From NCBI GenBank assembly GCA_963977015.1, contig CAXBMO010000008.1:128001-192000 (forward strand): a DNA stretch of 64,000 nt. The letters run 5' to 3'. The translations under genes were made by a program, and so were the position numbers. Shown piece after piece: positions 1 through 64,000 of this stretch. Under the pieces are notes generated by a model. The model saw only the letters and a program-made list of their open reading frames with translations, did no database searches and was not told the DNA's origin. Positions within the stretch are counted from its first letter, which is position 1. Each line of letters begins with the position of its first letter. This DNA is from an uncultured bacterium. Lineage in GTDB: Bacteria; Verrucomicrobiota; Verrucomicrobiia; Verrucomicrobiales; DEV007.

Positions 1-2
1 AG

Positions 3-971
3 AAGCCGAGTCCGGAGCACCCCACCGGCATCACCCATCGCGACTCGCTGAAGATGGATTGGAGCCACGGGCACAACTCCACCATCCACAACGGAATCAG
101 CCGGATCGGATTTTACACCGGTGGTCATGCCGCTCGATTCCGCGATGAGGATCTCGCGGACAAATGGGTCGAGAAATCGGTAGAGTGGATTGAGGCGAAC
201 AAAGAGGGACCGTTCTTCCTCTTTTTTGCTTCGCACGAGATTCACGTCCCCCGGATTCCGCACGAGCGTTTTCAAGGCAAAACCGGCATGGGATTTCGCA
301 GCGATTCGATCTTGTCGCTCGATTGGTGTGTCGGCGAGCTGATGGCTGCGCTGGATCGATTGGAGTTGGCGGAGAACACCATGATCGTGTTTTGCTCGGA
401 CAACGGCCCTGTGTTGGATGATGGCTACAAAGATGACGCGGTGGAAAAGATTGGCGATCATCGGGCCGCCGGACCGTTTACGGGTGGCAAGTACAGTGTC
501 TACGAGGGAGGAACCCGGACCCCGTTCATCACGCGGTGGAAGGGGCGGATCCAGCCCGCCGTCAGTGACGAAGTCGTTTGCACGATCGATCTAGCCACCA
601 GTCTCTCCCTCCATGCCGGAGTCGAGATTCCCGAAACCGCGTTCACCGACAGCATCGACGTGATGGGAGCCTTGATTGGCGAATCCGGAGCCAAAGGCCG
701 CGAGAACCTGATTCAACAGGACAACGGCGGAAAAGGAAACTTTGGGTTTCGGGTTGGAAATTGGAAACTGGTTCGCCACGATAAAAAATCGGCCCGCAAT
801 CTGGTCGTCGAAACCAAACTTGCCAACACGTCCGTGCCGCAGTTTCAACTCTTCGATCTGTCCAAGGATCCTGCGGAAAAGACCAACGTCATCGCCGAAA
901 ATACGGAGATCGCCGAGCAACTCAAAGCCGGGTTGGAGAATCTGATCGAGGCTGGTCGCAGCCGGAAATAG
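3..971 (+). CDS. Sulfatase/arylsulfatase, 5'-truncated by the window edge
   Basis: Frame is open from base 3. Sulfatase C-terminal motifs PFFLFFASHEIHVP, SDNG, GGKYSVYEGGTRTP, LFDLSKDPAE. Confidence 0.9.
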   Translation, partial: KPSPEHPTGITHRDSLKMDWSHGHNSTIHNGISRIGFYTGGHAARFRDEDLADKWVEKSVEWIEANKEGPFFLFFASHEIHVPRIPHERFQGKTGMGFRSDSILSLDWCVGELMAALDRLELAENTMIVFCSDNGPVLDDGYKDDAVEKIGDHRAAGPFTGGKYSVYEGGTRTPFITRWKGRIQPAVSDEVVCTIDLATSLSLHAGVEIPETAFTDSIDVMGALIGESGAKGRENLIQQDNGGKGNFGFRVGNWKLVRHDKKSARNLVVETKLANTSVPQFQLFDLSKDPAEKTNVIAENTEIAEQLKAGLENLIEAGRSRK

Positions 972-973
972 TC

Positions 974-2401
974 ATGCGCTGGCTCATCCTCTGTTTGGCT
1001 TGTTTCGCAACGTCCTTGGCGCAGGCTACCGATCGTCCCAACATCATTCTCGTCTTCATCGACGACATGGGGTGGGGAGATTTCTCCTGCTTTGGCAACA
1101 CCGAAGCTGAAACGCCGAACATCGATCGATTGGCGGCAGAGGGAATCGCGTTCGAGCAATTCTACGTCAACTCACCCATTTGCTCTCCTTCGCGAGTCGC
1201 CATCTCGACCGGGCAATATCCCCAGCGTTGGCGGATCACTTCCTACCTCAACCATCGCAAGAGCAATGCCCATCGTGGCGTTGCCGATTGGTTGGACCCG
1301 AAGGCGCCGATGTTGGCTCGCTCGCTCCAAAAGGCTGGTTATGCGACGGGGCATTTCGGCAAGTGGCACATGGGTGGCCAGCGTGATGTTCACGAAGCGC
1401 CCCTCATTACGGAATACGGCTTCGACGAGTCGATCACCAACTTCGAGGGGCTTGGTGCGCGGGTGCTGCCGCTGAGGTTCAGTCCGGGGAAGGATCCGGT
1501 GCCGCACAATCTCGGTTCTCACACCTTGGGTCATGGACCGGTGATTTGGCATGATCGCGCCTTCGTCACGGAGAAGTTTGTCGAGTCCGCCGTCGTGTTT
1601 GCGAATTTTGCCGCGAGCCAGGACCAACCCTTCTATCTCAATCTTTGGCCGGACGATGTCCACACGCCCATGCATCCGCCGCTCGATCAATGGGGCGATG
1701 GGAGCAACCGGCACCTGTATCTCAAGGTTCTCGAGACGATGGATCAGCAGCTTGGGGTGCTGTTCGACGCGGTTCGTTCCCACGAAAAGTTGCGGGACAA
1801 CACGATGATCCTGGTTTGCTCGGACAACGGCCCCGAAGTCGGGTTTGGCTCTGCCGGGCCTCTGAAAGGTCACAAGGCGACGCTCTTTGAAGGCGGCGTT
1901 CGTTCGTCGCTGGTGGTTTGGGCACCGGGATTGATGGCCGAGGAAGCCCGGGGCACCCGAAACACCACTTCGGTCTTTTCAGCGATCGACCTGGTTCCCT
2001 CGTTGCTCGCCATTTCCGGGGTGGAGCCTCCAAAGGAAACGAAGTTTGACGGAGAGAACCTCGAGAAGACCCTTCTTGGAACGGAACCAACCTCGCGTCG
2101 CGCGCCCCTCTTCTTCCGGCGCCCGCCGGATCGGGCAAACTTCCGGCATTACACCAATTTGCCGGACCTGGCTGTCCGCAGCGATCGCTGGAAGTTGACT
2201 TGCGATTATGAAGGAAACCAAGTCTCGCTCTTCGATCTGAATTCCGATCCCGCCGAAGAAACCGATGTTTCCGGCGAGAATCCTGAAGTGGTCAGTCGAT
2301 TGGTTTCGGAACTGTTGGCGTGGAATCGGCAACTACCGGCCGACAACGGACCAAACCTGGAAGGCGATCAAAAGTCGAAGCCGGGACCAACGAAGCCTTA
2401 G
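974..2401 (+). CDS. Secreted sulfatase (formylglycine-dependent)
   Basis: Signal peptide; PNIILVFIDDMG, CSPSR (CxPxR), GKWHMG, SDNG, EGGVR. Confidence 0.93.
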   Translation: MRWLILCLACFATSLAQATDRPNIILVFIDDMGWGDFSCFGNTEAETPNIDRLAAEGIAFEQFYVNSPICSPSRVAISTGQYPQRWRITSYLNHRKSNAHRGVADWLDPKAPMLARSLQKAGYATGHFGKWHMGGQRDVHEAPLITEYGFDESITNFEGLGARVLPLRFSPGKDPVPHNLGSHTLGHGPVIWHDRAFVTEKFVESAVVFANFAASQDQPFYLNLWPDDVHTPMHPPLDQWGDGSNRHLYLKVLETMDQQLGVLFDAVRSHEKLRDNTMILVCSDNGPEVGFGSAGPLKGHKATLFEGGVRSSLVVWAPGLMAEEARGTRNTTSVFSAIDLVPSLLAISGVEPPKETKFDGENLEKTLLGTEPTSRRAPLFFRRPPDRANFRHYTNLPDLAVRSDRWKLTCDYEGNQVSLFDLNSDPAEETDVSGENPEVVSRLVSELLAWNRQLPADNGPNLEGDQKSKPGPTKP

Positions 2402-2407
2402 AGCTCG

Positions 2408-3664
2408 TTAGGCGGCGTCTTTTTCAGACGACTCTTCGATCAACTGGATCGGCTCGGTGATTCCTTCGACCACATCGCGATTCAACGTGATCTGGCTGAG
2501 GTTGTCGTTGCTCGGTGCCTCGAACATGACTTCGAGCATCAGCTTTTCGAAAATGGAGCGCAGGGCGCGAGCGCCGGTTCCCCGCTTGATAGCTTCGTCG
2601 GCCAAGGCTTCGAGACCGTCCTCGGTTATTTTCAGATCGACGCCATCCATCGCCAGCAACTTGCTGTACTGCTTGATCATGGCGTTCTTCGGTTCGGTCA
2701 AAATCTGAACCAATTGGTCGCGTTCGAGTTTTTCGAGCGCAGAAATGATGGGCAGACGTCCGATGAATTCCGGAATCAAACCAAAGCCGAGGAGATCTTC
2801 CTGAGTGGCCTGGGTGAGCCTGATTTTCTCGTGATCGACGTGCTCGTTTTCCTCGTTGTGGAAGCCGAGAACCTTTTTGCCGACGCGGCGACCGATGATT
2901 TCTTCCATTCCGACAAACGCACCGCCGCAGATGAAGAGAATGCGTTCGGTGTTGACCTGAATGTATTCCTGCTGCGGGTGCTTGCGTCCGCCTTGCGGTG
3001 GAACGTTGCAGACCGTGCCTTCAAGAATTTTGAGGAGCGCCTGTTGCACGCCCTCGCCCGATACGTCGCGAGTGATGCTGACGTTTTCGGTCTTCCGACC
3101 GATCTTGTCGATCTCGTCGATGTAAATGATGCCGAGTTCTGCCTTTTTGACGTCGTAATCGGCGGTCTGAAGAAGGCGGAGAATGATGTTTTCGACATCT
3201 TCACCCACGTAGCCGGCTTCAGTCAGCGTGGTTGCGTCTGCAATGCAGAAGGGGACGTTGAGAATCCGAGCCAGGGTTTTGGCGAGAAGCGTTTTTCCGG
3301 ATCCGGTTGGCCCGATCAGGAGAATATTGCTCTTCTCGATCTCCACATCGCTGTGAGGACCGGTGACCCCATCCTGATTGATCCGCTTATAGTGGTTGTG
3401 AACCGCAACGGAGAGAACCTTTTTCGCGATGTCCTGACCAATGACGTGCTGATTCAGTTCTTCAAAGATCTCCCGAGGCTTGGGGACGGAAAATTCGGAA
3501 CTGGGTTCGGAGCTTTCCTCTCCCAACTCCTTGTCCAGGATACCTTTACAAACATTGATGCAGCTATCGCAGATGTAAACACCTGGGCCTGCGATCAGTT
3601 TTTTGACTTCGGCATGACTCTTTCCGCAGAAGGAGCACATGGTCAGATTGGAAGCTCTCGCCAT
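2408..3664 (-). CDS. clpX: ATP-dependent Clp protease ATPase subunit
   Basis: CSFCGK...CDSC zinc finger, GPTGSGKT Walker [18 protein letters not shown]. Confidence 0.98.
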
Positions 3665-3800
3665 AAATACTATAGAAAAAGAATAAAGGTTCGGGAGTGG
3701 CCGTAAAATAGTCGCCGTTTTACCGAAACGCCAACGTTTTCACATCAGGGCACAATCCTTCAATGGGAAGACGAACGCGGGGTCCGGAACTTCACCGTTT

Positions 3801-4481
3801 TTACTCTCCTTCTTTGCTGCGATCGAAAACCTTGTCGACCAAGCCGTATTCTTTAGCTTCGTGGGCGCTCATGTAGTAATCGCGATCCGCGTCTTTCTCG
3901 ACCTGCTCAACGGACTTGCCGGTGTGATGGCTGATGATCTTGTTGAGGCGGCGTTTCAGGTTGTACATGAACTCCACGGTGCGTTCGACATCGCTGGCCG
4001 TTCCCTGGGCTCCGCCGGATACCTGGTGAATCATGATGTGGCTGTTGGGCAACGCAAAGCGCTTACCGGCAGCACCTGCACAGAGGAGAACGGCGCCCAT
4101 GCTGGCGGCCATTCCCATGCAATAGGTGTTCACATCACAAGTGACGAACTGCATGGTATCGTAGATTGCCAATCCCGCCGTTACCGAGCCACCCGGGCTG
4201 TTGATGTAGATGTTGATATCCTTTTTGGGATCCTGCATCTGCAGGTAAAGCATCTGGGCGATGAGGTAGTTCGCCAACGGATCACTCACTTGTTCCCCCA
4301 CAAAGATGATCCGGTCTTTCATCAACCGGGAAAGGAGGTCAAATTGGATCAAGGTGCCGCCCTCTTTTTCGATAACGCTCACATTTTGAGGCGCTTGGAC
4401 AACTCGCTGCTGAAGGTGGGCAGGGAGCAAGGGAGAAGTTCCCAGGATGTCTTTTTTGATCTCGGTGTTTGGCTCAAACAT
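3801..4481 (-). CDS. clpP: Clp protease proteolytic subunit
   Basis: YINSPGG, GMAASMG (catalytic Ser), MIHQ, DRD; lies between tig and clpX. Confidence 0.97.
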   Translation of the reverse strand: MFEPNTEIKKDILGTSPLLPAHLQQRVVQAPQNVSVIEKEGGTLIQFDLLSRLMKDRIIFVGEQVSDPLANYLIAQMLYLQMQDPKKDINIYINSPGGSVTAGLAIYDTMQFVTCDVNTYCMGMAASMGAVLLCAGAAGKRFALPNSHIMIHQVSGGAQGTASDVERTVEFMYNLKRRLNKIISHHTGKSVEQVEKDADRDYYMSAHEAKEYGLVDKVFDRSKEGE

Positions 4482-4564
4482 GGTATGAATTGGATAAAGT
4501 GGTTATTGGGCGACGAAAGACGGCAAAAATTCGAGCGGATTAGACTCAAATCCCCGACCGCAGC

Positions 4565-5959
4565 TTACTCAGCCTTCTCATCCGAAGCCGATTCCTCGTC
4601 GTGTGAATGGTCGTGATCGTGGCCTTCGTGACCGTGATCATGTTCGCAATCATGCGCCGGTGGTTCCGTTTCCGTGACACTAGCGTTATCCCTAAGGAAT
4701 TCAAGAGTCTTGCTGGTCACGATCCGGTTCGCGATCTGGCCGAAGCCGTTCGCCTTCTGCACCTGCTTAATGTAGCTGTTCAGCGAAACATTACTCTGGG
4801 CCGCCAACTGTGAGCAGTAGCCAACGATCTCGTTTTCTTCGGCCCGGATTTCCTCTTTTTTGGCGATTTGCTCCAAAATGAAGCTCGTTTTGACGTTCGC
4901 TTCGGCCTGTTGTGACGCGTAGCTGATGATTTCGTCCTTCTTCTCCTCCAAATCATCCTCCGTTGCCCCGCGTTGCGCGATATTCTGGGCAATTTCGTTC
5001 ACCTGGCGCTGAGTCTCGCCAAACACGACCTGTTGAGGAAGCTCGAAATCCAATTCCTTGTCGAGATACTCCAGAATCTGCGTCGTCATCTCCTCGTTCC
5101 GCTGCATTTTCTTGTAGCCTTCGATCTGCTCCTTGGTCCGCTCGCGAAGCGCCTCAAGCGTCAATCCTTCCTCAATCTTTCCAGCCATTTCATCGGTCCA
5201 GTCGGGAATCACCTGCTTTTTGAGTCCCTTTACCTCGGCATGGTAGTTCACGACCTTGCCCCGCATGGGTTCAGCCGGGAATTCGTCGTCGAGCGTGATG
5301 TCAAAATCCTTGGATTCGCCGACGTTCAGGCCCACCAATTGCTCGCAAAAACCGGGAAGAAAGGTGTCCTCACCCATCCGCAGCCAGGCATCTTCGCCTT
5401 TGGCAAGTTGGCCGGTTTCCTTCTCGTCGAGAGGAACGCCGTCCATCACCCCGCCGTAGTCAATCACCACAAAATCGCCCATCTCGATCGGGCGACCATC
5501 GATGTCCTCATATTGGGCCATCCGGGAGCGCATGTGCTCCATTTCGTGATCGACATCGTGATCCGTGACTTCAATGCGGGGCACTTCGACGGGAATGTTC
5601 TTGTATTCCGGAAGGCTGAACTCGGGAGCGGTCTGGATCTTCGCGACAAACGAAAAGGTGTCGTCGAGGTGGAACTCAGGTTCCTCCACGTTCACACCCA
5701 AGACCTCCAGTTCCTCTTTCTTGATGCCCTCGCGATAACCTTCTTCGACCAACTTGGACTGAAGTTGCTCGGTGATCTGCTTGGCATAGCGTTTTTCGAC
5801 AACGTTCGCGGGAACTTTGCCGGGACGGAATCCGGGGATTTTGGCCTGTGCGGCGAACATGGCGACGATGCCTTTGCGCTCTTTTTGGACGACTTCTGCC
5901 GGGATTTCGACCCGCATCGTTGCTTGGCAGTCGGGAAGTCGCTCAACGTGGATATTCAT
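4565..5959 (-). CDS. tig: Trigger factor with His-rich C-terminal tail
   Basis: IPGFRPGK ribosome-binding signature, FKBP-like FLPGFCEQLVG, tig-clpP-clpX synteny. Confidence 0.96.
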   Translation of the reverse strand: MNIHVERLPDCQATMRVEIPAEVVQKERKGIVAMFAAQAKIPGFRPGKVPANVVEKRYAKQITEQLQSKLVEEGYREGIKKEELEVLGVNVEEPEFHLDDTFSFVAKIQTAPEFSLPEYKNIPVEVPRIEVTDHDVDHEMEHMRSRMAQYEDIDGRPIEMGDFVVIDYGGVMDGVPLDEKETGQLAKGEDAWLRMGEDTFLPGFCEQLVGLNVGESKDFDITLDDEFPAEPMRGKVVNYHAEVKGLKKQVIPDWTDEMAGKIEEGLTLEALRERTKEQIEGYKKMQRNEEMTTQILEYLDKELDFELPQQVVFGETQRQVNEIAQNIAQRGATEDDLEEKKDEIISYASQQAEANVKTSFILEQIAKKEEIRAEENEIVGYCSQLAAQSNVSLNSYIKQVQKANGFGQIANRIVTSKTLEFLRDNASVTETEPPAHDCEHDHGHEGHDHDHSHDEESASDEKAE

Positions 5960-6097
5960 GATGTTTCTCCTCAGTAAATTCGAAGTGGTTGATCCCCATT
6001 TTGAAGGGGACCGCGACCCTAGGACAGGTTTTTGAAAAACCCAAGCGCAAACCTATCTTCAAAAACACAGAATCCAGAGCGACCGGGTTCCCGCCGC

Positions 6098-7378
6098 CTA
6101 GGTCAGGAACGCGTTCAAGGCGAGATCCGGCACATCGGCACCGATGTAGGCGATCGCGGTGGTGGACGGTCGAAAGGTTTGTTTCGCCAATTCCTGAACC
6201 TCTCCTGCCGTGACGCCGCGGAGTTTGGCGAACGATTCCGCAGGCTCGATGACGCGCCCGTAGGCGAGCAGGCTTTCCCCGCACCACATCATCTGGTTGG
6301 CGGTGCTTTCCAGCGCCATCCGCCCCTGGCCGATGGTGTAGGTGACCGCCTGATCGAGCATTTTCGCGTTCACTTTGTTGGCTTGAAAGTCGTGAAGACA
6401 ATCGGCGATCAAATCCAGCGCCTTGGGAACGTTCTCGAGGTCCAGACCCGTCGAAATCGAAAGCAACCCGGTGTCTTCCAGGTTCATCACGTCGCTGAAC
6501 ACGCTGTAGCAAAGGCCGTTTTCCTCACGCAAAACCTGGAACAACTTGCTGCTCATGTTCTCACCCAAGAGCACGTTGAGGATTTTGAGCCCGTGGCGCT
6601 CGGTGGCGTGTCGGCCGTGGGTATGGAAGCCGATGCAGACGTGGGCTTGCTCGATGTGGTCGCGAATTTCCTCGCAGCGCCGGGGGCCGCTCTCCTTCAT
6701 CGATTCCGGAACCTTGGGGCAGGTCAGTTTTTCGCCTTTTGGCAGGTGCTCGACCAGTGGTTGCACCAGGGCGAGAAACTCCGCGTGATTCAGCTTTCCC
6801 GCGGCGCTGATGATCAGGTTCTCGCCCGTGTAACGCGTTTGGTGAAAACTGAAGAGATCGCCCCGGTTGATTTCTTCAACCGATTCGGAAGTTCCGGTGA
6901 TGGGACGGCCGAGCGGATGTTCCGGCCAGGCTGCCGCGCCCAGCAGGTCCTCCACGTGTTGCGACGGGTTGTCGCGATACATGTTGATCTCTTCGAGGAT
7001 GACCTCGCGTTCGCGCTCGATCTCGACCGGATCGCAGTTTGGGTGGCAGACCAGATCCATGAGGACGTCGGTCAGCAATCCCAGCGTTTCCGCCGGTCCC
7101 CGGGTGTAAAAACAGGTATGATCTTCCGTGGTGAAGGCGTCCACGCTCGCGCCGATTCCCTCGATCTCCCGGCTGATCTGAATCGCGTCACGCGTCGGCG
7201 TGCCCTTGAAGAGCAGATGCTCCACAAAGTGGGCGATCCCGTTCAATGCTGGCGATTCGTAACGACTGCCGACCGCAGCCCAGGCCCCGACGCAGACGCT
7301 TTCCATAAAGGGCATTTCCGCGGTGACGACCGTGACTCCATTCTCCAGAACAGTGGTATTGTAAGTCGCGGCATTCAT
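6098..7378 (-). CDS. M16 family (pitrilysin-like) zinc peptidase
   Basis: Inverted zincin motif GIAHFVEHLLFKGT; EREVILEE; SSKLFQVLRE. Confidence 0.93.
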   Translation of the reverse strand: MNAATYNTTVLENGVTVVTAEMPFMESVCVGAWAAVGSRYESPALNGIAHFVEHLLFKGTPTRDAIQISREIEGIGASVDAFTTEDHTCFYTRGPAETLGLLTDVLMDLVCHPNCDPVEIEREREVILEEINMYRDNPSQHVEDLLGAAAWPEHPLGRPITGTSESVEEINRGDLFSFHQTRYTGENLIISAAGKLNHAEFLALVQPLVEHLPKGEKLTCPKVPESMKESGPRRCEEIRDHIEQAHVCIGFHTHGRHATERHGLKILNVLLGENMSSKLFQVLREENGLCYSVFSDVMNLEDTGLLSISTGLDLENVPKALDLIADCLHDFQANKVNAKMLDQAVTYTIGQGRMALESTANQMMWCGESLLAYGRVIEPAESFAKLRGVTAGEVQELAKQTFRPSTTAIAYIGADVPDLALNAFLT

Positions 7379-7437
7379 CTCAAGTTTCGGGCTAAGGTTC
7401 CTCGCAAACGGCGCCTCGGCCGTCGTTCGCGGTGAGT

Positions 7438-8091
7438 TTACGCGTCCAATAGTCGACTCGCCAGTACGAGGTCAGACGGGAAGGTGACTTTTAAATTCGG
7501 ATGCGGATTCTCGATCAAATAGACGGGTTCGCCAAGTGCTTCAACTGCAGAAACTTCGTCAGTTACGATTTTGTCAGTCTCAAGCACCTGCTGATAGGAG
7601 CGGCGAATCAGCTCCAGCTGGAAACACTGCGGCGTTTCCATCGCCCAGAGATGGTCGCGGTCGACGCTTTCCGTGACGCGGCAGGAGTCGTCCGCCCGTT
7701 TCAGCGTTTCCGTGATGCGGCGGGCGCAGGAGGCGGCTCCCTGTTCGCGAGCGCCCTTGATGCAGGCCGAGATTGATTCCGCGTGAATCAACGGGCGCGC
7801 GCCATCGTGAATCGCGACCAGCCAGCAATCGGGAGAAACCGCATTGAGCCCATTCGCGACCGAAAAGTGGCGTTCGCTGCCACCTTCCACCAGCTTGGTT
7901 TGCGGATTCCAACCGCGAATCTGCTCCCAGTTGGAGGTCGAGGTTACGACAATGACTTCGTCAATTTCCGGATGGTCATGAAACGCGGCGAGGCTGCGAG
8001 CCAGCACCGGTTTTCCTGACAAATCGGCGAAAAGCTTGTCGAAACCCATCCGGCGACTGGAGCCGGCGGCGACAATAATGGCCGAAGTCAT
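7438..8091 (-). CDS. ispD: 2-C-methyl-D-erythritol 4-phosphate cytidylyltransferase
   Basis: AAGSSRRMG, GGSER..SV, IHDGARP, ETPQ, TDE, NLKVT. Confidence 0.95.
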   Translation of the reverse strand: MTSAIIVAAGSSRRMGFDKLFADLSGKPVLARSLAAFHDHPEIDEVIVVTSTSNWEQIRGWNPQTKLVEGGSERHFSVANGLNAVSPDCWLVAIHDGARPLIHAESISACIKGAREQGAASCARRITETLKRADDSCRVTESVDRDHLWAMETPQCFQLELIRRSYQQVLETDKIVTDEVSAVEALGEPVYLIENPHPNLKVTFPSDLVLASRLLDA

Positions 8092-8543
8092 CCGAGTCGT
8101 TCCATCACCAACTTGGAAAGCAGTTTGTTGTCGGCGCGACCGGCCGCTTTCTCCTGAAGCTGCTTCATCACGGCGCCCATTTCCTTCTTGGACGTGGCGC
8201 CGACTTCCGCGATGACTTCGTCAACGAGTTTGCCGATCTCGTCTTCGGTCATTGCCGCTGGCAGATAGGATTCCAATACCACAATTTCGGCAGCTTCATT
8301 GGCGGCGAGTTCGTCACGACCCGCCTCCTTGAAGCTCGCGATCGAATCCTGACGCTGCTTGATCGCCTTGCGCACGATCCCCATCGTATCGGCCTCGTTC
8401 AACTCACCATCCGCGCCGTGTTTTTCAATCGTGGCCATCTGGATCGCCGACTTCAGGGAACGCAACACGGTCAGGCGCGGTGCGTCTTTCGCTTTCATCG
8501 CGTCTTTAATGTCGGTGACGATCTGTTGGGACAAAGTGCTCAT
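8088..8543 (-). CDS. GatB/YqeY domain protein
   Basis: DIKDAMKAKD..RL..LR, KQRQDSI..F..AGR, YLP, MGAVMK. Confidence 0.92.
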   Translation of the reverse strand: MSTLSQQIVTDIKDAMKAKDAPRLTVLRSLKSAIQMATIEKHGADGELNEADTMGIVRKAIKQRQDSIASFKEAGRDELAANEAAEIVVLESYLPAAMTEDEIGKLVDEVIAEVGATSKKEMGAVMKQLQEKAAGRADNKLLSKLVMERLG

Positions 8544-8564
8544 TTCAGACGTAAGCTAGGGGCA

Positions 8565-9053
8565 ATGAGTAAATCCGCAAACGCGAACCTGGCCGGGCGA
8601 ATCTGGAAGATCGGCCTTGGCCTGAGCCTGATTGCCGTGGGCTCGTTTTTTGTATGGTGGCTTTGGGCCGTCTGGGACAAAGCCGGAGACATGGATGACT
8701 GGCAGGAGGCTCCGGGTCAAATCATCGCCTCAAGCGTGGCTGACTGGCGTTACAACGAATTCAGCCGACTCGAATACGAGCCGAGAGTTCGCTACCGGTT
8801 CCAAGTCGGCACGAAAGATTACGTCGGCGAACGAATCCGCCGGGTCTCTATCCGCAGCACCTCCTCTGCCAAGGCAAAAAAATGGATCGAACGCTATCCA
8901 GCAGGTGAATCAGTGACCGTTTACTTCGATCCCGACGATCCCCAACTTTCCGTCCTCAAGCGCGACACCAAGGCGTCGCTCTATTCCATCTGGTTCCCGT
9001 TCCTCTTTGTGGTGGGAGGAGCCGGGATGGTTTTCTCCGCCGTCCGGCCTTAA
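8565..9053 (+). CDS. DUF3592-like membrane protein
   Basis: N- and C-terminal TM helices; W...G.I..S, YEP.VRY, YP.G..VTVYFDP.DP..SVL pattern. ATG at 8565 chosen to avoid overlap with yqeY. Confidence 0.78.
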   Translation: MSKSANANLAGRIWKIGLGLSLIAVGSFFVWWLWAVWDKAGDMDDWQEAPGQIIASSVADWRYNEFSRLEYEPRVRYRFQVGTKDYVGERIRRVSIRSTSSAKAKKWIERYPAGESVTVYFDPDDPQLSVLKRDTKASLYSIWFPFLFVVGGAGMVFSAVRP

Positions 9054-9298
9054 TCGTTTTCGTTATCCGCATCACGGATCGCAGTGAGGGCGTCCAGGAA
9101 ATCCTGAATGTGCTCACTGGGAAGCATGATGGTGTCTCGTCGACCCCTAACGTCTTCGGTGATTTTCACAAAACGACCCCGGTTGTTTTCCTTGAGGTCG
9201 AGGAAGAAGATCTTGCGTTCCGTAATGATCTTTTCCGTATGGATCGGGCCTTGATGGCGTTCGTCTTGTTGGTTGTCGTTATCGCGGTATCCAAACAT
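9050..9298 (-). CDS. Single PUR-repeat (Pur-alpha-like) nucleic-acid-binding protein
   Basis: KIFFLDLKENNRGRFVKITE...RRDTIMLP resembles the PUR repeat consensus (K.FYLDxKxNxRGRFxKIxE). Confidence 0.85.
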   Translation of the reverse strand: MFGYRDNDNQQDERHQGPIHTEKIITERKIFFLDLKENNRGRFVKITEDVRGRRDTIMLPSEHIQDFLDALTAIRDADNEND

Positions 9299-9479
9299 AG
9301 GTAGCGATGGTTGTTTCCTGCAAAGGCCCGGTGAAAATTGGGCAAGCCGAGCCCTTTCGGAATAGGTTGTTGGTTAGTTAGTAGTTATCGGTTAAATAAT
9401 GCGGGCATATACGCCTGAATCCCAGGGGCAATCAACTGCACAAGTTCAAAGCTTAGGAGCCTCCTCGTTAGAACAAACT

Positions 9480-10448
9480 TCATAATCCCATGGCAGTACG
9501 AACACGGCCCAGAACATTCACGGCCACCGCGCGGGCTTTCTTTGCGCCATTTTCCAAAATCTGGTCAATTTCATCGGGATTTTGGGTCAATTCCTCGCGT
9601 TTTGCCCGCATAGGCTCGAAATAATCCCACATTGCAGAGAAAAGGCGCTTCTTGAAGTCGCCATATCCCACGCCCCCTGCTCGGAATTGCTCAGCCATTT
9701 CCGCAACGTCTTCCTGGGACGCGAAAAGCTGATAAAGGGCGTAGATCATGGATGCATCGGGATCCTTGGAATCTTCCACGCCCATGGAGTCGGTCACGAT
9801 CCGCATCACCTTCTTCCGCATCGCTTTCTCCGGCTCAAACAACTCGATCGTGTTGTTGTAGCTCTTGCTCATCTTCTCGCCATCCAGGCCGGGCACTTTG
9901 GCGGTCGATTCGCGAATTTTCGGTGTCGGAATCTTGAGGAGTTCTTCACCACCGCCGTAGAGGTTGTTGATCTTGCCGGCGAGATCGCGAGTGACCTCAA
10001 CATGCTGTTTCTGATCCTTCCCGACGGGGACGACGTCGCTGTCGTAAATCAGAATATCGGCCGCCATAAGGACCGGGTAGGCAAACAATCCGTGGGTTGC
10101 TTCCAGACCACGGGCCACTTTGTCCTTGTAAGAGTGGCAGCGCTCCAATAGCCCCATCGAGCAGACGCAACTGAGCAACCAGCTCAATTCCGTGACTTCA
10201 GGGACGTCGCTTTGCCGAAAAAAGACCGACTTTTCCGGGTCGAGGCCACAGGCGAGAAAGTCGATCGCCACGTTGCGCACATTTTCCCGCAAGACGGCTG
10301 GATCGGTGATCGTCGTCAGGGAATGAAAATCCGCGATGAAGTAGTAGGCCTCGCCTTCATTTTGCAACGCAATCGCCGGCTCCATCATCCCGAAATAATT
10401 CCCCAGGTGAAGTCTGCCCGACGGCTGAATACCGCTGAGAATCCGCAT
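9480..10448 (-). CDS. trpS: Tryptophan--tRNA ligase
   Basis: SGIQPSG.LHLGNY (HIGH), YPVLMAADIL, VPVGKDQKQH, KMSKS. Confidence 0.97.
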   Translation of the reverse strand: MRILSGIQPSGRLHLGNYFGMMEPAIALQNEGEAYYFIADFHSLTTITDPAVLRENVRNVAIDFLACGLDPEKSVFFRQSDVPEVTELSWLLSCVCSMGLLERCHSYKDKVARGLEATHGLFAYPVLMAADILIYDSDVVPVGKDQKQHVEVTRDLAGKINNLYGGGEELLKIPTPKIRESTAKVPGLDGEKMSKSYNNTIELFEPEKAMRKKVMRIVTDSMGVEDSKDPDASMIYALYQLFASQEDVAEMAEQFRAGGVGYGDFKKRLFSAMWDYFEPMRAKREELTQNPDEIDQILENGAKKARAVAVNVLGRVRTAMGL

Positions 10449-10628
10449 CCCGCAGGATTGCTTGCCGCAGCGAGATGTCAACTGTTGGAGGCACCCGAAA
10501 TCGCCGGAAAGGAGCCGCGATTGGCAACCCGGGACTCTCGAAAATCAGACATTGCCAAATCTTTTGGAGTTTTGTAGACTCGAAGACCTGCTTACATCAA
10601 CCCACACATACCTCCCTTGATCGATATC

Positions 10629-11255
10629 ATGACGAAACGCCCTATAACCACCAAGCAGGATCACGAATCAGGTTTCTCCCTGGTCGAGCTCTTGGTTGTT
10701 CTCACTATCATCGGCATTTTGACTTCGATTCTGCTGCCAACAGGGCACCAAATCATGAAGCAAATGCGCAAAACAGAAGCTCAGAAAACGGCCGTGGAAT
10801 TGCGGACCGCGATTATGAACTATTATAGCGAATACAAGCGCTATCCCCCAGTGCAGGGCACCACTTCCGGCGGAGACACGCAGGTGGAAACTTCAGGTCA
10901 GAATGGACTGATTGCCGGGTTGATGGCTGCCCCGGACAGCAGTTACACGGAGACGATCAATCGCCGACGCATCCTTTTCTTCAGCAGTCGCAAGGCCAAG
11001 CGCCCTGGAATGTCGGGGATTTACAAGGAGGGAAGCGGGTATGCGCTTTACGATCCGTTCTTTGACGCCAACGGAAGTCCCTCGAACTACTTCCACGTGA
11101 TCTTTGATTCGAACTACGACAACGTCATCGAAGTTCCCGATCGCACCGGAAGTGGCACCGAAGAACTCTTCGCGGGTGCCGCCGTTTGGTCGTATGGCCC
11201 GAATGGAGAGGCCGGCTCGACGAAAGGCAAGAACGACGACGTTTTCGCCTACTAA
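10629..11255 (+). CDS. Prepilin-type N-terminal cleavage/methylation protein (pseudopilin)
   Basis: G|FSLVELLVVLTIIGIL class III signal; C-terminal WSYGPNG and DP motifs of GspG-like pseudopilins. Confidence 0.88.
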   Translation: MTKRPITTKQDHESGFSLVELLVVLTIIGILTSILLPTGHQIMKQMRKTEAQKTAVELRTAIMNYYSEYKRYPPVQGTTSGGDTQVETSGQNGLIAGLMAAPDSSYTETINRRRILFFSSRKAKRPGMSGIYKEGSGYALYDPFFDANGSPSNYFHVIFDSNYDNVIEVPDRTGSGTEELFAGAAVWSYGPNGEAGSTKGKNDDVFAY

Positions 11256-11289
11256 ACGGCAGAACCTCGAGCGGTAACTTTTTCCAACG

Positions 11290-11321
11290 CGCCCCGGGGA
11301 GAAATCCTCGGGGCGTTTTTT
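11290..11321 (+). terminator. Rho-independent terminator
   Basis: Stem cgccccgggga / tcctcggggcg with GAAA loop followed by TTTTTT, between convergent genes. Confidence 0.8.
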
Positions 11322-11324
11322 GTG

Positions 11325-12782
11325 TTACTCGGGAATCTCGTTCAGCGTGTAGTAGCCGACTGTGTGGAGCAGATTCTGACCATCAGTGTTCTTGAGGCCG
11401 TCCATTTTCAGCTCGTGGACGTGTCCCTTGGTCATGGGCTCCACCGTGATCCGCAGGGTCTTGCCATCGTCGCTCAGGCTGGAGACGGAAACGGTTGGCT
11501 GGAGTTTGTCGACCTCCGGTGACCCGTAACCCGGGCGATACTGGTAAGTGTAGGCACTCATCGAAAGGCTGGCATCGACCGCGCTGGCGGCGTCGACCGG
11601 CTTGGTGAAGGTCAATTCGAACCCATCGGGCTTGGCGCGCATTTCGTGAACTTCGAATGGCACCTCGCCGGTCCAGCTTACGCGTTCAAAATTGTAGGGC
11701 TGACCTCCGCGTGCTCCCCAACCGCGATTCGATCCGCCGGTGAAAATCACCCCGCTCTCGTGGAGGCGCACCCCAATCAGTCCGCTTTTGAACCCGCTCA
11801 GGAAGTGGAACGCGGCACCTTGCCAAACGCCGTTCACCTTCTCCAAAAAGCAGCGTTGGATCTGGGAATGCGTCTGTTCCCCCACAAAAACCTGTCCCGC
11901 AAAGGGGCCAAACTTTCCGTTGGTGTCATCCAGAACGACTCCGGTTGGTGACTGGCCGATCTTGCCATGGGGCAACATCACGACCGGTGGCACGTAGGTT
12001 GGGATCTTCTCGCGTTCGACCACGGTGCGGCCTTCATCGCTCGCCATCGGGAACGGTGGCTCTTCGCCAATGGCTCCATCGGCAAATTCGAACCAAATGT
12101 TTCCATTCGGGTTGCCTTGAAACGACCCCACGGAGGCGTGCTTCAAGGAACTGGAGCCATTCCACGCTCCCTGGTTGTCGGTGTAGAACACTTCATCTTC
12201 GGGGCCGAACCCGATTCCGCCGGGGGAGCGAACACCACACGCGGTTGGCGTCATTGTTCCGTCCTCATTCACCCGCAAAACCCAGCCGCGGAATTTCGAT
12301 TCGCTCGTAAACGAACCGGTCAGGCAAAGCACCGTCCAGATATTGCCTTCGTCGTCGAACCGGGAGCCAAACGCGTATTCGTGGTAGTTCCCGTTGATGC
12401 CCCATTCCGCGCTCACCGTCTCGAAAATGTCGGCGCGGCCGTCGCCGTCCTTGTCCTTGATCCGACTCACTTCGGGCCGCTGCGTCACGTAAAGCCAATC
12501 ATCCCGCCAAGCCAGACCGAGGGGCTCGTGAAGATAACGCGCGAACAATTTCCAATCCGCCTTTGCGGGATCTCCGAACGCGTTGCCGACGCTCCAGACC
12601 TCACCGCGGCGGGTGCAGAGATAGACGCGCCCATCCGGGCCAAAATCGACGCCGCCAACCTCGATTGCCGCGCCTTCCGGCGTTTCGAACGGTGTGATCG
12701 TGTAGTAGTCGGACTCTTCCTGAGCCTGTGCCAAACCGGCGAGGCAGAATCCGAGGGCGAGGAGGGGTAATTTAAAGTGCAT
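11325..12782 (-). CDS. Secreted beta-propeller protein (PVC-type, sorbosone-dehydrogenase-like fold)
   Basis: Signal peptide MHFKLPLLALGFCLAGLAQA; HEPLGL, DKDGDGRAD, HEYAFG, GVRSPGG, DNQG, GPFAGQ repeats. Confidence 0.7.
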   Translation of the reverse strand: MHFKLPLLALGFCLAGLAQAQEESDYYTITPFETPEGAAIEVGGVDFGPDGRVYLCTRRGEVWSVGNAFGDPAKADWKLFARYLHEPLGLAWRDDWLYVTQRPEVSRIKDKDGDGRADIFETVSAEWGINGNYHEYAFGSRFDDEGNIWTVLCLTGSFTSESKFRGWVLRVNEDGTMTPTACGVRSPGGIGFGPEDEVFYTDNQGAWNGSSSLKHASVGSFQGNPNGNIWFEFADGAIGEEPPFPMASDEGRTVVEREKIPTYVPPVVMLPHGKIGQSPTGVVLDDTNGKFGPFAGQVFVGEQTHSQIQRCFLEKVNGVWQGAAFHFLSGFKSGLIGVRLHESGVIFTGGSNRGWGARGGQPYNFERVSWTGEVPFEVHEMRAKPDGFELTFTKPVDAASAVDASLSMSAYTYQYRPGYGSPEVDKLQPTVSVSSLSDDGKTLRITVEPMTKGHVHELKMDGLKNTDGQNLLHTVGYYTLNEIPE

Positions 12783-12879
12783 GGGGATGATTTTGGAAAA
12801 ATGAGATGAACGGCAACGTCGGTAAAAAGGGATTCGCGGGATCAATCTGGTATCCGATGGTGTTGTGGTGGAGGCGTCC

Positions 12880-14541
12880 CTATTGGGCGGCGGAAACCTT
12901 GCCGCCGACGGCTTGGTTCCAGGAATAGGTGACCGTAAGGCTGGACGGCCCGGCGATCTCCACGAGCAGCTCCTTGCCGTTGCGCAGTTTCGGCGTCGCG
13001 CCCTCGATCTTGATTTTGGCGCCGGCACCGAGCGGATACCAGCCGTCAACCGGCTCGCCGGAAACGGTGTTGGCCAGGCGAAGATGGGTCCCCGGTTTGG
13101 CGCTTCCGGCAAAGGTCAGGTTGCGCGTAACCGCCTCAACGCCTTCGAATCCTGCCGGATCGAAGCGATCCTCGATCTTCAAGTCCTGGAAATCGTAACG
13201 GAAGGTGGGGAAACGCTTTTCATCCAATTCATACCCGCGAAACCGGTAGTCTGGATGGCGATGGATGAAGGTTTTGATCGTATTGCGTTCTGCGGGCGGC
13301 TTGTCGCGATCATAGGCGACCTTGCCTTCGAATCTGGCGATCCAGGTTTCGCCTTCGTCCTTCAGAACCTGGAGCGGAAGGCCCGGGCCAGGTTTCAACA
13401 CGTCATACCCGGCCGGGGGCTGGTTTCCCTGTCCGCGATTGGTCCAGTGTCGGCTTGCATCCATGAAGCCACCGCGCCAAACCATGGCCACGTTCATCAC
13501 ATCGGCATCCCAACAGATATTGACACCGCCCGGATATCCCACGGCAATGCCGCGTGGATTGGCGCCTTCGATGAAGTTGCGGTAAAGCACGGCCTCGCCC
13601 GGATTTTCGCTCGTCAGCATGATCGGATCAGGCACGGGCTTGGCGGCTTTGGCTTTGACGACGGAATTGGTGAGCGGGACGTTGTTCAGACCGGGGCCAT
13701 TGACGGCCAGGGAAAGTCCGGTGTGTCCGGCCTTGTCGAAGTAGCGCAGCTCAAAGGTGTGCTCGCCCTCCTGGAGCTTGACCTTGCCTTTCTGGACGGA
13801 GCCCATCGCATGAATGCCGTCGTGATCGACGACGCCCTCGCCATCAATCACGAGCCGCGATCCATCGTCGGATGTGAGGAGAAACTCGTAGTTGCCTTCC
13901 TTCTCCAGGATCAATTTGCCGCTAAAGACGATCCCGAAGCCGTTTTTCTTCTTCGCGACGCTGATGTCGGCCAATCCGCCGGGAAGCTCACCGGTTGCCT
14001 TGGGCTCGAGCGCGGAAAAATCGGGCAGCTTGCCCCAATCCCCTTCGTAGTAGGCGTATTTGAGGTCGTGAACAATCTCCTTCTTCTGGCGAACCTTCAT
14101 CTTGCCATTCATGAGCAGGGAATGGCCGGGAACGGTGCAGACATAGGGATAGTCGCCCACCTCGGAAGGGGCGACGAAGTAGAGATCCTCCGTTTCGTGG
14201 GGATTCAGCAGCTTGCTGGCCACCAGAATCTGGCTGTGATCGGTCTGAACCCAGCCTTTCTCGATTCCCGCCTCGCCCATGTTCCACATTTCCATGGCAA
14301 ACTTGGAGGCATCGCTGCCTTTGGTCAGGGCGACGAGATTGTGCTGGAGATCGTCGTCGTTGACGAGAGAAACCTTGATCCGGGCACCGGGCTCCACCTC
14401 GAAATCCTTCAAGTCGTAGCGCATTTGGCCAATCAACGTCTTGATCGTGATTTGTTGATCGGGATTGCCGGACCATTCCGGGGGTTCAGCCTGAGCCAGA
14501 GACAGGCTGAGGAGGAGGGGTAGCAGGAGGCGGGTCATCAT
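12880..14541 (-). CDS. Secreted cupredoxin (azurin/auracyanin-like) + PA14 domain protein
   Basis: Type-1 copper ligands HNLV...CTVPGHSLLM; PA14 signature YEFLLTSDDGSRL.IDG..VVDHDG.H. Confidence 0.8.
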   Translation of the reverse strand: MMTRLLLPLLLSLSLAQAEPPEWSGNPDQQITIKTLIGQMRYDLKDFEVEPGARIKVSLVNDDDLQHNLVALTKGSDASKFAMEMWNMGEAGIEKGWVQTDHSQILVASKLLNPHETEDLYFVAPSEVGDYPYVCTVPGHSLLMNGKMKVRQKKEIVHDLKYAYYEGDWGKLPDFSALEPKATGELPGGLADISVAKKKNGFGIVFSGKLILEKEGNYEFLLTSDDGSRLVIDGEGVVDHDGIHAMGSVQKGKVKLQEGEHTFELRYFDKAGHTGLSLAVNGPGLNNVPLTNSVVKAKAAKPVPDPIMLTSENPGEAVLYRNFIEGANPRGIAVGYPGGVNICWDADVMNVAMVWRGGFMDASRHWTNRGQGNQPPAGYDVLKPGPGLPLQVLKDEGETWIARFEGKVAYDRDKPPAERNTIKTFIHRHPDYRFRGYELDEKRFPTFRYDFQDLKIEDRFDPAGFEGVEAVTRNLTFAGSAKPGTHLRLANTVSGEPVDGWYPLGAGAKIKIEGATPKLRNGKELLVEIAGPSSLTVTYSWNQAVGGKVSAAQ

Positions 14542-14668
14542 CGGTTCAAAACACACTTCCCAAAGGAAGGCAACTTTTCACTCAATTCGGCGGGGCGGGC
14601 TTTTGGCAAGCTTGGCGCGCTTGGGAAAGTTGGTTCTTCTTGGGGTTGATGAGCGGCTTGGACCCGGC

Positions 14669-14709
14669 TTGACATGACTTTGCCGGTATGACAGAATTCT
14701 GTCACACCG
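14669..14709 (+). promoter_or_regulatory. Sigma70-type promoter and palindromic operator of yefM-yoeB
   Basis: TTGACA (14669-14674), 17-bp spacer, CAGAAT (14692-14697). Perfect palindrome TGACAGAATTCTGTCA (14689-14704) overlaps the -10. Confidence 0.72.
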
Positions 14710-14728
14710 TAAAGAAACTGGGAAAACA

Positions 14729-14983
14729 ATGGAAATCATCAACTATACCGATGCCCGAAATTCCTTGGCCAAGTTGATGGAGACCGCCCAATCTGACCGT
14801 GAACCGGTGACGATCACGCGGAACGGAGTTGGATCAGTGGTCCTCATCGCGGCAGAGGAGTATTCGTCCATGGTCGAAACGTTGCATCTTCTTTCCACGC
14901 CTACGAATGCCGAGCGCATTCGTAGGAGCCTGGCGGATTATGAGGCGGGGAACACCGTGGATGGGGCGTTAGCCGGCGACTGA
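14729..14983 (+). CDS. yefM: Phd/YefM family antitoxin
   Basis: NYTDARNSLAKLM...DREPVTITR....VVLI..EEY.S..ETLHLL.TP.NA.R pattern. Confidence 0.93.
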   Translation: MEIINYTDARNSLAKLMETAQSDREPVTITRNGVGSVVLIAAEEYSSMVETLHLLSTPTNAERIRRSLADYEAGNTVDGALAGD

Positions 14984-14985
14984 TC

Positions 14986-15267
14986 ATGAACCTGAAATGG
15001 GTCCCCGATGCATGGGAAGACTATTTGTTTTGGCAGGAATCGGCCAGTCGCAAGAAAACGCTCGGGCGTATCAATCTTCTGATCAAGGAGATCACCCGAA
15101 CCCCGTTTACCGGATCCGGCAAACCCGAACCCCTGAAGGGAAATCTAAAAGGTTGGTGGTCGCGTCGGATCACGGCCGAACACCGGCTGGTTTACCGGGT
15201 GGACGGCACGGGCGAGGAAACCCGGACGCTGACGATTCTTCAGTGTCGATTTCACTACGATGATTAG
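14986..15267 (+). CDS. yoeB: Txe/YoeB family mRNA interferase toxin
   Basis: AWEDY.FW, GKPEPLK, WSRRI..EHRLVY, C-terminal RFHY. Confidence 0.94.
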   Translation: MNLKWVPDAWEDYLFWQESASRKKTLGRINLLIKEITRTPFTGSGKPEPLKGNLKGWWSRRITAEHRLVYRVDGTGEETRTLTILQCRFHYDD

Positions 15268-15310
15268 CCCGCTGTTCGCCGACATACCGTGAATCGTCCA
15301 GTTTAACGGC

Positions 15311-15838
15311 CTATTCGGGCGGTTTTGAACGCTCGGCGTTTTCCGGTTGATCGACGGCCGGAACTTCATGGGGGATCTCCGGCTCGCGCCGCAGCTCGAT
15401 CGCGAGGAGATCCATCTGATTTTGCCGCGTGTAGAGCACGAGGAGGCCGCGCCGACCATCCACGGGTTCCAGAGGCGTCGTCATCTGGATGCTGCCCACC
15501 AATTCGAGGTCCTCCTGGTGGACCAGCTTCGCGACCGGCTCCGTGAACCATTCCAGCGGACTCTTCATCCCGTAGGGAGCCAATTCAGCCGGGGACATCG
15601 CGGCATGCGGCGAATACACCACCGGCCAAAATTGCTTCTCCACCGTTTGCAGGAACTCGCGGGCCTGAGCTTCCGTCACCTGATGGGGCGCATCAAAGAG
15701 TTGCCGCAGATCGGTCGGTTCCCGTTCTGCCATCGCCACCAGCGTCAGGTCCACAATCTCAAGGTTATTGGGCTTGTTGGGCCAGAGACTGCAAAGTGCA
15801 ATCAGGGCGGCGATTCCGATGACAACGTATTTCCACAT
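15311..15838 (-). CDS. Hypothetical protein with N-terminal membrane anchor
   Basis: ATG at 15838 gives MWKYVVIGIAALIALCSLW followed by a soluble domain; fills the gap between yoeB and the next gene. Confidence 0.55.
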   Translation of the reverse strand: MWKYVVIGIAALIALCSLWPNKPNNLEIVDLTLVAMAEREPTDLRQLFDAPHQVTEAQAREFLQTVEKQFWPVVYSPHAAMSPAELAPYGMKSPLEWFTEPVAKLVHQEDLELVGSIQMTTPLEPVDGRRGLLVLYTRQNQMDLLAIELRREPEIPHEVPAVDQPENAERSKPPE

Positions 15839-15935
15839 GATGAACGGTGGCCGACTCTCGGCGGGAGTAACGTAGCTGCAAGTTACGGATCGTGCAGATG
15901 GACAATTCCACTTCCAGGCGCCTAGAGTGATCGCC

Positions 15936-18900
15936 ATGAAACCCCTCTTGCTGATTTGGATCGGCCTGGCCGTGGCTGCGTTTGGCCAGAACAAGGCTGA
16001 TCCGGAAGCCCCTGTCGACCTCGTCAATTCGCAAATGATGGAGGAGTGGCTCAAGCGCAAGGCGTTTGAGGCCCTGGACCGGCGTGAGGCCGAATTCGGG
16101 AAGCTTGAGGGCGCGGAGTCGTTGCGCAACTGGCAAACCGACCGCAAGCAGGCTTTTGTGAAGGCGATCGGTGGTTTTCCGGAGCGCACGCCTCTGAACC
16201 CGAAGATTACCGGGAAACTCAGCTTCGACGGATATCGGATCGAAAAGCTGCACTTCGAATCGCAGCCAGGTCTTCACGTGACGGCGAATCTCTATCTGCC
16301 GCTCGGTGACGGTCCCTTCCCGGCGGTGCTTCATCCCACGGGACACAGCGCCAGCGCCAAAAACCGCGACCTGTATCAAGAGGCATCCATCGTCATCGCG
16401 AAGGGCGGTTGCGCCGTGCTTTGCTACGACCCGGTGGGCCAGGGCGAACGTCGCCAGGTGTTGAAACCCAATGGGTCGACCTTCGGCACTACTCAGGAAC
16501 ACATGCTGATCAATCAGGGTAGCATCCTGTTGGGCACCAACACCGCTCGGACCATGATCTGGGATGGCATGCGGGCGATCGATTATCTCCAAAGCCGCCC
16601 GGACATTCTCCCTGACAAGATCGGTTGCACCGGGATCTCGGGCGGAGGGACGAATACAAGTTACCTCATGGCGCTGGACGATCGGATCGTCGCCGCCGCT
16701 CCCGGGTGTTACCTAACGGGCTTCCGTAGTCTGCTGAGCACAATCGGAGTTCAGGATGCGGAGCAGAACATTCATGGCCAACTCGCCTTTGGGATGGATC
16801 ACGCCGACTACGTCATCATGCGCGCGCCCAAGCCGACGCTCATCATGGCCGCAACCGAAGACTACTTCGGCATTGATGGCGCCCGCGATGTGTTTCGGCA
16901 GGCCAAGGAGTTTGCCATCAAGCTGGGATCGCCGGATTGCGTCGAGATGGTGGAGGTTGAGGCGAAGCACGGCTTTCCGCCGGAAATGCAGCTCGCCGCA
17001 GCCAACTTCTTTCGGCGCGAGTTGCTGGGAGTTGAGGAGCTGATGGCGATGCCGGAGGTGACGACTTTGCCCGAGGAGGAATTGAACGTGACGCCCAACG
17101 GTCGGGTGCTGGAGCTGAAGGGGGCGCGAACCATCTTTGAACTGAATGCCGCGAGGGAAGAGGCGCTGCCGGACCACCCATGGGACGCCGCGACGGTGCG
17201 AGAGCTGATCGGCGCGCGGAGTCCGGATGAACTCGCGAAGCCGCAAAAATGGGCGCCGGATCGGGTTCGCACGCGCTTCCCTTCCGAGCCAACCCAGGAT
17301 TCGGCGCGGCGAATCGTGCTCGACTGCGGAGACGGCATTCACCTACCCGCGAAGTTCTACTCCCGTCCCGGAGGCGCTCGTCAGCTCAAGTATGCGATTT
17401 ACCTTCACGAGAACCAGGAACTTGCGGATGTCCGTCCATTCGCGGATCAGGCCGTTGCCGTTTTGTCGGTCGACTTGCGGGGAATGGGCACGACGCGTCC
17501 CGTCGGCAAACAGCCCCATTTCGACTCCTTGCTTGGTCCCGATTGGCGGGAGACGACCATGGCGAGCCTCCTCGGAAAATCCTATGTTGGAATGCGGGTG
17601 GAGGACATCTGGCAGTGCGTGCGTTTCCTGCGTCAGGAATCCGGGTTGCCCGATCTAAAGCCCGACTTGATCGCGGTTCGCGAAGCGGGGATTCCAGCCC
17701 TGCACGCCGCGGCTCTGGAGCCGGGAATGTTCGGCAACGTGACGATCCAGGAATCCCTCGAATCGTGGGCGGATGTCGTGGGCACTCCCCTGACGGTTCG
17801 CCGACAAGCGGGATTGGTTCACGGAGCCTTGCCCCATTACGATCTTCCCGATCTCGCCGCCAGCTTGGGCGATCGGCTGACCATGATTCGTCCCCTTCGC
17901 GCGGATGGAGCCATCTCCCCGCCGTCCGTTGTTCATCGGGCCATCGGCAAACAGGGCGCGGTCGCAACGGCGCATCCCCTGGCGACGCGGGCCGCGCTGA
18001 ACATTCTGAAGAGCGGTGGAAACGCGATCGACGCCGCTGTCACGGCCGGACTGACGCTCGGGGTGGTGGACGGCCACAACAGCGGAATCGGCGGTGGCTG
18101 CTTCATGCTGATTCGCTCTCCGGACGGGGCCGTTTTGGCCCTCGACGGTCGCGAAATGGCACCTGCTGCGGCGCATCGCGACATGTTTGTGAACGCGGCG
18201 GGCGAAGTCGATACGGATGGAAGCAAGACCGGTGCGTTGGCGTCGGGAATCCCCGGTTCACTCGCCGTCTACGACTTTGTCTTGCGGAAATTCGGCATGC
18301 GCACCCTGGCAGATTGCCTTGAACCGGGAATCGCGATCGCGGACAGCGGGTTTCCGGTGGATGCCGCTTGGGCGCGAAAGGCGTTGAGCAACCGCGGGCA
18401 CTTCGCGCGATTTGAGCACCCGGCGAAAGTCCTGATGCCGAACGGCGAGCCGCTCAAGGCGGGAGACACCTTGCTCCAGCCCGAGTTGGCCCAGACCTAT
18501 CGCAGAATCGCGGAAGACGGGATCGCCCATTTCTACAACGGTCCGTTTGCGAAACAGACCGCCGCCTGGATGAAGGAGAACGGCGGGATCATCACGGCGG
18601 AGGATTTTGCGAACTATCGACTTCGCATTGGATCGCCCATCCGCTCGACCTATCGCGGCTACGAGATCTGCGGGATGCCGCCGCCGAGTTCCGGCGGTCT
18701 TCACGTCGCCCAGATTCTCAACATCATGGAACGTTTCGACGTCGCCTCCCTGGATGAAACCGACCGGACCCATCTCCTCGTCGAGGCGATGAAGCTGGCG
18801 TTCGCGGATCGGGCGCATTGGCTGGGGGATTCTGATTTCGCCCCGGTTCCCAAGAGCCTGGGCGGAAAGGAATACGCCGCCGAACTCGCGCAACGAATCA

Positions 18901-19538
18901 ATCTCGGAATCGCGACCGAGGTTCCCGGTTACTCGCTTCCGCCCGATGCGGACGAGGTTTTCGAGAAACACACCACCCACTTCACCGTCGCGGATTCGCA
19001 AGGCTGGTGGGTCGCCTGCACCGCGACGCTCAACACGTCCTTTGGCTCCAAGGTCATGATCCCGGGAACGGGCGTGATTCTCAACAACCAGATGGACGAC
19101 TTCTCCGTCCAACCCGGCGTCCCCAATGCCTTTGGCCTGGTCGGAGCCGAGGCCAACGCCATCGAGCCGGGAAAACGCCCCCTTTCCAGCATGAGCCCGA
19201 CGATCGTGCTCATGGACAGGAAGCCGGTCCTGACGGTCGGCGCAGCTGGCGGCCCCACCATCATCACCCAGGTGGTCCAGGCGATTCACCGGTATGTCGA
19301 TCTCGGGTTGCCGCTCGAGGAATGCCTCGGCCGGCCCCGCGTTCATCACCAATGGTCGCCGCAGGAAGCTTGGATCGAAGCGGGCTTTGAAGACGCCGTC
19401 ATCCAAGCCTTGCAAGAACGTGGTCATCAACTGAAAGCGAGCGGCACCGGCACCAGTCAGGCGATTCTGCTCAATTCCAATGGCGAGTTTGAAGCCGTGG
19501 CCGATCCTCGTCGTGAGGGGAGGGCGGCTGCGCGATAG
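15936..19538 (+). CDS. Fusion: secreted alpha/beta-hydrolase (acetylxylan-esterase-like) + gamma-glutamyltransferase
   Basis: N-part: FESQPG..VTANLY.P, YDPVGQGER, GISGGG nucleophile elbow. C-part: GGNAIDAA, SGIGGG, DGRE.AP, PPSSGG, HTTHF (catalytic Thr), NQMDDF, RPLSSMSP, GAAGG. Confidence 0.9.
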   Translation: MKPLLLIWIGLAVAAFGQNKADPEAPVDLVNSQMMEEWLKRKAFEALDRREAEFGKLEGAESLRNWQTDRKQAFVKAIGGFPERTPLNPKITGKLSFDGYRIEKLHFESQPGLHVTANLYLPLGDGPFPAVLHPTGHSASAKNRDLYQEASIVIAKGGCAVLCYDPVGQGERRQVLKPNGSTFGTTQEHMLINQGSILLGTNTARTMIWDGMRAIDYLQSRPDILPDKIGCTGISGGGTNTSYLMALDDRIVAAAPGCYLTGFRSLLSTIGVQDAEQNIHGQLAFGMDHADYVIMRAPKPTLIMAATEDYFGIDGARDVFRQAKEFAIKLGSPDCVEMVEVEAKHGFPPEMQLAAANFFRRELLGVEELMAMPEVTTLPEEELNVTPNGRVLELKGARTIFELNAAREEALPDHPWDAATVRELIGARSPDELAKPQKWAPDRVRTRFPSEPTQDSARRIVLDCGDGIHLPAKFYSRPGGARQLKYAIYLHENQELADVRPFADQAVAVLSVDLRGMGTTRPVGKQPHFDSLLGPDWRETTMASLLGKSYVGMRVEDIWQCVRFLRQESGLPDLKPDLIAVREAGIPALHAAALEPGMFGNVTIQESLESWADVVGTPLTVRRQAGLVHGALPHYDLPDLAASLGDRLTMIRPLRADGAISPPSVVHRAIGKQGAVATAHPLATRAALNILKSGGNAIDAAVTAGLTLGVVDGHNSGIGGGCFMLIRSPDGAVLALDGREMAPAAAHRDMFVNAAGEVDTDGSKTGALASGIPGSLAVYDFVLRKFGMRTLADCLEPGIAIADSGFPVDAAWARKALSNRGHFARFEHPAKVLMPNGEPLKAGDTLLQPELAQTYRRIAEDGIAHFYNGPFAKQTAAWMKENGGIITAEDFANYRLRIGSPIRSTYRGYEICGMPPPSSGGLHVAQILNIMERFDVASLDETDRTHLLVEAMKLAFADRAHWLGDSDFAPVPKSLGGKEYAAELAQRINLGIATEVPGYSLPPDADEVFEKHTTHFTVADSQGWWVACTATLNTSFGSKVMIPGTGVILNNQMDDFSVQPGVPNAFGLVGAEANAIEPGKRPLSSMSPTIVLMDRKPVLTVGAAGGPTIITQVVQAIHRYVDLGLPLEECLGRPRVHHQWSPQEAWIEAGFEDAVIQALQERGHQLKASGTGTSQAILLNSNGEFEAVADPRREGRAAAR

Positions 19539-19621
19539 CGAACGCCCGGTTCATCATCGTGCTGACACGAACACCCCACGCATCGCCTTGACGCCAAACC
19601 GTCGCGCCTCTACCTGTCCGC

Positions 19622-20782
19622 GTGGCTGACGAATCCTCTTCCTCCCAACACTTCGAAACCCAGGCGATCCATGCCGGGCACAACTACGTGAACGATACCG
19701 GTGCGGTCATTCCGCCGGTCTACCTCTCCTCCACCTTTGAGTATGGCAATCCGGGAGGCTTTGACTACACGCGCTCCGGCAATCCCAATTTCCGCAACCT
19801 CGACGCGACGCTCTCCCAACTGGAAGGTTCCCAGTTCTGCACCAGCTTCGGCAGCGGCGTCTCCGCCATCACCGCCGTCGTCTCCACCTTGAAATCGGGC
19901 GATCTCGTCCTCGCCGAGGAAAACATCTACGGCTGCACCTTCCGTCTCTTCGCCCAGGTCTTCGCCAAGTTTGGCGTCGAGATCGAATACCTCGACTTTA
20001 CCTCGGCGGAAGCCCTCAAGCAGATCGATGCGAAGAAACCCGCCTTGGTCTGGATGGAGTCGCCGACCAACCCGCTGCTCAAGGTGATCGACATCGCCAA
20101 AGTCGCCGAGGCGTCGAAAGCTGCCGGAAGCAGCCTCATTGTCGACAACACCTTCGCCTCCAGCTACCTCCAGCGTCCCATTGAACTCGGTGCCGACGTT
20201 TCCCTCCTCAGCACCACCAAATACTCCAACGGTCACTCCGACTGCCTCGGCGGCGCGGTCTGCACCAACTCCGAGGAGTGGCACGACAAGATGGTCTTCG
20301 CCCAGAAAGCGCTCGGCCTCCAGCCCTCGCCCTTCGACACCTGGCTCATCACCCGCGGCCTCAAAACCGAAGCGATCCGCATGGAGCGCCATTCGTCGAA
20401 CGCCCTCAAGCTGGCCAAATTCCTCGAAGACGAATCGCCCGCCGAGATGGTGCGTTACCCCTTCCTTAAGTCGCATCCCCAGTATCGCATCGCGAAAAAG
20501 CAGATGCGCGCCGGCTCCGGCATCGTCACCGCCGACCTCGGTATCAGCCTCAAGAAGACCCTCAAGTTCCTCGAAACCCTCCGTTACTTCCCCAAAGCGG
20601 AAAGCCTCGGCGGCATCGAATCGCTCTGTTGCCACCCCGCCTCCATGACCCACGCCTCCGTCCCCAAAAAGACGCGGGAGAAAGTCGGTATCACCGATTC
20701 GTTGGTGCGGTTCTCCGTCGGCATCGAGCACGTCGACGACCTCATCGAGGATCTGGGGAGCGCCTTCGAAGTCATCGCCTAA
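19622..20782 (+). CDS. Cys/Met metabolism PLP-dependent enzyme (cystathionine gamma-lyase/synthase family)
   Basis: YTRSGNP, ESPTNP, VDNTF, STTKYSNGHSD (PLP Lys), AESLGG.ESL, RFSVGIE. Confidence 0.93.
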   Translation: MADESSSSQHFETQAIHAGHNYVNDTGAVIPPVYLSSTFEYGNPGGFDYTRSGNPNFRNLDATLSQLEGSQFCTSFGSGVSAITAVVSTLKSGDLVLAEENIYGCTFRLFAQVFAKFGVEIEYLDFTSAEALKQIDAKKPALVWMESPTNPLLKVIDIAKVAEASKAAGSSLIVDNTFASSYLQRPIELGADVSLLSTTKYSNGHSDCLGGAVCTNSEEWHDKMVFAQKALGLQPSPFDTWLITRGLKTEAIRMERHSSNALKLAKFLEDESPAEMVRYPFLKSHPQYRIAKKQMRAGSGIVTADLGISLKKTLKFLETLRYFPKAESLGGIESLCCHPASMTHASVPKKTREKVGITDSLVRFSVGIEHVDDLIEDLGSAFEVIA

Positions 20783-20804
20783 CCGCGAGGTCAACACGCT
20801 TCCT

Positions 20805-20928
20805 TGGACTGCGGCAGCCTGCTGCCGCTTTGGGGACTGGCGCAGCCTGCTGCGCCGGGAGGGCTCAAGGGTGTTGGTCCAGGCAGCAGGCTGCCTTCCA
20901 GAAAGCGGCAGCGGGCTGCCGCAGTCCA
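20805..20928. repeat. 124-bp REP/REPIN-like multi-palindrome element, copy A
   Basis: Terminal inverted repeats tggactgcggcagcctgctgccgcttt ... aaagcggcagcgggctgccgcagtcca enclosing two more GCAGC-n-GCTGC hairpins. Confidence 0.88.
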
Positions 20929-20937
20929 CGAACGAAG

Positions 20938-21134
20938 GATGCTGAAGGCATCATCGATAATAGCCCCGGATGAAATCCGGGGTACCAGCGGAAGAAGGGG
21001 ATGCCTCCTGAAGGGAGGCTCGAAAAGGGGGCTGGCCCATGTCACGTTTCGGGCGTCCATTCAGGACGCATGCCTGGGCCGTCGCGGGTTCCCCGGATTG
21101 ATCCGGGGCTGTTATGGGCGATGCCTTCAGCATC
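20938..21134. repeat. 197-bp second-family REP-like element with terminal inverted repeats
   Basis: gatgctgaaggcatc (20938-20952) is the exact reverse complement of gatgccttcagcatc (21120-21134); internal hairpins ccccggat/atccgggg x2, gcctcc/ggaggc, gcgtcc/ggacgc. Confidence 0.8.
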
Positions 21135-21251
21135 GATGCGGATCTTCAGGGAATGGGTGAAGGGCGGGACGTTGGACCAAGGGACGGTGGCCGGCCTCCA
21201 TTCTCCCTTTTCCCGGTTGCCTGACCAGCTTCCAATGCCTAGCTTCGCCGC

Positions 21252-24200
21252 ATGAGTGATGATTCCAGGTTGGGTATCGGTGGCTCGGGGTCCGAGGGGC
21301 CGGGCAAACGTGGCGGCAACGCCACCGACATCTTCCTTAGCCACAGTTCGGCGGACGACACCTACGTCGCCGAATTCGAATCCCTGGTCCACAGCCTCAT
21401 CGATGGAGAGGTGTTCAACGATGTGCGCAGCATCCCAGCGGGCGCGAAGTTCTGGGACGTGATCGAGAGGGGCATCCTGGCCTGCGAACGTCTCTACGTC
21501 ATCGTCTCCCGCTACTCCATGGCCTCGGAATGGGTCGCAAAGGAGATCAACCTCGCCCGAGAGAAGGGAAAGACCGTCATCGGCGTTCGCATCGAAGACT
21601 GCAAGGCCACGCTCCTTGAGGGCTACGACGTCATCAACCTCATCCCCAATCTCCCCAAACGCACCGTCCGCCCCAACACCAAAGGCCTCCCCGCCACCTA
21701 CACCGGCAAGCTCTACGGCCGCGACATCGAGCTCGCCCAGCTCATGACCGATCTCGGCAGCCAGAACACCCACATCGTCGCCTACGATGCGATGGGCGGG
21801 ACGGGCAAGACCGCGCTCCTTTACCACTTCGTGCAAACCCTCCGGGAAAAGGACTGGCCCAACCTGGACTCCGTCTTCATCTGGTCCTTCTACTCCCAGG
21901 GCTCCAGCGAGGACAAGCAAACCCACGCTGCCGACTTCTTCGAGGCCGCCTACGACCACTTTCACCCCGATGGCCGGGCCGCCATGCCCAGCGTCCAGCG
22001 CGATCAGGGCCTCCAACTGGCCGAGCTCATCGCCAACCAGCGCACCCTCCTCGTGCTCGATGGCCTCGAACCGCTCCAATACGCCGCCGGGGGCAGCAAC
22101 GCGCAGACCCACAAGTATGGCGGCATCAAAGATCAGGGCGTCAAAGCTCTCCTCGGCCGGCTCGCCGACATTGGCGATCGCGGACTCACCATCGTCACCA
22201 CCCGCATCAAGATCCACGAGCTGGCGGACCACAACGCCTTCCAGTCCCGCCCCCTGGATCAGCTCCCGGAAGACGCCGCCATCGAACTCCTGCGCGATCG
22301 CGGCATCGAGGCCAAGACCTTCCCAACCGGCACCGACCTCCCGGCCACCGTCCGGGCCGACTTCGTTCAGGCCATCAAAAGCCTGCAACACCACGCCCTC
22401 TCCCTCAACCTCGCCGCCCACCTCGTCGCCAACGAATACGACGGTCAGATCAAGGCCTTTGCCGACGTCCTGCCCCATCTGCACGACGACTCCCGCATCC
22501 ACGAGAACCATCGCAGCCCCTTTCGCGTCATGCGCGCGTTGGAAGTGGGGCTCTACCGCGTCTTGCACCATCGGCTGCAACGCATGAGCGCCCAGGAATC
22601 CATCGCGGATTCCCCCGCCGCCAATCAACTGGCCCTGCTCTACTTCCTCGGCCTCTTCGATCGACCCGCCGCTCTGGATCTGCTGCCAGTGGTCTACGAT
22701 GCCCCGGAAGAACTGCGGGACGCCGTGCACATGCAACCGGAAGACAAGGCGGAGTATCTGCGTCAGGTGGAAGCGGAGGCCGCCAAACGGGACCAGGTCC
22801 TCAACGATCCCAACGCCAGCGACGACGATCGCCTCGCCGCGCGGCACCGCTTTGAAGACCGGTTCTACCAGCTCTCCTTCCACTACTGGCTTCCGCCCGT
22901 CTTCGCCCGGTTCGATCAAGGCCCCCGCAGCGTCACCAACGCCCTGCAACAGCTCAACGGGCAAGGCCTCGTCTCCAAAGCCCGGCTCACCACCGGGGAA
23001 GGTGGGCACGCGGAATGGGAAAGCGTGGCCGGAGACACGAAATGGCACCAGCACCACGTGGACTGCCACCCGCTGATCCGGGAATACTTCGGGCACCAGC
23101 TGGAGACGCAATATCCGGAAGCGTTCCGAGAGGCGCATGGGCGGCTCTATGATTGGTTTCGCTTTGCGGGCTTGCCGGAGGCGTTTCGGGATCCGGTAGC
23201 TTATGGGGCGTTGGCCTTGAAAGCGGCGTTTCCTGAACATGTAGACCGCGTTCTTCAGAACATCATTGACGATGAGCTTCCGGACGTAGAGCGCCCGCAC
23301 ATTCCACCGTCGCTCCTTATTGGATCCACCGAATCCGTTCGATCTGCCCAATCGCTACTCTCCACCTCAGAAGCCGATACCGCCCTGCAAACCTTCCTCC
23401 CCGCCGACGAAGCGGGGATGACGCCGCTCTTCGCCGCCATCGGCCATGGCTGCCTGGCGGGGCGGGACGAGCCGCTCCCGCCCTTTTCCACCCCCCATCC
23501 CCACCTCCAGCCTTCCGATCAGGCCCTGATCCTCAGCCTGGCCGGCTTCGCCTTGCGCGCCATCGGCCGGCTCCCCGATGCCGTCGCTCCCATGCGGGCC
23601 ACCGTCGAATCAGTTGTCGATGCCGAAGACTGGGAACGCGCTGCAACAGCGGCAGGCAACCTCAGCGAACTCCTCCTCACCCTGGGCCACTTGGAGCGGG
23701 ACGAGGCGGGCCAGCCGGGGGCCCTGCCCACCGCCCAAGACGCCGTCTCCTACGCCGACCAGTCCGGCGATCTCTTCACGCAGATGATGTGCCGCGCTTC
23801 CAACCACGCCAACGCCCTCCTCGCCGCCGGTCGCCTGGGCCCGGCGGAGGCGCGCTTCCGCGAGGCCGAGGCCCTCCAGCGCGAGCGACAGCCCCAGCTC
23901 CCCCGCCTCTATTCCCTCCCAGGCTTCCTCTATGGCGATCTCCTCCTCGCCCGCAACCGGCCCCAAGAGGTCCGCGAGCGCGTCGCCTATTCATTACCGC
24001 TGCACCAACAAAACAACTTGCTCCTCGATATCGGATTGGACCAACTCAACGCCGCCCGAGCCCATCCGGCCCCCGCCTCCTTCGACTTCCTCAACCGCCT
24101 CCTCGAAGCCAACGCTGAAGAGTTCGTCGTCCGAGGCTACCTCGCCCAAGCCGAACTCCTTTTCCTCGCCTCGGATCCCGATCGCGCCGCCCTCGAAGCT

Positions 24201-24653
24201 GCCCTCCGCGAAGCCGAGACCCGTGCCCAACGCGGCCCCATGCCCCTCTTCCTGGCCGAGGCCTATCTCTTGCGGGCGCGGATGGAGCTGGTCGTCTCCG
24301 CCAATCCCTCCCGCGCCCAGGAAGCTTACGAGAGCGCCAAGCAACTCATCGACCAACACGGCTACGAACGCCGCCGCCCCGACCTCGCCGTGCTCCAGTG
24401 CGAGATCGATCCCAGCCTGGACAACTTCCAAATCGCCTGCCGGCACGTCAGCGAAGGCTGGTGGCACCTCATTTCCCGGCTCGAGGCTCTCGCCGTGCAG
24501 ATCGATGGACCGCCGAAGAAGGGCTTCCTCGGATTCGGGAAGAAGAAAGGGGCAGCCGAAGCCTTGCTCGAGCCCCTGCGCGCAGCCGAGGCCGCGTATC
24601 ATGAGGAGCGGGATGCGTATCTGGCGGAGGTGGAGCGGAAGGCGCAGGAGTAG
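21252..24653 (+). CDS. TIR domain + STAND (NB-ARC/NACHT-like) NTPase + TPR-like repeats; NLR-like protein
   Basis: TIR: DIFLSHSSAD...SEWVAKE. Walker A AMGGTGKT, Walker B LLVLDGLE, sensor IVTTR, winged-helix DCHPLIREY, helical Ala/Leu-rich C-terminus. Confidence 0.88.
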   Translation: MSDDSRLGIGGSGSEGPGKRGGNATDIFLSHSSADDTYVAEFESLVHSLIDGEVFNDVRSIPAGAKFWDVIERGILACERLYVIVSRYSMASEWVAKEINLAREKGKTVIGVRIEDCKATLLEGYDVINLIPNLPKRTVRPNTKGLPATYTGKLYGRDIELAQLMTDLGSQNTHIVAYDAMGGTGKTALLYHFVQTLREKDWPNLDSVFIWSFYSQGSSEDKQTHAADFFEAAYDHFHPDGRAAMPSVQRDQGLQLAELIANQRTLLVLDGLEPLQYAAGGSNAQTHKYGGIKDQGVKALLGRLADIGDRGLTIVTTRIKIHELADHNAFQSRPLDQLPEDAAIELLRDRGIEAKTFPTGTDLPATVRADFVQAIKSLQHHALSLNLAAHLVANEYDGQIKAFADVLPHLHDDSRIHENHRSPFRVMRALEVGLYRVLHHRLQRMSAQESIADSPAANQLALLYFLGLFDRPAALDLLPVVYDAPEELRDAVHMQPEDKAEYLRQVEAEAAKRDQVLNDPNASDDDRLAARHRFEDRFYQLSFHYWLPPVFARFDQGPRSVTNALQQLNGQGLVSKARLTTGEGGHAEWESVAGDTKWHQHHVDCHPLIREYFGHQLETQYPEAFREAHGRLYDWFRFAGLPEAFRDPVAYGALALKAAFPEHVDRVLQNIIDDELPDVERPHIPPSLLIGSTESVRSAQSLLSTSEADTALQTFLPADEAGMTPLFAAIGHGCLAGRDEPLPPFSTPHPHLQPSDQALILSLAGFALRAIGRLPDAVAPMRATVESVVDAEDWERAATAAGNLSELLLTLGHLERDEAGQPGALPTAQDAVSYADQSGDLFTQMMCRASNHANALLAAGRLGPAEARFREAEALQRERQPQLPRLYSLPGFLYGDLLLARNRPQEVRERVAYSLPLHQQNNLLLDIGLDQLNAARAHPAPASFDFLNRLLEANAEEFVVRGYLAQAELLFLASDPDRAALEAALREAETRAQRGPMPLFLAEAYLLRARMELVVSANPSRAQEAYESAKQLIDQHGYERRRPDLAVLQCEIDPSLDNFQIACRHVSEGWWHLISRLEALAVQIDGPPKKGFLGFGKKKGAAEALLEPLRAAEAAYHEERDAYLAEVERKAQE

Positions 24654-24678
24654 CCGCCCGTCCATTCGTCGGAATCCT

Positions 24679-24802
24679 TGGACTGCGGCAGCCCGCTGCC
24701 GCTTTCTGGAAGGCAGCCTGCTGCCTGGACCATGGCCTTTGAACCCTCTCGGCGCAGCAGGCTGCGCCAGTCCCCAAAGCGGCAGCAGGCTGCCGCAGTC
24801 CA
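24679..24802. repeat. 124-bp REP/REPIN-like multi-palindrome element, copy B (inverted relative to copy A)
   Basis: Reverse complement aligns to 20805-20928 with 6 mismatches by manual count, all in the central spacer. Confidence 0.88.
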
Positions 24803-25094
24803 TGAAGGATGCTCGTGGATTGTTACGAATTCTTAACATCCAGAACAGTTGAATATCTTGACGCACACAACGGGTCGGGCTCCCACCCCAGATGGGTAAG
24901 CTTACGCCCCCAGTCAGGTCGGATCATGCCTTCATGTGCTTCATGGTTGAATCCTGCGGAGACTCGAGCACCCGCCCATTCGACGAAACCGTCTCGATTT
25001 CCGCTGCGGAATCGATGAAGGATGGGGTTGCGAACTGGCGTTCCTTCGTGAAAAGGGTGATCTCGGCATTTTATCCCTGAGCCTTCCACGACCC

Positions 25095-26579
25095 TTGCGC
25101 GATTTCCTGACTCATCCTGCCTGCCATCCCGCTGATCTCGGCCTTCCGTTGCCCGATGATCCGCATGCGGTTTCCGTGGCGATGCCGCTTTGGGAGCATG
25201 TGGTGGGGTATGAGGAGGAGAATCCGGCGGTGATCAAGGCGTTGCAATGCGGGTATCCGCGTTTTTTTGTGCATCCGCTGGTTTCGAAGTTGTTCGATCT
25301 GGCGAGAGAGTCGAGCTGCAAACGCGACGAACGCGCCTTGGTGTTGCCATCCCTGGCATCGGCGAAACGGTGTGCGCAGTTTGTGAATGGGCGAATCGGG
25401 GTCACGCCGAAGGTGGAAGAGTGGGCCGGGGGAATGGCGCTGGTGATCGCTCCGCAAGTTCATTGGCGCGAATTGATGCTGTTCTGGCGGGTCTGCGGCG
25501 AAGTGGTCAGCAGCCGGCGCGCGGAAGCGGCCTTGCAGGAGCGCTTTGAGGCGTCGCCTTCGAGCGCGGATGCCAAGTTGATGATTCGCGATCGATTGGC
25601 GAAGTTGACCGGTCAGGATGCGTCCGATGTCTATCTGTTTCCGTCAGGGATCGCGGCGATTTACGCGTCCCATCGGTTGGTGACGGAGTTTTTGCCGGGA
25701 CGGAAGACGATGCAGATCGAGTTTCCCTATGTCGACGTCCTCAAGGTGCAGCAGGAGTTTGGCAGCGGAGTGGAGTTTGTCGCGAATCCGGATGGTGGCG
25801 GAGTTGATGCGGCGCGCAGGTTGGCGGCGGCTGGGGACTTGTCGGGAGTGTTCTGCGAGGTGGCGAGCAATCCTCAGCTTCGGACGGCGGACCTGGCGGG
25901 GTTGGCGGGCGTTCTGGGGCCGGAAGGGATTCCCCTGGTGGTTGATGATACGGTTTCCACCTGCTTCAACGTCGATGCGTTTCAACACGCGGACGTCGTG
26001 ACCATGAGTCTAACCAAGTTCTTCAGTGGAGTGGGCGACGTGATGGCAGGGGCGATGATCGTGAAGAATGATTCCCCGCACAATGCGGCCTTCAAGCGCA
26101 TCCTGGATGAGATTTACCAGGACGATCTTTGGGGAAGTGATGCCTCGGTTCTGGAGAAAAACTCGCGCGACTTTTCAACCCGGATGGAGAAGATCAACGC
26201 CAATGCGGAGGCGGTTTATGATAGCCTTTCGGAGCGAACCGATCTCGTGGAACACCTCTGGTATCCGAAGGGTGAGACTCCGGAACTTTACCGCGCCATT
26301 CAGCGCAAGGGTGGGGGGCTCGGCGGTTTGTTTTCGCTACTGCTCAAGGATCCGAAGCGCAACGCTCCCCGATTCTACAATGCCTTGCGGGTGTCGAAAG
26401 GGCCGAGTCTCGGCACGAATTTCACGTTGGCCTGTCCCTACATGCTCCTGGCCCATTACCCGGAGCTGGATTGGTCCGACAAGCTGGGGATCGATCGGCA
26501 CCTGCTTCGGGTATCGGTCGGATTGGAAGATCCCGAAGACCTTTGTCGCCGCTTTCATGCGGCGTTTGATGTTCTGTAG
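25095..26579 (+). CDS. PLP-dependent transferase, long (Str2-like) cystathionine gamma-synthase type
   Basis: N-terminal LG.PLP.DPHAVSVAMP.W..VVGYEE...GYPRFF; VVDDT, SLTKFFSG.GDV, KGPSLGTNFTL, RVSVGLE. TTG start is uncertain. Confidence 0.85.
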   Translation: MRDFLTHPACHPADLGLPLPDDPHAVSVAMPLWEHVVGYEEENPAVIKALQCGYPRFFVHPLVSKLFDLARESSCKRDERALVLPSLASAKRCAQFVNGRIGVTPKVEEWAGGMALVIAPQVHWRELMLFWRVCGEVVSSRRAEAALQERFEASPSSADAKLMIRDRLAKLTGQDASDVYLFPSGIAAIYASHRLVTEFLPGRKTMQIEFPYVDVLKVQQEFGSGVEFVANPDGGGVDAARRLAAAGDLSGVFCEVASNPQLRTADLAGLAGVLGPEGIPLVVDDTVSTCFNVDAFQHADVVTMSLTKFFSGVGDVMAGAMIVKNDSPHNAAFKRILDEIYQDDLWGSDASVLEKNSRDFSTRMEKINANAEAVYDSLSERTDLVEHLWYPKGETPELYRAIQRKGGGLGGLFSLLLKDPKRNAPRFYNALRVSKGPSLGTNFTLACPYMLLAHYPELDWSDKLGIDRHLLRVSVGLEDPEDLCRRFHAAFDVL

Positions 26580-26676
26580 AGCCGACAACGCTTTTCGGTG
26601 GGTTGAGGGTGCCTACAATCGCAAATTCCTTTTGTAATTCACGAAGTCGAGCGGCGTTCTCCATACTCGCGGCGCT

Positions 26677-27549
26677 ATGAAATCGTTGTTGAAAACTCTG
26701 GTTGTTGGCTCGGTCGCGTTGGGGACGACCGCGATCGTACAAGGTTATGTTTCGGTCCCGAGCATCCAGAATCACCTCCCGGCCAAGCTGAGTTTCTCCC
26801 AGGAAGAGGCTCCGTGGGAAACCTTCTTCTCCGTCTTTGGCGTGATCTACGCGATCCTGGTCGGTTTCCTCGTGGTCAAGGTTCTCGAACGGTTCACGTC
26901 GTTGTCCGATGCGTTGGAGGGAGAGGTCAATGCGTTGCAGGATGTCCGCGATCTGCTGACGTATTTCGAAGGAAAACAGGATGCCGCGAAGCGGGAACTT
27001 CTCACTCAGTTGGACGAATACGTTCGCTCGGTCGCCTACGTGGAATGGAAGGCAATGAGTCGTCGCAAGCGAATGGACCGGATCGATTCGGAGACGACGC
27101 AGGAGTTGATGGACATGATGCGGGCGGCCAACCTGTTGAAGGTCGATGACCACAGCGATGAGGTCGCGCTCGGCTGCATTATCAATCGGCTGACGGATGT
27201 GACGAGCTATCGAACGTCGCGGATCAGCCTGGCTCAGGAGCGATTGCCAAAGCGGCTCAAAGGGTTGCTGTGGTTCATGTCGATGGTGCTGGTCCTGGGG
27301 TTTATGGTGATGGAAGTCGCTCATCCGGCGATGCACCTGGGAATGGTCGCGGCGATCTCGGTGGCCGGGCATTTGGTGGTGGGCGTGATCTTCGACCTGG
27401 ACCATCCGTTGACCGGGACCTGGAACGTTTCGCAGGCCCCGTTGCTCGATGCGATAGAAGCGTTTGAGCGGGAGCTGATGACGTATCGGATGATGGATGG
27501 GGCGCGGAGCCGGGAGACGGGAATGGTCGAAATCCCGACGGCAGCCTGA
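26677..27549 (+). CDS. DUF4239/bestrophin-like membrane protein
   Basis: FGVIYAILVGF.VV, Y.RSV...EW..M, C-terminal TM pair followed by DLDHPLTG. Confidence 0.72.
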   Translation: MKSLLKTLVVGSVALGTTAIVQGYVSVPSIQNHLPAKLSFSQEEAPWETFFSVFGVIYAILVGFLVVKVLERFTSLSDALEGEVNALQDVRDLLTYFEGKQDAAKRELLTQLDEYVRSVAYVEWKAMSRRKRMDRIDSETTQELMDMMRAANLLKVDDHSDEVALGCIINRLTDVTSYRTSRISLAQERLPKRLKGLLWFMSMVLVLGFMVMEVAHPAMHLGMVAAISVAGHLVVGVIFDLDHPLTGTWNVSQAPLLDAIEAFERELMTYRMMDGARSRETGMVEIPTAA

Positions 27550-27603
27550 CGGTGCCACGGGCGAGATTCGGTTGCGTGGTTCTGCTTCGTGGCTTGTAGT
27601 CGA

Positions 27604-29130
27604 ATGATGAAAACCCATGTAGCATTCGCAGCAGCCTTCTCCCTGTTCGCCAGCTTCTTCGACCCTTCCGCCGAGGCGCAATCCAAGCCGAACGTTCTGA
27701 TTCTCTATGCGGATGATCTGGGGTTTGGCGATCTAGGGTGTTACAATGCGGATTCCAAGATTCCGACGCCGAACCTGGACAAGCTGGCGGCTGAGGGAAT
27801 CCAGTTTCTGGATGGGCATTCTTCTTCGGGCATCTGCACGCCGAGCCGCTATGCGTTGCTGACCGGGCGTCATCACTGGCGCGATTTTCACGGGATTGTG
27901 AATGCGTTTGGGAAGTCCGTGTTTCAACCGGAGCGGCTTACGATGCCGGAAATGCTGCAAGAGAATGGCTACCACACCGCTGCGATTGGCAAGTGGCACC
28001 TCGGTTGGAATTGGGACGCGGTTCGGAAGCCTGACGCGAAGCCGATCAAGGAAGGGAAGCGGTCAAGTTGGGGGCCGGAAGCGTTTGATTGGACCAAGCC
28101 AATCCCGGACGGCCCGTTGGCCCATGGGTTCGACCATTACTTTGGCGATACGGTGATCAACTTTCCGCCCTATTGCTGGATTGAGGATGAGCATGTGGTG
28201 AAGGCGCCCGATGTGTTGATGGACACGGCCAAATGGAAGACCATCAAGGAAGGGAATTGGGAATGCCGGCCGGGACCGATGACGTCCGACTGGGATCCGT
28301 ATGAGAACATTCCCACGACGACGAAACGTGGAGTCGAATATATCAGGAAGCAGGCGGAGAACGATGAGCCGTTCTTTCTCTACTTTGCGTTTCCGTCGCC
28401 CCATGCGCCGATCATTCCGAATGACCAGTTTGATGGAAAATCCGAGGCGGGGCCCTATGGCGACTTCGTGTTCGAAACGGACGATGCCTGTGGGCAGTTG
28501 TTGGCTGCGCTGGAGGAATCCGGCCAGGCGAACAATACATTGGTTATCTTTACGGCGGACAATGGGCCGGAGAAATACGCCTATGCGCGAGCCGAGAAAT
28601 TCGGGCATTGGTCCGCGGAGCCGCTTCGTGGGTTGAAACGCGATATCTATGAGGGCGGGCATCACGTTCCGTTCATCATCAAGTGGCCGGGCAAAGCGAC
28701 GCCGGGCGTTTCGAACGCGTTGGTCTCGCAGATCGACATCATGGCCACGGTGGCTGAGGTGTTGGAGGTTGAGTTGCCGGATGATGCTGCGGAGGATTCG
28801 CACAGCCTGCTGCCGCTGCTGAAAGGGGAGGCCGAATCAGTCCGGGACACGCATGTCCATAACACCTACGACGGGCAATATGGAATTCGAAACGGTGACT
28901 GGGTCTTGATCGACGCCAAAGATGGTTATCGCTCAGGTCGGAACAAGGCCTGGGAAGCCGAGCGCGGATATTCGAAGGACGATGATCAGCCCTTTGAACT
29001 CTATAATCTGAAGGATGACCTCGCTCAGAAGAACAACGTCGCGGCACAACATCCGGAGAAGGTGACCCAGCTGCAGGCGCTGTTGAAGAAAATCCGCGAA
29101 CAAGGCTTCTCAGCCCCGCGTTTGCAGTAA
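27604..29130 (+). CDS. Arylsulfatase
   Basis: Signal peptide; [38 protein letters not shown]. Confidence 0.94.
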
Positions 29131-29238
29131 CCCGATAGCTTTTTCCGAGCTTCGTGGAATCAGCATCCCGGTGCGGAAGTGGCGATGGCGATGGCGATGG
29201 GATTCAATTAGGTGCTTGGTTGGCAGCGGTCTTCGAAC

Positions 29239-30241
29239 CGGTCTCCACCGGGGCTCGCCCCCGTGGAACCAAGATCAACAACAGACCTGATCCCCAAATC
29301 TCTCGCCCCAACCGGGTTCACCCCGGTTGAGCGCTGACGCCTTTCTGAACCGCGTTGAACGTGTATTCGCCGACCGTTCCCACAAACCCGCCAAACTGAA
29401 AGACGGGTTTCATCCCATGTGCGAACGCCAGGTTGTTCAGAAACCCCAGCGCCACCTCCTGCGGCGATTGCTCGAAAGGACATCCGGCCAGGATATGAAC
29501 GTGGTCGGGAAGGATTCCCGCTTCAGCGAGCAAGTATCCTTTGGCCTGGGACGACTGCTCGATCATCCGGCTCACTTTCCTCAGAACATCATCGTTGATA
29601 GTGTTGGTACGCCCCTAGTGCACCAACACCAAGTGCAGCGAATACGAGAACAATCCGTGAGAGGTTCGTTGGGGTTGAGCGAGGTCGATCTCAGGATGAG
29701 AGATCTGATAGGTTTGCAATCGCTCCTGGACTCCCGGGTCGGCCATTTGATGGTGTGCGAGCTGGTCGGAAACATAGTTTTCGATCACATCGCGGGTGAT
29801 CTTCCCAAAACCATGCAGCGAGAAATTGCGCTTAAAGGCCTTGGGACGATCAGACCGAACCAGGTGTTGGAGTTTGCCTTTGACCCGTTGAACGATCGTG
29901 ACCGGCGCAACCTCGGGCGGCGATGAAACCCAAAACTGGCTGGCCCCGGTTTCCGTAAACCGGTGGGAGTTGATCCGGAGACCATCGGGTTCGGTGGCTT
30001 CTATTAGTTGGGGTAACCATCGATCGTCGTGGCAAGGTTCTCGCCAAAATACGCTCACGCTCCAGTTGAGCGGATGGGAGAAGCGACAGTTTTCCGCGGT
30101 GTAGATGGGTTCGCGGTTGGCCATTCCTCTTAGGTCGGGTCATCGCACCTTCGGGGCAAGCCCGAAGGTGGCGTCTTTTTTTGGGGGATACTTTCTGTTG
30201 TTGATCGGGGTTCCCACGGGGACGAGCCCCGGTGGAGACCG
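29239..30241. mobile_element. ~1-kb IS200-related element bounded by ~100-bp imperfect inverted repeats
   Basis: Left 29239-29338 and right 30139-30241 are reverse complements (cggtctccaccggggctcg..., gatcaacaacaga..., then an inner hairpin), flanking a Y1 transposase gene. Confidence 0.75.
29318..30124 (-). pseudogene. Tandem-domain IS200/IS605-family (Y1/HUH) transposase, interrupted by one in-frame TAG
   Basis: ORFs 29615-30124 and 29318-29575 are in the same frame, separated only by TAG (29615-29617). Motifs VSSPP..IVQRVKG, VIENYVSDQ, SH...LHLVLV, PDHVHIL, FVGTVG. Confidence 0.8.
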
Positions 30242-30395
30242 AACTTTGCTGATCTGGGAAATCGTTGCAACGACGACGAAAACGTAATTGGTCCCGGGCC
30301 GGCCACTGAACTGCTCGTAGATGCGGTCCACGTTGCCCACGACAATAGAATCGTTGCGCCGGTAAAGCCCTGACGGGTCAGTCGATACGCCCTCC

Positions 30396-32675
30396 TTACG
30401 ACAAATTGTAGGCATCGACATCGATCGTGACAATGACGTCTTCCGGGAAGGTCATGCCGGCGAGGTGTTTGCGGATGTGCTCGGTGATTTTCCTCGGATT
30501 CTTCGCTCTCAGCAAAACCTGGAACCGGAACTGGCCGGCGGCCTTGATGAGGGGGGAGGGCATGGGATCGGTGAGGCGGATTTCCTCGGGAAGGTCGCGC
30601 TGCATGCGCTTGACGAGCGTTTGCAGGGAGAATTCGGCCTTGCGCTCGTGCTCGGAGCGGGTGGTGATGACGGTGACGTGGGCGTAGGGCGGGAAACCAA
30701 GCGCCTTGCGGGCTTCCAATTCCTGATCCGCAAATCCGTCGAAATCATGATGGCGGGCAAACTGGATGGAAGGGTTGTGGGGAGTGTAGGTCTGGATGAT
30801 GACTTCTCCTAACAGGTGACCTCTTCCTGCCCGGCCGGCAACCTGGGTCAGCAGCTGGAAGGTGCGTTCGCCCGCACGGAAATCCGGGATGTGGAGACTG
30901 ATGTCAGCGGCGAGAACGCCGACGAGAGTGACGTTGGGAAAGTGCAGTCCCTTAGCGATCATCTGGGTGCCGATGAGGATGTCGTATTTCTGCGCCTTGA
31001 ACGAGTTCAGCGTTTCCTGGAGTTGGCCCTTGCGCTTCATCGCATCGGTATCGACCCGGGCAATTTTGGCTTTGCGGAAGAGCTTGTTGAGCACTCCCTC
31101 GACGCGTTCCGTGCCATAACCGGCAAAGTGGATGGAGGGGCTGGAGCATTCCGGGCATTTGCGGAGCGGAATGCGTTGGAAGCCGCAAATGTGGCAGATC
31201 ATCCGGCTGTCGTTTTCGTGAAACGTGAGCGTGACACTGCAGTGCGGGCATTCGACACGATGACCACAATCCTGGCAAAGCACGGACGGGGAAAACCCGC
31301 GACGGTTCAGAAAGAGAATGGTTTGCTCTCCGCGGTCGAGACGTTGCTCGATCGCAATGCGGAGCGGCTCGGAGATGATCGAAACTCCCCCCTTGTCTTT
31401 GCGGGATTTCCCTTCCGTCCGCATATCGACCACGCGGGTCAACGGGAGCGCCTGGGCGTCGGCGCGTTGGGTCAGCTCAATCAACTGATACTTCCCGGTT
31501 TGGGCGTTGTGGAAGGATTCGAGCGCGGGGGTCGCACTTCCGAGCAGCAGCGTTGCATGCTCCAATCTCGCACGCACCACGCTGATGTCCCGGCCCTGAT
31601 AACGGGGCGGGCTTTCCTGCTTGTAGGTGTTTTCGTGTTCCTCATCCACCACGATCAGCCCCACGTTTTCCAACGGTGCGAAGATGGCACTGCGAGCGCC
31701 AATCACGATCCTGGCTTTCCCATCGAGGATTTTGCGCCACTCATCGTGGCGTTCGCCGTCGCTGAGATGGCTGTGGAGAATCGCGACCTGATCCTGAATC
31801 GCGGCAAACCGGCGTTTGAAGCGTTCGGTCGTTTGTGGCGTGAGTGAGATTTCCGGAACGAGAACGATGCTGCTTCGTCCGCGCTCCAGCGTCTCGGCGA
31901 TTGCCTGGAGGTAGACTTCGGTTTTTCCGCTGCCGGTGACGCCCTTGAGCAAAATCGGCTTCTTTTGCTCGGCATCCATGTCCGCGAAAACCGCTTTCAG
32001 AGCCTCGTCCTGCTCGTCGTTGAGTTGCAGGGCGCTGCTTTCGAGAAATTCTTCATCCTGCTGAAACGGATCGCGTTGCTGAATTTGATCGCCGACTTCG
32101 ACCCAACCCAATTCTTCGAGCCGTTTGACTGCGGAGGGGGCGCTGCCGTGCTCGGCGCTCAACGTCGACAAGAGCATTGGGGTTTCCGGATTGCGCATCA
32201 GTGACTCGAGAATCGCGGCCTGGCGCCGGGCCCGTTTTTGCAACCCTTGGAGATCTTCCTCGGTCGGCTGCTTCTTGAGGAGAACCGCTTTCTGGGTCTT
32301 GAAACCTCCCGAGCCGGTTCGCACAACTTCGGGAATCATGCCGCGGACGGCGGTTTCCAGCCGGCACGCGTAATACTCGCTCATCCACTCCGCCAAACGA
32401 AGCAGAACGCTGGAAATCAGGGGCTTCGGGTGCAGCAGGTTGAGGACGTTCCGTAATTTGAAGCCTTCCTGACCGGCGATCGGCGCAACCTTGATAATCG
32501 TTCCGTTGACCTTGCGGTTCCGCAGGGGAACGCCGACCCGGCATCCCGCCAGGGCGCGATCGCTCATCGCCTTGGGAATGGCATACCAAAGCTCAAGGTC
32601 AGGTGCTTCATCGACGAGGACGAGGCACTTGGTCGTGGCTTGGTCGCTGATTCCGACGAGTTGCCCCTGCTGCAT
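30396..32675 (-). CDS. priA: Primosomal protein N' (replication restart helicase)
   Basis: GVTGSGKTEVY, VPEISLTPQ, DEEHE, four CxxC, GTQMIAKG, QVAGRAGR. Confidence 0.97.
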   Translation of the reverse strand: MQQGQLVGISDQATTKCLVLVDEAPDLELWYAIPKAMSDRALAGCRVGVPLRNRKVNGTIIKVAPIAGQEGFKLRNVLNLLHPKPLISSVLLRLAEWMSEYYACRLETAVRGMIPEVVRTGSGGFKTQKAVLLKKQPTEEDLQGLQKRARRQAAILESLMRNPETPMLLSTLSAEHGSAPSAVKRLEELGWVEVGDQIQQRDPFQQDEEFLESSALQLNDEQDEALKAVFADMDAEQKKPILLKGVTGSGKTEVYLQAIAETLERGRSSIVLVPEISLTPQTTERFKRRFAAIQDQVAILHSHLSDGERHDEWRKILDGKARIVIGARSAIFAPLENVGLIVVDEEHENTYKQESPPRYQGRDISVVRARLEHATLLLGSATPALESFHNAQTGKYQLIELTQRADAQALPLTRVVDMRTEGKSRKDKGGVSIISEPLRIAIEQRLDRGEQTILFLNRRGFSPSVLCQDCGHRVECPHCSVTLTFHENDSRMICHICGFQRIPLRKCPECSSPSIHFAGYGTERVEGVLNKLFRKAKIARVDTDAMKRKGQLQETLNSFKAQKYDILIGTQMIAKGLHFPNVTLVGVLAADISLHIPDFRAGERTFQLLTQVAGRAGRGHLLGEVIIQTYTPHNPSIQFARHHDFDGFADQELEARKALGFPPYAHVTVITTRSEHERKAEFSLQTLVKRMQRDLPEEIRLTDPMPSPLIKAAGQFRFQVLLRAKNPRKITEHIRKHLAGMTFPEDVIVTIDVDAYNLS

Positions 32676-32792
32676 CGGCGCAGGTTCATTTGCCGAGGAT
32701 GTTGGTGGTTCGGTCAGGATACCACCTTGGACGGGTAAACGCGGGCTTTCAATCAGGGATTAGCCCTGCGAACGAATGCGCCGAACAGGCCG

Positions 32793-33623
32793 TCAGGCGA
32801 CCAAACGCGGCTCGGGCAGCTTTTCCCCGCCGATTTCGAGTCCCCGAATCGCTCGGAGATCCTCGGCGCCTTGGCTGATCCGGAAATCCTCATAGTTGAT
32901 CAGCTCAAATTCGCCCGGCTTTTTCTCAACGATCGCCGTCATGGATTCGACCCAGTCTCCGCTGTTGAGGTAGTGAACGTCCTCGATCATTTTGTTCGCC
33001 GCGGTGTGAATGTGGCCGCAAATAATGCCTTTGCAGTTCCGGCCTTTGGCAAACTGATGCAACTGATCCTCGTAACGATCGATAAAGCTCAAGGCGGATT
33101 TGACCCGGGCTTTGACGCGTTTGCTGAGTGAGTAATAGGTTTTGCCGCGCCAGGCACGCCAGCGATTGTAAAGGCGATTGATGCGGAGAAGCGTGTCGTA
33201 GCCGAACGAACCGAGAACGGCGATGGCCTTGCAACTGGTGGTTACGGAATCAAATCCGTCGCCGTGAACCACGAGATACTTCCCTTGCGGGGTCTCGTGA
33301 ATGTATTCCTGCTCCATCGTCAGTTTGCCGAAGGCAAGGGGAAGGAAGCGTTCGAGGACGTCGTCATGATTTCCGCGGAGGTAGATGACTTCCATGTCCT
33401 CTTTCTCCATTTTTTTGAGGACGGTGCGGACGAACTTGGTGTGGGAGTCGCGCCATTTTCCTCCGGCTTTGAGGGCCCACCCATCCACGATGTCTCCGTT
33501 CAAGACGAGGCGCTTGCAATGGTGCGCTTTGAGGAACTGGGTTGCTTCAACCGCTTTCGAGTCGCGGGTTCCGAGGTGGATGTCAGACAGGAAAAGAGTT
33601 TCGCAGTCGATCTTTTCTTTCAC
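32793..33623 (-). CDS. Calcineurin-like metallophosphoesterase (LpxH-like / PlcP-type phospholipase C)
   Basis: SDIHLG, NGDIVDGW, GNHDD, HGDGFD, CGHIH, YLNSGDWVES. Confidence 0.88.
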   Translation of the reverse strand: MKEKIDCETLFLSDIHLGTRDSKAVEATQFLKAHHCKRLVLNGDIVDGWALKAGGKWRDSHTKFVRTVLKKMEKEDMEVIYLRGNHDDVLERFLPLAFGKLTMEQEYIHETPQGKYLVVHGDGFDSVTTSCKAIAVLGSFGYDTLLRINRLYNRWRAWRGKTYYSLSKRVKARVKSALSFIDRYEDQLHQFAKGRNCKGIICGHIHTAANKMIEDVHYLNSGDWVESMTAIVEKKPGEFELINYEDFRISQGAEDLRAIRGLEIGGEKLPEPRLVA

Positions 33624-33628
33624 GGTGC

Positions 33629-34780
33629 TTAGTGGGTTAGGGTAGTGGTGGCTTGTTCTTCGGGTAGACTTGAATCCTCTCCAACCATCTCCATCAGGTT
33701 GGTCTCAAAACGCTTCGCCACTTTCTTCCAACGCACTTTGCGCGCACTGTTGCGGGCCTCTTCTCTCACTTCGGACAGTTTGGGGAATTGCGCGGCATGG
33801 ATTGCTTTTTCCACGAATGCCTCCTCATCCCCAAACGGTGCGGTAAAACCGTTTTCCTCATCAATAATGTGCTGCCGTGCGGCAACGTAGTGGTAGGCAA
33901 TCACGGCAAGACCGCTGGCCATCGCCTCCAGCGTGACGTTGCCGAAGGTTTCCGTCATGCTGGGAAATACGAACAGGTCTGCCGAGGCGTAGCATCGCCC
34001 CAATTCCTCGCCAAACTGGGGACCGGCGTAGACGAATTCCGGGTGCGTCGATTTCAGCTCTTCCAGTTTGGGTCCTTCTCCAACGAAGATGCCGCAAAAG
34101 TCCGGGTATCGTCGTTTCAACTCGGAAAACGTTCGCACGACGAGCGGCAGATTCTTCTCGGCGGCGATGCGGCCGACGAAGAGTCCGACGAGCGATCCTT
34201 CGGTGGCTCCCCATTGGTGGCGAAGAAATGGATCGCGCTTTTGCGGAGTGAATTTGTCGGTATCGACGCCTCGGGGAAGGAGTTCCAGGTTGCAGAACCC
34301 CTGACGCTCCAGTTCTTCGATCGTATCCTGGGTGGGAGCGAAGGTGCAGTCCGAGCGATTGTGAACGTGCCGAAGGTAGCTCATGGTTGCCCGTTCCAGG
34401 AGCGGGAGTTGGTAGTGGGCGACATACTGCTGGAAGTTGGTGTGGAAGCCGCTGGCGACGGGAATATCGAGCGCCCGAGCCGCGTTGATGGCGGAAGTGC
34501 CGAGCGGAGTCTCCGTGGCCACGTAAATCACGTCGGGCCGGTTGCGAAACCAGCGCGCCTGAAGAATCAGCCCCATGGGCAGACCGACCCGCACTTCGGG
34601 ATAGCCGGGAAGCGCCACCGAAGGGACCTGCATCCCCACTTCGTCGGAAGCGAGGCTGGAAGGCCGAATCACGTCAATGTCGTGCCCGCGTTGCCGGAGT
34701 TCCTCGACGAGGCGCCGCAAGGTGTTGGCCACCCCATTGAGTTGGGGGGCGTAGGTATCGGTAACGAACGTGATCTTCAT
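33629..34780 (-). CDS. GT-B glycosyltransferase family 4 (Agt/MgtA-like)
   Basis: TDTY.PQ.NGV, HTNF..Y, RGVD, VGRIAAEKNL, FPSMTETFGNVTLEAMASG. Confidence 0.9.
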   Translation of the reverse strand: MKITFVTDTYAPQLNGVANTLRRLVEELRQRGHDIDVIRPSSLASDEVGMQVPSVALPGYPEVRVGLPMGLILQARWFRNRPDVIYVATETPLGTSAINAARALDIPVASGFHTNFQQYVAHYQLPLLERATMSYLRHVHNRSDCTFAPTQDTIEELERQGFCNLELLPRGVDTDKFTPQKRDPFLRHQWGATEGSLVGLFVGRIAAEKNLPLVVRTFSELKRRYPDFCGIFVGEGPKLEELKSTHPEFVYAGPQFGEELGRCYASADLFVFPSMTETFGNVTLEAMASGLAVIAYHYVAARQHIIDEENGFTAPFGDEEAFVEKAIHAAQFPKLSEVREEARNSARKVRWKKVAKRFETNLMEMVGEDSSLPEEQATTTLTH

Positions 34781-34873
34781 AAACCTCTGATTCGGGGATC
34801 ATAAAACTGTTTAAAGACGCCTAACAATTTGCCATTCGTTCCTTTTTTGTCACATGCCGCCGGATCGTTGGCC

Positions 34874-34895
34874 AATGTGACGAGATCGTCACGTT
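34874..34895. promoter_or_regulatory. Candidate palindromic transcription-factor site in a divergent promoter region
   Basis: aa-t-GTGACGA-ga-TCGTCAC-g-tt. Confidence 0.4.
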
Positions 34896-34929
34896 TTGGA
34901 GAAAAGCGAAGCTTCGTGTATGTGTAGTA

Positions 34930-36669
34930 TTGAGCTTGTCCAACCCCAATCCACTTTATCTGATCGATGCCATCGGCCCGTTTTTTCGGGGATACGAACG
35001 TGTTCGGATCAACTGGTCGAAAATTCCCTGGCGACGCTTTCGCAAGCTCAGTCCTGAGGATCGGGCCGAGTTGTTCGGCCAGGTTGAGGAGGACATGGAA
35101 CGTTTTACGCGACGGGCTGCGGAGACCGGGTTCAATGCGGTGAGTTTGGATGACGTTCCTCATTTGGCGCTCCACGAGCATTACGAGGGCGAAACCAACG
35201 ACCTGATTCACGCCTACCGCGAAGCGTTTCGCGCGATCTTTGAGATCTGCAATCGGGCTGGAATGGAAGTTTTCCTGACGATGGACGTGATGTCCTGGGC
35301 GCCGGGTTTGCGGGAGAAGATTGGCTCAGGCGAACGCGCGACGAACGCGTTCATCGCGGACCTGCTGGAACGGTTTTTCGAAGATTTTCCGGAAGTGGCG
35401 GGCGTGATTATTCGGATTGGGGAATCCGATGGCCTCGACGTGAAGGACGATTTTCACAGCGACCTGCATCTCAAGAATCCGGCCATGGTGAATCGATTTC
35501 TTCGCCACGTGTTACCGGTTTTTGAGAAGCACAACCGTCGTTGCGTATTTCGAACCTGGACCGTTGGGGCGCACCATGTGGGCGATCTGATTTGGCGGAA
35601 CAGTACCTTGGAACGCTCGATCGTCGGGATCGAAAGCGACGCGCTGATTCTGTCGATGAAATACGGGGAATCCGACTTCTTTCGCTATCTCAGCCTCAAT
35701 CGCAATTTCTACGTGACCAGGTTGCCGAAGATTGTGGAACTCCAGACCCGGCGAGAATACGAGGGAGCCGGTGAATATCCCAGCTTTGTGGGGTGGGATT
35801 ATGAAAGCATTGCGGATGATTTGAAAGAGGCCCCCAACGTCATTGGAATCATGGCGTGGTGTCAGACGGGCGGTTGGCACCCGTTCCGGCGTCTAACCTG
35901 GCTGGAAAGCAGCTCAATCTGGACGGAGATCGATACCCACGTCACCCTGCGGCTCTTCAAACATGATGAATCCGTCGAGACCGCGATTCAGACGTTTCCC
36001 GGTTGTGAGCCCGGAACCCGATCCGCCTGGGTTGAACTGTTGCGACTGTCTCACGAAGTGGTGACCGAACTGCTTTACGTTCCGGAATTCGCCCGGCAGT
36101 CGCTCTATTTTCGCCGGGTGCGAATTCCGCCACTGATTGGGGTCTATTGGCACAACATTTTTGTGAGTCATTCCATCAAGAAGGTGCTGAAGCATTTTGT
36201 GGATGACGGTGAAGCCGCGATTCGTTCCGGTCACACCTGTCTTCGCAAGATCGACAGGATGCGTGAGCTTGCCGAGGAATGTGGTCTGCCCGTCGAGGAC
36301 ATTGACTACATGAAACACACCTTCGGTCTTTTGGCTTTGGCGCGGGAATACTTCTTCAGGCCATTTGATGAGGAGATTGTCGACCGCCTCAAGAAAGCGA
36401 AGAAGGCCTACAAAAAGCGGTATCCCCGGAAGACGAGATATCGCTACGCCGTCAAACTCGACTTCAAACCGTTCCAGATCAGCCGCAGGTCGCTGAACTG
36501 GTTCCTCAACTACTGCCTGCGGGAGCAACACACCTACCGCATCAGCGATCGGCTCTTCTTCCTGCGCTTTCTCTCGCTAATCTATGGCTTGGTCAAGCGT
36601 GCCCGTCCCAAGATGATCCCGAAATTCGCGAGAAAGAGCGCCATGGGGATCGATGCGATTTTCCGATAA
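34930..36669 (+). CDS. Uncharacterised protein, possible glycoside-hydrolase-like TIM barrel
   Basis: 579-aa ORF; GFNAVSLDD, FPEVAGVIIRIGESDG, FRTW, ELQTRREYEG loosely recall GH67-like enzymes. TTG start is uncertain. Confidence 0.6.
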   Translation: MSLSNPNPLYLIDAIGPFFRGYERVRINWSKIPWRRFRKLSPEDRAELFGQVEEDMERFTRRAAETGFNAVSLDDVPHLALHEHYEGETNDLIHAYREAFRAIFEICNRAGMEVFLTMDVMSWAPGLREKIGSGERATNAFIADLLERFFEDFPEVAGVIIRIGESDGLDVKDDFHSDLHLKNPAMVNRFLRHVLPVFEKHNRRCVFRTWTVGAHHVGDLIWRNSTLERSIVGIESDALILSMKYGESDFFRYLSLNRNFYVTRLPKIVELQTRREYEGAGEYPSFVGWDYESIADDLKEAPNVIGIMAWCQTGGWHPFRRLTWLESSSIWTEIDTHVTLRLFKHDESVETAIQTFPGCEPGTRSAWVELLRLSHEVVTELLYVPEFARQSLYFRRVRIPPLIGVYWHNIFVSHSIKKVLKHFVDDGEAAIRSGHTCLRKIDRMRELAEECGLPVEDIDYMKHTFGLLALAREYFFRPFDEEIVDRLKKAKKAYKKRYPRKTRYRYAVKLDFKPFQISRRSLNWFLNYCLREQHTYRISDRLFFLRFLSLIYGLVKRARPKMIPKFARKSAMGIDAIFR

Positions 36670-36678
36670 CGAGACTCC

Positions 36679-38295
36679 TCAGAGTCGGGCGATCGAATAG
36701 TGCGGATCGTCTTCGGCGACCTCGATTTCGATCAATGGCCCGGCTGTTTTGAGCAGTTTCTGGCATTCCGGGCTAAGATGGCGCAGCCGAACTCTCTTGC
36801 CGGCCTTTCTGTAGCGTTCGGTGAGCGTGTTGAGCGCCTCCATGCTCGAGTAGTCGCAAACCCTCGCCTCTTTGAAGTCGATAATGACTTCGTCCGGATC
36901 CTTTGCCGGGGTCAGCCGCTCCGAGAATTCTCGAACCGAGCCGAAAAAGAGCAATCCCTGGAGGTTGTAGACCCGGGTTCCGTCGTCGAGATCCTGGGGT
37001 CCCAGGCGAACGTGCTTTGCGCTTTCCCAGGCAAAAACCAGCGCGGAAACAATCACCCCGGCAAAAACGGCGAGGGCCAGATTGTGGAAAAACACGGTAA
37101 TGAGGGTGACCGTAAGAATCACGATAATCTCAGAAACGGGAACTCGGCCCACCGTTTGGAAGGTCGCCCACTCAAAGGTGCCGATCACGACCATGAACAT
37201 GACGCCGACGAGCGCTGCGATGGGGATCTGCCCGATGACGGACCCGCCCACCATGATGAAAAAGGCGAGGGCAACCGCGGCGACGATTCCTGAGGTTCGC
37301 CCGCGGCCTCCCGATTTGATGTTGATCAGGCTCTGCCCGATCATCGCACAACCGCCCATTCCGCCGAAGAGGCCGGACAGGAAATTCGCTCCACCCTGGG
37401 CAATGCATTCGCGGTTTCCGCGCCCACGGGTTTCGGTCAGGTCATCGATGAGCTGCAACGTCATGAGCGATTCAATGATTCCAACCATTGCGACGGTCAG
37501 GGCAACGGTCCCAATCATCTTGATGTTCTCCCAGGTCCAATCAATCCCGGAAGGGAAGGCGGGGAGGGGAAACGCGCCGCTGAGGACACCGCTTCCGGTT
37601 CCCTCAAACAACACGTCGGAAACGGTCTTCGATCCGACCAGGAAATAGCTGAGCAGGCCAACCGAAACAATGGCGACCAGGGTTGAGGGAACGGCCTTGG
37701 TCAATCGCGGGAAAAACTGGATGATCAACATCGTCAGGATCACCAGGAGTCCCATGCTGAAGAGCTGGTTTCCCGGAAGCCATGCGCCGTCGGGCGTTTT
37801 GAACGAGCCAAACTGGGCAAACAGAATCACGATCGCGAGGCCGTTGACGAATCCCATCATCACCGGATGCGGCACCAGGCGGATCAGGCGACCGAGGCGC
37901 AGGATACCGAAGGTGACCTGGATCAGTCCGGCAAGCATGATCGTCGCGAAGAGAAATTGGAGGCCGAGACCTTCGCCCTGGGCGTCACCGTATTGCACCA
38001 CTTTCCCGACAACGACAGCAATGGCGCCGGTTGCGCCGGAGATCATGCCGGGGCGTCCTCCGCAAGACGAGGTGATGAACCCCATGAACACCGCGGCCCA
38101 GAGCCCGACCAGCGGATCCACGCCTGCCGCAAACGAAAACGCGATGGCTTCAGGAACCAGGGCGAGGGCGACCGTCAGGCCCGAGAGAATATCGTCTTTC
38201 CAGTTTCCCCGCTTTTTGGCGGCCAAGGCAAAGCTGACTCCGGAGGCGACGCCGCGTTTCCAGTTGTCGCGATGTTTGTTGAAGAAATTGAGCAT
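36679..38295 (-). CDS. SulP family inorganic anion transporter with STAS domain
   Basis: GLTVALALVPEAIAF, GGRPGMISGATGA, GGCAMIGQS, LFFGS...D.S STAS domain. Confidence 0.94.
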   Translation of the reverse strand: MLNFFNKHRDNWKRGVASGVSFALAAKKRGNWKDDILSGLTVALALVPEAIAFSFAAGVDPLVGLWAAVFMGFITSSCGGRPGMISGATGAIAVVVGKVVQYGDAQGEGLGLQFLFATIMLAGLIQVTFGILRLGRLIRLVPHPVMMGFVNGLAIVILFAQFGSFKTPDGAWLPGNQLFSMGLLVILTMLIIQFFPRLTKAVPSTLVAIVSVGLLSYFLVGSKTVSDVLFEGTGSGVLSGAFPLPAFPSGIDWTWENIKMIGTVALTVAMVGIIESLMTLQLIDDLTETRGRGNRECIAQGGANFLSGLFGGMGGCAMIGQSLINIKSGGRGRTSGIVAAVALAFFIMVGGSVIGQIPIAALVGVMFMVVIGTFEWATFQTVGRVPVSEIIVILTVTLITVFFHNLALAVFAGVIVSALVFAWESAKHVRLGPQDLDDGTRVYNLQGLLFFGSVREFSERLTPAKDPDEVIIDFKEARVCDYSSMEALNTLTERYRKAGKRVRLRHLSPECQKLLKTAGPLIEIEVAEDDPHYSIARL

Positions 38296-38574
38296 AATGG
38301 AGGATTCGAGGACGTGGAGTCTCAGAATCGGAAGAACAGAAACGCGCGATCAAGCGGCAGGATCTGATTCGTGCAAACGCTACAGCGTCTGGTTCCGATG
38401 GCTTGGCTTTGAGGGGCGCCAAACCAAACGGCAGAGAAATGGTGGAAGGCCGGGTTGGGAGACACAATTCATCGTCTCGCGGTCAAAAAGAAGCAGCCTC
38501 TTCGGGTGGGGAGCCTTCGAACCCCGATTGAAAAGCAACTGCGAACTCGAAAAGGATCGAGTCGGAGCGAAAAT

Positions 38575-38826
38575 CTAAGCAGCAGCTTCGTCAACATTGA
38601 CGCGACGACCATTCTGATCGAAGCGAACGACGCCGTCGGTAAGCGCGAAGATCGTGTAGTCTTTTCCGAGACCCACGTTCTTTCCTGGATGCCACTTGGT
38701 TCCGCACTGGCGGAGAATGATGTTGCCAGCAATGACTTGCTCACCACCGAATTTTTTTACTCCGCGGCGTTTGCTGTTGCTGTCGCGTCCGTTCTTGACG
38801 CTACCTTGACCTTTTTTGTGTGCCAT
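38575..38826 (-). CDS. rpmA: 50S ribosomal protein L27
   Basis: [22 protein letters not shown]. Confidence 0.98.
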
Positions 38827-38846
38827 GAGTCCGGAAAGTTAAACGA

Positions 38847-39155
38847 TTAGATGCTTTTGATGGTGAGGCGAGTCAGGTGCCGACGATGGCCCTTGGTTTT
38901 GTGGTAACCTTTGCGCCGCTTGTATTTGAAAGCGATGACCTTCTTTGCGCGAAATTGTTCGGTAACTTCAGCGGTTACCTTGGCTCCATCGACAAACGGG
39001 CTGCCGAGAGTGGCTGCATCTCCGTTGCTAACCATCAGGACTTCGTCAAAAGTAACGGTGTCGCCGACTTGGGCGTCCAGTTTCTCCACATCAAGCCGGT
39101 CTCCTTCTTTTACCCGGTATTGCTTGCCGCCAGTTTTGATGATCGCGTAGGACAT
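38847..39155 (-). CDS. rplU: 50S ribosomal protein L21
   Basis: YAIIKTGGKQYRV, FKYKRRKGY..GHR. Confidence 0.97.
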   Translation of the reverse strand: MSYAIIKTGGKQYRVKEGDRLDVEKLDAQVGDTVTFDEVLMVSNGDAATLGSPFVDGAKVTAEVTEQFRAKKVIAFKYKRRKGYHKTKGHRRHLTRLTIKSI

Positions 39156-39254
39156 GATGGTTCGTCTAGGTTCGCCCTCCATTCTAGAGGGGCGCGCAAA
39201 TTGTCACACGTTGGGGAAAATTCAAACCTGAATTTTCAAATTTAGAGCGGAAAC

Positions 39255-40325
39255 TTAGCGCTTCCGAAACAATCCCCAGCGATTGGCTCCCGCTTCCGAG
39301 TTGGAAGTGCTTTCCTCGGCGGGTTCGTCTTCTCTCTTTTTCCCGGTCGCTTCGTTGCGTTCTTTCCCTTTTTTGTAGCCAAGAACGCCGTGTTTTTCGA
39401 GGTTGGCGATCAGGCTTTTCATGTCGTTTTTGAGTTCTTCATCCGAAATGAGGGCGGCGATCAAGCCGTCGCCTTCGGAGATGTCCTCAATGGCCTTGTT
39501 GGCGTTTTTGACCGTGGTGCGGAGATCCGAAATCGTTGGTCCCAGTTCTTCAAAAGCCGGTTCCAACTCTTCGATCGCTTTGTCCAACTTTGCGATCATG
39601 ACGGTTGCTTCTTTGAAGGGTTCGGCGGCAGTTTCGACCGTTTTCTTACTTTCATCGATCAAAGGGGCCAACTTCCCACTGGCAAGCGCCAGGTTGTCAG
39701 TCGTTTCGCTCAATTTCTCGATGGTAGAGTTGAAGTTGCCGACATTTTGCTGGCTCATGATCTTCTGATCGAACTTTTCCGAAACACTGGTCAGGTTCTC
39801 CACCACGACGCGGGTCTCGCGGACGGCTGAATCCAACTCACTCAGCACCATTGACATTTGATCACTCAATTCGGTGGCTCGCTCCGAAAGGTCGGCAACC
39901 AAATCGGATCCTTCCCCGCTCACGGTTGATCCAGGCTCGATGTAGGCGCCGGTCGTTTTCCTGGGGGGGATGATTTTGATGTAGCTGTCTCCCATCAAAC
40001 CACTGGTGGCAGAGGTGAAATCCGAGTTGGCCGGAATGCGGTATTCCTCGTAAATCTCAAGATTCAGCTCAATTCCGCGGTAGCTCTCCAGAAAATTGCG
40101 GGATTTGACCTTCCCGATCGTGACTCCTGCGAGTCGAACTTGAGCTCCGTCGATCACTCCGGTGGCGTCGGGGAGAACGACTTTGAGGCCATATTTGGGC
40201 CGGAAACTGTCCGTCACCGAACCAAACTGCCAGATCATGGTGCCCATGATTGCAATTCCGACCACGATGAAGAGGCCGACGTAGAACTCGGTTTTCTCGG
40301 TGCGAATGACGCTTTCGTCTGACAT
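39255..40325 (-). CDS. mlaD: MlaD/MCE family protein
   Basis: VGLFI TM, G...GAQVRLAGV.IGKV, GLMGDSYI.I.P, long helical tail; downstream of mlaF. Confidence 0.88.
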   Translation of the reverse strand: MSDESVIRTEKTEFYVGLFIVVGIAIMGTMIWQFGSVTDSFRPKYGLKVVLPDATGVIDGAQVRLAGVTIGKVKSRNFLESYRGIELNLEIYEEYRIPANSDFTSATSGLMGDSYIKIIPPRKTTGAYIEPGSTVSGEGSDLVADLSERATELSDQMSMVLSELDSAVRETRVVVENLTSVSEKFDQKIMSQQNVGNFNSTIEKLSETTDNLALASGKLAPLIDESKKTVETAAEPFKEATVMIAKLDKAIEELEPAFEELGPTISDLRTTVKNANKAIEDISEGDGLIAALISDEELKNDMKSLIANLEKHGVLGYKKGKERNEATGKKREDEPAEESTSNSEAGANRWGLFRKR

Positions 40326-40354
40326 GGGTCTCGGTGAAACGTGGTAGGTTCAAT

Positions 40355-41158
40355 TTAAAGTGCCGCAGAATTCCCATCGGGTCGAGACCGACCTTCAATG
40401 AAATCTTGGACGATGGGATCCTTGCTCGCCTTGATGTCGCTGGGCTTTCCAAGGAAATAGACCCGACCTTCGCGGGCGAAGGCAATCCGGTCGCCGACGT
40501 GGTAGGCACTCTTCATATCGTGGGTTACCACCAGGCTGGTCACCTTGTAGCGCGACTGCATCTCACGGATCAGAATGTTGATTTGGTCGGAAACGACAGG
40601 GTCGAGACCGGACGTGGGCTCATCGTAGAGGATGCATTCCGGATGGGTAACGATGGCCCGCGCCAGAGAGACGCGTTTCCGCATTCCGCCACTCAAATTG
40701 TTCGGCATCTTGGCGAGATGGGCTTCCAGATTCACCACGGAGAGGGCTTCGCGCACTCGTTCGAAGATTTCTTTCCGATCGCGAAGCCCCGCTTCAAACA
40801 AGGGAAAGGCGACGTTTTCGGCAACGTTGAAGCTATCGAACAGCGCGCCATCCTGAAACAGGATCCCGATTTTTCGCCGAATCGGCCCCAATTTCCGCTC
40901 CGGCAAGCCATTGACCTCGGTTCCATCGACGACAACGCGCCCGCGATCCGGCTGCAGAAGTCCCATGATGTGTTTGAGGGTGACGCTTTTTCCCGTTCCA
41001 CTGCCCCCGATGATGACCATGGATTCGCCGCGTTGGACTTCCAGGTTCATTCCCCGCAAGACCTCCTGCGTCCCGAAAGCCTTGTGAACGTCCTCAATCT
41101 TGATGAAGGGATCGTCGTTTTTGCCAATGGAAGGCGACTTTGGGGCGGGTTTGCTCAC
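40355..41158 (-). CDS. mlaF: ABC transporter ATP-binding protein, MlaF/Ttg2A type
   Basis: GGSGTGKS, FQDGALFDS, LSGGMRKRV, YDEPTSGLDP. GTG start is inferred. Confidence 0.9.
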   Translation of the reverse strand: MSKPAPKSPSIGKNDDPFIKIEDVHKAFGTQEVLRGMNLEVQRGESMVIIGGSGTGKSVTLKHIMGLLQPDRGRVVVDGTEVNGLPERKLGPIRRKIGILFQDGALFDSFNVAENVAFPLFEAGLRDRKEIFERVREALSVVNLEAHLAKMPNNLSGGMRKRVSLARAIVTHPECILYDEPTSGLDPVVSDQINILIREMQSRYKVTSLVVTHDMKSAYHVGDRIAFAREGRVYFLGKPSDIKASKDPIVQDFIEGRSRPDGNSAAL

Positions 41159-41949
41159 GCGACACGAATGGGGAAAAAGTAGTTGAGGAGGACGCTGAGA
41201 AAGAAATTCGCGATCAAAATCATGAGGGAGGACGTGACGACGGCGGAGGTTGTGTTCTTTCCGACATCGACGGCTCCGCTGCGAACGGACAGTCCGTATT
41301 GGCAACTGACGAGGACAATGATGATCGCGAAAAAGAAGCCTTTGATCATGCCGATCCCGATGTCTTCCGGCGCCGTGAAGGTGCGGACGTGGTTCATGTA
41401 CCAGGCGCCCGGCACGCCGAAACCCTTCACAGTCACGAGATAGGACGCGAGAATGCCGAATCCGATCGATTCGGCAATCAAGAGGGGAATGGAGATGATC
41501 ATCCCGACGAAACGCGGAAAAACCAGGTAATCGACCGGGTGGACGCCGAGCGACCTGAGGGCATCGATCTGCTCGGTCACCTTCATCGTGCCGATTTCTG
41601 CCGCCATTGCGGCCCCGACCCGTCCGGTAACCATCAATCCGGTCAAAACCGGCCCCAGTTCCCGGCAAAGCGCGATGGAGACGACCGATCCGACCGCCGT
41701 TTCCAGGCCAACGGTGCTGAACGTGTAATAACTCTGCGCCGCAAAAACCGCGCCGGTAAACGCTCCGGTCACGATGACGACGAACTGAGAACCAAACCCG
41801 ATGCTGACGAGTTGCTGACCGATCAGGTTGGGGCGGATTTTCCCGACGACCGGCGATTTTACCGTCTCAACCCCCAGCAGGCCCACTTGGCCGGCATACC
41901 GAGACGCATTGACGACAATGCGACCCAAAAGGCTGAAAATGTTGGTCAT
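41155..41949 (-). CDS. mlaE: ABC transporter permease, MlaE type
   Basis: RELGPVLTG..V.GRVGAAMAAEIGTMKVTEQIDAL, VGK.TT.AVV. Confidence 0.93.
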   Translation of the reverse strand: MTNIFSLLGRIVVNASRYAGQVGLLGVETVKSPVVGKIRPNLIGQQLVSIGFGSQFVVIVTGAFTGAVFAAQSYYTFSTVGLETAVGSVVSIALCRELGPVLTGLMVTGRVGAAMAAEIGTMKVTEQIDALRSLGVHPVDYLVFPRFVGMIISIPLLIAESIGFGILASYLVTVKGFGVPGAWYMNHVRTFTAPEDIGIGMIKGFFFAIIIVLVSCQYGLSVRSGAVDVGKNTTSAVVTSSLMILIANFFLSVLLNYFFPIRVA

Positions 41950-42111
41950 AGGGGATTCTCGAACGTGGGATTCTCCGTGGCGCGACCATAACTTACCTGC
42001 GTGGTAAGGCAATTTTTGGATGAGACGGTCCCGCGCCGTCGTTCATTCGGAGGGTTCACATTCACGATGCGGCAGATCATTGAGGAGATTCTGGGAAAGG
42101 CTCCCGCAACT

Positions 42112-43506
42112 TCACCAATCCCCGCCGAGTGCTTGGATCAGTTGGACGGTTGTGGTGGCTTGCTCGCTCCGCAAGGCATTGGCGGTTCGGCGGGCTTGAA
42201 GTTCGGTTCGTTGCGCGTCGACAATCTCAAAGTAGCTCGCCGCACCTTTGTCGAAGCGCCTGCGGGCCAAATTCGTGGCACGGGTTGCGGCATCGACGGC
42301 TTCCTGCTGCGTGGTCGTCTGGCGATGCAGAACCTGGAGATCCAGCAGCGAATCCTCGACTTCGCGAACTGCGGTGAGCAACGCGCTGCGATAGTTCTCC
42401 GCGGATTCGTCCCACTTGGCTTTCGCTTCTTTTTCTGAAGCGCCGCGCCGTCCGGCCTGGAAAATCGGAATATCAAGCTGGGGCCCGAGATCGAAGAAGA
42501 TGCTGTCTCCGCTCGCGAAAAGATTGGAGCTGCTCAAGCTCGCCATCCCGCCAACTCCGGTCAGGCTCAAGCGCGGCAGAAAATCGGCTTTGGTGATTCC
42601 GACCTGCTGAGACGCAGCGAGCAGGGAGTTCTTTGCCGCGCGAAGATCGGGGCGGCGTTCGAGCAACTCGGAAGGCAAGCCGGATGGAACGGAGGGAAGC
42701 CGAATCCCGGCTTTGGGAGATTCGAGCGCAAATTCGGACGGCGCTTTGCCCGCCAAGGTTGCGATCGCATGCTCGAGTTTTCCGTGCCTTCGTTGGAGAC
42801 CCTGGGCTTGGCTTCTTGCCGTCTTCAATTCGGTTTCAGCCCGAGCGACATCCAGACTGGTGCCGGCCCCGCCTTCGAAGCGGGAATTCTGTAGATCGAC
42901 AGCCTCCTGGCGAACCGCGACCTCGTTTTGGAAAATCGCGATCTCTTTTTCCGTGTAACGGAGCGCGAAATACTGGCGCGCCAGCGTCGCCCGGGTCGAA
43001 AGCAGGGCGTCTTCGTAAAGTTCCCGCGTTGCTTCCGCGGTCAGTTTATCGCGCCGGTAAGCGCCGCGAATCCGCCCCCAGAGATCCACTTCCCAGGACG
43101 CGTTCAGCGCCACGCGATAGTTGTCGAACTCCACGCCATCGATCGGGAATCGCAGTTGGTTGATCGAATCCCGGTTGGTCGTGTAGGACGCGTCGCCGCG
43201 CAGCGACGGGAATCGCTGTGCTCCGGAGATGCCGAGAACGGCATTCGCCTGATTGAGTCGCGCGGCCGCTGCGCGAACATCCGGATTCTCCGCCTCAACC
43301 GCTTCCATCAGGGCGTTCAATGTCGGGTCGTGAAAAACGCTCCACCAGTGGCCGCTCTGGGGCGCGGGTTGTCCGGCCTGGGGGTGTCGAAATCCCGCTG
43401 GAGCCTCTGGCTCACCACCTTGAGGCGACCAGTGGTCAACAAGCGTGGGGGAACTGCATCCCACGAGAAAAAGCCCGAAGGATGCGATACAAAGTCGAAG
43501 AAACAT
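42112..43506 (-). CDS. Efflux outer-membrane factor lipoprotein (NodT/OprM family)
   Basis: Lipobox LVGC, WW..F.DP.L, SWEVDLWG, PSELLERRPD, L.QALGG.W. Confidence 0.92.
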   Translation of the reverse strand: MFLRLCIASFGLFLVGCSSPTLVDHWSPQGGEPEAPAGFRHPQAGQPAPQSGHWWSVFHDPTLNALMEAVEAENPDVRAAAARLNQANAVLGISGAQRFPSLRGDASYTTNRDSINQLRFPIDGVEFDNYRVALNASWEVDLWGRIRGAYRRDKLTAEATRELYEDALLSTRATLARQYFALRYTEKEIAIFQNEVAVRQEAVDLQNSRFEGGAGTSLDVARAETELKTARSQAQGLQRRHGKLEHAIATLAGKAPSEFALESPKAGIRLPSVPSGLPSELLERRPDLRAAKNSLLAASQQVGITKADFLPRLSLTGVGGMASLSSSNLFASGDSIFFDLGPQLDIPIFQAGRRGASEKEAKAKWDESAENYRSALLTAVREVEDSLLDLQVLHRQTTTQQEAVDAATRATNLARRRFDKGAASYFEIVDAQRTELQARRTANALRSEQATTTVQLIQALGGDW

Positions 43507-46500
43507 TATGCGGTGACTGGTTTGGCGAGAGAATCGCCGGAAGTGTTGATAGTTAACTTCCGCTTAGGATCGAAAAATGCAAACACCACGCTTAACATAC
43601 ACGGGGTCAAAATCAGGGTGAACACCGTCGAAAGCAGCAATCCGCCGACGACGACCGAACCCAGACCGCGGTAAAGCTCGGACCCCGAGCCGGGAAGGAC
43701 GACGAGTGGAATCATTCCCCCGACCGATGTCAGCGCGCTCATCAAAATCGGTCGGACCCGGCTTTTGACCGACGCGACAATCGCTTCGTCCGGTGTTTCC
43801 ACCTTTCGTTCCGTATCCTGGAGGAAATTGAGGGTCTGGTGAACAATCAGGATGGAGTTGTTCACGACCACACCCGCCAGAATCACGAAGCCGAGGATGC
43901 TGAGCATGTCCAAATTCTGCGTTGGCATGTAGCGATCGATCACGCTCCAGTGGTGGACGAGCGCCAATCCCAAAAAGCCGCCAAAGGTGGCCAGGGGCAC
44001 CGAAAGCATGATGACGAGCGGATAGCTCCAGCTTTGGAAGAGGACGACCATCACCAAATACACGACGAGAAATGCCAAAACGAGCGAACTCGTAAGCGTT
44101 CCGACGATGGAGCCATCTCCCAGCAGCGCGGTTTTGATTTCGTTGAGCTTTCCGGCCGATCCCGCCAGCTTGACGTCGACCGACGCGGGAATCGCGCCAC
44201 CGCCGCGAAGGTTCCCGACCAATTCGTTGACGCGATCAATGGCGCTCTCCAGCGGCATCCCCTCGGGCGGCGTGAGTTGGAGCGTGACGGCGCGGTCGCG
44301 GTCGACGTGTCGAATTTCGCTCGGACCGCGAACCCGATTCACTTCGGCCACGGTCCGCAGGTCCACAATCTGGCCCGTGCCCGTCGCCAGGGGAGTATTC
44401 AGGATGGCATCGATCGGGTGATCGCCGGACGCGTCCTTGCTGATCACCTTCATGTCGCGGAGCTCGCCTTCCTGCTCGTATTGGCGAAAGAGCAGGATGC
44501 CGTCGCCGTTGGCCTGCGCCGCCAACCCGGCGTCGGTCCGCGTCATCCCGAGTTTCCGCAGTTGCTTGTCAAGAGGAATAATCCGCAGTTCGGTGGACGA
44601 AAGCGCGAAATTCGCGGGATCCGGATTGATGCTGTAGGGGCCAAAGTCCCCAAAAAGCGTGAACATGAGCGCTTTCGCAGCTTCCGTCACCTCGTCCAGG
44701 TTTCGCCCGGTCAGGTCAATCTTGATGGCGGATCCCGTGTTTCCGCCGACCCGGAATAGCGGCATTTGAAAGGCAAAGGCAATCGTGTCGGGTGCGCTGT
44801 GGCCTCTGGTCGCCGCGTTCATCAGCGGAATGGCATCGGCCACCCGTTTTTTATCGGCCGAGATTGCGCCATGGAACATGCGTCCGTCAAAACTCACCAA
44901 AAAGTAGTGTTCGATCGGGGGCGGGAGGACAGAGGGTTCGCCACCGGGAAAAGGCGGAACCAGTTCGCGTTTGTCGAGCTTCGGATTCGGGCCGCCGCGA
45001 ACAACGCTTTCAACCTTGAAGCGATCATCAACGACCGACCAGGCCGGCTCCATTTTCTCCTCGATGCGTTCTCCGATATCCGACAACTGTTCCAGATTAT
45101 AGCCGGGTGGGGGAATGAGGAGCCCAAAGACGATGTTCCGGTTTCCGCGCGGAAGATAGTCGAGCGGTGGCATGAGGATCATGATGCCGAACACCGTCCC
45201 AATCGTGAAAACCAGAATGACGCTGATCCGGGCGGACCACGACTTGTTCACCGACGCGACAAAATTGCCAACGACATTGGGCAGCTCGTCGATCAACGTT
45301 CGGAACGCGTGAATGGGGTGGAGCCAATTCGATTTCCCGGCGTTCCCGTTCTCTTCCGGCTCCTCTTCGTGCAGCGAATCGCCGCGATGGAGAATCCGGG
45401 CTGCCGCCGCCGGAATGACGGTCAGGGAAACGAGCAGACTCAGCCCGACCGCCGCCATGATCGCGTAGGCGATGTCCTTGAACAATTGGCCCGCTGTCTC
45501 CTGGATCAGGAGAATGGGGAAGAAGACCACCATGGTCGTCACGGTTGAAGCCAGCACGGCGCCACCGACTTCCTTCGCGCCTTCGACGGAGGCTCTTCGC
45601 GCGCCTTTGCCCATCTCGAGATGGCGGAAGATGTTCTCGATCACCACAATCGCATTGTCGACGACCATTCCCACCGCGAACGCCATGCCCGCCAGCGAAA
45701 TAATGTTCACCGACCGGCCCAGCATCACGAGCACGACAATCGCGCCAATCACCGAAATCGGAATCGCGATCGCGATAATCCCGACCGTCCGTAACGAGCG
45801 GAGAAAGAAGAGCAATGTCAGCGTCGCCAGAACACCTCCAAACAGAATATTGCTCTGCACCAATTTGATCGCGTCGCGCACATAGGTCGTGGCATCGTAG
45901 GATTGCACCAGTTCGAGCGTTCCGTTCAGTCCGAGCGAACGCGAATGTTCTGCCAGCAAACCATCCGGTGCGTTCATCCGGTCGACCTCCGCTTTGATCT
46001 CGTTCATCGTGCCGATCAAATTCGCGCCGCGTTGAACCTGGAAATTGAAGAACGGCATTTCGTGGCCTCGAGCGCGTGCCCAGTTGGTCTTCTCCTTGTA
46101 CGTTTTGACGACTTCGGCGACATCGCGAACATAGACCGGGCCGGCGTCATCGCGGCGAATGATCATGCTCATGACTTCCTCCGGATTCTCGAATCGCCCG
46201 GTCGCCCGAATCCGGATGTCGCGCTTTCCTTCCGGAATCTGGCCACCGGAAAAATTCTCGTTCGAAACCCGAATCGCAGTGACGAGTTGTTGCCAGGTAA
46301 GGTTGCGATTGGCCAGCGCTCGGGCATCCACCCGAATCTGCAATTCCGCCTGTCGCGCCCCTCGAATGCCAACCTGGGAGATGCCGGGGATCCGGTCGAA
46401 ACGCGGCTTCATGCGCCGCTCCATGAAATCGAACAACGTCGTCGTATCGAAACTGGGATCGGTGGAGGAAAGGCCGATCCACGCCACATAATCGACCGAT

Positions 46501-46898
46501 TCCGGATCGATGTCCTCCACCACGGGTTGAATTACATTGGGCGGATACCCGGGAACCTCGTCCAGTTTCTGAAGCACTTCCGCCTTGGCTTCATCGATGT
46601 TCGTTCCCGTCAAAAACTCCAATCGCACCGTTCCCTGGCCAGCCTTGCTGTTGCTCGTCAACGAAGCCAATCCCGCGATATCGCCCAGCACCTTCTCCTG
46701 CTCCTCCACGATGTCACTTTCGATCTCTTCCGCCGAAGCGCCTTCCCAGTTGGTGCTCACGGAAATCACCACCGAGTCCACCTCCGGTTTCATCTGCACG
46801 GGAACACTCGTAAAGGCGAGCACACCGGCAAGCAGTGCCAAACCGACCCCGACTGCGACCGTCACCGGTTGCCGAACGCAATACTCGACGAGGTTCAT
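43506..46898 (-). CDS. RND efflux permease (AcrB family)
   Basis: GMVVDNAIVVIENI, GVVVNNSIL, RVRPILM; two sets of TM helices. Confidence 0.94.
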   Translation of the reverse strand: MNLVEYCVRQPVTVAVGVGLALLAGVLAFTSVPVQMKPEVDSVVISVSTNWEGASAEEIESDIVEEQEKVLGDIAGLASLTSNSKAGQGTVRLEFLTGTNIDEAKAEVLQKLDEVPGYPPNVIQPVVEDIDPESVDYVAWIGLSSTDPSFDTTTLFDFMERRMKPRFDRIPGISQVGIRGARQAELQIRVDARALANRNLTWQQLVTAIRVSNENFSGGQIPEGKRDIRIRATGRFENPEEVMSMIIRRDDAGPVYVRDVAEVVKTYKEKTNWARARGHEMPFFNFQVQRGANLIGTMNEIKAEVDRMNAPDGLLAEHSRSLGLNGTLELVQSYDATTYVRDAIKLVQSNILFGGVLATLTLLFFLRSLRTVGIIAIAIPISVIGAIVVLVMLGRSVNIISLAGMAFAVGMVVDNAIVVIENIFRHLEMGKGARRASVEGAKEVGGAVLASTVTTMVVFFPILLIQETAGQLFKDIAYAIMAAVGLSLLVSLTVIPAAAARILHRGDSLHEEEPEENGNAGKSNWLHPIHAFRTLIDELPNVVGNFVASVNKSWSARISVILVFTIGTVFGIMILMPPLDYLPRGNRNIVFGLLIPPPGYNLEQLSDIGERIEEKMEPAWSVVDDRFKVESVVRGGPNPKLDKRELVPPFPGGEPSVLPPPIEHYFLVSFDGRMFHGAISADKKRVADAIPLMNAATRGHSAPDTIAFAFQMPLFRVGGNTGSAIKIDLTGRNLDEVTEAAKALMFTLFGDFGPYSINPDPANFALSSTELRIIPLDKQLRKLGMTRTDAGLAAQANGDGILLFRQYEQEGELRDMKVISKDASGDHPIDAILNTPLATGTGQIVDLRTVAEVNRVRGPSEIRHVDRDRAVTLQLTPPEGMPLESAIDRVNELVGNLRGGGAIPASVDVKLAGSAGKLNEIKTALLGDGSIVGTLTSSLVLAFLVVYLVMVVLFQSWSYPLVIMLSVPLATFGGFLGLALVHHWSVIDRYMPTQNLDMLSILGFVILAGVVVNNSILIVHQTLNFLQDTERKVETPDEAIVASVKSRVRPILMSALTSVGGMIPLVVLPGSGSELYRGLGSVVVGGLLLSTVFTLILTPCMLSVVFAFFDPKRKLTINTSGDSLAKPVTA

Positions 46899-48142
46899 AG
46901 CTTCGGCAGCGGTTCCTCAGGTTTACCTTTTACCTGTACCAGCAAGGGCTGACCCGGCATGAGGCGGTCGTTGCCTTCGGTGACGACGCGGTCGCCTTTC
47001 TTGAGGCCGGAATCCTTGGCGCGGACGAAGGCCATGCCGAAACGCTCGAAATTGACGGTGACGGGGGTCTGGCGGGCCACCGGCATGGGACCTTCGCCGG
47101 ATCCATCGACCACAAAGACAAAGTCGCCCATTCGCGAGCGAACCAAAGCGTCGACTGGAAAACTGTAGTGGGGCTCGTTGGCTCCGACCGGGACAATTCC
47201 GGTGATCGATTGGCCGGGCGCGAGTTTGGACTTCTTGTTGTCGAGGGTGGCGACAACGGTGAAGAGTTGACTCCGGGGTTCGACGTCCGGCACGATGGAA
47301 ACCTGGTTGGGGGTGAAGATTTCGCCGCTCGAGGAAAGTCGCACCTGGATGGATTCGGGTTTGGAGGAGACGTCCCCCAAATACCGCTCCGGAACGCTCA
47401 TCCACGCTTCCACGGGATCGACGGAGACGAGCGTCATGACGGATTGACCGGCGCTGACCCATTCACCCAGTTCAACGTGACGTTCGGCGATGACGCCGGA
47501 AAACGGAGCCTGGATCTCAAGGTCCTGCTTGCGAATTTCCATCAACTCGATCCGGCTTTGCGATTCGGCAACCGCCTGCCGGGCGGCTTCGGCCTGAGCT
47601 TCGGCGACCGCCAGTTCGCGCTCGGCATCGAGAAACTCGCTTTTGGAAATGGCTTTGTCGCGAAGGAGTCCTTCCTTCATCTGTAAATCCGAGGTCGCGC
47701 GTTTCAATTCCGCTTCGCGCTGGCTCACCAGTTTGGCCGCAGACTGCAGGTGGGCTTTGGCTTCGGCAAGTTGGGCAATGGTGCGGCGGCCGTCGAGCTG
47801 GACCAATTTGTCGCCCTTCTTGACCACGTCACCCTCGTCGGCAAAAACCTCGATCACGGATTCAGGCTCGTGGGCGGCGATGTTGGCCCGGGAAACCGCG
47901 CGGAGTGTTCCGGTCACGATCGATTCGTCCTGGGCGTTTGAGTTTTGAACGACGGTGACGAAGACGGCGGCAGGTGGGGGCCCTTGAGGCATGTCTCCTC
48001 CACCGCCCATGGCTCCCGCTGCGGGCGCCTTCTGAATCACCATCACAATGGCGACGACCACCCCGACGAGCAGCAGCGCCATCGCGGCAATCAAAAGGGG
48101 GCCTCGCTTGGAGGATGAGTCGGATTTTCCAGAGGTGGACAT
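46895..48142 (-). CDS. RND efflux periplasmic adaptor subunit
   Basis: N-terminal TM, V.EGD.VKKG..L, coiled hairpin, I.APF.G.I, GLK.GD.VV.EG. Confidence 0.92.
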   Translation of the reverse strand: MSTSGKSDSSSKRGPLLIAAMALLLVGVVVAIVMVIQKAPAAGAMGGGGDMPQGPPPAAVFVTVVQNSNAQDESIVTGTLRAVSRANIAAHEPESVIEVFADEGDVVKKGDKLVQLDGRRTIAQLAEAKAHLQSAAKLVSQREAELKRATSDLQMKEGLLRDKAISKSEFLDAERELAVAEAQAEAARQAVAESQSRIELMEIRKQDLEIQAPFSGVIAERHVELGEWVSAGQSVMTLVSVDPVEAWMSVPERYLGDVSSKPESIQVRLSSSGEIFTPNQVSIVPDVEPRSQLFTVVATLDNKKSKLAPGQSITGIVPVGANEPHYSFPVDALVRSRMGDFVFVVDGSGEGPMPVARQTPVTVNFERFGMAFVRAKDSGLKKGDRVVTEGNDRLMPGQPLLVQVKGKPEEPLPKL

Positions 48143-48234
48143 CGGCGGGAATAGACGGTTGAGAGGCCCGTCCTGTCAATCGGACTCCGACGGAAGTTCC
48201 GCGCGATGCTTACACGAAGTTTTGGCGTTTTTTC

Positions 48235-50652
48235 CTACCGTTTCAGAAACGGAAAACGGGTCTTGGTACGAGGGCGTTCGCGCTTGTCTGAATTCAGTTT
48301 TTTGAGGTTCTCCGAACGCTCAAAATCGGCATCGAGCCGTTGCTCGGTGGGAACACCCGGATTGGGGAATTCCTCGGCTGCGTCAGCACCGACTTCGGTG
48401 CGGAGATCTTCGTCATAGCTGGCGCCCATCAATTCGTGATTGTCCATCACGACGACCGGTTGGATGAAGATCAGCAACTCCGTGCGGGTGAGATCGCGAT
48501 CGGTGTTCTTGAAGGCATGTCCAAGGACGGGAATGCGATTCACAAAAGGAAGGCCTTCGGTGCTTTTATTGTCGCTTTCCGTGATCAAGCCGCCGAGGAC
48601 GATGGTGTGGCGATCCGGAACCGTCAACGTGGTGGTCAGTTCTTCGGTACCAATGATGGGAACGCTGTTGTTCGCCACAATCTGTTGGCCAATGACGGTG
48701 TCGTTGATCTGGGCGATCTCGAGTGTGACTTCGCGATCGGCGTTGATGAGAGGAATGACTTCCAGCTTCAGGACCACATCCTCAAAGGCGATCGTCGTGT
48801 TGAGAGCCGCGTTGGCTGTTCCGGCGGTGGCATCCGTAATCGTGCTTTCCGGAACGGGGATGCGTTGACCGCTGGTGATGCTGGCGCGCTTGTTGTTCTG
48901 CACGCTGAGAACGGGGCGGGAAACGACTTTGAACTGGTTGCTCGTTTCGAGCGCGGAAATGAAGACGTCGAAGCTTCCGCCAAACGAGCCATAAAGGTTC
49001 AGCCCTTCTGATGGGCCAAATGCGTTGCTGATCAGGTTGCTGCGGACATCGGCAACGCTTCCGTTCGAGAGGATGTCATCCCGCTCGGTGATCAGGCTTG
49101 AGGCAAGACCGCCGGCGTTCAAATTGCCCGCGTTGAACGACTCAAACTGCTTCAGATAATCCACGCCAATATCCATGCCGTCACCAAGCGTGAGCTGGCC
49201 GATGACCATTGCCAGGTAAACCTGCGGAGGCTTGCGATCGAGGCGGTCAACCAGTTCATCGACCGTCTGCTTGGCTTCGTCCGAGCCAATCACGATGAGC
49301 ATGTTCGCCTGACGATCGGCAATCACCCGGGTTTTGCCAACCAACACGGAAATGGGGGCCGTTTCGTCGATGGGAAACGCGAGTCGATCCGCCTGGCCAC
49401 CTGTCGCGTCGGCCGCGTTTTGTTGTTGGAACCGCGTTTGTTGGGATTCGTTTTGGGTGCCGGTCAGCGCCTGAAGTTGAGACGAAGCGACCGGCGTTTG
49501 GCGGGTGTCGATCGTTCTTCCGCCGGGCAATTGCGTGGTGCCAGTTCCGGTGTCAGTCAAGATATCGACCACGACGGGAAGGATATCGATGACCTTGGCG
49601 TAGTTGAGGTGTTTCTCGAGTGGCGACTGATTGGGAAGCGGGCGATCGAATTCCTCGATCAAACTGAGGATGAATGCAAAGTCGAGCGGCGAGGCCTGGA
49701 CCATGATGCGGTTGAGGCGGTCATCTGCAATCAACTGGGCTGCGGGATCATTGGCGCTACCGATTCCAGCGGACTGATTTGCGTTTTGGTCCCGGTTCTG
49801 GTTTTGATTTCGGTTGTTATTATTGTTGTTGTTTTGCTGCTGCTGTTGTTGGCCGTTGATGGTGCGCCCCAATTCACTAAGCCGGGTTCGTTCTTCCTGG
49901 CGGGCATCCATCGCCGCCTGGATGATTTGGGCAACCGTATTGGAATCCGCGTAGATCAACTGGACGAACTGGGTCATGAGCCGGGCTTCATCCGGCGGAA
50001 CATCGATGATCTCCCGCAGCTTGGCCATCTTCCGAACCAACGCGGCGCTTTCCGTGATGAGGAGGCCCGGAGGCGACTCGACCGGAGTGATGCGCCCGTA
50101 GGGGTTGAGCTGAACGTGGTTCGACATGATCAGACCGGCGTCTTCGGGGCTGATGTGGTTCAGCTTCATGAAAAAGCCGATCAACGCCTCTCCGCCCGGC
50201 AATTCCATGGGATCGGTGAAGATGACTTCGCCATCGTTGAAGTTGTTCGCGGCCTCGCCCGCCCGGCCCAGCAACAGCTTGATCGACTTTTGGTCCGACT
50301 CGTGAATCACGACATAGCCATTGAGGATCAGTGCGGATTCGATCAACCGAATCGCCTCGTCATTCGGAACGGGCCGGGGTGTCACCAGACTGATCTGCGG
50401 GCCGTTGAAGACCGCGCTGTCTTTCATCACGACCTTGCCGGTTAGGCGCTCATAAACCGGCAGGATGTCGGTCACGGCATTGAGCGGGAACTGCAGCGTA
50501 ACGCCATCACCATCACCCCCGCCTCCTGGTCTTCCCATGCCGCCGCCGCGTCCTCCAGCCGGAGGAGTGTCGGTTGCCGCATCTTGGGCAGAAACTGGCA
50601 GGACCAGCCACAGGGCCAGCGCTCCAGCAATCCAGTAGGGGAAGGTTTTCAT
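48235..50652 (-). CDS. gspD: Type II secretion secretin
   Basis: N0/N-domains, D.R.N.I.V repeats, LD..PPQV, GQRIP, L.V.PLIN, GGLI, P.LG..FK, ELLIFIQP. Confidence 0.88.
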   Translation of the reverse strand: MKTFPYWIAGALALWLVLPVSAQDAATDTPPAGGRGGGMGRPGGGGDGDGVTLQFPLNAVTDILPVYERLTGKVVMKDSAVFNGPQISLVTPRPVPNDEAIRLIESALILNGYVVIHESDQKSIKLLLGRAGEAANNFNDGEVIFTDPMELPGGEALIGFFMKLNHISPEDAGLIMSNHVQLNPYGRITPVESPPGLLITESAALVRKMAKLREIIDVPPDEARLMTQFVQLIYADSNTVAQIIQAAMDARQEERTRLSELGRTINGQQQQQQNNNNNNNRNQNQNRDQNANQSAGIGSANDPAAQLIADDRLNRIMVQASPLDFAFILSLIEEFDRPLPNQSPLEKHLNYAKVIDILPVVVDILTDTGTGTTQLPGGRTIDTRQTPVASSQLQALTGTQNESQQTRFQQQNAADATGGQADRLAFPIDETAPISVLVGKTRVIADRQANMLIVIGSDEAKQTVDELVDRLDRKPPQVYLAMVIGQLTLGDGMDIGVDYLKQFESFNAGNLNAGGLASSLITERDDILSNGSVADVRSNLISNAFGPSEGLNLYGSFGGSFDVFISALETSNQFKVVSRPVLSVQNNKRASITSGQRIPVPESTITDATAGTANAALNTTIAFEDVVLKLEVIPLINADREVTLEIAQINDTVIGQQIVANNSVPIIGTEELTTTLTVPDRHTIVLGGLITESDNKSTEGLPFVNRIPVLGHAFKNTDRDLTRTELLIFIQPVVVMDNHELMGASYDEDLRTEVGADAAEEFPNPGVPTEQRLDADFERSENLKKLNSDKRERPRTKTRFPFLKR

Positions 50653-51512
50653 CAGTTCTGTTCGTTTTTCTCAATGAGTTGATCTGCCATCGCTCGAAAT
50701 TTTTCCCCCATCTGCTCGCGGGTCATGTCCGGGTTCTTTTCCCGCATCTCCCGCATCTTTGAGAAGAGCTTGTCGCGCTGTTCTTCGGACAGCTTGCTCA
50801 TTCGTTCCCGAATATCGGAGGGAGGGCCGCGACGCCGCTCACCGTCTCCGCGTCGTTCGCCCCGTCCATCGCCCCCGCTTCCGGCGGCAGGTTTTCCTTC
50901 ACCGGGTTTGAGCTGATTCTCGTCGAAGCGAATGGAAACGACCTCGCCGCCCGCCACGGAAATCCGCGCGGTGACTTTCTCCAGATCGGAGCGATCACCA
51001 TCCACCTCAATCATGCGCCAGCCCTGTGCATTGGCGTCTGAACCGACCACGTAACTCTCCTTTGATTTCTTATCGAGAATCGTCGCGATCGTTTCGTTCC
51101 CAATCTTGGCGATGCCAGTCAGAATCAGGGAATCGCTAAGATTGAGGGAGCGGGTAAAGGGGGAACTCGAGCGCAAAGCCTGGAAATCGTCATCCGTCAC
51201 CGGTTGAGGCATTCCGGGGAGCAGGGCGGCGGCAGAGGCGGGCTCTCGCCCCGGTTGTTCGGGTTCCGGAGCGGTTTCCGCTTTGGGCTCAGGCTTCGGT
51301 TCCGGTGGTGAATCGAGGGTGGGGGAGGGCGTGGAAGTGTCGTCCTCGATCCCGAAATCCAAGCCGTTGGCCAGCTCCATTGCCGCTGCATCGGCTTCTT
51401 CTTGGCTGACGATTTCGATCTCGCCGATTTCGACTTGAGACCAAGCGGGGAAGGCGCATGTCGCAAAAATGATCGAGCCAGCGAGCCAGGAGAGTTGTGT
51501 TGTAGGTTTCAT
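50652..51512 (-). CDS. Hypothetical exported protein in the T2SS cluster (possible GspC analogue)
   Basis: Signal peptide, Pro-rich linker, SPF...L.LTG pattern, charged helical tail; coupled to gspD. Confidence 0.6.
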   Translation of the reverse strand: MKPTTQLSWLAGSIIFATCAFPAWSQVEIGEIEIVSQEEADAAAMELANGLDFGIEDDTSTPSPTLDSPPEPKPEPKAETAPEPEQPGREPASAAALLPGMPQPVTDDDFQALRSSSPFTRSLNLSDSLILTGIAKIGNETIATILDKKSKESYVVGSDANAQGWRMIEVDGDRSDLEKVTARISVAGGEVVSIRFDENQLKPGEGKPAAGSGGDGRGERRGDGERRRGPPSDIRERMSKLSEEQRDKLFSKMREMREKNPDMTREQMGEKFRAMADQLIEKNEQN

Positions 51513-51541
51513 TTGAGGAAGAGGTTCAGGCACGGAATCAA

Positions 51542-52105
51542 TCAGGAATCCGCGTTCGCCGGTTTAAACCACCGCGCGACGGTTAGGTTGCATCGTGCCT
51601 GGGGCTCCTTCTCCCGCGACGCCGTGTCGAGGGAGAGTTCAAGGTTCTTGACGACGTAGAACGCTTCCGGTTTCTGCAAAGTGGTGAGCCACTCATTTAT
51701 GGCGGCGAGATCTCCCCGAACGATGATGTTGACCGAGACCTCCTGGTAAAACTCGGTCGACTGTGGCTCGAGGAGATTTTGGCGCTCCAACTGCAGTTTT
51801 CGTTCGAACGCTTCGTTCTGGAGTTTTTCCAGCAGTTGGCCCTGATCCTTGCCCGCGCTTTGCAGGATCGGCATGTTTTCGCTGATCCATTTTCCCCGTT
51901 CAATCGGGTCATCCCAGTTGCCCGTGCGCTCGGCGAGCCAGCTTTGCTGCTCAATTTCCTCCTGCTTCAATGTATCGAGCGTCGCTCCGCTCTTCCGCAG
52001 TCCAACCACGATTCGTTGCAGCCCAATCAGGTTCGCCATCACAAACAGTGTGCCCAGGCACAGGGTCAAAAGGAGTTTCTCTCGGGACGTCAGGGAGCGC
52101 ATCAT
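51542..52105 (-). CDS. GspM/PilO-like protein
   Basis: LTSREK.LL + TM, coiled coil, ferredoxin-like V.I..RG.L..I..WL..LQ. Confidence 0.75.
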   Translation of the reverse strand: MMRSLTSREKLLLTLCLGTLFVMANLIGLQRIVVGLRKSGATLDTLKQEEIEQQSWLAERTGNWDDPIERGKWISENMPILQSAGKDQGQLLEKLQNEAFERKLQLERQNLLEPQSTEFYQEVSVNIIVRGDLAAINEWLTTLQKPEAFYVVKNLELSLDTASREKEPQARCNLTVARWFKPANADS

Positions 52106-52688
52106 TCAACTGGGTTTGATGGCTAGACGCCTGGAACGCGACCCCGTTTCAGCGGAATGCGAGAATCGGGACGCAAGGTTGGTTCCTTCCAAGGCCCGAA
52201 GACACTCAGCCATGCCGTTGTCGGAAGTCCCGGCTTCTGTTGGGGAAGTTTTGGGGGCAAATGCATGGGTGCGAAGTGGCGTTGTTCTGGATGTATCGAG
52301 ACACAGAGAAGGTGGTCCGAATATTTTATCCAAGTACGGCGAGGGTTGTTGTTATCATGTTAGGATAGAGTTGTTTATATCGTTCTCTCCAACACCATCC
52401 CTACCGTGGCAGAACGTAATCAACTTTGCTTTCAATTCAAAGGATTAAAAGGTTGCCCCTGGGTCGGCAACGTCATCGAGCGGGCTCAACGCGAATGCGA
52501 TGCGATGGGACTGATGCGGCGCCTCTGCTCAGGCTATCTCTTGTGCCCCATGGAAAATCCGGGCGAACCTTGCAATTATACAATTAAGGTAAAGTTAACT
52601 GTATAGAAAAAGTAATATATTAGCTGTGGCAGGTATTCAGGTGAGTGAGCGCGGATGGTCCCCATCCCGCAACCGGCAACGGCCCCTG

Positions 52689-53918
52689 TTACTGACCTGC
52701 CGCAAACTTCCCTTCGAGCCGAAAGGAGGCGGTGTTGTTCTGGCTGTTGACCTGGGGTGGCGCCATGTCCCAGGCGTAGCCGCGAAAGTCGTCACTCTTT
52801 TCCAGGTCTTCCTTGAGCTGGTAGACGAGTTGGGAATCGCGGGCGAGTCCTTCCAATCTCAGGTTTTGCTCCTGGGTGATGAATTTGAGGAAGACGATTC
52901 CACTGGGCGGCATCAGGGAGGTTACCTGATTGAGTTGGCGCAGCGGGTAAAACCGTTTTTCGATCGCGGGAGCCAGGATTCGGGCGCGGGTCATGGACTG
53001 GCGGATGAACTCCGCTTCCGGGCGACGGTCTGAAATGCGCGCTTCCATGGTGATGGCGCGTTCGTTGCGATCGTGGAAGAGGATGGTCAATCCCACGGCA
53101 ATCGTGACATACAGAGCGGTGAGGGCGAGAATGCCGGTCCGGATTTTCTGAATGCGTTGCTTGCGGTGGCGCGCAGCCTGGACCGGCAGGGGCAGCATGG
53201 GACTGGAAGCTTCACTGGCAAAGGTGGCTTCGGGATTCGGGCGGGGGCGAACTTCGACGGGAACCGTAAGAGAGCTGGTGAGCAGGGTTTTGGCCTCCGG
53301 CGAGACTTCACTCCAGATTTCCAACGTCACCCGTTCGGAGAGCTGGCCCGCACCCTGTAGACTGAGGATCGCCAGGTTGAGTTCTTGAGCCAAAGCTGGG
53401 TTGAACTCCGAGCCGGCGGTCAAAATCTGGCTGTAGGTCATCTTGCCGTGCTTGCCGGCGAGAAGAATCAGACGCCCATGTTCGCGCAGGACGGCGGCGG
53501 TGTGGTCCGGGATATGAAAGAGCCGTCCCGAGGGAGTGTAGGCCACTGCTTGGTGAAGGCACAGGTCCTCGCTGAAGTCAGAGGGCAGGACGTCGACACT
53601 GATCAGGCTGCCCGTGCGCTCGCGCTCGACAACGTGATACGCGGAAACCGTTTCCAGGCCACCGTGGGCGGCCAAACCTCGTTTCTCAACTTGCGCCTGC
53701 ACCATGTCCCCGAAAAGTGCCTGGTCCGTCGTGGGGACGGTTACGGAAAAGGAAGTGCATTCCTGGGCCGGCAATCCAACGATCACGCCTTTGCCATCAG
53801 CCGGGACTTCATCGAGCATCTCCACGGTCTTTACCCGTTTCGGGGTGCGGCCTGAAAGCGCCCAAATGTCCCAGCCGCGTTCTTCGGTTGGCATGATGAT
53901 GGTGGTTGGGGATTTCAA
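52689..53918 (-). CDS. GspL/PilN-like protein
   Basis: Cytoplasmic actin-like N-part, LP motif then basic stretch and single TM, periplasmic MPPSGI....L.LEG.A domain. Confidence 0.72.
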   Translation of the reverse strand: MKSPTTIIMPTEERGWDIWALSGRTPKRVKTVEMLDEVPADGKGVIVGLPAQECTSFSVTVPTTDQALFGDMVQAQVEKRGLAAHGGLETVSAYHVVERERTGSLISVDVLPSDFSEDLCLHQAVAYTPSGRLFHIPDHTAAVLREHGRLILLAGKHGKMTYSQILTAGSEFNPALAQELNLAILSLQGAGQLSERVTLEIWSEVSPEAKTLLTSSLTVPVEVRPRPNPEATFASEASSPMLPLPVQAARHRKQRIQKIRTGILALTALYVTIAVGLTILFHDRNERAITMEARISDRRPEAEFIRQSMTRARILAPAIEKRFYPLRQLNQVTSLMPPSGIVFLKFITQEQNLRLEGLARDSQLVYQLKEDLEKSDDFRGYAWDMAPPQVNSQNNTASFRLEGKFAAGQ

Positions 53919-54309
53919 AGGATACGGAAAGTGGGAAAAGTGGAGGTGTCGGTTCGGCGGTGCGGAGATGACAGATTGAAGGGTGGGGGAATTTGCGATT
54001 CAACCCGGTTGATGACGAAAGGATTCGAGGCCCGTCACCAAAAGTTTCATTTTGTTGAAAACCGCACTTCCGCCCCAAATTTACTAAAGGTTTGGCAAAA
54101 GCATAACGGTAACGAGAAAACTGCGGGTTGACCCCCGAAGAATTGTCTCAGCAAAGATTTGACAATGAGGTGGGCGTTTGCAGGTTGTGAGTCCGCGGTG
54201 GTGCCCGTTTCGTCTGGAATTTTCCAGATTTTTCAGAGTCCTCGTGAGGCCCGATTTCAGTGATTCGAATCGGGTTTCGGAAATCCTAAAATTTTTACCG
54301 CATTAGCGG

Positions 54310-54345
54310 TTGCGTGTTTTGGATTCGCCGCTAATATGCCCGCCC
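54310..54345 (+). promoter_or_regulatory. Candidate promoter of the str/S10 operon
   Basis: TTGCGT (54310-54315), 16 bp, TAATAT (54332-54337), then GC-rich discriminator gcccgccc. Confidence 0.4.
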
Positions 54346-54405
54346 TTCCCGAAACGGGAACGGAGAAACCGGGCTGATCACCCACTTAATTAGAGCGTAT
54401 TTGTT

Positions 54406-54783
54406 ATGCCTACAATCAACCAACTCGTCAGAAAAGGTCGTCACGACAAAGTCCGGAAGAATAAAGCTCCGGCTCTTGCCTCTTGCCCACAGCGCCGCGG
54501 CGTTTGCCTGCAGGTGATGACCCGAACTCCGAAGAAGCCTAACTCTGCCTTGCGGAAAGTGGCCAAAGTTCGTCTGACGAATGGTGAAGAGGTGATCGCT
54601 TACATTGGTGGTGAAGGTCACAATCTCCAGGAGCACTCCATTGTGCTGGTTCGCGGAGGTCGAGTAAAGGATTTGCCGGGCGTTCGATATCATATCGTTC
54701 GCGGAGCTTTGGACTGCCTTGGTGTTGAGAAGCGCCGGCAGGGAAGATCGAAATACGGTGCCAAACGACCGAAGGAGAAGTAA
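54406..54783 (+). CDS. rpsL: 30S ribosomal protein S12
   Basis: [29 protein letters not shown]. Confidence 0.99.
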
Positions 54784-54879
54784 TTCCTAGGTTTCAAAGC
54801 TGAGCCAAGCGGTTCGGCCCCGATTCCCAGGTTTTCTCCGCGATACGAAAGTTTAAGTCTTTTGAACTGAAATTATCCT

Positions 54880-55353
54880 ATGTCACGAAGAAAACGAGTT
54901 TACGCGAAGCCGAAGCTTTCGGATCCGCGCTACGAAAGTCCCCTGGTTGCCAAGTTGGTCAACCGGGTCATGCAGGATGGCAAAAAGGCCTTGGCCGAGC
55001 GCATTGTCTATGCCGCCATCGATCGCGTGAATAAAGGAACCGAGACGGTTGATCCGTTGGAGGCTGTCAATCGTGCGATTGAAAACGCCAAGCCGCGGGT
55101 CGAGGTGAAAAGTCGCCGAGTTGGTGGTGCCACCTACCAGGTTCCTCTCGAAGTTTCCATTGATCGCCAGGAATCTCTCGCCATGCGATGGATCATTGCT
55201 GCAGCCCGCAAGCGTCGCGGAACGCCAATGCATATCGCTCTCGCTAATGAGATCCGCGATGCCTCGGTCAATACCGGGGCGGTTATCCGCAAGCGGGATG
55301 AGACCCACAAGATGGCTCAGGCAAACCGCGCGTTCGCTCACTTCCGTTGGTAA
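54880..55353 (+). CDS. rpsG: 30S ribosomal protein S7
   Basis: EVKSRRVGGATYQVP, HKMAQANRAFAHFRW. Confidence 0.98.
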   Translation: MSRRKRVYAKPKLSDPRYESPLVAKLVNRVMQDGKKALAERIVYAAIDRVNKGTETVDPLEAVNRAIENAKPRVEVKSRRVGGATYQVPLEVSIDRQESLAMRWIIAAARKRRGTPMHIALANEIRDASVNTGAVIRKRDETHKMAQANRAFAHFRW

Positions 55354-55391
55354 CTCTTTTTGTTGTTTAACCCTGTTAATCTTTCCCTCTG

Positions 55392-57575
55392 TTGAGCACT
55401 GTTGTCACAGCACCCCAGGCTGATAGCCCCAACCACCCTGATCGGAAGCATCCGATCGAGGAGTTGCGGAATATCGGGATTGCTGCGCACATCGATGCCG
55501 GAAAGACGACGCTCACGGAGCGTATTCTTTTCTACACGGGGATGATTCACAAGATCGGTGAGGTGCACGATGGTGCGGCGACGACCGATTGGATGATTCA
55601 GGAGAGAGAGCGGGGGATTACGATTACGGCGGCGGCGGTGAGTTGTGAGTGGAAGCAGTTGCCGCAGGATGGTGTCGTCAAGCTTTGGGAGAATAAACCC
55701 TTCCAGGTCAATATTATCGACACTCCCGGTCATGTGGATTTCACGGCTGAAGTAGAGCGGTCATTGCGCGTTTTGGATGGTGCAGTGGCCGTTTTTTGTG
55801 GGGTCGCGGGAGTTCAGCCGCAAAGTGAGACGGTTTGGCGTCAGGCGGATCGATATAGTGTTCCTCGAATCGCGTTCGTGAACAAGATGGACCGGGTTGG
55901 GGCTGATTTCGACAATGTTGTCGCCGAGATTCGCGAGAAGCTGGGAGGCAATGCCTGCCCGATCTTGATTCCCATTGGATGCGAAGAGGATCTTCGAGGT
56001 CAATACGATGTCCTGAACAGGAATGCGATTCTTTACACCGAGAATGATGTTTTCGGTTCGACGTTTTCGGTCGCTGAAATTCCGGCGGAAGATCAGGCAA
56101 AAGTGGAGGAGGCGTTCGAGTATCTCCAAGCGCAGCTTGTGGATCTGGATGAGGAGATCGGGATGAAGTATCTCGAAGAAGAGGAGATTACCGTCGAGGA
56201 TTTGAAACGTGCGCTGCGGCGCCAGACGATCGCAGGGAAGATTGTTCCTGTTGTTGGCGGTTCCGCGTTCAAGAACAAAGGGGTTCAGGCGCTGCTGGAT
56301 GCGGTGATCGATTATTTGCCGAATCCGCTCGATGTTCTGCCGGCCGAGGGTCACGAACCTGGTAATTCTGAAAAGATCGTTAAGACCAAGGCGAGTGATC
56401 ATTCAAAGGCTTGCTGTCTCGCGTTCAAGATTGCGAACGATCAGCACGTGAAGAAGTTGGTCTTTTTCCGGGTTTATTCCGGCGTTGTGAAGAAGGGGGA
56501 TACGCTCTTCAATCCTCGCACTGGGAAGCAGAGTCGCATTGGTCGCATCATTAAGCTTCAGGCCAATGACCGCGCTGAGGTTGACAGGGTTTATGCGGGC
56601 GATATTGCGGCCTTTGCGGGTCTGAAATTGACGGCGACCGGGGATACGCTGGCGGAGCCGGGTTTCAAGATTCAGTTGGAGCCACCGACCTTTCCGGAGC
56701 CGGTTTTGTCCATGTCGATTGAGCCCAAGTCGACCGCGGATCAGGACAAGCTGAGCGATGTCCTTCAACAGCTTTCCGAAGAGGATCCGACTTTCAAGGT
56801 CACGATCAACGAAGAGACCGGGCAGCGAATCATTGCCGGAATGGGTGAGTTGCATCTCGAGATCCTGTGCGATCGGATGAAGCGCGAATACGGTGTGGGA
56901 ACAAATGCGGGTAAGCCGCGGATCGCCTACCGCGAAACGATTCGTTCCGAAGGCCGGGGTGAAGGGAAATTTATCCAGGAAGCGGGCGGTCATGCTCACT
57001 ATGGTCATGTCCAGGTTGCGCTTCGTCCTGTTAAGCGAGGGGAAGGGAACTCCAAGGAGAATAAAATCTCTGATGGTTCGATTCCTGCCGAATTTATTGA
57101 GCCCGCCCTGGAGGGGATCGGCGAGTCCTTTATCAATGGAGTGTTGGCCAGCTATCCTGTGGTGGATGTGCACGTGGACTTGGTCGGTGGGTCTGCTGAC
57201 GACTCCGACTCGAATGAAGCCGACTTCCGGATTGCTGCGATTTACGCCATGAAAGAGGCGATGATTGCAGCGGATCCCATCCTGCTCGAGCCGATCATGG
57301 CCGTCGAAGTTACGACGCCTGACGAACATCAGGGGGAGATTATCGGGGATTTGAATCGCCGTCGCGGCCAGGTTGATGCCATCGAGCCGCGCAACAAGGT
57401 CACGGTCATCAAGGCCAGCGTTCCTCTGGCGACGATGGTGGACAATTATTCGACAGCGGTTCGCACGCTTTCAAGCGGTCGCGCGGACTACAGCATGCAG
57501 CCTTCACATTTTGAAGAAGTTCCTCCCAATATCGCTGCAGAGATCAGCGAGCTTCGTGGTGGAGGTGGATTTTAA
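55392..57575 (+). CDS. fusA: Elongation factor G (divergent domain IV/V)
   Basis: [39 protein letters not shown]; str-operon position. Confidence 0.95.
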
Positions 57576-57611
57576 TTTTTTTGAGATTTCGAACTTTAGA
57601 ACAAAGACAAG

Positions 57612-57920
57612 ATGGACAACCAACGCATCAGAATCCGGCTCAGAGCCTACGATCATCGCATTCTCGACAAGAGTGCGGGAGACATCGTTGAAACCGCCAA
57701 GCGCACGGGCGCCAAAGTAGCTGGCCCGATTCCGCTGCCGACTCGCGTCGAGAAGTTCAGCGTCAACCGCTCCGTTCACGTGAACAAGAAAAGTGCGGAC
57801 CAATTCGAAATGCGAACCCACAAGCGTTTGCTCGATATCGTCGATCCCACAGCACGCACCGTTGATGAGCTGAAGAAGCTCAATCTCCCAGCTGGTGTCG
57901 ACATCACCATCAAAATTTAG
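57612..57920 (+). CDS. rpsJ: 30S ribosomal protein S10
   Basis: [24 protein letters not shown]. Confidence 0.99.
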
Positions 57921-57953
57921 ATTGTTTAAACCCTCGAACCCGAACGCGTAATT

Positions 57954-58625
57954 ATGAGCATCGGATTAATTGGCAAAAAGGTCGGTATGACACGTGTCTT
58001 CGATGACGAAGGCAATGCCATCCCTGTGACCGTCGTTGACGTCAGCGATAACGAATTTCTCCAGGTTAAAACCAAGGACAAGGACGGCTATTCAGCCATC
58101 CAGGTGGGTTTTGGCGAACAGAAAGAGCAGCGTCTGAACAACCCCGAAAAGGGCCACTTCAAGAAATACCAGGGATCGCCGAAAAAGCGGATCATGGAGT
58201 TTCGCGTCGATAGTGATGACGAGCTGCCGAAGGCGGCTGAGGATGGCGGTAAAATTGATCACGCCGGTGTCGAGACTTTCGAGGCTGGACAGTGGGTTGA
58301 TGTGATTGGAACTTCCAAGGGCAAAGGCTTCCAAGGGGTTTACAAGCGCTACAACTTCGGTGGTTCCCCTGCCTCTCACGGCTGTATGATGCATCGCCGT
58401 CCCGGTGGTATCGGTTGTGGAACGGATCCAGGCCGCGTTTGGAAGAACAAGGAGATGCCTGGTCGTCACGGTAACTACAAGAAGACGATCCAGAATTTGA
58501 AAGTGGTCCAGACCCGCCCTGAGGACAAAGTGATCCTCATCAGTGGTGCGGTCCCGGGCGCGAAGGGTGGATACTTGGTGATTCGCCCGGCAATCAAGAA
58601 ACCTCTTCCCGAAAAGAAAGGCTAA
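57954..58625 (+). CDS. rplC: 50S ribosomal protein L3
   Basis: GKKVGMT, DGYSAIQ, SKGKGFQG. Confidence 0.98.
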   Translation: MSIGLIGKKVGMTRVFDDEGNAIPVTVVDVSDNEFLQVKTKDKDGYSAIQVGFGEQKEQRLNNPEKGHFKKYQGSPKKRIMEFRVDSDDELPKAAEDGGKIDHAGVETFEAGQWVDVIGTSKGKGFQGVYKRYNFGGSPASHGCMMHRRPGGIGCGTDPGRVWKNKEMPGRHGNYKKTIQNLKVVQTRPEDKVILISGAVPGAKGGYLVIRPAIKKPLPEKKG

Positions 58626-58628
58626 CCC

Positions 58629-59264
58629 ATGGCTAACGATTTCCAAATTTCAGACGCCCAAAAGGCGAATATCGTGACGATCGAGGATGATCGCGGCAAC
58701 CAGGCCGTTCATGACCTCATCACCGCTTATCGTGCCAATCGGCGCAGTGGCACGGCTCACACCAAAACGCGTGGTGAAGTCAGTGCGACGGGTAAGAAGC
58801 CATTCCGCCAGAAAGGAACCGGTCGTGCACGTCAGGGTGGTAACGCCTCTCCCATCCATCGTGGTGGTGGAATCGTTTTCGGTCCCCGCAACACGAAAGA
58901 CTATTCTAAGACTGTCCCGAAAGGTGTTCGCAAGCTTGCCTTTGCCAAGGCGCTTACGGAGCGGATCAAGGATGGCGACGTTCTTCTCGTCGATAGCATT
59001 ACGGTGAGTAGCGGGAAGACGAAGGACTTCGTTGCTGAAATCAAGAAGCAGGTGGAAGCCCGCAAGACCTTGATTGTCGGTAAGTTTGACGAAGCCACCT
59101 TCCGTTCGGCTCGCAATGTGCAGAACGTTCTGCTGATGTCCGCCGAAGAATTGAATGTCGAGCATCTTCTCTACCACGACAAGATCGTGCTGACGAAGGG
59201 CTCGCTCGAGGTCCTCGCTCGCCGCACTCAGGGAGTCCATTCGAAGAAAGAAGTTACTGCCTAA
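58629..59264 (+). CDS. rplD: 50S ribosomal protein L4
   Basis: TKTRGEV, KPFRQKGTGRARQG, GGG.VFGP. Confidence 0.98.
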   Translation: MANDFQISDAQKANIVTIEDDRGNQAVHDLITAYRANRRSGTAHTKTRGEVSATGKKPFRQKGTGRARQGGNASPIHRGGGIVFGPRNTKDYSKTVPKGVRKLAFAKALTERIKDGDVLLVDSITVSSGKTKDFVAEIKKQVEARKTLIVGKFDEATFRSARNVQNVLLMSAEELNVEHLLYHDKIVLTKGSLEVLARRTQGVHSKKEVTA

Positions 59265-59267
59265 GCC

Positions 59268-59552
59268 ATGAAAGACATTTTCCAAGTCATCAAAACGATT
59301 CAGCTCAGTGAGAAAGCAACGCTTCTCAACGAGATGAACAACGAATACGTCTTCAAGGTCGATCGCAAAGCGAACAAGCTGGAGATCAAAGAGGCGGTCG
59401 AGAAACTGTTCGGCAAAAAAGTCGTGACGGTAAGGACTGCCAATTACCAAGGGAAGAAAAAGCGCGAGCGTCGCCAGGATTTTGGTCGCACCGCGCATTG
59501 GAAGAAAGCCATCGTGAAACTCGCGGATGGCGAAACCATTGATCTTGTTTAA
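59268..59552 (+). CDS. rplW: 50S ribosomal protein L23
   Basis: [23 protein letters not shown]. Confidence 0.98.
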
Positions 59553-59572
59553 CCCACCAATTTTCTAGACAC

Positions 59573-60415
59573 ATGCCGCTCAAAAAATATCGCCCGGTAA
59601 CGCCGTCGAGCCGCTACAAGTACCTCCCCGACTTCTCGGAATTGACCAAGAAGAAGCCGGAGAAGAACTTGACGAGTTCCCTGAAAAAGTCTGCCGGCCG
59701 CAACAACTCGGGTCGGATTACCTGCCGTCACCGTGGAGGTGGGCACAAGCGCAAGTATCGTCTGATCGACTTCAAGCGTGCTCGTCATGGTGAAGTCGCG
59801 AAAGTGATCGCGATCGAGTATGATCCCAATCGTACCGCACGCATTGCCTTGATCGAGTATGAGGATGGCCAGAAGAGCTACATCCTTGCGCCCGCCAAAC
59901 TCAAGGTTGGTGCCAAGGTTCAGTCCGGTGAAAATGCCCCGCCAGAAGTCGGCAACGCGCTTCCACTCGACAAGATTCCGCCATCCACCTCGATTCATAA
60001 CATCGAGTTGACGATTGGTCGCGGTGGTCAGCTTGCCCGCGGTGCGGGTCAGGCCGGAACGCTTACCAACAGTGACGGTGAATACGCCCTCGTGAAGCTT
60101 CCTTCCGGGGAGATTCGCAAGATCAACGCGCGTTGCTACGCCACGATTGGTGTCGTCGGAAATATTGAGCACATGAATGAGGTTAGCGCGAAAGCTGGCC
60201 GGACCCGCTGGAAGGGCGTTCGCCCGACCGTGCGCGGAATGTGTATGAACCCGGTCGATCACCCCAATGGTGGTGGTGAGGGTAAAAGTAAGTCAGGCGG
60301 TGGTCGCCAGCACTTGAAGAGCCCATGGGGCCACGTCAAGGGGCAGAAGACCCGCAAGAAGCATAAGCCGAGCGATAAGTTCATCGTGCAACGTCGCAAA
60401 TCGAAGAAGAAGTAA
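59573..60415 (+). CDS. rplB: 50S ribosomal protein L2
   Basis: [28 protein letters not shown]. Confidence 0.99.
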
Positions 60416-60436
60416 TTTTAAACCTGTCCAAACGTT

Positions 60437-60718
60437 ATGGGAAGATCACTCAAAAAAGGTCCATTCGTCGATGTCAAGCTTCTCGATAAGATTGACGCTA
60501 TGAATGAGTCCGGAAAGAAGCGGCCGATTAAAACCTGGTCACGCCGGTCCATGGTAACTCCAGATTTTGTGGGGCATACCTTCATGGTTCACAATGGAAA
60601 AGACTTCATCTCCGTGTTCGTTTCGGAGAACATGGTCGGTCATAAGCTTGGTGAATTCGCTCCGACCCGGTCCTTCAGATCGCACAGCGGACACAATCCT
60701 AAGATCAAGGGGGGCTAA
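60437..60718 (+). CDS. rpsS: 30S ribosomal protein S19
   Basis: [26 protein letters not shown]. Confidence 0.99.
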
Positions 60719-60757
60719 TCGCCTCTGCGAAATCATCTGCTTTTTAAACAACACGCA

Positions 60758-61573
60758 ATGAAACACTCCATTCACAGTCAGGTTTGCAACCTTCTCGTCG
60801 TTCTCGGCGTTGGGTTGGGCATGGCATGTGGTTGGGCGCAGGATCAACCCGATCCCGTCATTGCTGGTTTGATGAAGCAGGCTGAATTGGAACTCGCGCT
60901 TGAGGCGGCGAATCGAAAGATTGAGCAACTCGAGGCGAAGCTGGCGCTGCGGTCGGAGAAAGATATGCCGATCGAGGTGGCGCTTGCTGAATCCAATAAG
61001 GAGGCCAACGAGTTCCGGGAGTTGTATCGCGATCTACAGCTTCGGATTGAGGAACTCGGTCTTGAGACGATTCGTTCCGACAAGGCTCTCCAGGAGCGAC
61101 TGATCAAAGCGGTCCGGGAGCGTCAGATGTTTAAGGATCGCAATGATGCGGCTTACGAGCAGCTCATGAAGCTGAGCGAGGCGGTTATGGATTACGTCAA
61201 AACGGCGACCGCCGGAGATCCTTCCGCTCGACTCGCGGTCGAAGCCGAGTTGCGGGCCACGGATGAGATGTTGGGCTTTGGCGGTGCCCGCAAAGCACCC
61301 CTGGTGGATGTGGACCTCAATGATGGTCAGGTGGTGAGTTTCAAAGATGATTTGCGCCTCGCGGTGCTCAATATTGGACGCCGCAGCGGAGCCCGGGTGG
61401 GAATGCCTGTGGAGATTTTTCGGAAAGATCGCGCGATTGGAACCGCGATGATTGTGGATGTTCGTGATGCGATTAGCGGAGCGATTGTTCAAGAGACTTT
61501 TCGGGAGGGTGATCGCGTCCAGGTGCGTGATCGCGTGAAGCCGAGAACAACGGCAAAAAACTATAATTTCTAA
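60758..61573 (+). CDS. Hypothetical exported coiled-coil protein inside the S10 operon
   Basis: 271-aa ORF filling the rpsS-rplV gap; signal peptide, heptad-rich middle, C-terminal beta domain (VLNIG..SG..VG). Confidence 0.8.
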   Translation: MKHSIHSQVCNLLVVLGVGLGMACGWAQDQPDPVIAGLMKQAELELALEAANRKIEQLEAKLALRSEKDMPIEVALAESNKEANEFRELYRDLQLRIEELGLETIRSDKALQERLIKAVRERQMFKDRNDAAYEQLMKLSEAVMDYVKTATAGDPSARLAVEAELRATDEMLGFGGARKAPLVDVDLNDGQVVSFKDDLRLAVLNIGRRSGARVGMPVEIFRKDRAIGTAMIVDVRDAISGAIVQETFREGDRVQVRDRVKPRTTAKNYNF

Positions 61574-61587
61574 CTTCAAAACGTACG

Positions 61588-62220
61588 ATGGAAGTCAAAG
61601 CGACCTACAAATTTGCTCGAATCTCGCCGCTGAAAGCGCGCGATGTTGCTCGTGAAGTCACGGGAATGCCGGTTTCTGCGGCTCTCGATCTGATTCGATT
61701 CACCCCGAAGAAGGCTGCATTCTTGATTGGCAAGACGCTCAAATCAGCCATGGCCAATGCGGAAAACAATTTCGACCTGGCAGCTGATGATCTCGTTGTG
61801 AAGTCAGCGACAGTCACCGAAGGGCCGGTTTTCAAGCGGTGGAAGCCTCGTGCTCGTGGTGGTGCGGCTCCGATTCGCAAGCGCACTGCCCACATCAATG
61901 TCATTATCTCCAATGAGCTGGGTGAAGGCTCCGAAGCGGCTCCGGTTGCTGAAAAGGAAGCCAAGCCAGCGGCAAAGAAGACTGCGGCAAAGAAGCAGGC
62001 CAAGTCGGCTGCCGGCGGCGATGATTTGAAACTGATTAGCGGTGTTGGTCCCAAGTTGGAGCAGAAGCTTCACGAAGAGGGAATCACCACTTATGAGCAG
62101 ATCCTTGCTTGGACCGAAGACGACATGGTCGATTTCGGCGAACGACTCTCCTTCAAGGACCGAATCCAGCGCGATGACTGGCAAGGCCAAGTGAAGAAAC
62201 TCATCGAAGAACGCGGTTAA
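61588..62220 (+). CDS. rplV: 50S ribosomal protein L22 with C-terminal helix-hairpin-helix extension
   Basis: RISP.KAR, SA.ANAE.N, PRARG.A..IRKRT.HI; then AK-rich linker and DDLKLISGVGPK domain. Confidence 0.96.
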   Translation: MEVKATYKFARISPLKARDVAREVTGMPVSAALDLIRFTPKKAAFLIGKTLKSAMANAENNFDLAADDLVVKSATVTEGPVFKRWKPRARGGAAPIRKRTAHINVIISNELGEGSEAAPVAEKEAKPAAKKTAAKKQAKSAAGGDDLKLISGVGPKLEQKLHEEGITTYEQILAWTEDDMVDFGERLSFKDRIQRDDWQGQVKKLIEERG

Positions 62221-62247
62221 TCCAATTTTCCAAACCTACAGACTGTC

Positions 62248-63138
62248 ATGGGACAAAAAGTAAATCCGGTCGGCTTCCGACTCGCAGTAAATAAAGACTG
62301 GGCCTCCAAATGGTATGCGCCTCCAGGAGAGTTCCCGGAGTTCCTTCATGCCGACATTGCCGTCCGCAAATATCTCAAGGAGAAGCTCGCGTTCGCAGCG
62401 GTGTCCAAGATTTTGATCGAACGTGCCTGGAACAGCGTTCGGGTCACGCTTTACACCGCTCGTCCAGGTTTGGTGATCGGTCGTAAGGGATCCGAAATTG
62501 AGCGGATGACCGACAAGATTTCAGGAATGTGTGGCGGTCGTCAGGTCAAAATTGACATCGTTGAGATCAAGCAGCCGGAGACGGATGCACAGCTGGTTGC
62601 TGAAAGTGTTGCATTACAGTTGGAACGACGTATCTCTTTCCGCCGCGCCATGAAGCGTTCCTTGCAAACCGCAATGGACTTTGGTGCTGAGGGAATCCGA
62701 ATTCGATGCGCTGGCCGTTTGGGCGGTGCGGATATTGCCCGGGCTGAGTGGTATCGCGAAGGAAAAGTGCCTTTGCAGACCCTCCGCGTCCCGATCGACT
62801 ACGGTTTTGCCGAGGCAAAAACGGTTTATGGAATCATTGGCGTAAAATGCTGGATCAACCGCAACCCGGACTCCGAGAAATCCCGGATGGCCCGCGTGAC
62901 CGGCGACAATCGCCGTGATGGTCGCGGTGGACGTCGTGATGGTCGTGGACCAGGCGGTGGCGGACGCGGCCCAGGTGGCGGCGGTCGTGGACCAGGTGGT
63001 GGTGGCGGACGCGGCCCAGGTGGTGGTGGACGTGGCCCAGGTGGCGGCGCTCCAAGCCAGTCAGCACCAGCAGCAACACCAGCTCCAGCCGAATCTACAC
63101 CAGCCCCAGCTGCGACAGACACTCCAGCAGCGAGCTAA
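62248..63138 (+). CDS. rpsC: 30S ribosomal protein S3 with Gly/Arg-rich tail
   Basis: [36 protein letters not shown]. Confidence 0.98.
62941..63048 (+). repeat. Coding tandem repeat (~21 nt x5) encoding GRGPGGG
   Basis: ggtcgtggaccaggcggtggc / ggacgcggcccaggtggcggc units within the 3' end of rpsC. Confidence 0.85.
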
Positions 63139-63176
63139 TTTTCTAACCCAGTTTTAATCCTAACTCTTCTCAGATC

Positions 63177-63584
63177 ATGGCGTTGATGCCCCGAAAAGTA
63201 AAGTATCGCAAGACCCAGCGCGGAAACCGTGGTGGAACTGCTCAGCGTGGAACCCGAGTTTCGTTCGGTGACTACGGCCTGCAGTCTTTGGGACGCGAGT
63301 GGATTACCAACAATCAAATCGAGGCCTGCCGGATTTCGATCAACCGTTACCTCAAGCGTAAGGGTAAAGTCTGGATCCGGATCTTTCCTCACAAGCCCGT
63401 TACCGGTCGTCCGCCCGAAACCCGGATGGGTAAAGGTAAAGGTGCTGTTGAGAAGTGGGTCGCGGTGGTGAAGCCGGGAACCATGCTTTTCGAAATCGCA
63501 GGTGTTCCTGAGAGCCAGGCTCGTGAAGCCATGCGATTGGCTGCCAACAAATTGGGAATCAAAACCCGCTTCGTGGTGCGCTAA
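63177..63584 (+). CDS. rplP: 50S ribosomal protein L16
   Basis: LMP.K.KYRK, WIRIFP, RMGKGKG. Confidence 0.98.
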
Positions 63585-63617
63585 GCCCGAACTTGGAACC
63601 TGAACGAACTTGATACG

Positions 63618-63860
63618 ATGAATCCGATCAAAGAACTGCGAGAGCTTACCACTGAAGAGCTGATTAATCAGCGACGTGACCTGAAGCATGAGGTGCTGAA
63701 TTTGCGCGTGCAGCAGCAGAGTGGCCAGCTTGAGAACACGGCCCTGTTGCGGAACAACCGCCGCAGAGTTTCCAAGATTGAAACCATTATGACGGAGCGC
63801 CGCCGAAAAGCTGAGATGGAAGCTGCTGCGAAACCTGCAGAAGCGGCTCCATCCGAATAA
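63618..63860 (+). CDS. rpmC: 50S ribosomal protein L29
   Basis: ELR.LT.EEL, LR.Q...GQLEN; position after rplP. Confidence 0.95.
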   Translation: MNPIKELRELTTEELINQRRDLKHEVLNLRVQQQSGQLENTALLRNNRRRVSKIETIMTERRRKAEMEAAAKPAEAAPSE

Positions 63861-63887
63861 CCTGAATTTGTTACCTGATTTTTACTG

Positions 63888-64000
63888 ATGAGCGAAGAAA
63901 CCAAGACCGCCGAAGGAACTGAGGCCAAGCGTCACCTGCGGAAAACCCGTGTGGGGAAGGTCATCTCCAACAAAATGGATAAGACCATTGTTGTGGAGGT
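63888..64000 (+). CDS. rpsQ: 30S ribosomal protein S17, 3'-truncated by the window edge
   Basis: MSEETK...RKTRVGKVISNKMDKTIVVEV. Confidence 0.95.
   Translation, partial: MSEETKTAEGTEAKRHLRKTRVGKVISNKMDKTIVVE

Follow-up and report, generated by a model that had tools for sequence, protein, structure and literature searches.

A two-domain Y1 HUH protein with reciprocally degenerate IS200-type TnpA units, flanked by inverted double-hairpin repeats

Transposition of IS200/IS605 elements is explained by a symmetric dimer of the transposase TnpA, in which the Tyr helices are exchanged between the two composite sites, and the ends of these elements lie in direct orientation, not inverted. In other enzyme families, fused pseudo-dimers have been produced by tandem duplication of the gene for a homodimer followed by reciprocal loss, which leaves a single composite site. 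Among Y1 HUH transposases, no case of such a fused pseudo-dimer was found in the literature searched. The composite active site of the TnpA dimer is given in PMC3597680 and PMC3479197 as the HUH of one subunit together with the Tyr of the other. TnpA_REP of E. coli is presented in PMC3479197 as a monomer with one-site Y1 strand cleavage and joining, and how this one-site enzyme moves DNA is treated there as an open problem.

The window, i.e., the whole 64,000-nt stretch of DNA analysed, contains a minus-strand gene that resembles these systems but differs from each of them (Table 1). IS200/IS605 TnpA holds its HUH and YxxxQ motifs in one homodimerising domain of ~130–150 aa, whereas here they are split over a 268-aa chain; the class 1 motifs DH[VI]H and Y---Q are common to both. 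An earlier sequence-only reading had described the frame as two tandem TnpA-like units, and all the motifs it listed were confirmed in the translation, namely VSSPP, IVQRVKG, VIENYVSDQ (Y117 and Q121) and ASQ/SQF (residues 61–64), along with SH..LHLVLV, PDHVHIL (H208 and H210) and FVGTVG. When the internal stop was repaired, the protein matched Pfam Y1_Tnp (PF01797) at 47.2 bits (cut-off of 23, E = 2.9e-12), and, as that reading had predicted, it did so in two partial stretches, with residues 65–121 on profile positions 56–121 and residues 160–224 on positions 4–68. The score against the NCBIfam equivalog NF033573 (IS200/IS605 TnpA) was 51.3 bits, below its cut-off of 55. Searching at E <= 1e-3 retrieved 149 homologues (best, 1e-128), which were ~256–286 aa long and uninterrupted. 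An assembly or tandem-IS artefact was ruled out by the occurrence of full-length, uninterrupted homologues in hundreds of genomes and by independent contigs with the same sequence.

Table 1. Features of the two-domain gene and its surroundings, in window positions.
Feature	Positions	Strand	Basis or remark
Downstream double-hairpin element	29229..29356	+	inverted repeat with the upstream element; nhmmer 2.4e-30; two-hairpin fold, z -3.76
Two-domain Y1 HUH reading frame	29318..30124	-	268 codons + TGA, one internal TAG; ORF list, translation
TGA stop of the gene	29318-29320	-	end of the frame 30124->29318
Unit 2 (codons 148-268), TnpA fold with HUH, without Tyr helix	29321..29683	-	AF2, VIA, profile
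Tyr of GTVGEY (codon 254), end of last unit-2 strand	29363..29365	-	homologue alignments
HVH (codons 208-210), unit-2 HUH, preceded by D207	29495..29503	-	homologue alignments
TAG, codon 170, in the loop that follows unit-2 strand beta-1	29615..29617	-	translation
Unit 1 (codons 1-147), TnpA fold without HUH, Tyr helix present	29684..30124	-	AF2, VIA, profile
YVSDQ (codons 117-121) on unit-1 helix D, with Tyr as putative catalytic residue and Gln as putative metal ligand	29762..29776	-	homology with YxxxQ of 2f4f
SQF in place of the unit-1 HUH (codons 62-64)	29933..29941	-	homologue alignments
Upstream double-hairpin element, in the opposite orientation to the downstream element	30127..30244	-	nhmmer 3e-25; two-hairpin fold, z -3.95
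Flank of ~120 nt adjoining the upstream element, common to both genomic copies; apparent remnant of the N-terminal part of a TIR-like ORF (..YRRNDSIVVGNVDRIYEQ..)	30245..30364	-	copy alignment, ORFs

The N-terminal half had also been expected to adopt a TnpA fold, and it did so when unit 1 was modelled alone with AF2 (pLDDT 84.8). Among 48,161 PDB representative chains compared with this model by VIA, the top match was 2ec2_A (Z 11.9, 110 residues aligned), followed by 2vhg_A of IS608 (Z 11.1, 108 residues aligned), and the next match reached 8.0. The unit-1 profile matched the PDB sequence 2f4f_A with an E-value of 1.3e-4, with YvasQ aligned on YIEEQ. The full-length AF2 model had a pLDDT of 94.3 and a pTM of 0.90, and its residues 148–263 matched whole TnpA chains in VIA with Z values of 9.6–10.1. 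The unit-2 profile matched 2f4f_A even more strongly (E = 1.2e-11, positions 5–112 on 4–118), stopping short of the Tyr helix. Both halves were thus matched in fold and profile to IS200/IS605 TnpA (IS608, ISDra2 and Sulfolobus IS200; 2VJV, 2XO6, 2F4F and 2EC2). A circularly permuted single domain, which the order of the two Pfam matches had initially suggested, was ruled out, given that each half is a complete fold. When the profiles of the halves were compared directly with each other, they aligned in register but without significance (probability 0.4%, E = 0.16), and the common origin of the halves therefore rests on their separate matches to TnpA.

The reciprocal loss of HUH and Tyr, whose conservation the sequence-only reading had proposed as a check, was borne out in 115 homologues and in 66 distant sequences, the latter being full-length representatives of 50%-identity clusters. 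The unit-1 HUH position was occupied by S, Q and F in 108, 107 and 108 of the 115 homologues, respectively, and by H in only 1, 2 and 0; among the distant representatives, H was present at the first position in 2/66 and at the third in 0/66. Accordingly, no unit-1 HUH was found in either set. The Tyr of unit 1, whose conservation that reading had also made a condition, was present in 113/115 homologues and 59/66 distant representatives, and the Gln at Y+4 in 115/115 homologues; the HH that follows YVSDQ (residues 124–125) was also well conserved (105 and 112 of 115, respectively). In unit 2, the D, H and H of the HUH motif were found in 112, 114 and 115 of the 115 homologues, respectively, and the two His in 64 and 61 of the 66 distant representatives. 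A paralogue from a genus-mate, only 36% identical, had the same reciprocal motif pattern. The fused, reciprocally degenerate two-TnpA architecture is thus real and conserved, as supported by the fold of unit 1, the absence of a unit-1 HUH in the homologues and the conservation of the Tyr.

Unit 2 carries a further conserved residue that the sequence-only reading missed. The Tyr of GTVGEY (Y254) was present in 115/115 homologues and 55/66 distant representatives. It aligned 10 residues before the catalytic Tyr of 2f4f, i.e., at a different position, and it fits no role in a model with a single composite site.

A divergent branch with four representatives departed from this pattern. In unit 2, both the second HUH His and the Tyr of GTVGEY were lost in 4/4, the unit-1 Tyr and the unit-1 Gln were each lost in 3/4, and the KGR motif was also lost; this joint loss of residues from both units fits one shared functional site. 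The same branch persists as full-length proteins, which is what would be expected if the family consisted of catalytically idle hairpin-binding proteins, acting as regulators or structural factors and retaining relics of a nuclease. We consider this reading very improbable, since the residues of HUH chemistry are near-invariant in the main family (Y in 113 and Q in all 115 homologues, the two His in 114 and 115), which is hard to explain without catalysis.

In our preferred reading, which we regard as likely, the two-domain protein is a single-chain TnpA pseudo-dimer that has one composite site and nicks and rejoins hairpin DNA, with the copy in the window probably disabled. The fusion of two diverged IS200-type Y1 HUH domains would reproduce the IS200/IS605 TnpA dimer in covalent form, and the chain may act as a monomer. 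The surviving composite site would combine Tyr117 and Gln121, carried by unit-1 helix D, with His208 and His210 of unit 2, and the reciprocal site would be gone, SQF having replaced the unit-1 HUH and unit 2 having no Tyr helix. This geometry is proposed by homology with the domain-swapped IS608 dimer, and the distribution of the motifs likewise suggests that the protein has one active site. It would bind hairpins of the flanking type in single-stranded DNA, nick at a fixed distance from them through a 5'-phosphotyrosine link and then rejoin the strands, such that the repeats would be spread or processed, a function that has been put forward for REP-associated tyrosine transposases (RAYTs). 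The sequence-only reading suggested a mobilisation or nicking mechanism unlike the standard one; one-site Y1 cleavage and joining already has a precedent, however, in the monomeric TnpA_REP of E. coli (PMC3479197), and the chemistry may thus be of a known type. A prediction of a homodimer from two copies of the intact orthologue P0003 gave a score of 0.00 (mark, 0.42), which carries no weight either way. In a variant of this scheme, the one HUH would be served both by Y117 (in trans) and by Y254, with cleavage and strand transfer at the same site in a Y2-like manner; the enzyme would then be a single-chain asymmetric pseudo-dimer that became a hairpin-repeat mobiliser independently of the RAYTs, from IS200 class 1. 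We hold this variant to be improbable.

The gene is enclosed by two double-hairpin elements in inverted orientation. The stop codon of the gene lies in the loop of the second hairpin of the downstream element, and the codons for the final residues of the protein fall in its conserved GAGCGCTGAC end. The second hairpin of the upstream element lies in the 5' leader of the gene and is followed on the plus strand by a T run, resembling a terminator. Compensatory changes were observed across 24 genomic copies of the element (10/20 pairs), and 93.1% of the cells paired, versus 38–48% when the pairing was slid. This genome contained 25 element hits, four of them beside the two copies of the gene and most of the others arranged as inverted doublets; ~10 gene-less doublets occur, with the arms in plus-then-minus order and 13–25 nt apart. 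Inverted arms scoring >=40 bits were detected at 45 of the 63 testable related loci, compared with 0/63 in both controls. In a complete Schlesneria genome, 20 hairpin hits were found at <=3 mismatches, including 14 beside the gene. No Rfam family was detected at E <= 1 in positions 29100–30450 of the window. The interpretation in the sequence-only reading was partly supported: the fused architecture stood, and the REPtron/REPIN-like setting of inverted hairpins, as well as the reality of the TAG, had been given too little weight.

The two copies of the gene in this genome were 91% identical over the region corresponding to 29229–30364 of the window, flanks included. Such a duplication resembles a small transposon accompanied by MITE-like derivatives no less than it does a domesticated system. 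This raises the alternative of an autonomous IS, in which the gene and its inverted double-hairpin ends of ~125 nt move together, the gene-less doublets are MITEs derived from it and transposition is the actual function of the fused protein. The constant arrangement of the gene-less doublets would agree with such an element, as would its patchy distribution, the gene being present in 3 of 41 related genomes including this one, all of a single genus, and in 0/37 genomes of other genera. However, the two copies remain alignable for ~120 nt outside the upstream element, where a host-gene remnant is included, and the duplication was thus not a precise transposition. A third match to the TIR-like remnant (46% identical) lies in a 566-aa open frame at C34 of this genome (G000). 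The paralogues within one genome are divergent (47–92% identical), with a distinct hairpin type at each, which is the pattern of RAYTs, although identical IS copies may collapse in MAG assemblies. Moreover, the arms are inverted, in contrast to the direct ends of IS200/IS605. On balance, we find an autonomous IS unlikely, and keep the hairpin-processing pseudo-dimer as the preferred reading.

The sequence-only reading had read through the TAG at codon 170 without comment; its two units stood, and the TAG that it overlooked is a real stop in this genome. Both copies of the gene carry it, within a tract of 234 nt that is identical between them. The site was covered without difference by contigs from three of four public runs, all from a single study and possibly the source samples of the assembly. 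The aligned column in the 115 homologues contained sense codons (R in 59, Q in 17, D in 17, E in 9, and others), and the codons of genus-mates at this position were TCG, CGG and CAA. No suppressor tRNA with a CTA anticodon was among the 59 tRNAs found in the genome, which is 95% complete. Recoding of the TAG by an altered genetic code was rejected as unlikely on the grounds of this tRNA complement and the sense codons of the relatives. As the same TAG interrupts both genomic copies, the full-length enzyme is most likely not made in this genome, and the protein here is probably disabled. The identical tract is in keeping with a nonsense allele of recent origin, and we suggest that the mutation arose in one copy and was then passed to the other by recent gene conversion.

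The frame is otherwise intact and shows no second defect: of 64 columns that are highly conserved in the family, the two copies keep 62 and 63. Differences between the copies amounted to 28 synonymous and 21 non-synonymous codons, and after the TAG to 6 and 4, respectively. The TAG is present, too, in a third variant contig, in which two of the three nearby changes are synonymous and the other is N177D. These observations, together with the position of the break in a loop between secondary-structure elements, would be accounted for if the TAG were tolerated and the enzyme still worked here, either through low, perhaps regulatory, read-through or through reassembly of two fragments, namely one of 169 aa that ends with unit-2 strand beta-1 and one whose translation would restart at GTG 29575 or at the ATG that directly follows. 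Against tolerance stand the lack of a suppressor among the tRNAs found, the ordinary sense codons in all the aligned relatives and genus-mates, the signature of gene conversion, and the common origin of the supporting contigs in one study. A tolerated stop is accordingly rather implausible in our view, and we retain a disabled copy as the preferred reading.

The two-domain family, with proteins of ~265 residues, is centred on the PVC bacteria, its hosts being mostly Planctomycetota and Verrucomicrobiales. Clustering of the matches at E <= 1e-30 gave 244 clusters, and the species-representative genomes contained 324 loci. Neither tnpB nor any other conserved partner gene was found in the family loci, where the best neighbour cluster included only five loci. 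The near-identical copies, direct hairpins and frequent tnpB that characterise IS200/IS605 are absent, and the two-domain gene further differs from these elements in its low copy number. The setting is closer to that of RAYT/TnpA_REP proteins (YafM, 4ER8; Quentin class 2), which likewise have inverted palindromic flanks (REPtron), dispersed repeats with inverted doublets (REPIN), low copy number and divergent paralogues. The monomeric TnpA_REP acts through one site (PMC3479197), and the two-domain protein would likewise have a single active site, judging from its motifs. The proteins themselves are different: the Y motif of RAYTs is YxxxNP and that of the two-domain family YVxxQLxHH (Q in 115/115), the match to the RAYT model NF047646 (REP_Tyr_transpos) scored 13.6 bits where its cut-off is 80, and the present family has two domains. 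The repeats differ as well, in that REPs are 20–40 nt long and number in the hundreds (usually >100 copies), whereas the double hairpins are 105–125 nt long and far fewer, as counted above for this genome and Schlesneria.

Two further groups described in Quentin et al. 2018 share single traits with the family. According to the descriptions given there, subclass 1.2 (148 aa, Cyanobacteria/Bacteroidetes) has exactly the Y---Q--HH signature of unit 1, but it is a single domain with HUH and Y together and has no associated hairpins, whereas the present family has two domains and hairpin flanks. Class 3 (178 aa, Planctomycetes/Acidobacteria) is described as having host phyla and a REPtron-like setting in common with the present family, but it is a single domain with a Y----Q spacing that the two-domain family does not have. 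A REPtron/REPIN-like role would appear to have been reached from the IS200 class 1 lineage and not from RAYTs. Quentin et al. 2018 state that unexpectedly long proteins were discarded as fusions or annotation errors. An ESM Atlas search returned only generic 'Transposase IS200 like' clusters, and no description of a fused two-domain Y1 HUH architecture was found in the literature searched. The family is apparently undescribed, in line with the proposal of the sequence-only reading that it is a candidate for an undescribed system.

The copy in the window is itself a local footnote, as the same stop codon probably silences both paralogues. The significance lies in the family, which, if our reading is correct, is a natural single-chain version of the TnpA dimer with one composite site kept over long evolutionary times. 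It would offer a ready-made asymmetric system for the trans/cis helix-swap model and for what one Y1 site is capable of, and it would represent a second, independent lineage in which a selfish transposase became a repeat-handling host gene. A compact recogniser of single-stranded-DNA hairpins could also interest tool builders. Overall, the two-domain protein is a candidate enzyme for the structured intergenic repeats of PVC bacteria.

The gene occupied a 268-codon minus-strand frame, read from 30124 to 29318 and ending in TGA, with a single in-frame TAG at codon 170. A sequence-only reading had described its product as a single-chain Y1 transposase, with the Tyr but no HUH in the first TnpA-like unit and the reverse in the second, and all motifs it cited were found in the translated frame. 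For family-model comparison, the stop codon was replaced with X (protein P0001). As that reading had anticipated, Pfam Y1_Tnp matched in two partial stretches, residues 65–121 (profile positions 56–121, the Tyr half) and residues 160–224 (positions 4–68, the HUH half), and the entire protein reached 47.2 bits (cut-off, 23). Scores for the NCBIfam IS200 equivalog (51.3 bits) and RAYT (13.6 bits) models were below their cut-offs of 55 and 80, respectively.

Of 149 homologues found, 120 were listed and 115 aligned, leaving out five short proteins (P0006, the 169-aa ORF of the window itself, P0036, P0052, P0111, and P0121). With this alignment, the AlphaFold2 model of P0003, an intact homologue 71% identical to the window protein, reached a pLDDT of 94.3 and a pTM of 0.90, and the beta-beta-alpha-beta-beta-alpha-beta-alpha order ran twice along it. 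The TnpA structures of IS200, IS608, and ISDra2 superposed on model residues 148–263 (Z 9.6–10.1, Foldseek and VIA). Unit 1 modelled by itself from 73 loci (pLDDT 84.8) best matched 2ec2_A (Z 11.9, 110 aligned residues) among 48,161 PDB representatives, followed by IS608 2vhg_A (Z 11.1, model residues 13–122 on chain residues 11–131), while the next fold reached only Z 8.0. In searches against PDB sequences, both profiles hit 2f4f_A: that of unit 1 (E 1.3e-4) placed YvasQ over the catalytic YIEEQ, and that of unit 2 (E 1.2e-11) halted at chain residue 118, short of the Tyr helix. In these models both halves are TnpA folds, including the N-terminal half, for which the fold had been claimed. Direct comparison of the units with hhalign gave no significant likeness (probability 0.4%); thus, either the duplication happened long ago or divergence of the halves was rapid.

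The reciprocal motif loss was shared by homologues. Across the 115 aligned proteins, the unit-1 HUH position read S (108), Q (107), and F (108), with H occurring 1, 2, and 0 times, whereas the unit-2 D-H-x-H residues were kept in 112, 114, and 115. The unit-1 Tyr was present in 113 and the Gln four residues on in all 115, and the subsequent HH in 105 and 112. When 1.84 billion cluster representatives were searched with a profile, 1520 proteins reached E<=1e-3, of which 642 reached <=1e-10 and 244 <=1e-30. Among the 150 representatives listed, 66 reached both ends (84 fragments were left out); none of the 66 had a unit-1 HUH (2 carried H at its first position, 0 at its third), while the unit-1 Tyr was found in 59 (the other 7 being 4 gaps and one each of N, V, and L), the Gln in 59, and the unit-2 histidines in 64 and 61. 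The Tyr of GTVGEY (Y254 in the window protein), which aligned 10 residues N-terminal to the canonical catalytic Tyr, was invariant in the 115 homologues. Four divergent full-length, two-domain representatives (P0150, P0175, P0187, and P0200; 31–43% mutual identity) all lacked the second His and the GTVGEY Tyr; the unit-1 Tyr and the Gln were each gone in three, and the KGR motif was also lost. Because the four may form one clade, their joint losses are weak evidence, but they fit one shared functional site. These proteins may be catalytically dead, exapted derivatives.

The gene was bracketed by two inverted elements of ~120 nt, each folding as single-stranded DNA into two hairpins (z −3.0 to −4.0). 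In the downstream element, the loop of hairpin 2 contained the gene's stop codon, and the conserved GAGCGCTGAC end encoded the last residues of the protein. An nhmmer profile found 25 element copies in the 6.9-Mb source genome, four of them flanking the two gene copies; the others were mostly inverted doublets (+ then −, spaced 13–25 nt) that look like gene-less versions of the gene-bearing unit. Many doublets were edged on both outer sides by a common GAATGGCGC-like motif ~30 nt past the profile, giving a possible length of ~330 nt for the non-autonomous unit. Across 24 copies, 93.1% of cells paired as predicted, compared with 38–48% when the pairing was slid; 10 of 20 pairs were altered on both sides, and none of 500 shuffles equalled the covariation score.

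Coordinates of the gene, its flanking features, and related loci
Feature	Location	Strand	Description
Studied gene	window 29318..30124	−	unit 1, codons 1–147; unit 2, codons 148–268
In-frame TAG	window 29615–29617	−	codon 170
Downstream element	window 29229–29356		
Upstream element	window 30127–30244		
GC hairpin	window 30143–30181		strong (CACCTTCGGGG..CCCGAAGGTG), then T run on + strand; looks like an intrinsic terminator; second hairpin of upstream element, within 5' leader of the opposite-strand gene
Tandem GGCGAT run	window 29184–29200		short (GGCGATGGCGATGGCGATGG), right outside downstream element
TIR-like remnant	window 30245–30364; L007:1241-1366	− (window)	~120 nt, preceding each gene copy
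Match to remnant	G000:C34:40071-40187		46% identical, inside 566-aa open frame
Second gene copy	C1:339132-339935		
Gene-less doublets (~10, source genome, outside window)	e.g. C8:29154-29417, C1:557301-557552, C10:5950-6210, C6:339923-340194, C4:397709-397968		loci L096–L105
Tandem hairpin arrays	L061 (Schlesneria sp. T3-172, G041:C1:5349169-5350842), L079, L031		period ~72–75 nt; up to 10 units on one gene side, 3 inverted units on the other
TIR_2/FGE-sulfatase neighbour	L016:513-2042		Pfam TIR_2 E 6e-10, FGE-sulfatase E 3.7e-40

Of 82 related loci, 63 had sufficient flank for an arm test (19 had too little), and 45 of these carried inverted arms scoring >=40 bits, compared with 0 of 63 in both controls. 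The arms consisted of a hairpin and a ~20-nt tail, frequently ending in the complement of GTAG, and several loci held tandem repeat arrays. In a complete Schlesneria genome, 14 of 20 hairpin matches (<=3 mismatches) adjoined the gene, in opposite orientation on either side. Paralogues within a genome were 47–92% identical, and their hairpins differed. The arrays at L061, L079, and L031 also produced spurious ORFs, even long ones. No conserved neighbour gene was found among the related loci; the most recurrent neighbour, an upstream TIR_2 and FGE-sulfatase domain protein, occurred at 5 of 80 (L016, L018, L046, L088, and L093), and no other recurred equally often.

The second gene copy in the source genome (92% protein identity) carried TAG at the same codon. 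Codons 135–212 were identical in DNA between the copies, which differed elsewhere at 28 codons synonymously and 21 non-synonymously. Both copies were preceded by the same remnant, resembling the N-terminus of a TIR-type protein (FISYRRDD..IVVGNVDRIYEQ) and differing mostly synonymously between copies; therefore, the duplication brought flanking host sequence along. Logan contigs from three of four runs of a single marine-metagenome study covered the TAG without difference, at low depth and in runs that are possibly the source samples; one contig represented a third variant, with two synonymous changes (T>G at 29581, A>T at 29600) and one giving N177D (T>C at 29596). Relatives had R, Q, D, E, and others at codon 170, with TCG, CGG, and CAA in genus-mates. 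ARAGORN found no CTA-anticodon tRNA among 59 tRNAs. Aside from the TAG, the copies retained 62 and 63 of 64 columns conserved at >=90% (family median, 2 misses). These data are most simply explained by a nonsense mutation that arose recently and was passed to the paralogue via gene conversion, with a tolerated TAG as the less likely alternative, and the stop-interrupted window copy is probably inactive.

PMC3597680 and PMC3479197 describe the IS200/IS605 TnpA active site as composite, with HUH from one subunit and Tyr on the swapped helix D of the other. By homology, helix D of unit 1 would bring Y117 and Q121 to H208 and H210 of unit 2, and the reciprocal composite site would be gone. The predicted substrate is the flanking hairpins in single-stranded DNA, to which the enzyme would bind before cutting via a phosphotyrosine link and rejoining, similar to what is proposed for TnpA_REP in PMC3479197, where that protein is monomeric and strand transfer by one active site is discussed.

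The family's distribution was patchy: the 3 of 41 related genomes that carried it (source genome included) belonged to a single genus, and none of the 37 from other genera had it. Among species-representative genomes, Planctomycetota and Verrucomicrobiales accounted for most occurrences, and a small number came from MAGs labelled Acidobacteriota, Nitrospinia, or Chitinophaga. Compared with the classes of Quentin et al., the family's motifs match class 1 (DH[VI]H, Y---Q), with the exact Y---Q--HH signature of subclass 1.2 in unit 1, whereas it has neither YxxxNP, the RAYT motif, nor Y----Q, the class 3 spacing; no class of theirs has a two-domain architecture, and unexpectedly long proteins were discarded. 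Because it has class 1 motifs, no YxxxNP, and two domains, the protein cannot be classed as a RAYT on sequence or as a canonical IS200 TnpA on architecture, though its setting is REPtron-like. Full-text literature searches turned up no paper describing a Y1 transposase as tandem or pseudo-dimeric, and 'pseudo-dimer' or 'pseudodimer' was absent from the TnpA, IS200, or HUH literature found. The two-domain architecture, apparently undescribed in the literature, is a real, conserved variant of the Y1 HUH transposase superfamily that is associated with structured hairpin repeats.
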